Part shown: in pieces, positions 1-28,725 of the stretch
How positions within the stretch are numbered: position 1 is the first letter of the stretch
Layout of the letters: the number at the start of each line of letters is the position of its first letter
From: Promethearchaeota archaeon
Lineage (GTDB): Archaea > Asgardarchaeota > Lokiarchaeia > Sigyniarchaeales > SOKP01
Direction: 5' to 3'
NCBI GenBank assembly: GCA_019058015.1
Contig: JAHLWH010000193.1
Coordinates: 1-28,725, forward strand
DNA: 28,725 nucleotides
The notes under the pieces: model-generated
Seen by the model: only the letters and a program-made list of their open reading frames with translations
Databases searched by the model: none
What the model was told of the DNA's origin: nothing
Translations under genes and position numbers: made by a program

Positions 1-402
1 GGATTTTTTTCTCTCTATCGGTAAGGTATCAGCCCAAAATAGAAGCCCAGCAAAAAATGAAATCAAAATCGTCAGTATTGCGTTAATTTGGGTTAAGTGA
101 ATGCCAACAAATTTACTGAACCAAAAATTCCAATATATGATTGAATTAAAAACAAGCATAAATATTTGGGAACCCATCACAATAAACAGTAAAAATGAAG
201 GCAATTTCATGTTTTGAATTAATACAGAACTCAAATAAGCAATAACAGTTAGCACAATTGTGCCAAAGAAGACTCCAATCACTAGAAATATGGCAATCTC
301 ATCAACTATATATGAAAACCATTGTGAAATAATCCAGAGTCCAAGAAAATTTAATCCAACTATGTCAAGACATAAAATTTGGGTGATTTTTTTTATTTCC
401 AT
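1..402 (-). CDS. Hypothetical multi-pass membrane protein, partial (runs off the window start)
   Basis: Read by hand: ATG at 402, MEIKKITQILCLDIVGLNFLGLWIISQWFSYIVDEIAIFLVIGVFFGTIVLTVIAYL...FWADTLPIERKKS. Open to base 1 with several hydrophobic segments. Not in the ORF track because it is truncated. Confidence 0.7.
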   Translation of the reverse strand, partial: MEIKKITQILCLDIVGLNFLGLWIISQWFSYIVDEIAIFLVIGVFFGTIVLTVIAYLSSVLIQNMKLPSFLLFIVMGSQIFMLVFNSIIYWNFWFSKFVGIHLTQINAILTILISFFAGLLFWADTLPIERKKS

Positions 403-498
403 TCTAAATTAAAAAAGTAGCTTCCTCATTAAAAAATATTTATAAAAATGTAAAGGAAGGGTTAAATTCTGACTTAGTCTATGAATTTAAACAATTAA

Positions 499-1710
499 TC
501 AAAAAAGGCGATTAATTACATTTTTATAACCTATATCTTCTTCAATATCATTCATACCATCCTCCGAATTAAGCGCTTTAAGTAACAATGGAGAAATCGG
601 GCCTTTCCCAAGGAATAAAATTTTTATTTTATTTCCTAAAGTGGGGTCAATCATTGCTCCAAACTTTAAATCAGCATCACTTGACACCTCATTTGAAACA
701 GTGGATACTACGTTATCTATTTTTGATAAGGAAATATCATGATCTCCAGATATTGAAACTATACACTGATCTATTTTTTTTGTATCGGGTTCCAGAAGGG
801 GATTATTAATAGCCAATTTTGTTTTATTTATAAGATCATTTTTATCTCCAACTGAATCAGCAATTCCAATAATTCCTGATGGATATTTCCCTGTTTTTCT
901 AAGAACATTTTTCACATCAGCATAATCTAAATTGACCATTCCACAATTATTTATAAGACCAACCAAAGATCTGCAACTTCTGACAAGAACTTCATCCATA
1001 ATCTTAAAACCAGTCATCATTGAAATGTTTTGGTCTAACTTAAATAGACGGTCGTTTGGAATGGGAATTAACGAATCTGAATATTGTGCTAATTCTTTTA
1101 ATGCAATATTCGCACGCAAGCTCCTTTTTTCTCCCTCCATTCCAAACGGTAATGTGCAGAAAGTAACAACGATAGCACCTGCTTTTTTTGCCTCTCTTGC
1201 AATAATAGGAGTGGCACCAGTTCCTGTCCCTCCTCCTAAGCCGCACGTTAAAAATACTACATCTGCATCCATGAATTCTCTAATTCTTTTAACATCACAT
1301 TCAGCAGATTCCTTTCCTATTTCAGGATTATTTCCTGACCCCAACCCTTTGGAAATTTCTTTTCCAATTAATAATTTTGAACTCGCATGCGAATAATACA
1401 AATCTTGAGCGTCTGTATTTATGTTTAATGTCTCAGCTCCAATAATACCTCCCTCTTGCAATCGCGATACTGTGTTATTGCCAGCTCCTCCCACTCCTAC
1501 TACCAATGTCTTAATATTCAAAACATTTAATAAATCCGCTAAAAATTCATCGGAATCTCCCCTTTTCGGAATATTAATACCTTCTTTGGATGGAAAAGCA
1601 TTTTTAATACTCGCATTCAAAAAAGCTTTCAACCTTCTATCTTGATAGGAATCAAAATTAAAGGAATCAACCTTTCTTATAATAGGCTCTTGAAATTCCA
1701 TATAAATCAT
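499..1710 (-). CDS. ftsZ: Cell division GTPase FtsZ (archaeal FtsZ1-like)
   Basis: GVGGAGNN, NTDAQDL, tubulin signature GGGTGTG, PFxxEG, intact T7 loop NLDYAD, NPLL. Has the archaeal-type N-terminal extension (SDEFLADLL). Exact start codon uncertain. Confidence 0.95.
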   Translation of the reverse strand: MIYMEFQEPIIRKVDSFNFDSYQDRRLKAFLNASIKNAFPSKEGINIPKRGDSDEFLADLLNVLNIKTLVVGVGGAGNNTVSRLQEGGIIGAETLNINTDAQDLYYSHASSKLLIGKEISKGLGSGNNPEIGKESAECDVKRIREFMDADVVFLTCGLGGGTGTGATPIIAREAKKAGAIVVTFCTLPFGMEGEKRSLRANIALKELAQYSDSLIPIPNDRLFKLDQNISMMTGFKIMDEVLVRSCRSLVGLINNCGMVNLDYADVKNVLRKTGKYPSGIIGIADSVGDKNDLINKTKLAINNPLLEPDTKKIDQCIVSISGDHDISLSKIDNVVSTVSNEVSSDADLKFGAMIDPTLGNKIKILFLGKGPISPLLLKALNSEDGMNDIEEDIGYKNVINRLF

Positions 1711-1877
1711 GAAATTATGTTATATTATCTAGATATACATTTAGAAGTAGATCTAAATATTAAAGTGTAATATCGACATAATATGGAATTTTCATTTACA
1801 TATCTATTCAAGATAAAAAGTATTAAACCACTCTTCTTTGTTTAAATTAACTATTTTAATATAAATGCTTATCATCG

Positions 1878-2828
1878 ATGAAAAAAGAATACGTCCTATT
1901 GGGGATAATAATAGGATTTTGGAGTTTCTCATTTATAATAGTCGATAATCTATTGATGTTTATAACCCCAATTACAATTGCTTTCTATCGGTTCATAATT
2001 GCATCCTTTGCTCTCTTGCTGATAACACTTTTTGAAAAAATATGGAAAAAAAAGAATAATTTTATGAAAAATGATCAGGAGATTTATAAGAATAATGAAG
2101 AGATAATAAAAAATCCAAATTCAAAAAAAAAAGATTATATCTTAATTTTAGCTTGTAGCTTTCTTGGAGGCTCCCTTTTTTATGTTGTCCAATACAACGC
2201 AATAGAACTGATTGGACCTTCAATATCTGCCTTATTAGTATGTTTATTATCCCCAATCTTCATTACGATTTTATCAATAATTTTCTTCAATGAAAAATTA
2301 AATATTTTTAAAATTATCGGTTTTATCTTAGCAACAATAGGCACATTAATACTAATGCCACGTGGCAATTTAAATAATTTAAATCTGTTTTCTGAAAATC
2401 TTTTTGGAAATATTCTCGGTATCAGCCAACCAATTATTTGGGCTGTTTATTCCATCCTCCTGAAGAAATTAACAAAAAAATTAACACCCATTCAAACCAT
2501 GCGTTATGTAATATATATTGGAACTCTTGAATTATTCCTATTTGTTATATTTATGGGCGAACTGGATATATTTATTGAAAACTTTTTTAATCCTTATGTC
2601 ATTTTAAATGTTGCTTATCTTGCAATTATCGCGAGTGTAATTGGAGGTATTCTTTGGGCATCAAGTATGAAAAAACTTGAAGCCTCAAAGGTCGCATCAT
2701 TTCTCTATGCAGAACCCTTCTTAACTCTACTTTTTTCTTTTGTTTTAGGCATTGAGCAGGATATCTTGGTTCCATTATTCGGAGGTATTCTAATTTTAAT
2801 AGCAGTAATTATTATTTCAAGTGGATAA
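1878..2828 (+). CDS. DMT/EamA family transporter
   Basis: About 10 hydrophobic helices. EamA motifs WSFSF, FYRF, PIF...FFNEKL, ASFLYAEP. Confidence 0.9.
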   Translation: MKKEYVLLGIIIGFWSFSFIIVDNLLMFITPITIAFYRFIIASFALLLITLFEKIWKKKNNFMKNDQEIYKNNEEIIKNPNSKKKDYILILACSFLGGSLFYVVQYNAIELIGPSISALLVCLLSPIFITILSIIFFNEKLNIFKIIGFILATIGTLILMPRGNLNNLNLFSENLFGNILGISQPIIWAVYSILLKKLTKKLTPIQTMRYVIYIGTLELFLFVIFMGELDIFIENFFNPYVILNVAYLAIIASVIGGILWASSMKKLEASKVASFLYAEPFLTLLFSFVLGIEQDILVPLFGGILILIAVIIISSG

Positions 2829-3007
2829 TTTAAGGAATTACGGATAAAATATCCTGTGTGTTGAAAAAATATTTATTATGATCAAAACATAAAAAGTTTT
2901 TAAAGAATATCAAAATAATTTGTAAAATTTTTTTAAAAACCTTTAATTTATATTTTATAAGTATCCGAATTTCAATTTAAAATTATAAAAAAAAAGATTT
3001 TAAAAAA

Positions 3008-3541
3008 ATGACTGAATCAAAATTTAGAATCGACGAAGTTGACAGGAATATAATTGATTTGTTGCAGAACAACCCCACTTTGACACATATGGAAATAGCA
3101 GAGAAAATTTCTAGATCCCAACCTACTGTAGGTATGCGTATTCATAAATTGGAGGAAAAAGGACTTCTGGAGATGCAAAGAGGTGTCAATTTTAAGAAAG
3201 TTGATCTATTTTTAGCATCGGTGACATTAAGAACTAAAGATCCCGATGACATTTTTGAAATGGCGAGAGTCTGCCCGTTTATTATTAATTGTTTTAAATT
3301 ATCAGGCGAGGAAAATATCCTATTATTGCTTTCTGCCTCGAATTTAAATAAATTAGATAATATGGTAAATTTCCACTTCAGAAACAATAAGAACATAACA
3401 AATGTTAAAATGGAAGTTGTAGTTGACATTGCTAAGGACTTAATCCTTCCGGTGGATTTCAGATCAGAGGATCAAAATCCCACAAAAGAAGAATGTTGTG
3501 GAGAAGATTGTGTAAAACTAATTGAAAAAGTTAATGCATAG
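3008..3541 (+). CDS. Lrp/AsnC family transcriptional regulator with Cys-rich C-terminus
   Basis: N-terminal HTH (DEVDRNIIDLLQ...EIAEKISRSQPTVGMRIHKLEEKG), RAM domain (LSGEENI), CPF motif, C-terminal CCGEDC. Confidence 0.9.
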   Translation: MTESKFRIDEVDRNIIDLLQNNPTLTHMEIAEKISRSQPTVGMRIHKLEEKGLLEMQRGVNFKKVDLFLASVTLRTKDPDDIFEMARVCPFIINCFKLSGEENILLLLSASNLNKLDNMVNFHFRNNKNITNVKMEVVVDIAKDLILPVDFRSEDQNPTKEECCGEDCVKLIEKVNA

Positions 3542-3552
3542 ATTGAAAAGTT

Positions 3553-4104
3553 TTAATCTCTTTTAATATTTATTATTGGTCTATTTTTATTTAGATAACA
3601 ATTTGGCCCACAAGAGTTTCCATCAAATTTCTCAATCCTAAAATCAATGGGCATAACGAAACTTCTTTCTGCGGAAATGATAAAATTTGTTTTTACGTTT
3701 AATACATTCTCATCCCCCCTAAAACAAAGATCAACAATTTTCTCAATGATTGAAATAGATGAGGCAGCTAAAAAGATCATAAGATTAAATTCACCAGATA
3801 TTCTAAATATATAATTAATGAAAGGGCAATCCTTAACTTTTTTTATGACATCTTCGACATCTCGTGTGGAAACTTGAACAATCGCAACATCTAAATCAAC
3901 TTTTCTAAGATCAAATCCAACTTGTTTAGTTATAAGGGACTTTCGTTCTAATTTTAGAATTCTTGCTCCAATGGCAGGCTGGCTTTTACCTATTTCCTCA
4001 GCAATAAAACTGTGCGTTAAATCTGGATTCTCCTCGAGCATTTCTATTATCTTTTTATCATCATTATCAATCCTCAATTTCTCGTTAAAAGTTTGTTTTA
4101 ACAT
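3553..4104 (-). CDS. Lrp/AsnC family transcriptional regulator (paralog of the upstream gene)
   Basis: HTH (DNDDKKIIEML...IAEEIGKSQPAIGARILKLE), RAM domain (ISGEFNL), CPF motif, C-terminal CGPNC. Confidence 0.9.
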   Translation of the reverse strand: MLKQTFNEKLRIDNDDKKIIEMLEENPDLTHSFIAEEIGKSQPAIGARILKLERKSLITKQVGFDLRKVDLDVAIVQVSTRDVEDVIKKVKDCPFINYIFRISGEFNLMIFLAASSISIIEKIVDLCFRGDENVLNVKTNFIISAERSFVMPIDFRIEKFDGNSCGPNCYLNKNRPIINIKRD

Positions 4105-4199
4105 TTACTTTTTTCACTCCAAAATTTACTATTATTAATTTAAAGTGTAAATGATAATAATAAAATTTTTATATATTTTGAATGTGCTTAAATGGAAGT

Positions 4200-4430
4200 T
4201 CATAATATTTCAATTGCCTTTTGTTTGCATGCAGTCGTACAAAGGTGGCATTTAACACAAAAAGGTTCTCTCTCTGTAACAATAATACATTTTGGTGCCA
4301 AATCCTTATTTATTACCTTATAGATCCCTCTAAAACATACATTTTCACAGTCGAATGTTTGACACTTTAAGCATTTATTCTCTCTAATAATATGAAATGT
4401 TTTCGCTGAACAGTTACTTGAAACTTCCAC
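4200..4430 (-). CDS. Small dicluster 4Fe-4S ferredoxin
   Basis: CxxCxxxxCxxxC (CLKCQTFDCENVC) and CxxCxxCxxxC (CVKCHLCTTAC). GTG start. Confidence 0.85.
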   Translation of the reverse strand: MEVSSNCSAKTFHIIRENKCLKCQTFDCENVCFRGIYKVINKDLAPKCIIVTEREPFCVKCHLCTTACKQKAIEIL

Positions 4431-4889
4431 AAGATAAAATACTAATTAAAAACTTTAATTTTATTGATTATAAAATAAAAAGAAAATTGCAAAGTGATAA
4501 ATTTAAAAAAAGAAATTACTTAATTCCGTTTATTTGATATTAACTGATAATAAAATTTGTCGATAGTTTTTAATTAAGAAATTTTTTAGGCAATTTTCTA
4601 GATTTCAATTAAAGTGAAGAGAAAACATATACTTACTCTTATCATTATTTTTTTTTAAATATTTTATATATAAAAAGTTAAAACTAAACTTGTTCATTTT
4701 TAATTTGAGAAAAAATTTCTATAAATTATATACAACAAATTCTAATTTTTCAAATATTTACTTAAGTTTAAGATGGAAAAGAATATAATTGGAAAGAAAA
4801 TGTCACAAAAATAGAAAAAATGCTAAATTTGTAAATAAATAAAAATAATCATTATTTGCAATTTTTAAAATGAGAGTAGAAAATAAAAA

Positions 4890-5219
4890 ATGTCTAATGC
4901 TGATGTTATGTTCGATTTTTGTAAAGAAGAATTTAATATAGTCAATGGAAATAAAACTTCTCAAAAGATTTCATTATTTACTTTAAGTACATGCATGTGG
5001 TGTAAGAAAACTAAAAAGTATTTGAATGATAATAATATAAAGTATAGATTTATCGATGTAGATAAAATAGATAAAAACACAAAAAAAGGAATTTTAGATT
5101 GTTTAAGAAAAGCCTATAAAGAAAGAATTGCTTTTCCTTTTTTAATCGTTGACGATCAACCTATCGTTGGTTACGATCCAGAAAAATATAGAAAATTAAT
5201 TAAAAGGGAGGGAGTATGA
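4890..5219 (+). CDS. Glutaredoxin/NrdH-like redoxin
   Basis: TLSTCMWCKK CxxC, cis-Pro loop AFP, IVGYD. One nt separates it from the FTR gene. Confidence 0.9.
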   Translation: MSNADVMFDFCKEEFNIVNGNKTSQKISLFTLSTCMWCKKTKKYLNDNNIKYRFIDVDKIDKNTKKGILDCLRKAYKERIAFPFLIVDDQPIVGYDPEKYRKLIKREGV

Positions 5220-5220
5220 A

Positions 5221-5553
5221 ATGAATTTATCAACTAAAGATGGGATGATTCAATATTGTAAGCAAGTTGCTAAAACCAATAATTGGAATCTTAATAAGGA
5301 TAAAGAGACTTTTAAGGATTTAATAGATGGATTATTATATAATAAATTAAGATATGGATATCAATCTTGTCCATGTAGATTAGCTTCAGGAAAGAGGGAA
5401 TTAGATCGTGATTTAATTTGTCCATGTGATTATGCCCCAGCAGATATAATAGAATATGGGGCATGTTATTGCAATTTATATTTAGCTTCAAATTTTTATG
5501 AAAAGGGTTTGGATTTTGTAAATGTTCCTGAGAGGAGATCAATTGATTTGTAA
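5221..5553 (+). CDS. Ferredoxin:thioredoxin (glutaredoxin) reductase catalytic subunit
   Basis: Three diagnostic motifs CPCR, CPC and CYC, plus the VPERR tail. Confidence 0.92.
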   Translation: MNLSTKDGMIQYCKQVAKTNNWNLNKDKETFKDLIDGLLYNKLRYGYQSCPCRLASGKRELDRDLICPCDYAPADIIEYGACYCNLYLASNFYEKGLDFVNVPERRSIDL

Positions 5554-5714
5554 AGAAAAGCTGAAGAAAATATCTAGAACTAAGAAATTTATAAATTATA
5601 ATAAATTTGTTAAAAATCTTTCTCTATCTACATAACTAGTATAAAATAAATTACAAAAAATAGCCAGTAATAATTAATACATATTGAAATAACATTAATT
5701 TAAGGTGTATTAAA

Positions 5715-6203
5715 TTGGTATTAATCAGTAAAGAAATAAACGAAATAATGAATGCACAGATTATGAAGGAACTGGGATCAGCATATATTTATTTAGGGAT
5801 ATCGACATGGGCTGAGGAAAAATCGCTTCATAATATGGCAAAGTGGTTTAATGCTCAAGCTAAAGAAGAATATACACATGCAGAACGTTTTGTTAATTAT
5901 ATCATAGAAACGGGAGGTCATGTGGAATATCAAACAATAGATGGTGTTAAAACCGATTTTGAAAGCGTAGAGGATTGCATTAAAGCTACAATTGAACATG
6001 AAGAATATATTACAGGAGAAATAAAAAAAATATTAGAAAAGGCAATGGAATTAAAAGAATATGAAGCAATAGAAATGCTTCAATGGTTTATTAAGGAACA
6101 GATCGAAGAAGAGGCTCAATCTAACGAATTGATGACTACATATATTCTTTTTAGAAAAAATGATGCACTTTGGGATCAACATTTACACAGAGATGAGGAA
6201 TAA
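5715..6203 (+). CDS. ftnA: Ferritin (non-heme, FtnA-like)
   Basis: Ferroxidase residues in KELxSxYIY, EEYTHA, EHEEYIT and EQIEEE. TTG start 7 nt after the AGGTG ribosome-binding site. Confidence 0.92.
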   Translation: MVLISKEINEIMNAQIMKELGSAYIYLGISTWAEEKSLHNMAKWFNAQAKEEYTHAERFVNYIIETGGHVEYQTIDGVKTDFESVEDCIKATIEHEEYITGEIKKILEKAMELKEYEAIEMLQWFIKEQIEEEAQSNELMTTYILFRKNDALWDQHLHRDEE

Positions 6204-6341
6204 AAATAAACATATAAAAAATAGCAATATTGTGATTTTAAAAATTGCTTCAATTTTTTTTAATTTTTTTTAACGTTTTATTTATTTTCATTATAATTTT
6301 TTAACAATATATTTTTATTCTCAGTTTTCTCTTTAATTAAC

Positions 6342-6497
6342 ATGAGTTATAAAGAATTAACTGATGAAGAAGTAGAAGAAGAATTAGAAAGAGCTTACAA
6401 ATTAAAAGAAGTTCAAAAGAACCATTGTGGTACTGCCCTTCCATCTAGCAGAGAAACAGGACTTCAAAGAGATAAGGTTAAAATGAAAAAAGATTAA
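6342..6497 (+). CDS. Small hypothetical protein (51 aa)
   Basis: Read by hand: MSYKELTDEEVEEELERAYKLKEVQKNHCGTALPSSRETGLQRDKVKMKKD*. Purine-rich and GAA-rich like neighbouring genes, inside an otherwise T-rich intergenic region. Confidence 0.55.
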   Translation: MSYKELTDEEVEEELERAYKLKEVQKNHCGTALPSSRETGLQRDKVKMKKD

Positions 6498-6720
6498 CTT
6501 GGATTTTATTTGAGATAAAAAGCAAATATAATAATTTCAGATTAATTTTAATAAATTATTAAACATTTAGATGGAAAGGTTCCTATATCTTAAGTCAATG
6601 TTTATTTTTTTTTATAATATAATCTGTAGTTATTTACACTATTGGAAATATTATTATTTAAAAATAAAAATTTCTTAAGAAATATTCAAACACAAATAAA
6701 AAATTAATAGGTTAAGACCA

Positions 6721-7305
6721 ATGAAAAAAACAGTAGAAAATTTAATGGCAGCCTTTATGGGCGAATCTCAAGCAAGAAATAGATATACAATGTTTTCTAA
6801 AATAGCAAAAAAAGAAGGTTATGTACTAATATCAAAAATCTTTAGTGAAACCGCTGACCAAGAGAGAGAGCACGCAACGTGGAATTATAGAATGTTGCAA
6901 AATCTAAAAAAAGAAGAAAGTTTTGATGATTTGGAAGTTCAAGCTGCAGGACCTACAACTTATGGAACGACCGAAGAAAACTTAAAATCTGCAATTGCTG
7001 GAGAAGATTATGAATGGCAAGAAATGTATCCAGGATTTGCAGATGTTGCAGAAAAGGAAGGATATCCTGAAATTGCTACTCGATTGAGATCCATTGCTCG
7101 TGCTGAAAAACATCATTCAGAACGCTATGGTAAGCTTTTAAAACTAGTCGGTGATGATGCATTCTTCAAACGTGGGAAGAAGATTGTTTGGGTATGTATG
7201 GAGTGCGGTTATGAAGTAGAGATGGACGAATTACCAGAAGATTGGAGGTGTCCTGCTTGTGATCATCCAAGAGCATACTACCGAAAAAAATGTGAAGAAT
7301 TTTAA
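6721..7305 (+). CDS. rbr: Rubrerythrin
   Basis: [30 protein letters not shown] diiron ligands. C-terminal rubredoxin-like CMECG...CPAC. Confidence 0.95.
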
Positions 7306-7386
7306 ATTTTTTTAATATTTATAAGAAAATAATTTTTAAAATCAAAATATTCAATAAATAAACATATAAGAAAAGGCGAAAGAATC

Positions 7387-7779
7387 TTGACTCAATTAAA
7401 AGAAATTTATAAATGTGAAGTTTGTGGTAATATTGTTGAAATGCTTCATACTGGAGGTGGTACTCTTGTATGTTGCGGACAAGATATGAAATTAATAGAA
7501 CCAAAAACTGCTGATTATAAAGGAGAAAAACATGTTCCTTATTTAGAAATTGATGGGAATAAAGTGACTGTTTCTATTGGAATTGTTGCAAATATGGCTC
7601 ATCCAATGACTGAAGAACATTGGATTGAATGGATAGAATTAATTTGCAAGGATAATTGCTATAAAAGGAAATTTCTTAAGCCAGGCGATGAACCTAAAGC
7701 AACATTTGTAGTAGCAGATACTGAGGGACTATGGGCTAGAGAATATTGTAATTTACATGGTTTATGGAAATCAAAATAA
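7387..7779 (+). CDS. dfx: Desulfoferrodoxin (2Fe superoxide reductase)
   Basis: Desulforedoxin domain CEVCG...CCG. SOR ligands EKHVP, HPM, HWI, CNLHG. TTG start. Confidence 0.95.
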   Translation: MTQLKEIYKCEVCGNIVEMLHTGGGTLVCCGQDMKLIEPKTADYKGEKHVPYLEIDGNKVTVSIGIVANMAHPMTEEHWIEWIELICKDNCYKRKFLKPGDEPKATFVVADTEGLWAREYCNLHGLWKSK

Positions 7780-7891
7780 TAAAATAATTTAAAATATTTT
7801 TTTTTTAATATTTTCCTTCTATCTTTTTTATGGAAATAAAAAAAAGTCTTATTTGCAATTATAATAAGAAAATAAACTAGAAATTAAAAAA

Positions 7892-9865
7892 TCATTGTTC
7901 TTCTGCTTCTATTCTTATCTTTTCTCTAATTAATTCATCAACAACACTTGGATCTGCAAGTGTGGTTATATTTCCAACATTCGATCCTGTAGCGATTGCT
8001 TTTAAAATCCTTCGCATTATTTTACCACTTCTTGTTTTTGGTAGGGTATCAGCGAATTGAATGACCTCTGGCTGGAAAACGGGACCTATTTCTGTTCTAA
8101 CATGCATAACTATGTCTCTTTTAAGTTTTGTTGTTTTTTTAATTCCTTCCATTAAAGTTACATAAGCATAAATTGCTTGTCCCTTTATCTCATGTGGAAT
8201 TGGTGCAACTGCTGCCTCAGCAACTTTAGGATGACTAACAATAGCACTTTCAATTTCCATTGTTCCAATTCGATGTCCGCTAACCTTTATAACATCGTCG
8301 AGCCGACCTAGAATCCAGTAATAACCGTTTTGATCACGGCGTGCTCCATCACCAGTAAAAAATTTATTTGGAAATCTCTCAAGATAGGTTGATTTAAAAC
8401 GCTCCGGATCACCCCATACATTTCTTAACATACCTGGCCAAGGTTGCTGGATTACTAAATAACCCCCTTCATTTGCCTCAACCTCTACTTCCTCAACATC
8501 AACGATTTTTAGACTAATTCCAAAAAATGGAAGTGTACAGGATCCTGGCTTCATTGGAGTGGCAGTAGATATAGGAGTTATTAAAAATCCACCACTCTCC
8601 GTTAACCAATATGTATCAACGATAGGGCATCTTTCCTTTCCAATAATCCTATAATACCAGAGCCATGCTTCTGGATTAATTGGCTCTCCAACTGTTCCTA
8701 AGACCTTTAGGCTGTTAATATTATGTTTAAGAACTGGTTTATCCCCATATCTCATTAGAGAACGAATAGCGGTTGGGGCTGTGTAGAATTGATTTACTTT
8801 GTACTTCTCTATAATTGCCCAAAACCTATCAACATCTGGAAATGTGGGTACGCCTTCGAACATTACGGTAGTTGCTCCGTTACACAATGGACCATAGATT
8901 ATATAACTATGCCCAGTAATCCAACCAATATCTGCTGTACAAAACCATACCTCACCTTCCTTATAGTTGAACACGATTTTGTGTGAGTATGAAGTAAATA
9001 ACAAATATCCTCCAGTTGTATGAAGAACTCCTTTTGGTTTTCCGGTCGTACCGCTTGTATATAAAATAAACATTGGGTCTTCTGAATCCATTTCTTCACA
9101 TGGACATTCTTCTGATTGACCTGCAATAAAATCTTCATACCAAATATCCTTTTCATCATCCCATGGAACTTCTACACCAGCTCGTTTAACAACAATTACT
9201 TTCTCAATTGTTGGGCATTGCTCAATAATTAAAGCCGCGCCTTCTTTCATTGGGTATAATTTTCCAGATCTTTTAGTTTTATCGACAGTAAATAATAATT
9301 TTGCTTCACTATCTGCTATTCTATCTTTTACCGCTTCTTTGCTAAATCCTCCAAAAACAATAGAATGAATAACTCCAATTCTAGTACATGCAAGCATAAT
9401 GATAGCGAGTTCAGGAATCATTGGCAACCAAATAGCAATTCTATCACCTTTTTTTAATCCTGCTACTTTCATAGCATTTGCTACTTTGGAGACTTGCTTA
9501 AGAAGCTCCATAAACGTGAACTTCTTTTCAGTTCCATCATCACCTTCCCAAATTATTGCAACTTGGTCTCCCCTACCATTTTTAATATGTCTATCTATAC
9601 AATTATAACTAACATTAAGTTTTCCACCAATAAACCATTTACCAGGAAATAAATTGGTGCTTTCCCAAACTTTATCCCATTTCCTAAACCAATCTAAAGT
9701 TTCTGCGGCCTTACCCCAGAATTTTTCAGGATTTTCTATAGACTCCTTATGCATTTTTTTATATTGTTCCATATTAGTAACATATCCAGTTTTCATAAAT
9801 TCTGGGCTTGGATTAAAAACACGTGTTTCTTTTAAAATTGAATCCATTTTTTCTTCTTTAGACAT
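7892..9865 (-). CDS. acs: Acetyl-CoA synthetase (AMP-forming)
   Basis: YTSGTTGKPKG, TADIGWITGHSY, GEPINPEAW, GRLDD, SGHRIGT, and LPKTRSGKIMRR (contains the acetylatable Lys). Confidence 0.97.
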   Translation of the reverse strand: MSKEEKMDSILKETRVFNPSPEFMKTGYVTNMEQYKKMHKESIENPEKFWGKAAETLDWFRKWDKVWESTNLFPGKWFIGGKLNVSYNCIDRHIKNGRGDQVAIIWEGDDGTEKKFTFMELLKQVSKVANAMKVAGLKKGDRIAIWLPMIPELAIIMLACTRIGVIHSIVFGGFSKEAVKDRIADSEAKLLFTVDKTKRSGKLYPMKEGAALIIEQCPTIEKVIVVKRAGVEVPWDDEKDIWYEDFIAGQSEECPCEEMDSEDPMFILYTSGTTGKPKGVLHTTGGYLLFTSYSHKIVFNYKEGEVWFCTADIGWITGHSYIIYGPLCNGATTVMFEGVPTFPDVDRFWAIIEKYKVNQFYTAPTAIRSLMRYGDKPVLKHNINSLKVLGTVGEPINPEAWLWYYRIIGKERCPIVDTYWLTESGGFLITPISTATPMKPGSCTLPFFGISLKIVDVEEVEVEANEGGYLVIQQPWPGMLRNVWGDPERFKSTYLERFPNKFFTGDGARRDQNGYYWILGRLDDVIKVSGHRIGTMEIESAIVSHPKVAEAAVAPIPHEIKGQAIYAYVTLMEGIKKTTKLKRDIVMHVRTEIGPVFQPEVIQFADTLPKTRSGKIMRRILKAIATGSNVGNITTLADPSVVDELIREKIRIEAEEQ

Positions 9866-9975
9866 AAAATATGACTCTTTTAAACGTTAAATTAAATTCT
9901 ACTCTATTTTTTTTATTATTGAAAAAAAATAAAACATTTCGTTTATAATTTAAAAATAATAAGAATAATATCAAT

Positions 9976-10098
9976 ATGAAAATGTGGAAAAAAAAATTAG
10001 ATAAGTGGAGAGAAAAGGAAATCACCGCCGAGGAGGCAATTAAAAAAATCGTTCCGGACAATCGTGTATTTATTGGAAATGGTACTTTAGAACCTTAA
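9976..10098 (+). pseudogene. N-terminal fragment (40 aa) of an acetyl-CoA hydrolase/CoA-transferase
   Basis: Read by hand: MKMWKKKLDKWREKEITAEEAIKKIVPDNRVFIGNGTLEP*. Matches the family N-terminus (TAEEAxxxIxxGxRVFxGxGxxEP) and stops 10 nt before the GNAT gene. Confidence 0.7.
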
Positions 10099-10108
10099 GG
10101 TCTTACAT

Positions 10109-10636
10109 ATGAACTATCCCAAGCAGTATGAAACATATTTTTTAACAAAGGACAATAAAAAAATCACTGTACGTCCTTTAAGAACTACAGATGAGCATTT
10201 ATTAAAAGATTTATATTATTCCTTAGACAAACAAAGTATGTATTTCAGGTTTTGTGAAGTAGGTAGGAATTTTTGCGATACTGCAATACAACAAGAGGTA
10301 AACATTGATTATCATAACATATTTTGTATAGGCGCACTCGTAGGAGAGATTTCAAATAAAGAAATGGTCGGAACAGCGGGCTTTTATCTTAATCCAAATA
10401 CTAACACAGCAGAATTTTCCTTCGTTGTGAAAAAATTGTGGAGAAATAAAGGAATAGGACAATATTTGCTGCATCATTTAATTATGATTGCAAAAGAAAA
10501 GGGTATTAAGGGTTTTTACGGAACCATTCATTTTCAAAATAAAAATACGATTCATATTATTAAAAAATCAGGATATACAAAAATAACACCACCCGAAGTT
10601 GGAGAAAAGGAACTATTTTTTGAATTATTTTTTTAA
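10109..10636 (+). CDS. GNAT acetyltransferase (Pat/YfiQ C-terminal-domain type)
   Basis: YP...VRPL...D...LYYSL...YFRF, NIDY, AEFSFVV, acetyl-CoA motif WRNKGIG. Confidence 0.88.
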   Translation: MNYPKQYETYFLTKDNKKITVRPLRTTDEHLLKDLYYSLDKQSMYFRFCEVGRNFCDTAIQQEVNIDYHNIFCIGALVGEISNKEMVGTAGFYLNPNTNTAEFSFVVKKLWRNKGIGQYLLHHLIMIAKEKGIKGFYGTIHFQNKNTIHIIKKSGYTKITPPEVGEKELFFELFF

Positions 10637-10738
10637 AAAGAATAGTTAATTTTTATCTATTTTTTTTAAGTGTATAACTAAAAATTTTTTATTCTCAGAT
10701 TCTTGCGGAATCTACAGCCAATTCCTAGCTTTTTTGAA

Positions 10739-10894
10739 TTAACTGTTGAGATTATAATTTTGCTTTTTAGTTTTCTTGCAGTTTATCCAATTTTTTAGTT
10801 TTCTAAATGGAAATGATATAGTATCAAAAATTGTTCATCCAGTACAAGTAAATTTAGTCTTTTTCAATTCATTTGGGTTAATTTTATTTTCCAT
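10739..10894 (-). other. Small ORF with an in-frame TGA in CxxU context (candidate selenoprotein or decayed gene)
   Basis: AGAGGA ribosome-binding site, then ATG at 10894: MENKINPNELKKTKFTCTG-TGA(10837-10835)-TIFDTISFPFRKLKNWINCKKTKKQNYNLNS-TAA. Confidence 0.35.
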
Positions 10895-11101
10895 ACTGAT
10901 TTAATCCTCTTTTTATTATTAATTTATTTTTTTTATTTTTTCTCTTTCTCCAATTATATTAGGTTTTTATGGTCCATATTTCCTTTCTGATATTTTTTTT
11001 ACTATAATTTCAATTATTTTTACATAATAATTTAATAAACATAAATCTAGTTCTTATATTTAATAAAAATACAATGTATAATTGAAATATAAAAAACATG
11101 G

Positions 11102-11548
11102 ATGAAAATAATGCCGGAAGAGATAAAAACAAAAGTAGGTTTAAAATTGGAAAAAGAAATGATATTTAAATGCGACTTGGGTAAAATGGCACTTAAAGAT
11201 TGCTATATTGACGAAACTAATCAACAAGAAGCAGATATGTGGGGTCCAAATCCATCTAGACTTTTAGGAATGGCTCTTTTGGGGTGTTTAAGTGCGAGTT
11301 TTATTTTTTGTTTAAAAAAAAGAAATTTTTCAATTGATGATTTAAAATCAGAAGCCGAAGTAGTAATTGGGAGGAATAATAGAGGGCTTTTAAGGGTAAA
11401 AAAAGTAAATGTCCATATAATCTCTAAAATTGACGATCCTAAAGCCCGTAAGAGGGCAGATCAATGTAGGAAGATGTTTGAGACTTATTGCACTGTTACC
11501 GCAGCTGTTAGGGACGGGATTGAAGTGAATGTAAATCTTGAATATTAA
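11102..11548 (+). CDS. OsmC/Ohr family protein
   Basis: GPNPxxLLxxALxGC and a second Cys in YCTVT. Start may be at 11111. Confidence 0.88.
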   Translation: MKIMPEEIKTKVGLKLEKEMIFKCDLGKMALKDCYIDETNQQEADMWGPNPSRLLGMALLGCLSASFIFCLKKRNFSIDDLKSEAEVVIGRNNRGLLRVKKVNVHIISKIDDPKARKRADQCRKMFETYCTVTAAVRDGIEVNVNLEY

Positions 11549-11675
11549 TTTTTTTAATTAAATATTTTATTTGTTTTTCTTTTGTTATGGTTTTTTTTTT
11601 TTGTTTAACTCAAGTACAATCTTATTTATTATTAAACAAACATTTAAATATGTAAGCTTACACTTTTTAAATAAT

Positions 11676-11700
11676 GGTTGTCAATCACAGTTTGACAACC
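11676..11700. promoter_or_regulatory. Perfect inverted repeat GGTTGTCAA-N7-TTGACAACC (putative heat-shock repressor operator) just downstream of a TATA-like TTTAAATA
   Basis: Seen directly. Ends 50 nt upstream of the dnaK ATG at 11751 and is comparatively GC-rich in an AT-rich intergenic region. Confidence 0.65.
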
Positions 11701-11750
11701 AAAAATTAACAGACTTTATAAAAATTAAAACTAAAAAAGAGGAAAATAAC

Positions 11751-13631
11751 ATGGGAAAAATAATTGGAATTGACTTGGGAACTTCTAATTCTGCAGCTGC
11801 TGTACTAATTGGGGGAAAGCCCACATTAATTCCGAGCGCTGAAGGACTCACTATTGGAGGTAAAGCTTTTCCTAGTGTAGTTGCCTTCACGAAAGATGGA
11901 CAACGATTAGTAGGAGAACCTGCTCGTAGACAAGCTATTTCTAATCCAGATAGAACCATAACTGCCATTAAACGAAAAATGGGTATGAGTTATAAGGTTA
12001 AAATCGATGGAAAAGATTATTCTCCGCAAGAAATTTCAGCAATGATCTTAAGTAAAATAAAGGAAGATGCGAGTGCCTTTTTAGGAGAAGAAGTAAGTGA
12101 AGCTATTATTACGGTTCCTGCATATTTTAACGATAATCAAAGGCAAGCCACAAAAGACGCCGGTAAAATTGCTGGATTAAACGTAAGAAGATTAATTAAC
12201 GAACCTACTGCTGCTGCCGTATCTTATGGTTTAGATAAGGAAGATATCTGTATTAAAATTGCTGTTCTTGATTTAGGAGGAGGTACATTTGATGTCACTA
12301 TTCTCGAAATGGAAAATAAAGTATTTGAAGTCATTTCCACAGCTGGAGATACTCAATTGGGAGGAACTGACATGGATAGAATTTTAGTAGATTATATTGC
12401 TACAGAATTTCAAAAGGAACAAGGAATTGATGTGAGAAAAGATTCTAAAGCAATGGAAAGGATTAGAGACGCAGCAGAAAAAGGAAAAATTGAGTTATCC
12501 ACGACGCTAACAACTGAAATAAATCTGCCTTACATTACTGCGGATGCAAATGGACCTAAACATTTAAACATGTCCTTAACCAGAGCCAAACTTGAGAGTT
12601 TAATTAGCCCAATTTTAAAAAAATTAGAGATATCTATTAAAAGGGCGTTAAGCGATGCAAACTTACAGTCTTCAAGTATAGATAAGATTCTGTTAGTAGG
12701 AGGGCCTACAAGAATGCCTAGCGTTCAAAAAAAGTTCCAAGAACTTTTTGGAAAGCCTCCAGAACATGGTATTGATCCGATGGAATGTGTTGCTCTGGGT
12801 GCTTCAATACAAGGTGGAATTTTATCTGGTGAAGTTAAGGATTTATTACTCTTAGATGTCACGCCACTCTCTTTGGGTGTCGAAACATTGGGAGGAGTAT
12901 TTACTAAATTAATTGAAAGAAATACGACAATTCCTACGAGAAAAACTGAAGTATTTTCGACAGCGTCAGACAATCAACCTGCAGTTGAAATTCATGTACT
13001 TCAAGGTGAAAGACCAATGGCTGCTGATAATATTACTTTAGGGACATTTCATTTAACTGGGATACCACCAGCTCTGAGAGGGGTGCCACAAATAGAGGTG
13101 ACATTTGACATCGATGAAAATGGCATTTTAAATGTAACAGCAAAAGACAAGGGTACTGGAAAACAAACTGGAATTACTATTACTGCTTCTACAAAGATGT
13201 CTGAATCAGAAATAAATGCAAAAATCAGAGAAGCCGAGAAATATGCTGAGGAAGATAAGAAAACCAAAGAATTAATGTCTTTAAAAAACCAAGCGGAATC
13301 TCTAATATATCAAACCGAGAAAATTATGAAAGAACACGAAGATAAAATCGGGGACTTAAAAACAACTATTGAACAAAAAGTTTTAGCGTTGAAGGGAGCT
13401 TATGAAGGAGAAGATCCTTCAAGGATTAAAAACGCAATGGAAGATTTACAAACTGCTTTACATCAAGTTTCAGCGAGGATTTATAGTCAAAATCAGACTT
13501 ATAAAGGTTATCCTGGTGGTTCATGCGGAATACCGCAAGATGATAGACCAGAATATGAAAAACAAGCTGAACAATATCGAAAAGCTTCTGGACAAGACGA
13601 TATAGTAGATACAGATTATGAAGCAGCCTAA
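11751..13631 (+). CDS. dnaK: Chaperone DnaK (Hsp70), 626 aa
   Basis: [11 protein letters not shown] after a GAGG ribosome-binding site, [24 protein letters not shown], linker [16 protein letters not shown]. Lacks the diderm N-terminal insert and carries the [15 protein letters not shown] insert. The ORF-track start at 11571 is too far upstream. Confidence 0.97.
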
Positions 13632-13640
13632 AATAAAAAT

Positions 13641-13671
13641 ATTTGTTTTTTTTTTAATATTTTTTTTTTTT
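13641..13671 (+). terminator. Oligo-T tracts after dnaK (possible archaeal intrinsic terminator or attenuator before dnaJ)
   Basis: Two runs of 10 or more T right after the dnaK stop. Similar T-tracts follow rbr, dfx, osmC and iscU. Confidence 0.4.
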
Positions 13672-13699
13672 AAAATTAAGAGATGTGCTGGGGTGAATA

Positions 13700-14707
13700 A
13701 TGCTGCCAAAGAAAAATTATTATAAAATTTTAGGAATAGATAAAAGCGCTACTAAGGAAGAAATAAAACGCGCTTTCCGAAAAATGGCAAGAAAATATCA
13801 CCCTGATGTAAATCCAGACGAACCAAAATCTGGAGAAAAATTTAAAGAAATTAATGAAGCTTATAGCATCTTGAACGATGATAAAAAGAGGGAGATGTAC
13901 GATAAATTTGGAGTAGTAGATGGTGATCGCTCAACATATTATCAATCTACCCCTGGTAGTAGTCGTTCAAATTTTAATAGAACTCCTGACGGAACTTATG
14001 TATATACTAGCTCCGGAAATCCTAGAGATTTTAGCGAATTTTTCAAAAGTATGGGAAGTTCGGGGAGATTCTCAGGATCTAATTTCGATTTCTTTAATGA
14101 TTTAGGAGATATATTTGATGTTTTTTCAAATAAAAGAAGTGGTAGTACAAGAACAAGGGTAAGACCAAATATCCCTCGAGAAGGTGAGGATTTGAGATAT
14201 GATATGGAAGTTAATTTTATGGAAGCATTTTATGGGGGTACTAGAAAGGTTCAATATATAGATCCTGCTACTAATAAAAAAACTACCCTATCAATAAAAA
14301 TTCCTAGAGGAGTACATGATAATCAGAAATTAAGACTTAAAGGTAAAGGTATGCCGGGAGAATATGGTGGTCCAAATGGCGACCTTTATATAGTAATTCA
14401 CATTGAGAATCATACAATTTTTGAAAGAAGAACCAATGATCTCTATATCGAAAAAGAAATACCCTTCTCAGTTGCAACATTAGGGGGAAAAATTAAAGTT
14501 CCTAAAATCGATGGGGGCACTTTAAATGTAAATATTCCTTCAAGAACTCAACATTATGCCACTCTTAGATTAAAAAATCAAGGATTTTATAAATTGAATT
14601 CAGATCAAAGAGGTGATTTATTGGTGAAAGTAAAAATTAATGTTCCCAAAAAATTAACGGGAGAACAGAAAGAATTATTATTAAAATTAAAAAATTTAGG
14701 GTTATAA
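13700..14707 (+). CDS. dnaJ: Class B J-domain protein (DnaJ/CbpA-like, no zinc finger)
   Basis: J domain with HPD, G/F-rich region with DIFD, C-terminal domains (GEDL, LKGKG...GDLY, RGDL), no CxxCxGxG repeats. GGTGA ribosome-binding site. Confidence 0.9.
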
Positions 14708-14718
14708 AGTGATGTAAA

Positions 14719-14904
14719 ATGATGAGATTTGATAGTTTTTCAATAAAATTGCAAGAAGCTTTTGTTGAAGTTAAATCTCTAGCGGAATCAAAAGATCATC
14801 AACAACTTGAACCAACTCATTTATAAATTGCTCTTTAAAAACAACCTGATGGAGTAATTGCCACTTATTCTGCATTTGAATATCTAAAAAAAAGTGAAAA
14901 TTGA
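14719..14904 (+). pseudogene. clpB: Remnant of the ClpB N-terminal domain
   Basis: Read by hand: MMRFDSFSIKLQEAFVEVKSLAESKDHQQLEPTHL*IAL*KQPDGVIA... It resembles the ClpB N-terminus (MRxDxxTxKxQxAL..AQSLA...HQ.xEPxHLxxALLxQxxG), with TAA at 14824-26 and 14836-38. The rest of the gene is absent. Confidence 0.78.
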
Positions 14905-14915
14905 ATACTAAATAT

Positions 14916-16247
14916 TCAAGGGAATAAAAAAATAATTATTATAATATAACCAATCGCCAATAATAAATGAATTAAAGCAAACATACCTCCAATTTTTGTT
15001 AATTTTTTGTAATTCATTCCAGGAACGCACTCTTTCGTTGCCAATTCTAAGGTCATCATATCACAACCAGATCCTTGAGGTAAGAAATTTCCACCGATAT
15101 TAATTCCAGTGATAAATGCAATCAATAGAGGAATTGCATTAACCCCTTCGATGCCAATAAGAATTTCCACAATTGGTATAAACATAATAGTAACAGGTGC
15201 GTTATCCATAAAACCAGATAATAAGCTCGTTATAATTAAAATCATTAAGCACAGTAGAAAAAGATTATCAGTTGTCATTTGAACAAAGAAATCTTCAATG
15301 AATTTGATTGTCCCGTTCAATTCCATTAGATAAACTAATATAAACAAACATATAAAGAAAAAAATTAGTTTATAATCAACTTTACGCAAATAATGTGATA
15401 CATTTCGACGGGATTTTCCTTTCTTATCCTTAACAGGATTCAATAATACAAAAATTACTAATCCAATTAATCCTGCAATAAGAATATTAGGAATTATAAT
15501 TAATAAAATAATAAGAATGATAAAACCATAAAAATTCTTCTTAAATGTTTTATCATCAACCTTAATTTGTTGAAGAACTTCTTTTCGTTCAATATCCTCA
15601 CACATGCCTGGAGTTGGATGCTTAATTTCTTTTGTGAGTACGAATTGATCTAATAAAAATAAAGTTAAAGCAGTCGAAATCACAAAAAAAAGTCCTAAAT
15701 TTACAATAAACCATAATGTAGATAAATTAAAATGATTAGCAATTAAAATATTTTCAGCAGAACCGAATGGTGTTAAGGTAGACGCCAAATTAATACATAT
15801 TGTCATTCCCAATAAGAACGGAGTAGAATTTATTTCAAGTTCCTGACAAGATAGAATAATGATCGGGACAAAAATAATTGCTACTGATAAATCTTCAATA
15901 AAAGCTGCAGTTAAAGTTGATATTATACAAATTATATAGAATAGCTTTCTTAAATTTGATTTATATCGATTAACAAGTCGTCTTGCAAGCTCGTGAAAAA
16001 ATCCATTTTCTTTTAGAATTTCTACAATACAGAAAAATGTTATTAAAAAAAAAATGATTTCCCATTCTATTGCAGTAAAATAATTCTCTAAATCTTGAGC
16101 TTCAGGTATAAAAATTGCCGTGAACAATCCAGCCACAACAATAATAGCTATTGAGTATATTAAATAATCTAGTTTCTCGAAAAATAATACTATCACTAAA
16201 ACAATGAAACAAATTATTACTACTATTTGTAAAAGTGCATTAGTCAT
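14916..16247 (-). CDS. ArsB/NhaD/SLC13 (ion transporter superfamily) permease
   Basis: Repeated motifs TAAFIED / SGFMDNAP, NLASTLTPFGSAENI and NIGGNFLPQGS. About 11-13 TM segments. Confidence 0.88.
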   Translation of the reverse strand: MTNALLQIVVIICFIVLVIVLFFEKLDYLIYSIAIIVVAGLFTAIFIPEAQDLENYFTAIEWEIIFFLITFFCIVEILKENGFFHELARRLVNRYKSNLRKLFYIICIISTLTAAFIEDLSVAIIFVPIIILSCQELEINSTPFLLGMTICINLASTLTPFGSAENILIANHFNLSTLWFIVNLGLFFVISTALTLFLLDQFVLTKEIKHPTPGMCEDIERKEVLQQIKVDDKTFKKNFYGFIILIILLIIIPNILIAGLIGLVIFVLLNPVKDKKGKSRRNVSHYLRKVDYKLIFFFICLFILVYLMELNGTIKFIEDFFVQMTTDNLFLLCLMILIITSLLSGFMDNAPVTIMFIPIVEILIGIEGVNAIPLLIAFITGINIGGNFLPQGSGCDMMTLELATKECVPGMNYKKLTKIGGMFALIHLLLAIGYIIIIIFLFP

Positions 16248-16564
16248 AATCGCATTGATTTAAAAGAATAATATTAAATAACTAAGAATATCATACATTT
16301 AAGACTTTATCTTAAAAAGTTATAAATTAACAAATCTCGAATTTGATAGATATTAATCATCATTTTGCTTGAAATTTATATATTATAAAATTCATTCCTA
16401 AAGTATTTATTGTAGTATTTCAAAATACAAATATTTTCATTAAAAAATAATAAGAATATTTAAGTTTCTTCTGGTTATAATTTATTTAAGGATTAGAATT
16501 TATTAATAAATCCTTTCTAATTTGGAATTTAAATATTTTAAATTTGCATTAGGAGTCTCGTAAA

Positions 16565-16816
16565 ATGAAAAGTGAAGAAAATAAAGAAATTGACGAAGAA
16601 TTAGATACAAGAGGATTGTATTGTCCTGAACCCTTATTTGAAGTTAGAAATTTATACGAAACACTTGAAGATGGTCAAAGTTTCAAAGTTATAGCAGATG
16701 ATCCTGCCGCTGATGAAGATTTGCATAGGTGGGCAAAAAGGACTGGTGCCGAGATCTTAGATTTTAGAAAGGAGGATAATGATTTAATATTTGTCTTTAA
16801 AAAACCAATAAAATAA
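16565..16816 (+). CDS. tusA: TusA/SirA family sulfur carrier
   Basis: LDTRGLYCPEP (CPxP persulfide Cys) and ADDPAA..D...W. Confidence 0.92.
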   Translation: MKSEENKEIDEELDTRGLYCPEPLFEVRNLYETLEDGQSFKVIADDPAADEDLHRWAKRTGAEILDFRKEDNDLIFVFKKPIK

Positions 16817-16829
16817 TGGAGGGAAAGAA

Positions 16830-17192
16830 ATGAGTGAGAAAAAGTTTATATTATATGTTCAAACCAGCGACAATCCTGAAAAACAATATTCTCCATTAGT
16901 TTTAGCTCAAACGGCTAAGGCTATGGATATTGATGCAAAAGTATATTATTTAGGTACAGGATTACGAATACTAAAGCCTGGAGAAGCGGATAGAATAAAA
17001 CTAGGAGAATTCCCATCTGTGAAAGAAATGCTAGACAAGACTCTTGAAGCTGGTGTTGAGATTTTAGTTTGTGAAGCTTCAAAAAGAATGTTAGGATTGG
17101 ATAAAGTTGAATTAATATCAGGAACAAAAATTGTTGGAGCTGCTACTCTAAACGATTTAGTTTTAGAAGCAGATGCTACTATGTGGTTTTAA
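16830..17192 (+). CDS. DsrE/DsrF-like sulfur relay protein
   Basis: 120 aa, with LA.TAKAM, YYLGTG, conserved Cys in GVEILVCEAS, and VGAATL. Confidence 0.85.
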   Translation: MSEKKFILYVQTSDNPEKQYSPLVLAQTAKAMDIDAKVYYLGTGLRILKPGEADRIKLGEFPSVKEMLDKTLEAGVEILVCEASKRMLGLDKVELISGTKIVGAATLNDLVLEADATMWF

Positions 17193-17252
17193 CGTTTAAA
17201 AAATACAAATTAAATTATTTTCAAAAATCAAAGTGGAGGAAAAATTGATAAA

Positions 17253-18446
17253 ATGAGTGTATATTTAGATTATCAAGCAGCTAAACCAGTTGATCCAAGG
17301 GTTCTATCTGCAATGAGACCATATTATAATAAAATTTTTGCAAATCCCGCATCTCTACATTTTGATGGAGATGATGCTACCAATGCCTTAAAAGAATCGC
17401 GTCAAAAAATTGCGGATTTCATTAATGCTCCAAGTCCAGATAGTATAATATTTACATCTAGTGCAACGGAAGCCAGTAATTTAGGACTAATTGGTGCGGC
17501 TTTAAATAGAAAAAGAAAGGGAAATCATATTATAATTTCTGAGATTGAGCATATTTCGATATTAAATATTGGAAAATACTTAGAAAGACAAGGTTTTGAA
17601 GTTTCAAGGGTTGGTGTTGATAAATTTGGTGTCATCAATATAGAAAAATTAAAACGTTTAATTAGAGAGAATACAATTCTAATTTCAATTACCTCTGCTA
17701 GTAATGAAGTAGGATCTCTCCAACCCATAGCGGAGATTAGCGAGATAGCACAAGAAAAAGGTATTTTGTTTCACACAGATGCTGTAGCAATTGAAAATGT
17801 TATTCCTATTGATGTGCAAAATGTTCCGGTAGATTTAATGACTTTTTCTTCAAACGATATTTATGGACCTCGGGGTGTTGGTGCGTTATACTTAAAAAAA
17901 GGAGTGAAAGTGAATCCTATTATTATAGGAGGTGGTCAAGAAAGAGGTATGAGATCAGGCTCCGAAAATATGCAAGATATTGTGGGATTTGGTAAAGCAG
18001 CTGAAATTATGAAACTAGAAATAAATCAAGAGGCAAACCGTTTGAAAGGTTTTAAAGATAAGCTCATTTCGGAGGTTTTATCGTCAATACCTAAATCTTA
18101 TTTAAATGGCCATCCCGACAAAAGGCTTCCCAGTAATGCTCATTTTAGATTTGAATATATTGAAGGTGAATCATTAATCTTATCATTAAGAGATCAAAAT
18201 GTATCTGCAGCAACAGGGTCTGCTTGCAGTTCTAAAACTTTAGAGCCATCCCACACACTTATCGCAATGGGATTACTACATGAAGAAGCTCACGGTAGTT
18301 TACTTATCTCAATGGGTCGATACACAAAAGAATCCGATATTGATAAAGTTGTAGAAGTATTACCTGATATTGTTAAAAAATTAAGAATTTTATCTCCGTT
18401 AACTCCTCCTGATTTATTAAAAAAATATAATGAGGTAAAAAAATAA
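17253..18446 (+). CDS. iscS: IscS/NifS-like cysteine desulfurase homolog with the catalytic Lys replaced by Asp
   Basis: YLD, NPAS, EH, HTDA, GGGQERG.RSG and TGSACSS (Cys325). SSNDIYGP replaces SxHKxYGP, and SLLIS replaces SLRFS. Confidence 0.92.
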   Translation: MSVYLDYQAAKPVDPRVLSAMRPYYNKIFANPASLHFDGDDATNALKESRQKIADFINAPSPDSIIFTSSATEASNLGLIGAALNRKRKGNHIIISEIEHISILNIGKYLERQGFEVSRVGVDKFGVINIEKLKRLIRENTILISITSASNEVGSLQPIAEISEIAQEKGILFHTDAVAIENVIPIDVQNVPVDLMTFSSNDIYGPRGVGALYLKKGVKVNPIIIGGGQERGMRSGSENMQDIVGFGKAAEIMKLEINQEANRLKGFKDKLISEVLSSIPKSYLNGHPDKRLPSNAHFRFEYIEGESLILSLRDQNVSAATGSACSSKTLEPSHTLIAMGLLHEEAHGSLLISMGRYTKESDIDKVVEVLPDIVKKLRILSPLTPPDLLKKYNEVKK

Positions 18447-18447
18447 T

Positions 18448-19242
18448 ATGAAATCAACAACATATTCTGAAAAAGTATTAGATCACTTTAGAAACCCAAG
18501 AAATATGGGAGAAATAGAAACTCCAGACGGTATGGGAAAAGTTGGAAATCCAGTATGCGGAGATCTTATGTGGATTTATATCAAGGTCGGTAAAAACGAA
18601 AAAGGCGAGGAAATAATAGAAGATATTAAGTTTAAAACATTTGGTTGTGGTTCTGCTGTGGCGACTTCTTCTATGATTACTGAAATGGCCAAGGGAAAAA
18701 CGCTTAACGAAGCGTATAAAATAACGAGATCTGATGTGGCAGAAGAACTCGATGGATTACCTCCGATTAAAATGCATTGTTCTAATTTGGCAGCTGATGC
18801 GCTTCAAGCAGCAATTCGTAATTATAGAGACGGTGCAAATCCAGAAGTTGATGTAATTACTGCTTGCCAATTAGAAGAAAAAAATATCATAGGTTTTAAT
18901 GAGTTTCTTGGTAAGGGAACTTATAAGAAAGCAGATAATTTATCAGAATTTAATGATGAAAGAGTGTTAATTGTAGATAACGGAGACAATTCATTAAAAC
19001 TCGCATTAGAATTAACAAAACATACTGGAAGAGTTGTAGTAGTCACTTACAGTAAAGCTACTCCTGGTAATGCAGAAATACAAGAAAAATTAAAAATATC
19101 TGATGTAAAAATTATATACCAATCTGAGCTTCTAGAAATAAATGGATTTGACGATGTAGAAAAGGTTATCATACACGATTTCGATGAAGATAATAATTAC
19201 GAGTTATTTGTGGATAAAGTAATATTACTTGAAGATAAATGA
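18448..19242 (+). CDS. iscU: IscU/NifU-type Fe-S scaffold fused to a degenerate thioredoxin-reductase NADPH-binding-like domain
   Basis: YSEKVLDHF.NPRN, GNPVCGD, FGCGSA, LPPIKMHCS. About 120 extra C-terminal residues (EFLGKG...RVLIVDNGDNSLKLALEL...EINGFDDVEKV...ELFVDKVIL). Confidence 0.9.
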   Translation: MKSTTYSEKVLDHFRNPRNMGEIETPDGMGKVGNPVCGDLMWIYIKVGKNEKGEEIIEDIKFKTFGCGSAVATSSMITEMAKGKTLNEAYKITRSDVAEELDGLPPIKMHCSNLAADALQAAIRNYRDGANPEVDVITACQLEEKNIIGFNEFLGKGTYKKADNLSEFNDERVLIVDNGDNSLKLALELTKHTGRVVVVTYSKATPGNAEIQEKLKISDVKIIYQSELLEINGFDDVEKVIIHDFDEDNNYELFVDKVILLEDK

Positions 19243-19361
19243 AATTATTTTTTTTTCATTTTTTTTATGAATTCCTAAAAATACATTCAATTCTCTTGAG
19301 AAACTTAAGTCTATTATTGTAAATAAACCATCAATTATTTCGATTATAATAAAGTTTTCTT

Positions 19362-20543
19362 TTAATTTTCAATTTCAAAAAAAATCTTCAAATGTGAATA
19401 TTTAGAATTAAGAAGATTTAGTACTTTTTCAGTAAAAGCTCTAAGATTTTTTGAATGTTGAAATCTAAAATCTCTTTGCTCTATTAAATAATCATGAATC
19501 ATTTTCCGAGTATTATCATGACCATGAGACGAAAGAAATTCAATCCAATGAATTGATATTCTACATATTCTCTCTAATTCGTTATCTGGATATTCAGAGT
19601 TATCAAGCATCATATAATGATATTTATTTATCGATTTTGCAACCCTTTCTAAGTGATCAGCAATTCCTAACGAATATCGACAAAGAGTTATCAAATTCGA
19701 AGTTGTTCGTGTATTTCTTGTATTAACGGCCTCCTCAAATGCAATCCAAGCATTAAGCCACTCTTCTTCTCTAAGCCTCTCTCCGCAATGTTTATAATCG
19801 CATCCATTAACTATGGCTACATTTATTAAATCACTAAGGTCAACATCATGACCTCTTTTTATTTTTTTGCTAAAAATTTCCTTTAGGCTTGTACCTTCAA
19901 GATAAGCTCCTGACCCGAAATCCAATAATAAGTTTATATCATTTGCTGCAATAAGCTTATTTGCTTCCCTTTCATTTCTAATAAGATTGACCCACTGAAT
20001 TTGTTTTTCCCATTCTTTTGTATCTGATATCCTTTTCCAACCATTTTCTTTTAACACGTGCTCATATAAATCCATTTTGAAAATCCAGAAGTCAATATCA
20101 TCAGTAAATCTTTTTCTTCTCCAATCTCTCGTAGCATATTTGCCTAAATATAATTTTAAAGTCCCTCTAACCAATGCATATTTACCATTTTCTAATGTTT
20201 TACGCGCATCTTCATAAAATTTATCGTTAGGGTCATTAGCGATTTCTACTATTTTATTTAAAATTATTCTTGTTTCCTTAGCAACTATATCACAAGGTAT
20301 GCTTCCATCGGATGGATAGTGCCTTGAACCTCCGTTTAAAAATTTCTCGAATAATTCAATATTATCATCAGGGATGACATACCACGGATTATTAAATAAA
20401 ACTTTACTGAATACATAATGCGTGAAACCGTTTTCATCCTTTCCTGTTTTGCCAGTTAAAGGCGAAACATCTCTATTATTATCTCCTCTTTTCACAACAT
20501 CGGATTTAACATCCCAAATACCATTCATAACTTTTAATTCCAT
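19362..20543 (-). CDS. Hypothetical protein with a putative nucleotidyltransferase (AbiEii/Pol-beta-like) motif
   Basis: [10 protein letters not shown]...RFTDDIDFW (RxTxDxD) and [13 protein letters not shown]. Overlaps the yyaL stop. Start could be 20528. Confidence 0.6.
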
Positions 20544-22672
20544 CTTGGATTAATAAGTTTTAACAATTCATTGACATCTGTTATTGGGGGTTTACAAGTT
20601 TTATTTGTGCATATATAAGCAGTAGTTTTATTATCTATTTTATTGTAATTATGGATATAATTTATAAATACATCAATTTCTGGAGGAACCTGTTTGATAT
20701 TTCTCTGAATTAATGATATATTTGGGAGAAATTGATTATGAATATATGCTAACATTTCTTGCGTATTAATTTCTTCAGCATCCCCAACAATTACTATTGT
20801 AAAGGTTGGACCAACGCTAAAATCAACTGCAACCATTAATTGAGTATGCGCAATCGGTGAATTATTAACTCGTTCAGCAAAAACTTTACTTAAAATATCC
20901 GCTTTTTCTTCTAAATCGTGATCTCCAGTTAAATAACTCAATCTCAATAAATTTAACATAGCTACAGAATTTCCTGATGGGATTGCTCCATCGTAGATCT
21001 CTTTCTGACGAGTTAAAAGTGTCTCACCATCATTGGCTGTAAAAAAGAAACCACCTATTGAATCATCCCAAAAATGATCTATTACTTCTTTATTTAATTC
21101 CAGAGCAGTCTTAAGAAAAGTAACTTCTAAACTAGTTTCATATAATTCAATAAATCCCCATATTAAGAAGGTATAATCATTTAGGTAAGCATCAATTTTA
21201 GCATCTCCTTCTCTATATCGATGTAATAATCTATTGTTTGGTTTCCGCATATTTGAAAGTATAAAATTTGCCGCTTTTTTTGCCACATTTAAATAAATAG
21301 AATCGCCAAAAATTTGATATCCTTTAGCAAATGCAGCAATCATTAATCCATTCCAATCAGCTAATATCTTATCATCTTTATGGGGATGAACTCGTTCATC
21401 TCTAATTTTGAATAATTTTTCGCGAATTTTTTCAATCCTAAATCTTAAATCCTTTTCAGAAATGTTTAATTCTTTAGAAAGGTTGGTCAATGAATCTTTA
21501 AGATGCAATATATTATGACTTGTCTTTTTTTTTGTTGTTTCTTCTAAATAATTTCCTTGATTTTTTAAATTAAATATTTTTCTTGCTAATTCTTCTTCTT
21601 CCTCTTCAAGTATTTGTTGGAATTCTTCAATAGTCCATACATAAAACTTTCCTTCTTTACCCTCACTATCAGCATCCTCAGCTGAATAAAATCCCCCCTC
21701 AGGTGAAGTCATATCACGTAAGACATAAGTAAAAATTTCTTTAGCTGTATTTGCGTATTCATTTTTTTTAGTTGCTTGGTAAGCTTCTGTATAAGCAATT
21801 GCCAATAAAGCTTGATCGTAGAGCATCTTTTCAAAATGGGGAACAAGCCAAACTGGATCTGTAGAATATCGATGAAAACCAAATCCGATATGATCATAAA
21901 TACCACCAAGCCTCATTTTTTGAAGGGTATTTTCAACCATCTCTAAAGCTTCTTTATTTCCAGTACGCTTCCAAAATCTTAAAAGAAAGAGAAGATTATG
22001 TGGAGTAGGAAATTTGGGAGCGTTGTTGAAACCTCCATTTTTATTATCATATTGACTCAATAATTGGTTATAAGCTTTTTTAATGGTTTTTTCGTTAAGT
22101 TTATCTCCGGGCGATTTAAAATCTAAATTTTGTAAAGAAAAAGCAATTTGATCTGCAGATCTTAACACATCGTTTTTTTGTATTTTCCAAAGCTCTTTTA
22201 TTTTTAATATGAGTTCTATCAAACCTATTCGACCAAATCTCCTTTCTTTAGGAAAATAGGTTCCAGCAAAAAATGGTTTTTTATCAGGAGTTAAAAATAA
22301 CGTAAGTGGCCATCCCCCTTGACCTGTCATCATTTGACATATAGTCATATAGATCTTATCAATATCAGGTCGCTCTTCTCTGTCAACTTTAATTGAAACA
22401 AAGATTTCGTTCATTAATTCTGCCACTGCTGTATCTTCAAACGACTCATGTGCCATAACATGACACCAATGGCAAGTAGAATATCCAATTGATAAGAATA
22501 TTGGCTTATTTTCTTTTCGTGCCTTTTCAAATGCTTCTTTTCCCCATGGATACCAATTAACAGGATTTTCAGCATGTTGAAGTAAATAAGGACTTTTCTC
22601 ATTTATTAGTTTATTATGTGTAATTTCATCATTTTGAGATGAATTTTTTTTTTCCAACAATCTTTTATCCAT
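20534..22672 (-). CDS. YyaL/SPATA20-like thioredoxin-domain plus alpha/alpha-barrel protein (DUF255)
   Basis: [53 protein letters not shown]. Confidence 0.93.
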
Positions 22673-22690
22673 TTTTTAATCTCTTAAAAA

Positions 22691-23260
22691 CTATTTTTCC
22701 TTACTTGGGTCATATTTATTAATATGTACAAAATCATCGATTGATTTTCTCGGAGGGCGTTGTTTTTCTCCCAATTTCATACTTTCAGAAAGAATAGGAT
22801 TTATTTCTTTAGAATGTTTCCCAATATTCACAAGTGTAATTAATCTCATTTCTTCCGGAAGATCTAGAATTTTCTTGACCTTCTCTTCATTAAAACCTGC
22901 AATTGGATGCGCAACCAACCCAAGTTCAGTAGCTCTTAATATAATAAAAGCTGTAGCCATGCCAGTATCAAAAAGATAATAAAATCTTTCTCCGATTATA
23001 CAATCATTTTTAGGATTGCTAAATATACCAATTATCATAGATACTTTTTCAACCCATTTATTTCCCGTTGTTAATGTCGTAAATAATTTTTCTAACACTT
23101 TCTTATCACGAATAAAAATAAATCTCCACGGTTGTTTGTTCATACAAGATGGAGCCAATTGTGCAGATTCTGCAAGATCTTGTATTATTTCATCAGAAAT
23201 TTTAATAGGATCAAGAGATCTATACGCTCTTCTTTTATTTATTGCCTCTTTTACATCCAT
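22691..23260 (-). CDS. Nitroreductase family flavoprotein
   Basis: RRAYRS, APSCMNKQPWRF, DTGMA...LRATELGL. ATG at 23260 follows a GGAGG ribosome-binding site (the track starts at TTG 23275). Confidence 0.9.
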   Translation of the reverse strand: MDVKEAINKRRAYRSLDPIKISDEIIQDLAESAQLAPSCMNKQPWRFIFIRDKKVLEKLFTTLTTGNKWVEKVSMIIGIFSNPKNDCIIGERFYYLFDTGMATAFIILRATELGLVAHPIAGFNEEKVKKILDLPEEMRLITLVNIGKHSKEINPILSESMKLGEKQRPPRKSIDDFVHINKYDPSKEK

Positions 23261-23460
23261 TTTAGGAACCTCCAAATTTATTTAATATAAAATTAAATTA
23301 TTTTAAATATCCTTTTTGAAACCATTAACATAATTATTATGATTTGGTGTTCTTTAACTTATTTTAAATTAAAGGTTATTTTCAATTAAATATTTAAAGC
23401 ATTTAACTAAAATAAGGAACAATTATGTTGAAATTATTAATAAAAAATAAAATTTCGATT

Positions 23461-24303
23461 CTACTCAATATTTAATATTTTTTTTATTTTATTTATTCTC
23501 TCGTCTCTATACTGCCTTTTCTCTACTGGGTTATGATCACCATATAATAATTCACAAAAAGTTGGTTTCTCAGTTCTATAAAATATTCCAATAAATAATT
23601 TATCTTTATTCTTTGCATATAATTTTGCTTCTTCAATGCTTTTAGGAATATCATCAAGTTCTTCAACAATTTCGTTGTATAATTTATAAGTATTATTATA
23701 GCTAACACAAGGTTGTAGAACTTCTAAGAAAGAAAAACCCTTATGTTCTATCGCTTGAACCATCATATCTGTAAGGTGCTGTATTTTCGCTGTATAGGAC
23801 CTAGCAACGAAGGTAGCTCCTGCTTCCAAAACTAAAGATATAGCATTAAAAGGTTCTTCAACGCTTCCCTTGGGCGTGGAAGGTCCTTTCCAACCTCTTT
23901 CAGTAATCGGCGTATATTGTCCCGTTGTTAAAGCGTAAACACCGTTGTTGTGCATAATTATTGTTACATCTGCGTTCCGTTTTGCAGCAAATAGTAAATG
24001 CGTTAAACCTTCGCCCATTGCATTTCCATCTCCTGAGAATGTGATTGTTTTTAAATTTGGATTGGCAAATTGAATTCCCTCTATTGTAGCTAAATCTCTT
24101 CCATGTAATGAATAAATACCGCTGAGATTAAGATAATCAAAGATTTTTGCGCTACAACCAATACCAGAAGCAATTAAAATATTATTTTGTGAAATTCCTT
24201 TTTCTTCAAGCTCAATAATTGCTTTCTTGAAAGCATTTAAAATTCCAAAATTACCACAACCTAGGCACCAGGTATTTTCGACACTAGTTCCTAATTTCAC
24301 CAT
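23461..24303 (-). CDS. korB: 2-oxoacid:ferredoxin oxidoreductase beta subunit
   Basis: TWCLGCG, SGIGCS, LHGR, TPP motif GDG...NN, YALTTGQ, QPC. The ATG at 24303 is 1 nt after the korA stop. Confidence 0.92.
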   Translation of the reverse strand: MVKLGTSVENTWCLGCGNFGILNAFKKAIIELEEKGISQNNILIASGIGCSAKIFDYLNLSGIYSLHGRDLATIEGIQFANPNLKTITFSGDGNAMGEGLTHLLFAAKRNADVTIIMHNNGVYALTTGQYTPITERGWKGPSTPKGSVEEPFNAISLVLEAGATFVARSYTAKIQHLTDMMVQAIEHKGFSFLEVLQPCVSYNNTYKLYNEIVEELDDIPKSIEEAKLYAKNKDKLFIGIFYRTEKPTFCELLYGDHNPVEKRQYRDERINKIKKILNIE

Positions 24304-24304
24304 T

Positions 24305-25963
24305 TTATGCCACATCCTTAATTTTTTTAGATAATTTTATTGGGTCGAAAGGTCTTCCATCGTATTGCTTTATTACTTTTTTTAATTGAATATTCATATT
24401 TTCTTTAAGTAAATTAGCAAATTGACCTATAGCACTTTGCTCTATAACAATAACTTCTTGGTCTTTAAATTTTTCAAGCTCCCAAATGGGCAATGGACTC
24501 AAAAAAATTGGTTGTACAACTCTAGCCTCAATATTACCATACTTTAATGCTTCTAATACGCTCATCACCGTTGAACCATATGTAATTATTATTGGCCCCT
24601 TATCCCCAAAAATATTTATTGTTTTTTTTTTCCTAAGGTAATTTTCTAATGATTTAAACTTTTTATTTCGTTTATTATGCATCCTTTTAATCCATCGAGG
24701 ATCTTCAGTTGTAAATCCAAACTCATCATGTTCATAACTATTCCATTTGAGTATTTCCTTTGCTGGTGGAAATAATAAGGGGGATATTCCATCCTCTGTA
24801 TCGAAATATCTTTTATATTCTCCATCTTTATGAAGCAGTGGTTCAGCCCAAATAGTGTCATTTAAATTTATATCGACTGTTATACTACTCTCTGATAAAT
24901 GTTTTTCTGTGAGTAATATTCCAGGAGTTTGAAACTTCCATACTAAATCCAACATTTGAGCTGTAAGAAAAAATGCCTCCTCTATAGTTCCTGGAGAAGC
25001 AACGATGCGTAAAAATTCCCCATGACCCGCATTTAAAGCAAAATTTAAATCTCCTTGTTCTGTATAAGTGGGAACGCCCGTAGCTGGTCCAGGTCTCATG
25101 GATAATACAATTAATACAGGTGATTCGATTATTCCACCTAATGAAATTCCCTCAGCCAGCAAAGAAAAACCTCCGCCGCTAGAACCAACCATTGTCCTCG
25201 CTCCAGTAAAGGTTGATCCTATAGCCATATTTATTACTGCTATTTCATTTTCGGGATGTATAACTGCAAGTCCAAAATCATCTGCTATAGCAGCAAGATA
25301 ATGTAGGATGGATGTGGCTGGTGTCATAGGATAAGCGTAATAACAATCTAATCCACCTGCTATTGCTCCTAATGCTATTGCTTGATTTCCCAAGATATTC
25401 GGTCTTTTTTTAGATCCTCCCTCTAATTGGAATTTTCCTCCAATTATGGGATAGACAATATCATAAATAATATTGGCATAAGAAATATTCTCTTTAACAC
25501 CTTTAGAATATTCATTCTTTATTAATGCATTTAACTCTGTTTTATTAACGCCAATTGTCGCCCCTAATATAGCAATAGCACCAACTCCAAGCATTAGATT
25601 AGGATTAGGAAATTTTTTTGCTTCGCTAGTTAAAGAAATACCTATACCATCCATATCTCCTTTAATATCAGAATTATAGACCATTAAACCTCCTTCAGAA
25701 AGGTGGTCTATATGATTATCATAGCTTCTTTTATCAAGATTAACTATAAGATCAGCTTTCATATAATGACTACTAATCCATCTAGTAGAAGTACTAACAA
25801 CCGAGAAATTATGTCCTCCTTTTATTAAACTCATATAATCATCCATTTGAAATACAAAACGACTCTTATTTATAAAAAGTTGAGAAGCAACTGAACCTGC
25901 TTTTTTAACACCTTGACCAGCTTTACCCCCAACTATAAATGTGAATACATTCTTTTCCGTAAT
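24305..25963 (-). CDS. korA: 2-oxoacid:ferredoxin oxidoreductase alpha subunit (gamma-alpha fused type), probable ATT start
   Basis: YPMTPAT, ENEIA, SSGGGF, RPGPATG.PT..EQGD. The conserved N-terminal VGGKAGQGV motif lies in frame upstream of the first ATG (25846). An ATT at 25963 sits 7 nt after AGGTG. Confidence 0.88.
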   Translation of the reverse strand: MTEKNVFTFIVGGKAGQGVKKAGSVASQLFINKSRFVFQMDDYMSLIKGGHNFSVVSTSTRWISSHYMKADLIVNLDKRSYDNHIDHLSEGGLMVYNSDIKGDMDGIGISLTSEAKKFPNPNLMLGVGAIAILGATIGVNKTELNALIKNEYSKGVKENISYANIIYDIVYPIIGGKFQLEGGSKKRPNILGNQAIALGAIAGGLDCYYAYPMTPATSILHYLAAIADDFGLAVIHPENEIAVINMAIGSTFTGARTMVGSSGGGFSLLAEGISLGGIIESPVLIVLSMRPGPATGVPTYTEQGDLNFALNAGHGEFLRIVASPGTIEEAFFLTAQMLDLVWKFQTPGILLTEKHLSESSITVDINLNDTIWAEPLLHKDGEYKRYFDTEDGISPLLFPPAKEILKWNSYEHDEFGFTTEDPRWIKRMHNKRNKKFKSLENYLRKKKTINIFGDKGPIIITYGSTVMSVLEALKYGNIEARVVQPIFLSPLPIWELEKFKDQEVIVIEQSAIGQFANLLKENMNIQLKKVIKQYDGRPFDPIKLSKKIKDVA

Positions 25964-25987
25964 TTTAACGCACCTATAAGAAGATAA

Positions 25988-27388
25988 TCATAATTTTACA
26001 AACTTATCTTTTGAAACTCCACATACTGGACAATGCCAATCATCTGGAATTTCTTTAAATGGAGTTCCTGGAGAGATTCCACTATCTGGATCACCTTTTA
26101 CAGGATCATAAATATATCCACACACTGTACATCTATATTTTCCTCCCAGTTCCTCACTAGTTTTTAATGAAATTGGCGAAATTTCAACTTCTTCTTCTCT
26201 TTCTGCCTCAATTTTTGGGAGTTCAAATAAATTGGGCATTCTATGTTTATATTGTTTCATCACAAATCTTGAAATGATTATTCTTTGGATTTCTGAGGTG
26301 CCTTCGTAAATTTGAAATAGTTTTGCATCTCTGAATAACTTTTCTAATGGGTATGTTTTAATATAACCGTAACCTCCCATTATTTGAATAGCTTCAGTAG
26401 CTACTTGCATAGCAACATCCGAGGCAAAAGCTTTTGCACATGCTGCACTTAATGTATTATCTAACCCTTGATCTGTCTCCCATGCTGATTTATGGGTTAA
26501 TAATCGACTAGCTTCAATATTTTTATACATTTCTGCAATTTTAAACTGAATAGCTTGATAATTTGCTATTGACCTTCCGAAAGTCTCTCTTTTTTTTGCA
26601 TAATCAATCACATATTCCATAGCGGACCTTGCTAAACCAGTAGCAAAACCTCCTATAGCTGGACGAGTATGAGCAAATGTTTGCATTGCTAAAACAAAAC
26701 CTCTCCCTGGAGGAGCTAATACATTTTCTTTTGGAATTCTCAAATTTTTTAAAACCACCGAAGTAGTATTTGATGCTCTATGCCCCAATTTAGGAATTGG
26801 TTTTCCTATTTTAACTCCCTCTAAATCAGTTGGTACAATAAAAGCACATATTCCTTTATGTTTTTTTGCTGGATCCACTGTTGCAAATAGAGAAATATAT
26901 TTTGCATAACCTGCATTGGTAATCCAATACTTTGTACCATTTAAAATATAATCTTCTCCATCTTTTTGAGCTCGACAATTAATTCCAGCAACATCAGAAC
27001 CCATTTCAGGTTCAGAGGTGGCAAAAGAAATTAAAGTAAATTTTTTTACTAATTCTCCTAATATTCTATCTTTCTGTTCTTCATTACCTCCTAAAATTAT
27101 TGGCTCTGCTCCCAAATTATTTGCGAATATGGATGTTGCGAATCCGGGACAAGCCGCAGCAATTTCCTCAACAACTACTACAGATTCTAAAAGACCATAA
27201 CCAGGTCCCCCATATTTTTTTGGAATTACTAAATTCACTAAACCTGCCTTATAAGCTTTCTCAATAATTTCAATTGGAAATTTCCCATGTTCATCGTAAC
27301 TAGCTGCTACTGGCAAGATTTCCTTAATTGCAAATTCCTGTGCTTTTTTTTGCAATTCTTTTTGAGTGTCTGTTAAATGAAAATCCAT
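25988..27388 (-). CDS. Acyl-CoA dehydrogenase with a C-terminal rubredoxin domain
   Basis: [34 protein letters not shown] and catalytic IYEGT. The last 50 aa form a full rubredoxin ([10 protein letters not shown]...W.CPVCG). Confidence 0.93.
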
Positions 27389-27400
27389 ATCTTAAAACCT

Positions 27401-28606
27401 TTATACCATTTTCTCAATTAGTTTATCGATAATTTTTTTGAAGTTAAGATCTTCGGGCTTTGGAACAAATTTAATTTCTATACTTTCTTCTAAAATATCG
27501 ATTTTAGAAGCTTCTAACTCTTTAATAATTTCTTTCACAGCTCCACCACCCCATCCATACGAACCAAAGGCTAGTCCTATCTTATTCATTGGCTTTAAAC
27601 CTTTCTGATAACACACATATTCTGCCACTGTTGGATACATTCCATTATTTAAAGTTGGACTTCCTATAATAATTGCTTTTGAAAGCATAGCTTCTGTTAT
27701 TACGTCAGAATAGTCTGCGTTAGTTAATTTATATCGTTTCACTTTTATCCCTCTATATTGCAATTCCTTGTATAGGGCTTTTGCGATAATTTCGGTGCTT
27801 CCCCACATTGTATCATATACAATTATTGCTGTTTTATTATCAATTTCTCCTGCTGACCACTTTTTATACCTTTCAACGATATCTCCTACATGTTTCCTCC
27901 AACAAACTCCATGCGAAGGGCAAATAATTTCTATTGGCAAAGAACCTACTTTGGGTAAAACATTTGAGATCAGTTTCGATAAATGAAGTAAAATATTTGC
28001 ATAATATTTAACCGCTTCTTCCATTATTACGTCAAAATCATTCTCATCATCCCAACGTGAGGAAGTGGCGAAATGTTGTCCAAAAGCATCATTTGAAAAT
28101 AAAATATTTTTACCATTTTCGTCTGTCATAAATGATACCATTGAATCAGGCCAATGGATCATTGGGATTGGAACAAATGTAATTTTTTTACCGTTACCAA
28201 TATCTAAAGTATCTCCTTCTTTCACAGCTCGAATATTATTGAATACTTCATCATTAACTTCTTTATGAAAATGATCTCTTAAAATTTCAACACCCTTTTT
28301 AGAAGCGATAATTTTAGCGTTTGGAAGATATTTAATGATTAATGGAAATGAGCGAGAATGGTCCATTTCAACATGGTTCATGATAAGGTAATCAATTTTA
28401 TCCAAATTAATACCGCTCTTTATATTCTCCAAGAAATAATTAAAAAAAGGACGTTTAACCGTATCTATCAAAACATTTTTTTCTCCTTTTACCAAATAAG
28501 CATTATATGATGACCCCCTGTGTGTAGAATATCCGTGAAAATTTCTTACCTCCCAATCTACATAACCTACGTAATAAATATCCTTCATTAATTCAGTTTG
28601 AATCAT
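27401..28606 (-). CDS. fprA: Flavodiiron protein (FprA/ROO, class A)
   Basis: SYNAYL, diiron ligands NHVEMDH, HWPD, NDAFG and PSHG. Flavodoxin domain YDTMWGST, GSPT, FGSYGW. Confidence 0.95.
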   Translation of the reverse strand: MIQTELMKDIYYVGYVDWEVRNFHGYSTHRGSSYNAYLVKGEKNVLIDTVKRPFFNYFLENIKSGINLDKIDYLIMNHVEMDHSRSFPLIIKYLPNAKIIASKKGVEILRDHFHKEVNDEVFNNIRAVKEGDTLDIGNGKKITFVPIPMIHWPDSMVSFMTDENGKNILFSNDAFGQHFATSSRWDDENDFDVIMEEAVKYYANILLHLSKLISNVLPKVGSLPIEIICPSHGVCWRKHVGDIVERYKKWSAGEIDNKTAIIVYDTMWGSTEIIAKALYKELQYRGIKVKRYKLTNADYSDVITEAMLSKAIIIGSPTLNNGMYPTVAEYVCYQKGLKPMNKIGLAFGSYGWGGGAVKEIIKELEASKIDILEESIEIKFVPKPEDLNFKKIIDKLIEKMV

Positions 28607-28725
28607 TTTTTTATCAACTTTTTTTCTTATTTAATTGATTTTTTGAATTTCTTTGAATAATATTTAATTAGACTCAGAAACTTATTATAAATTTAATTTT
28701 TTTTAAATATAAATAATACAATTAA

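Follow-up and report, generated by a model that had tools for sequence, protein, structure and literature searches.

A conserved link between persulfide carriers and a lysine-less IscS–IscU pair in Asgard archaea: a possible route for sulfur into Fe–S cluster assembly

In an Asgard archaeal genome, genes for two persulfide carriers, TusA and DsrE, stand directly before genes for an IscS homologue without its catalytic lysine and for an IscU scaffold fused to a second domain, and in a survey of related loci the link between TusA and the lysine-less IscS proved both conserved and specific. The window – the whole 28,725-nt stretch of Promethearchaeota archaeon DNA that was analysed – contains all four genes as a compact unit. 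Lysine-less IscS has already been published; its link to sulfur carriers, in the arrangement tusA–dsrE–iscS–iscU, was found described in none of the open-access papers searched.

That the four genes form one module, in which a non-catalytic IscS and IscU build a [2Fe-2S] cluster from sulfane sulfur brought by the carriers, is a reading to which we give roughly even chances. Somewhat short of even, and put forward tentatively, is the broader proposal of a distinct Fe–S route, found widely in Asgard archaea as well as in other anaerobes, in which TusA/DsrE persulfide would enter a dead IscS–IscU pair whose scaffold once possessed its own NAD(P)H flavoreductase.

Locus architecture

The four open reading frames share a strand and are separated by 13, 60 and 1 nt (Table 1), and their coordinates bear out the claim of the first-pass annotation that the genes are co-oriented and tightly spaced. 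Upstream, a 317-nt AT-rich intergenic region (16248-16564), at whose end the AGGAG motif sits, separates tusA from a divergent CitMHS transporter gene (Pfam CitMHS), while the 60-nt dsrE–iscS spacer, as read from the sequence, contains no long T-run. Because archaeal RNA polymerase uses oligo-T as a termination signal, the two T-runs behind iscU are likely to end the four-gene unit as an archaeal terminator.

Two short contigs from RNA library X19 match inside iscS (17515-17783, 0 differences) and inside iscU (18459-18609, 1 difference), a faint sign that these genes are expressed; no RNA contig spans a gene junction of the operon. Library X24 gave no contig here, and library X20, with pieces derived for the most part from other organisms, probably consists of DNA. 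Rfam and tRNA scans found no RNA genes in the window.

Table 1. Features of the four-gene unit and its flanks; the short nucleotide motifs were read from the sequence.
Feature	Position	Strand	Remarks
AGGAG Shine–Dalgarno-like motif	16551..16555	+	9 nt before tusA start
tusA	16565-16816	+	83 aa; TusA-family sulfur carrier
dsrE	16830-17192	+	120 aa; DsrE3-like sulfur carrier
GGAGG ribosome-binding motif	17235..17239	+	in 60-nt dsrE–iscS spacer
iscS, lysine-less	17253-18446	+	397 aa
iscU fusion gene	18448-19242	+	264 aa; IscU + TrxR/FNR-type NAD(P)H-domain fold
IscU scaffold domain	18448..18840	+	approximately residues 1-131 of fusion protein
Degenerate TrxR/FNR-type NAD(P)H-binding domain	18880..19239	+	residues 145-264 of IscU fusion
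Two T-runs, T9-CAT-T7	19248..19266	+	begin 6 nt past iscU stop codon

An IscS without its catalytic residues

The iscS product has the class-V aminotransferase fold (Pfam Aminotran_5, PF00266, at 3e-73) and matches the NCBIfam model TIGR03402 at 2e-135, yet falls below that model's cut-off. Its best solved relative is Archaeoglobus fulgidus IscS2 (4eb5, E 5e-134), whose SSNDIYGP motif is identical residue for residue in the alignment; since bases 17847-17870 translate to this motif, Asp202 is encoded by codon 17856-17858. Asn201 and Asp202 replace the His-Lys of the canonical SxHK, and Leu351 occupies the position of a conserved Arg – Arg354 in E. coli, which we take to be the site that binds the substrate carboxylate. 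When the canonical desulfurase 9wep is aligned, its 'fsahkmygp' lies against SSND and its 'gsvrfs' against the Leu351 region, and entry 4r5f, a D199K variant of the A. fulgidus protein, shows SSNK at the SSND position. The mobile-loop Cys325 (TGSACSS; codon 18225-18227) is kept, and a GSAC or SSAC loop is present in 61/61 sequences.

The first-pass annotation had singled out Asp202, Leu351 and Cys325, and both the translation and the alignments to 4eb5 and 9wep agree with it. With the catalytic Lys, His and Arg all lost, the window IscS is predicted to be non-catalytic. According to section 10 of the review PMC8918507, A. fulgidus IscS has Asp199 and no desulfurase activity, contributes one of its cysteines to ligation of the IscU cluster and leaves its sulfur source as an open question, much as the same annotation had stated; that review also has the protein bind PMP rather than PLP.

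The IscU scaffold and a relic of a flavoreductase

The N-terminal part of the fusion protein is an IscU: residues 5-128 match NifU_N at 2e-47 (Pfam), the domain scores 195 bits against TIGR03419, over the 187.9-bit cut-off (NCBIfam), it matches 7c8m at 2.6e-54 and 4eb5_C at 3e-49, and in Foldseek its fold matches IscU structures. The cluster ligands Cys37, Asp39, Cys67, His110 and Cys111 are invariant in 39 sequences, and another count found the ligands in 46/46.

The C-terminal part was earlier called a TrxR domain, a label of which half survives. Residues 146-258 give a weak NCBIfam TrxR match (4e-9), and the AF2 model of the domain (pLDDT 87) matches 2zbw_B, 3f8d, 2q7v and 3lzw over 116-124 columns at rmsd 1.6-2.2 in Foldseek (for 2zbw_B, 7e-11 over 121 columns, rmsd 1.9), so that the NAD(P)H-domain fold stands. 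The TrxR identity does not: the window C-domain has no FAD domain, CxxC, GxGxxA or HRR, and nothing follows the central domain in the protein. In the sequence alignment to 2zbw, DNGDNS replaces GGGDSA and TYS replaces HRR. Column counts across orthologues show the same trend, with [H/D/Y]-x-G-D-x-S as the consensus in place of GxGxxA, T-x-x in place of HRR, the first Gly of GxGxxA changed to H, D, Y, F or E in 46/46 C-domains, and no conserved Cys. An active reductase was considered and rejected on this loss of redox motifs, seen both in the alignment and in the column counts.

Where the domain came from is indicated by Jordarchaeial orthologues of 447-453 aa, in which IscU is fused to a complete Pyr_redox_2 flavoprotein. 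These proteins keep the FAD domain (GGGPAG) and GxGxxA (GNGDQA), whereas the window protein has the central domain only and has lost both motifs; against the 448-aa Jordarchaeial fusion, its IscU domain is 69% identical and its NAD(P)H domain 36%. The Jordarchaeial fusion loci (L055, L056) likewise carry TusA and an Asp-type IscS. These comparisons show the window C-domain to be the degenerate remnant of an NAD(P)H flavoreductase, all of which was originally joined to the scaffold.

The TusA and DsrE carriers

The tusA product matches PF01206 at 3e-20 (72.1 bits against a 28.6-bit cut-off; Pfam) and carries a CPEP motif; Cys20 and Pro21 are invariant, with Cys20 found in 55/55 orthologues, and among solved structures E. 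coli TusA (1dcj/3lvj, 2e-7) comes closest. The dsrE product matches PF02635 at 3e-16 (60 bits against 22.7; Pfam). Its single cysteine, Cys81, lies in VCEAS and is present in 43/43 orthologues; in the closest solved structure, 3mc3 (3.5e-12), VCVQS aligns with VCEAS. The parts of PMC11094781 that bear on these families describe 3MC3 (SSO1125) as a trimeric DsrE3A, DsrE3 relatives as homotrimers that bind persulfide or thiosulfonate, and bacterial TusA and DsrE3 proteins as taking sulfane sulfur from polysulfide and relaying it onward in vitro.

Both carriers appear to be dedicated to the module, because in the window genome, which is 94% complete, the operon TusA is the sole PF01206 match and the operon DsrE the sole PF02635 match. 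A complex prediction for IscS, the IscU fusion and TusA as partner scored 0.00; run without controls, it speaks neither for nor against binding.

Conservation and specificity of the linkage

Among Asgard genomes, TusA lies directly upstream of the Asn-Asp IscS, on the same strand, in 54/59 assessable loci, and DsrE lies upstream in 43 of the same 59. A scan of genome contigs with the IscS protein alone had found six close relatives. Asp-type IscS loci on metagenome contigs (GC 0.38-0.72) have TusA upstream in every case (12/12) and DsrE in 7/12. Upstream of canonical IscS with His-Lys and Arg, TusA was found at none of 34 loci in one set and none of 47 in another. The comparison of neighbourhoods between SSND-type and HK-type IscS, which had been proposed as a check on the first reading, thus strongly favours the link (54/59 and 12/12 vs 0/81 canonical).

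IscU is adjacent to IscS in 54/61 Asgard Asp-type loci. Counted by family around 81 lysine-less loci, IscS appears in 79, IscU in 66, TusA in 57 and DsrE in 51, and the next commonest family in 15; further accessory genes were therefore rejected as module members, the PP-loop gene discussed below being lineage-specific. Gene order is kept across GC 0.30-0.72, with frames intact at the loci examined. Because the four-gene arrangement recurs in Asgard genomes and on unrelated metagenome contigs, it is far beyond chance.

Several features qualify this picture. The window IscS falls in a clade of 80 tips (support 0.995), and since the TusA link belongs mostly to this one clade, it stands largely for one arrangement passed on by descent and not for a series of separate gains. 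Two other, separate lysine-less groups, which speak for the link, have TusA, with or without DsrE, downstream (L161/L163/L174 and L126/L213). The five Asp-type loci without adjacent TusA (L057, L059, L060, L061 and L068) belong to genomes that have TusA elsewhere. As 16/59 loci have no DsrE, the module can exist without it. At a single canonical HK locus, L135, both carriers are encoded downstream. Another group, of 21 tips, consists of Asgard IscS variants that have lost the conserved Arg and, in about half of the cases, His-Lys too; it has no TusA nearby, so catalytic loss is not always accompanied by a carrier.

Other Fe–S machinery in the same genomes

The first-pass annotation had called the system cysteine-independent. 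This claim fails because the same genome encodes, on contig C242, a canonical IscS (SASAHKLYGP, GSLRIT), a plain IscU and a SufB-like gene. Five other Asgard genomes hold further class-V enzymes, at least four of them with HK, and together with the genes on C242 they led us to reject the cassette as the cell's only, or a cysteine-free, Fe–S route. When canonical IscS served as the query, many genomes yielded just one match, which in the places listed was the Asp-type locus, so that in those genomes the cassette may hold the only IscS-type gene.

Relation to known systems

The closest counterpart is the A. fulgidus IscS2–IscU pair (4eb5, 4eb7 and 4hvk; D199K variant 4r5f), which shares SSNDIYGP, the loop Cys, Leu at the Arg position and an adjacent IscU. 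In the comparison of the proteins, the window differs by the relic reductase domain on its IscU; its pair is also preceded by dedicated tusA and dsrE genes.

The IscS–TusA–TusBCD system of E. coli is a sulfur relay. The window likewise places TusA and a DsrE/TusD-family protein beside an IscS homologue, and the carrier cysteines align; the differences are that the window IscS is predicted to be unable to make persulfide, that IscU is part of the unit and that the flow would run toward IscS–IscU. No TusB, TusC or TusE partner was seen, the PF02635 search giving a single match in the 94%-complete genome.

The MIS system (MisS–MisU; PMC13066941) resembles the window unit in its two-gene core of adjacent IscS-like and IscU-like genes, in its anaerobic archaeal host and in having no HscAB, IscA or Fdx in the operon. 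As far as the account in PMC13066941 goes, MIS has a cysteine desulfurase and does without extra components, whereas the window desulfurase appears to be dead, two carriers, TusA and DsrE, accompany it as fixed partners, and the scaffold is a two-domain protein; the window thus has the gene pair that marks MIS, but with an apparently inactive desulfurase and with accessory components. The TusA–DsrE3 cascades of sulfur oxidisers (sHdr; treated in part of PMC11094781) also combine a small TusA with a single-Cys DsrE3-like protein; unlike them, the conserved neighbourhood has no hdr, lbpA or dsr, and the partner is an Fe–S scaffold rather than an oxidising complex.

A possible mechanism and its alternatives

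The gene identities, the lost catalytic residues, the conserved and specific linkage, the invariant carrier cysteines and the relic nature of the domain follow from the data above. What we infer – that the partners bind, that sulfur passes between them and which way, where it comes from and what supplies the electrons – would run as follows. The non-catalytic IscS would act as a structural partner of IscU and donate a cysteine to its cluster. TusA Cys20 and, in most lineages, DsrE3-like Cys81 would deliver sulfane sulfur, probably to IscS Cys325, to IscU or to both, having been loaded either by a separate, active cysteine desulfurase of the genome or by environmental polysulfide or thiosulfate. 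Persulfide sulfur (S0) would have to be reduced to sulfide on the scaffold, a need that a fused NAD(P)H flavoreductase ancestor would fit; as the relic domain in the window is without any redox motif, this argument for an electron supply is drawn from the relatives only.

A simpler possibility, which we consider unlikely, is that the dead IscS–IscU takes free sulfide directly and that TusA and DsrE act beside it, buffering or detoxifying sulfane sulfur or exporting sulfur from the complex. Sulfide is hypothesised as the source for A. fulgidus IscS–IscU in section 10 of PMC8918507; H2S rescues E. coli without iscS via IscU, according to the relevant part of PMC13015791, and the carriers are therefore not chemically required; and the legend of Fig. 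3 in PMC13066941 has the MIS and SMS systems able to use sulfide. To judge from its DNA runs, the window originates in habitats of sediment type with abundant sulfide, and 16 of 59 loci manage without DsrE. Free sulfide, however, leaves unexplained both the tight TusA link, so marked against the canonical loci, and the full NAD(P)H flavoreductase fusion in relatives, because sulfide needs no reduction.

It is decidedly unlikely, in our estimate, that the module distributes sulfur for thio-cofactors or tRNA thiolation instead of serving general Fe–S supply, as an archaeal counterpart of the Tus relay in which the IscS–IscU cluster serves thiolation. The juxtaposition of TusA and a DsrE/TusD-family protein with IscS does recall that relay; TusA is an acceptor of IscS sulfur for s2U and Moco, as noted in PMC13066941; a PP-loop ATPase (tRNA_Me_trans / PP-loop matches) lies upstream, on the same strand, in eight loci; and the canonical IscS–IscU and SufB-like gene already cover housekeeping Fe–S assembly. 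The E. coli direction of flow, however, would not be available, because the window IscS is predicted to be unable to make persulfide, and a TusBCD-like heterohexamer is not encoded, because the genome has a single PF02635 match. An IscU with all its cluster ligands, moreover, belongs to the conserved core (66/81 loci), whereas the PP-loop neighbour is confined to particular lineages.

A shade less probable again is a stress-time or repair system that, during oxidative or sulfide stress, rebuilds or holds clusters, leaving the routine work to the canonical IscS–IscU and SufBC-like proteins. Three Fe–S systems coexist in the genome, and the window surrounds the operon with genes for ferritin, rubrerythrin, desulfoferrodoxin, OsmC, DnaK–DnaJ, a DUF255 thioredoxin-domain protein, a nitroreductase and a flavodiiron protein. 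None of these neighbours, however, is conserved around the cassette, where the next commonest family reaches 15/81 loci, and in many genomes the cassette may hold the only IscS-type gene.

Finally, a decaying pseudo-enzyme left in its gene order by historical accident, without joint function, might be suspected from the loss of catalytic Lys, His and Arg and from the motif-less extra domain of IscU, but is very improbable: N201, D202, C325, H100 and D176 are invariant across 18 diverse IscS orthologues at approximately 50% overall identity, the invariance of N201, D202, C325, TusA Cys20, DsrE Cys81 and the IscU ligands points to purifying selection rather than decay, frames are intact and order is kept over the GC range given above, and the A. 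fulgidus protein is seen in a defined complex with IscU (PDB 4eb5).

Implications

How A. fulgidus-type dead IscS–IscU is supplied with sulfur has been an open question since the structures of 2012-2015 and is still presented as such in reviews, as in the part of PMC8918507 devoted to it. The conserved, specific link to two persulfide carriers suggests a concrete and testable sulfur source for such pairs, and relatives in which the whole reductase is fused to the scaffold indicate a former source of electrons; if true, the distinct route proposed here would answer how A. fulgidus-type IscS–IscU gets its sulfur. Asgard archaea are the closest archaeal relatives of eukaryotes, and the lineage matters here, as the mitochondrial ISC machinery of eukaryotes uses homologues of both IscS and IscU.

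The probable operon and its lysine-less IscS

The AT-rich window (GC ~0.30) comes from an Asgard genome of 3.84 Mb (94% complete), and its close relatives carry the labels Promethearchaeota or Lokiarchaeota. The first-pass annotation had described four co-oriented reading frames spaced by 13, 60 and 1 nt, and the ORF coordinates confirm this. An AGGAG motif lies 5' of tusA and a GGAGG motif 5' of iscS, two T-runs directly follow the iscU stop codon and the flanking genes are on the opposite strand – from its layout, the unit thus looks like a single operon. Expression evidence is thin: one of two RNA-library contigs falls inside iscS and the other inside iscU. In line with that annotation, which knew of no earlier account, we found no description of the tusA-dsrE-iscS-iscU arrangement in the open-access literature searched.

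Coordinates of the operon and of other features
Feature	Location	Strand	Description
tusA	window 16565-16816	+	TusA, PF01206 3e-20
dsrE	window 16830-17192	+	DsrE-family, PF02635 3e-16
iscS	window 17253-18446	+	IscS/NifS-type class-V enzyme, PF00266 3e-73
iscU	window 18448-19242	+	NifU_N 2e-47, plus C-terminal extension
ORF directly downstream of operon	window 19362-20543	-	393 aa, no Pfam match
Redox and iron island upstream of operon	window 4890-7779 and 11102-14707
Acyl-CoA dehydrogenase/C-terminal rubredoxin fusion	window 25988-27388	-	adjoins flavodiiron-type protein
Flavodiiron-type protein	window 27401-28606	-	ODP beta-lactamase fold plus flavodoxin
IscU-flavoprotein fusion	L056:5410-6753	+	complete TrxR-like, 448 aa
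IscU-flavoprotein fusion	L055:4-482	-	L055 and L056 in genomes G038 and G047, Jordarchaeia-labelled
IscU orthologue with intein	L060:4722-6302	+	LAGLIDADG homing endonuclease, genome G058
PP-loop ATPase	L049:7297-8118	-	tRNA_Me_trans, QueC and ATP_bind_3 matches

Archaeoglobus fulgidus IscS2 from the IscS2–IscU complex (4eb5; E 5e-134) matches the whole length of the window IscS, and the motif SSNDIYGP is residue-identical in the two, as had been proposed. At this site the D199K variant (4r5f) carries SSNK and the canonical desulfurase 9wep 'sahk', the latter also having Arg at the position of Leu351 in the window protein. Cys325 is retained within TGSACSS. N201, D202, C325, H100 and D176 do not vary across 18 diverse orthologues (mean column identity 57%), which argues that the changed site is under selection and not decaying. 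The account of the A. fulgidus protein in the first-pass annotation agrees with section 10 of PMC8918507, where this enzyme has Asp199 and bound PMP, shows no desulfurase activity and may only supply a Cys ligand, its sulfur source being left open and sulfide put forward as a hypothesis. Methanosarcina acetivorans IscS1 likewise lacks the lysine, according to a passage in PMC7585200.

Linkage to TusA and DsrE

Within the genome, each carrier of the operon is the only match to its Pfam family, and the cysteines – Cys20 of TusA (55/55) and Cys81 of DsrE (43/43) – are invariant. To survey the neighbourhoods of SSND-type and HK-type IscS, as the annotation had suggested, we combined 60 Asgard loci at the best matches to the window IscS, 69 loci at canonical or divergent IscS copies and 80 metagenome contigs retrieved with an alignment of Asp-type IscS. 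Profiles derived from the 60-locus set served to score both carriers; duplicate loci (L098, L101, L104, L105, L106) and IscS ORFs below 330 aa were excluded.

Carrier genes upstream of IscS, by residues at the His-Lys and Arg positions (assessable loci have at least 800 nt of sequence upstream of IscS)
IscS type	Source	Loci	Assessable	TusA upstream	DsrE upstream
Asn-Asp	Asgard genomes	61	59	54	43
Asn-Asp	metagenome contigs	16	12	12	7
Canonical HK+Arg	Asgard genomes	34	34	0	0
Canonical HK+Arg	metagenome contigs	57	47	0	0
HK without Arg	Asgard genomes	10	10	0	0
Other non-HK	Asgard genomes	20	19	3	3

Upstream TusA thus accompanies nearly all assessable Asn-Asp loci (GC 0.38-0.72 on the metagenome contigs) and none of the canonical ones, and this conserved linkage supports a putative functional coupling of the carriers with a dead IscS–IscU pair. 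Five Asp-type loci without adjacent TusA (L057, L059, L060, L061, L068) have the gene elsewhere in their genomes. Two exceptions among the canonical loci have both carriers, downstream (L135) or on the opposite strand (L133). The three TusA-positive 'other non-HK' loci come from one lineage with small genomes, in which the site reads SANS.

In a midpoint-rooted FastTree phylogeny of 208 IscS sequences, the 77 Asn-Asp and 3 SANS sequences form one clade (support 0.995), so most of the TusA association is a single inherited arrangement, kept over ~50% sequence divergence. In two other Lys-less groups elsewhere in the tree, TusA lies downstream, sometimes accompanied by DsrE: L161, L163 and L174 (whose kin L167 and L199 have no TusA), and L126 with L213, in a 7-tip clade also containing L135. 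A 21-tip group without the Arg, and partly without His-Lys, has no TusA nearby. IscS variants of other Asgard families (L110-L127, L138-L146) differ widely in what replaces His-Lys and Arg (SSYK, SSNR, DSSK, SSQK, PSDK, DAHR, DAHV, DAHH, DASP); the IscU that goes with each is 163-211 aa long, and TusA is never nearby. Several of these variants would be predicted to be inactive.

Extent of the module

When every non-overlapping ORF surrounding 81 Lys-less loci was clustered, only IscS (79), IscU (66), TusA (57) and DsrE (51) proved to be widely shared families, the fifth-commonest occurring at 15/81. The window's genes for ferritin, rubrerythrin, desulfoferrodoxin, OsmC, DnaK and DnaJ, and for a DUF255 thioredoxin-domain protein and a flavodiiron protein, allow a stress-linked reading of the cassette, but such redox and stress neighbours are not conserved around the 81 loci. 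Within the upstream island, a glutaredoxin-like protein, a ferredoxin-thioredoxin-reductase catalytic chain, ferritin, rubrerythrin and desulfoferrodoxin are followed by OsmC, DnaK and DnaJ.

Minor neighbours of the Lys-less loci include a peptidase, GNAT, alcohol dehydrogenase and a PP-loop ATPase. The last, a possible thiolation enzyme, lies on the same strand ~2.9 kb upstream of the cassette at eight loci of one Asgard family (L049 and seven similar ones). In two closed genomes (L062 in G023, L063 in G012), a second class-V aminotransferase takes the place of IscU behind tusA-dsrE-iscS(Asp); in G012 this enzyme is the best PF00266 match (5e-120). At L021-L025, which represent several genomes belonging to the same family, a same-strand protein of 689-797 aa with a weak TusA-like stretch (~1e-4) lies ~2.1-2.6 kb downstream of iscS.

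The IscU extension

The IscU fusion occurs in 47/61 Asgard Asn-Asp loci. Its AF2 model (39 sequences; pLDDT 87) has a disordered linker at residues 133-144; in Foldseek searches, the N-domain matches IscU structures and residues ~145-264 the NAD(P)H domain of TrxR and TrxR-like ferredoxin-NADP reductases (116-124 columns, rmsd 1.6-2.2, 21-26% identity). In the window protein, DNGDNS replaces GGGDSA and TYS replaces HRR; none of the 46 fusions keeps the first Gly (H, D, Y, F or E instead), and the C-domain has no conserved Cys. At L056, IscU is joined to a full-length Pyr_redox_2 flavoprotein bearing GGGPAG and GNGDQA. Both domains recur in 11 clusters of 447-453 aa, one source-labelled Jordarchaeaceae; the NCBI records cover only the flavoprotein part (326 aa, the record of the L056 gene itself being labelled Freyarchaeum), which points to a wrongly placed start in some of them. 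With 36% identity (E 4e-16), this fusion's NAD(P)H domain is closer to the window C-domain than is any solved TrxR; the Lokiarchaeal domain is thus a relic of a scaffold-fused reductase. The intein at L060 (Intein_splicing, LAGLIDADG_3) is inserted immediately 5' of the first cluster-ligand Cys (NPVC / intein / CGDLMW).

Source of the sulfur

The proposal that the system is cysteine-independent is not supported, as another contig of the same genome, C242, encodes a canonical IscS (SASAHKLYGP, GSLRIT) with a 124-aa IscU and, 3 kb away, a SufB-like gene. Five other Asgard genomes have 4-6 class-V enzymes each, and at least 4/9 further class-V loci inspected in other Asgard genomes have HK. Canonical HK-type IscS domains (AGHKLYAP, AGAACHA) also occur in open frames of 742-777 aa (L130, L131, L132 in G027, G069, G103), probably fusions with another domain.

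The structure nearest to the window DsrE, 3mc3, is named as trimeric DsrE3A in PMC11094781, which also shows bacterial TusA and DsrE3 taking up sulfane sulfur from polysulfide. Given the canonical pair on C242 and the HK enzymes of other Asgard genomes, the sulfur on TusA and DsrE may come either from an active desulfurase or from inorganic sulfane sulfur; the fused reductase of the relatives fits with sulfur arriving as S0.

Follow-up and report, generated by a model that had tools for sequence, protein, structure and literature searches.

Gene content and layout of the locus

The window, i.e. the whole stretch of 28,725 nucleotides under analysis, carries on its minus strand four genes in the order fprA, ACAD-Rd, korA and korB. 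They code for a flavodiiron protein (FDP), an acyl-CoA dehydrogenase (ACAD) with a C-terminal rubredoxin (Rd), and the two subunits of a 2-oxoacid:ferredoxin oxidoreductase. The common orientation of the four genes, proposed in an initial annotation of this DNA, was borne out, and each gene showed the expected domains. The following features were assigned:

28607..28725, minus strand: AT-rich stretch upstream of fprA, up to the contig end, continuing into contig C242
27401..28606, minus strand: fprA, class A FDP, 401 aa (Pfam domains)
27389..27400, minus strand: 12-nt spacer between fprA and ACAD-Rd (from the sequence)
25988..27388, minus strand: ACAD-Rd gene, 466 aa (Pfam ACAD N, M and C domains at residues 6-376, and PF00301)
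26249..27388, minus strand: ACAD domain, residues 1-380 (Pfam Acyl-CoA_dh_N, _M and _1)
26141..26248, minus strand: linker of about 36 residues, 381-416 (tail alignment)
25988..26140, minus strand: rubredoxin domain, residues 417-466, with TGA stop (PF00301)
25964..25987, minus strand: 24-nt spacer between ACAD-Rd and korA, containing AGGTG (25975-25971), which resembles a ribosome-binding site for korA
24305..25963, minus strand: korA, fused gamma/alpha subunit of a 2-oxoacid:ferredoxin oxidoreductase, 552 aa (Pfam POR and POR_N)
23461..24315, minus strand: korB, beta subunit with TPP and [4Fe-4S], 284 aa from the first ATG (Pfam TPP_enzyme_C and PFO_beta_C)
23276..23460, minus strand: AT-rich spacer of 185 nt 3' of korB, starting with T runs
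6721-7305, plus strand: rubrerythrin (Rbr) (Pfam)
7387-7779, plus strand: desulfoferrodoxin (Dfx) (Pfam)

Intergenic distances had been annotated as 12, about 24 and 1 nt. The first stands as given; the second requires that korA starts at an ATT codon, and the third that the second ATG of korB (24303) is used, the first ATG (24315) giving an 11-nt overlap with korA. Within the genus, the three genomes with korA at this locus all keep the AGGTG spacer. Because the spacer behind korB opens with T runs, it likely marks the end of an fprA-acad-korAB transcription unit, and korAB is probably co-transcribed with fprA and the ACAD gene.

Upstream of fprA the locus runs on beyond the window. The last 141 nt of contig C242 are the exact reverse complement of the window end, and both contig ends align to a single continuous locus in the sister genome G146. 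C242 carries an NROR-type gene (401 aa; NROR, NADH:rubredoxin oxidoreductase) and a free rubredoxin gene directly upstream of fprA, with a long T-rich stretch 3' of the free rubredoxin gene. The apparent lack of a free rubredoxin or NROR gene, which had seemed to leave Rbr and Dfx without either, was thus a contig-end artefact, both genes being encoded nearby, just off the contig.

The Rbr and Dfx genes are convergent with the ACAD gene, and in relatives they likewise lie a few genes downstream of it in convergent orientation. Conserved neighbours in relatives are Dfx, Rbr, NROR(-Rd) and a CoA-disulfide-reductase-like gene. The window also encodes Grx, FTR, ferritin, OsmC and DnaK/J.

Flavodiiron protein and rubredoxin-tethered acyl-CoA dehydrogenase

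The FDP consists of PF19583 (ODP/metallo-beta-lactamase, residues 35-233) and PF00258 (Flavodoxin_1, residues 262-387) and was assigned to class A, since it has no additional domain. H78-x-E80-x-D82-H83, H151, D173 and H232, which we take to be the diiron ligands, are invariant across 31 orthologues. The protein thus combines putative diiron ligands with an FMN domain, and its gene is dicistronic with that of the rubredoxin-tethered ACAD (same strand, 12-nt gap).

In the ACAD domain, the Y-E-G-T motif with the catalytic E362 and also W155, presumably the ETF-facing tryptophan known from MCAD, are invariant in 62 sequences. The nearest solved structures are MCADs (1ukw at 9e-114; range 9e-114 to 3e-108), with solved SCAD/Bcd structures behind them (1e-85 to 1e-78). 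No equivalog cut-off was reached by the ACAD in the NCBIfam comparison, and the Pfam search of the 466-aa protein gave no ETF_alpha domain (PF00766 or PF01012).

PF00301 matched residues 417-463 over its full length (47 of 47 model positions, E 3.3e-24), in agreement with the annotated complete C-terminal rubredoxin; the NCBIfam rubredoxin score was 90 bits at a cut-off of 90. The domain of about 50 residues holds two CxxC pairs some 30 residues apart, CTVC at 420 (C420/C423) and CPVC at 453 (C453/C456). Both pairs are conserved in the 27 fused sequences, and the glycine after the first CxxC is replaced by alanine in six tails. According to the tail alignment, the linker has conserved ends (MPNLFELP and SEELGGK) and a charged, variable middle. 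In AlphaFold2 models, pLDDT was 44-65 in blocks over residues 371-410, falling below 50 at residues 396-405, and 75-91 in the blocks of the Rd domain. A disordered linker and a folded Rd are therefore predicted, as expected for a tethered electron carrier.

The 2-oxoacid oxidoreductase subunits

For the full-length frame of korA no ATG, GTG or TTG start was found, and translation most likely begins at ATT (25963-25961). The first ATG/GTG/TTG codon, at 25846, would widen the spacer to 141 nt and deprive the gamma domain of its N-terminal GGxGxG portion. The ATT start is suggested by the AGGTG 7 nt 5' of it, by the internal ATG being ATA in G146, by korA orthologues of another genus, whose ATG start lies one codon away from the ATT position, and by the length of orthologous open frames (552-568 aa). 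The gene pair has the make-up of a two-subunit oxidoreductase, with POR and POR_N in the alpha part and TPP binding plus cysteines in the beta subunit; the gamma domain is complete only with the ATT start. KorB has cysteines at residues 17, 20, 54 and 203, presumably the ligands of the [4Fe-4S] cluster. The ATG-truncated form of KorA scored 454 bits against TIGR03710, and all NCBIfam scores of KorAB were below the equivalog cut-offs.

The position of korAB directly after ACAD-Rd is shared by three of the 27 fused loci (G000, G145 and G146), all of one genus; it was found neither at the 24 other fused loci nor at 32 other ACAD loci. The three genomes are 94-97% identical at this locus, which points to one event. 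Orthologues of korA (58-70% identity) are located elsewhere in most genomes of the family, and the window query found none in the sister genome G148 (100% complete). Judged by gene order, korAB is a recent, genus-specific operon insertion outside the conserved system, and the KOR linkage of the initial annotation is not a conserved one.

Conservation of the FDP-ACAD pair

The FDP gene is followed by the ACAD gene in about eight genera of Lokiarchaeia-type genomes (six of one family, two of a second); the distance between the two genes, measured at 33 related loci, is -26 to 24 nt (2-24 nt, or a 26-nt overlap). Synteny therefore upholds the FDP-ACAD part of the annotated linkage, and the KOR part is confined to one genus. 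An FDP-type gene lies directly upstream in 12 of 25 informative fused-Rd loci, in 17 of 20 sampled unfused orthologue loci and in 5 of 7 sampled loci with a mini-Rd. Among the 13 fused loci without an adjacent FDP, six have NROR/Rd neighbours only, six stand behind unrelated vWA/Ssl1-like genes and one behind unknown ORFs. At the ACAD-Rd site of G148, from the same genus, FDP and free Rd have both been lost. Part of the shared gene order is inherited, the genomes under comparison being related to one another.

Rubredoxin occurs beside the FDP-ACAD pair in three forms, according to lineage. At unfused loci, a small free Rd gene immediately precedes the FDP gene in 8 of 17 cases and lies within one ORF of it in 3 more. 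Canonical Rd fused to the ACAD forms a single clade (27 rows, SH-aLRT 97), and a fused rubrerythrin-type mini-Rd (PF21349) characterises its sister clade (8 rows, SH-aLRT 99). These data establish which genes are present, their domain architecture, the conserved motifs, the conserved adjacency, and the fusion and fission of Rd. A gene pair that is kept while its Rd is free, fused or of the mini type speaks for a redox connection among ACAD, Rd and FDP, and with it for the proposal that FDP and ACAD-Rd form a redox module like the butyryl-CoA:oxygen oxidoreductase (BOOR) of Fusobacterium nucleatum.

Proposed electron flow and alternative readings

On balance we lean towards reading fprA and ACAD-Rd as a two-protein acyl-CoA:O2 (possibly NO) oxidoreductase, a shortened system of the BOOR type; the direction in which electrons flow, the substrate and acceptor, and any physical complex are what we infer. 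The MCAD-like ACAD, with its FAD as the first acceptor, would oxidise an acyl-CoA to give the enoyl-CoA. The flexibly tethered C-terminal Rd would then accept the electrons singly, and from there they would move on to the FMN and diiron centre of the class A FDP, which would reduce O2 to water. A second, conventional input, from NADH via NROR and free Rd to the FDP, would be provided by the genes directly upstream. Drawing on both inputs, the module would belong to an oxygen-defence cluster of Lokiarchaeia that has two sources of electrons. Rbr and Dfx, as possible further clients of reduced rubredoxin, may be served by the fused Rd as well.

As a special case of the BOOR-type reading, KorAB could make the acyl-CoA for ACAD-Rd, so that all four genes were one metabolic unit leading from amino acid via 2-oxoacid, acyl-CoA, FAD, Rd and FDP to H2O. 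The 24-nt spacer before korA is too short for a promoter, T runs follow only korB, the arrangement recurs in G145 and G146, and KorAB looks intact in its domains and beta-subunit cysteines. We nevertheless regard this extension as unlikely: it would rest on one event, seen at 3 of 27 fused loci and 0 of 32 other ACAD loci, in a family where korA orthologues mostly lie elsewhere and where the query found none in G148, and KorAB reached no NCBIfam equivalog cut-off. Were its substrates pyruvate or 2-oxoglutarate, the products would be acetyl- or succinyl-CoA, neither of which is an ACAD substrate.

Direct coupling may be questioned altogether, the ACAD then being an ETF-dependent enzyme of beta-oxidation or amino-acid degradation, its Rd tail a sensor, protective or structural module, and its adjacency to the FDP inherited gene order. 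The absence of etfAB from the window was confirmed for ORFs of at least 90 aa, but ETF matches were obtained on other contigs: the genome has two etfAB pairs (contigs C193 and C69), each adjoining another ACAD paralogue, and ETF could therefore serve ACAD-Rd in trans. The conserved W155, if ETF-facing as in MCAD, would fit such a role, and half of the fused loci, in genomes that are relatives, lack an adjacent FDP. Moreover, with an NROR/Rd donor encoded next door, the FDP has no need of the ACAD. Against this, one ACAD lineage has been joined with two kinds of Fe(Cys)4 domain, a free Rd is retained in the operon of the unfused lineage, a spacing of only a few nucleotides between the genes is maintained in several genera, and the ACADs next to etfAB are other proteins, with identities of 40% at most, so that we hold uncoupled function to be quite unlikely. 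Very unlikely in our estimate is a reverse flow, in which NADH would reduce the fused Rd through NROR, the ACAD would act as a non-bifurcating enoyl-CoA reductase and the FDP would share the Rd pool. NROR and free Rd are indeed conserved neighbours, replacing the FDP directly upstream in six fused loci, and the potential of rubredoxin is close to that of the crotonyl-/butyryl-CoA couple. For this couple, E0' is given as -10 mV in PMC12288474. The ACAD is, however, linked most tightly and most widely to the FDP (gaps 2-24 nt) and not to NROR, its neighbours are oxygen-defence and not fermentation genes, the sole characterised relative operates oxidatively (PMC12288474), and ACAD-etfAB sets for reductive or bifurcating chemistry are already present in the genome.

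Going beyond the BOOR-type reading of this locus, we tentatively suggest that Lokiarchaeia-type Asgard archaea might possess an acyl-CoA:O2 oxidoreductase of their own, separate from the bacterial one, in which an MCAD-like FAD would reduce Rd directly and no ETF-type flavin would intervene. If so, these "strict anaerobes" could dispose of electrons from fatty-acid or amino-acid oxidation by passing them to traces of O2, and Lokiarchaeia would gain a substrate-level O2-consuming route. Such a capacity would be relevant to the way in which the archaeal partner in eukaryogenesis dealt with oxygen, and to the discussion of how oxygen-tolerant the archaeal ancestor of eukaryotes was. The BOOR principle would not be limited to Fusobacteria and Firmicutes, having arisen again in Asgard archaea, and reduction of rubredoxin by an ACAD without an ETF-like flavin would give a well-studied family a new redox partner. 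The free Rd, fused Rd and fused mini-Rd forms are natural constructs for probing the mechanism.

Comparison with known systems

ACAD-Rd shares the fold, the catalytic glutamate of the Y-E-G-T motif and the FAD chemistry of canonical ACAD/ETF systems (MCAD-ETF; Bcd-EtfAB), but no etf gene adjoins it and rubredoxin replaces ETF as the encoded neighbour. KorAB resembles two-subunit archaeal oxidoreductases (TIGR03710; NF041170-NF041171) in its fused gamma-alpha KorA, its one-cluster TPP subunit KorB and the lack of a delta subunit; it differs in its sub-cut-off scores, the ATT start and the position inside an fprA-ACAD operon, which is found in this genus only.

In anaerobes, NADH:rubredoxin oxidoreductase and rubredoxin form electron chains to FDPs, with the flavorubredoxin system NorW/NorV as the E. 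coli counterpart. Such chains are mentioned in PMC12288474 and PMC12528894. The present locus is alike in that rubredoxin would be the immediate FDP donor and that the genes for NROR and free Rd immediately precede fprA, whereas the second Rd, covalently attached to the ACAD, would add an electron source other than pyridine nucleotides.

The closest counterpart, BOOR, was reportedly characterised by Bystrom & Wolthers (2024, Biochemistry 63:2352). It consists of the FDP FN1423 and the BCR FN1424, the latter combining Bcd, the C-terminal FAD domain of EtfA and a rubredoxin (PMC12288474 and PMC12528894), and the two form an alpha4beta4 complex that oxidises butyryl-CoA and reduces O2 to water (the same two sources and PMC12630350). 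A lack of NO reductase activity also belongs to the profile of BOOR. The initial annotation had BOOR as a single chain, which these sources correct; as FDP and BCR are already separate proteins there, a "split" arrangement is the known state and no novelty. The literature found contained nothing on Asgard FDP/ACAD-Rd, although the primary BOOR paper and its genome survey may already list such variants, and offered no precedent for direct transfer from an ACAD FAD to Rd, BOOR having an extra FAD domain between them.

Both systems occur in strict anaerobes and pair a class A FDP gene directly with a gene for an ACAD ending in rubredoxin, and by analogy electrons would pass from acyl-CoA through flavin, Rd and FMN/diiron to O2 in either. 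Here the host is archaeal, and an NROR/free-Rd input is encoded alongside. The BCR architecture (Bcd, EtfA C-terminal FAD domain, rubredoxin) was not found in ACAD-Rd: where BCR has the ETF-alpha FAD-binding domain between Bcd and Rd, at residues 437-517 (PF00766) of the 638-aa BCR-type representative P0165 from Bacillota MAGs, ACAD-Rd has only the disordered linker of about 36 residues. Unlike BCR, it is closer to MCAD than to Bcd/SCAD, and it is 39% identical to P0165 versus 48-52% to plain ACADs. A tree of 71 ACADs, obtained by a quick search with P0165 as the one BCR-type sequence and on a long branch, nested the Asgard fused clades among plain ACADs and placed P0165 basally beside the outgroup, and thus gave no common descent with the bacterial BCR. 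On these sequence comparisons, the true differences from BOOR are the missing ETF-alpha domain, the MCAD-like ACAD and an origin separate from the BCR-type representative compared.

Organisation of the four-gene unit

The window spans the whole of contig C196 (28.7 kb), which belongs to a genome of 3.84 Mb (29% G+C, 283 contigs, 94% complete). The names borne by the closest proteins (such as Promethearchaeota, Promethearchaeia or Lokiarchaeota archaeon) mark its source as a Loki-type Asgard archaeon. The four co-oriented genes of the initial annotation, with the 12-nt gap between the flavodiiron protein (FDP) and acyl-CoA dehydrogenase (ACAD) genes, were borne out, all on the minus strand.

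Features of the four-gene unit
27401-28606, minus strand: fprA, class A FDP, 401 aa
25988-27388, minus strand: ACAD with a complete C-terminal rubredoxin (ACAD-Rd), 466 aa, 12 nt after the FDP gene
CxxC pairs at residues 420 and 453 of ACAD-Rd, minus strand: rubredoxin (Rd) domain, PF00301, E 3.3e-24
After ACAD-Rd, minus strand: korA and korB, two-subunit 2-oxoacid:ferredoxin oxidoreductase (KOR)

Because the internal spacers are tiny (12 nt, 24 nt, then 1 nt or an 11-nt overlap) and T runs were read in the sequence on both sides, after a free Rd gene and after korB, fprA-acad-korA-korB look like a single transcription unit. The 1-nt gap annotated between korA and korB applies from the second ATG of korB; counted from the first ATG, there is instead an 11-nt overlap.

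The annotated ACAD-korA gap of 24 nt is correct given an ATT start of korA. This gene lacks ATG, GTG or TTG until codon 40 of its gamma domain, and no stop codon interrupts its frame as far back as the TGA that ends the ACAD gene. Translation most likely begins at the ATT at 25963, 7 nt past an AGGTG (window 25961-25990), since the internal ATG is ATA in the sister genome G146, orthologues of another genus have an ATG start one codon away from the ATT position, and the open frames of the orthologues amount to 552-568 aa. In each of the three genomes having the junction, the TGA of ACAD-Rd is in-frame with korA and precedes the ATT by 8 codons. Read-through joining ACAD-Rd to KorA was rejected as the default, as 201 of the 1473 long ORFs in the genome terminate in TGA, and is also disfavoured by the ribosome-binding-like site and ATT in front of korA.

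The free Rd gene upstream of fprA (C242:32270-32431, on another contig of the genome) has no in-frame ATG, GTG or TTG either; a CTG 8 nt past GAGGGG (or an ATA) would yield the usual M-x-K-Y-x-C N-terminus. With ATT allowed, several orthologous FDP frames of relatives (loci L053:4982-6193, L056:5750-6988 and L058:5770-6984) gain 7-12 codons upstream of the first ATG, which hints at more non-canonical starts in the family.

Sequence beyond the contig end

The end of contig C242 overlaps the window end by 141 nt of identical sequence, and the ends of both contigs align to one continuous locus in G146. Directly upstream of fprA, C242 encodes the free rubredoxin (PF00301, 51 bits) and a 401-aa pyridine-nucleotide-disulfide oxidoreductase of the NADH:rubredoxin/flavorubredoxin reductase (NROR) type; the annotated absence of both genes was thus a contig-end artefact. 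An origin of the fused Rd as a recent copy of this free Rd was ruled out by the shorter loop of the latter, and the fused domain most resembles the Rd portions of FDP-Rd and NROR-like fusions (66-85% identity). NROR proteins of genus g1 (401-424 aa, e.g. L035:4121-5326) are without a C-terminal rubredoxin, and those of g6, g10, g11, g12 and g13 (446-454 aa, e.g. L054:3194-4537) carry one; Rd domains come and go on several enzymes of the FDP/ACAD/NROR cluster.

The whole window is an oxidative-stress neighbourhood, with glutaredoxin, the ferredoxin:thioredoxin reductase catalytic chain, ferritin-like protein, rubrerythrin, desulfoferrodoxin, OsmC and DnaK/DnaJ encoded at 4890-7779 and 11102-14707.

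Other features of the window
499-1710, minus strand: FtsZ/tubulin-family gene, 403 aa, at the opposite contig end
17253-19242: IscS/NifU
19362-20543, minus strand: 393-aa ORF, no Pfam family, overlapping the DUF255 gene end by 10 nt
20534-22672: DUF255 thioredoxin-like protein

The 393-aa ORF adjoins the DUF255 gene in G146 and in G148, a genome of the same genus, too.

Distribution and forms of the ACAD

The full-length ACAD-Rd fusion was found in 27 of 400 genomes of the phylum, all in family f1 and spanning seven genera (g1, g3, g7, g9, g11, g12 and g13), with 2 of the 27 copies cut by contig ends. An unfused orthologue (392-395 aa, 72-75% identity to ACAD-Rd) is widespread in f1. A third form (446-462 aa, 53-57% identity), bearing a rubrerythrin-type mini-rubredoxin (mini-Rd, PF21349) instead of Rd, was listed for 15 of the 400 genomes searched; these belong to g2 and g4 within f1 or to families f3 and f4. 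The 27 Rd-fused sequences of the ACAD tree form one clade (SH-aLRT 97), as do the 8 mini-Rd sequences (SH-aLRT 99), which is consistent with one origin apiece. Genome G179 has a fused (L053) and an unfused (L075) FDP-ACAD locus with nearly alike neighbours (HAD, desulfoferrodoxin), through either duplication of the cluster or the binning of two strains together (7% contamination).

A word-based search with residues 385-466 returned 35 matches, and all 27 with ACAD plus Rd bear Asgard-type names or none; the tail of P0130, a mini-Rd ACAD from the 50%-identity representatives, gave 3 matches. Among 10 proteins of unusual length from the 150 best 50%-identity representatives, a Pfam scan detected a rubredoxin-type domain only in P0130 and in P0165, which is of the BCR type discussed below. 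The nearest clusters listed in the Atlas are two of bacterial (Thermodesulfobacteriota-labelled) ACADs of 443 and 448 aa, and direct ACAD-Rd fusions may exist in bacteria.

Conservation of gene order

Linkage was surveyed in the fused loci, excluding L045 and L060 as uninformative contig ends, in 20 of about 70 listed unfused loci and in 7 of 15 mini-Rd loci. The adjacency of FDP and ACAD held across relatives: an FDP-type gene stands directly upstream on the same strand in 12 of 25 informative fused, 17 of 20 unfused and 5 of 7 mini-Rd loci, and in none of five loci from other Asgard families. The FDP-ACAD gaps range from -26 to 24 nt (33 loci). A small free Rd gene immediately precedes the FDP gene in 8 of the 17 unfused loci, and lies within one ORF in 3 more. 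Recurring neighbours are an NROR bearing a fused Rd of its own (Pyr_redox_2 + Rubredoxin_C + Rubredoxin) upstream and, convergently downstream, desulfoferrodoxin, rubrerythrin and a CoA-disulfide-reductase/rhodanese protein. This order is retained in the window, with an insertion of about 18 kb of further genes, including those for nitroreductase, the DUF255 protein, IscS/NifU, DnaK/J, OsmC and acetyl-CoA synthetase.

Against strict coupling, however, 13 fused loci have no FDP gene next to ACAD-Rd: NROR or Rd is all that remains upstream in 6, tandem Asgard-specific vWA/Ssl1-like genes precede ACAD-Rd in another 6, and 1 follows unknown ORFs. In G148 the free Rd and FDP genes are both missing between NROR and ACAD-Rd. 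The Asgard-specific genes (420-480 aa) precede ACAD-Rd singly or as a tandem pair in g3, g7 and g13 (L040-L044 and L051; e.g. L043:8544-9836); they have no Pfam match beyond a weak C-terminal zinc ribbon, and in the Atlas they fall closest to clusters of vWA/Ssl1 (TFIIH p44-like) proteins. As no redox family was found among them, they were dismissed as redox partners.

The annotated linkage to KOR did not extend as far. Genes korAB follow ACAD-Rd in 3 of 27 fused loci, all of one genus (G000, G145 and G146), whose 94-97% identity in this region makes them effectively one event; the remaining 24 fused loci and 32 other ACAD loci lack korAB at this position. Orthologous korA (58-70% identity) is located elsewhere in most genomes of the family, for instance about 10 kb from the ACAD gene on the opposite strand in G168. 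Matches at E<=1e-40 occur in 100 of 135 genomes, a count that takes in fragments and a 33-38% paralogue, and G148 (100% complete) gave no match with the window korA as query. With the position limited to one genus and the orthologues sited elsewhere, the gene pattern identifies the KOR link as a recent, local insertion and not a conserved partnership, and korAB may be co-transcribed with fprA-acad.

Proposed electron transfer and alternatives

The ACAD FAD would oxidise acyl-CoA to enoyl-CoA, the catalytic E362 of the Y-E-G-T motif being invariant. The tethered Fe(Cys)4 centre would then take two one-electron transfers and pass them to the FMN and diiron site of the FDP, whose H78, E80, D82, H83, H151, D173 and H232 are invariant, and O2 would be reduced to 2 H2O at the expense of two acyl-CoA. 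NADH could feed the FDP in parallel via NROR and free Rd, and rubrerythrin and desulfoferrodoxin are further possible acceptors.

We lean, by a modest degree, towards this route from acyl-CoA through Rd and FDP to O2; architecture and conservation were read directly, and the flow direction, substrate, acceptor and complex formation were inferred. The reverse flow, with the ACAD acting as an enoyl-CoA reductase, appears improbable. A special version of the acyl-CoA-to-O2 route, with the entire chain fed by KOR, is unlikely: KOR could provide branched-chain acyl-CoA were it to accept such 2-oxoacids, a specificity unreadable from sequence, but the comparative data give no support.

An ETF-dependent ACAD with a merely inherited gene order is distinctly unlikely. 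The annotated absence of ETF holds within the window but not genome-wide, where two etfAB pairs are encoded (contigs C193 and C69), and ETF independence is therefore unsupported. Each pair adjoins another ACAD paralogue, with at most 40% identity to ACAD-Rd.

Comparison with butyryl-CoA:oxygen oxidoreductase

The initial annotation took the Fusobacterium butyryl-CoA:oxygen oxidoreductase (BOOR) for a single chain, which is wrong. As related in passages of later papers (PMC12288474, PMC12528894, PMC12630350) on the primary study (Bystrom & Wolthers 2024), BOOR of Fusobacterium nucleatum pairs the class A FDP FN1423 with a second protein, BCR FN1424, the latter combining butyryl-CoA dehydrogenase, the EtfA C-terminal FAD domain and rubredoxin. 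Their alpha4beta4 assembly oxidises butyryl-CoA, with reduction of O2 to water, and is described there as without NO reductase activity. The "split" form is thus the known state of BOOR.

Within ACAD-Rd, a charged stretch of variable sequence connects the ACAD end (~residue 380) to the Rd start (417). In the AlphaFold2 monomer, residues 371-410 have block pLDDT values of 44-65 (below 50 at 396-405) and the Rd domain 75-91; the model suggests folded domains joined by a disordered linker and leaves the Rd docking site unspecified. The predicted-complex score between the FDP and ACAD-Rd alignments was 0.00 in two runs without controls and speaks neither way on binding. A C-terminal Y-E-x-x-M-P extension was ruled out as an FDP-specific docking motif, as Asgard ACADs without FDP linkage share a similar tail.

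A Pfam domain scan found no ETF domain in the window ACAD-Rd, whereas the BCR-type P0165 (Bacillota MAGs, 638 aa) has PF00766 between ACAD and Rd. The best solved matches of the ACAD part are medium-chain enzymes (MCADs; 1ukw, 9e-114; pig/human MCAD, 4e-112 to 3e-108), with short-chain and butyryl-CoA dehydrogenases scoring behind (1e-85 to 1e-78). Identity is 39% to P0165, but 48-52% when plain ACADs from a Polyangiaceae and a Helarchaeota MAG are compared. A tree of 71 ACADs (quick IQ-TREE search, LG+G4) nests the Asgard sequences among plain ACADs and places P0165 at the base, on a long branch that makes its exact position unsure. As to FDP and ACAD-Rd, the BOOR-like core of the earlier reading is upheld, and the pair reads as a counterpart of BOOR in archaea, with an MCAD-like ACAD and no ETF domain, and distinct from P0165, the single BCR-type protein used for comparison.
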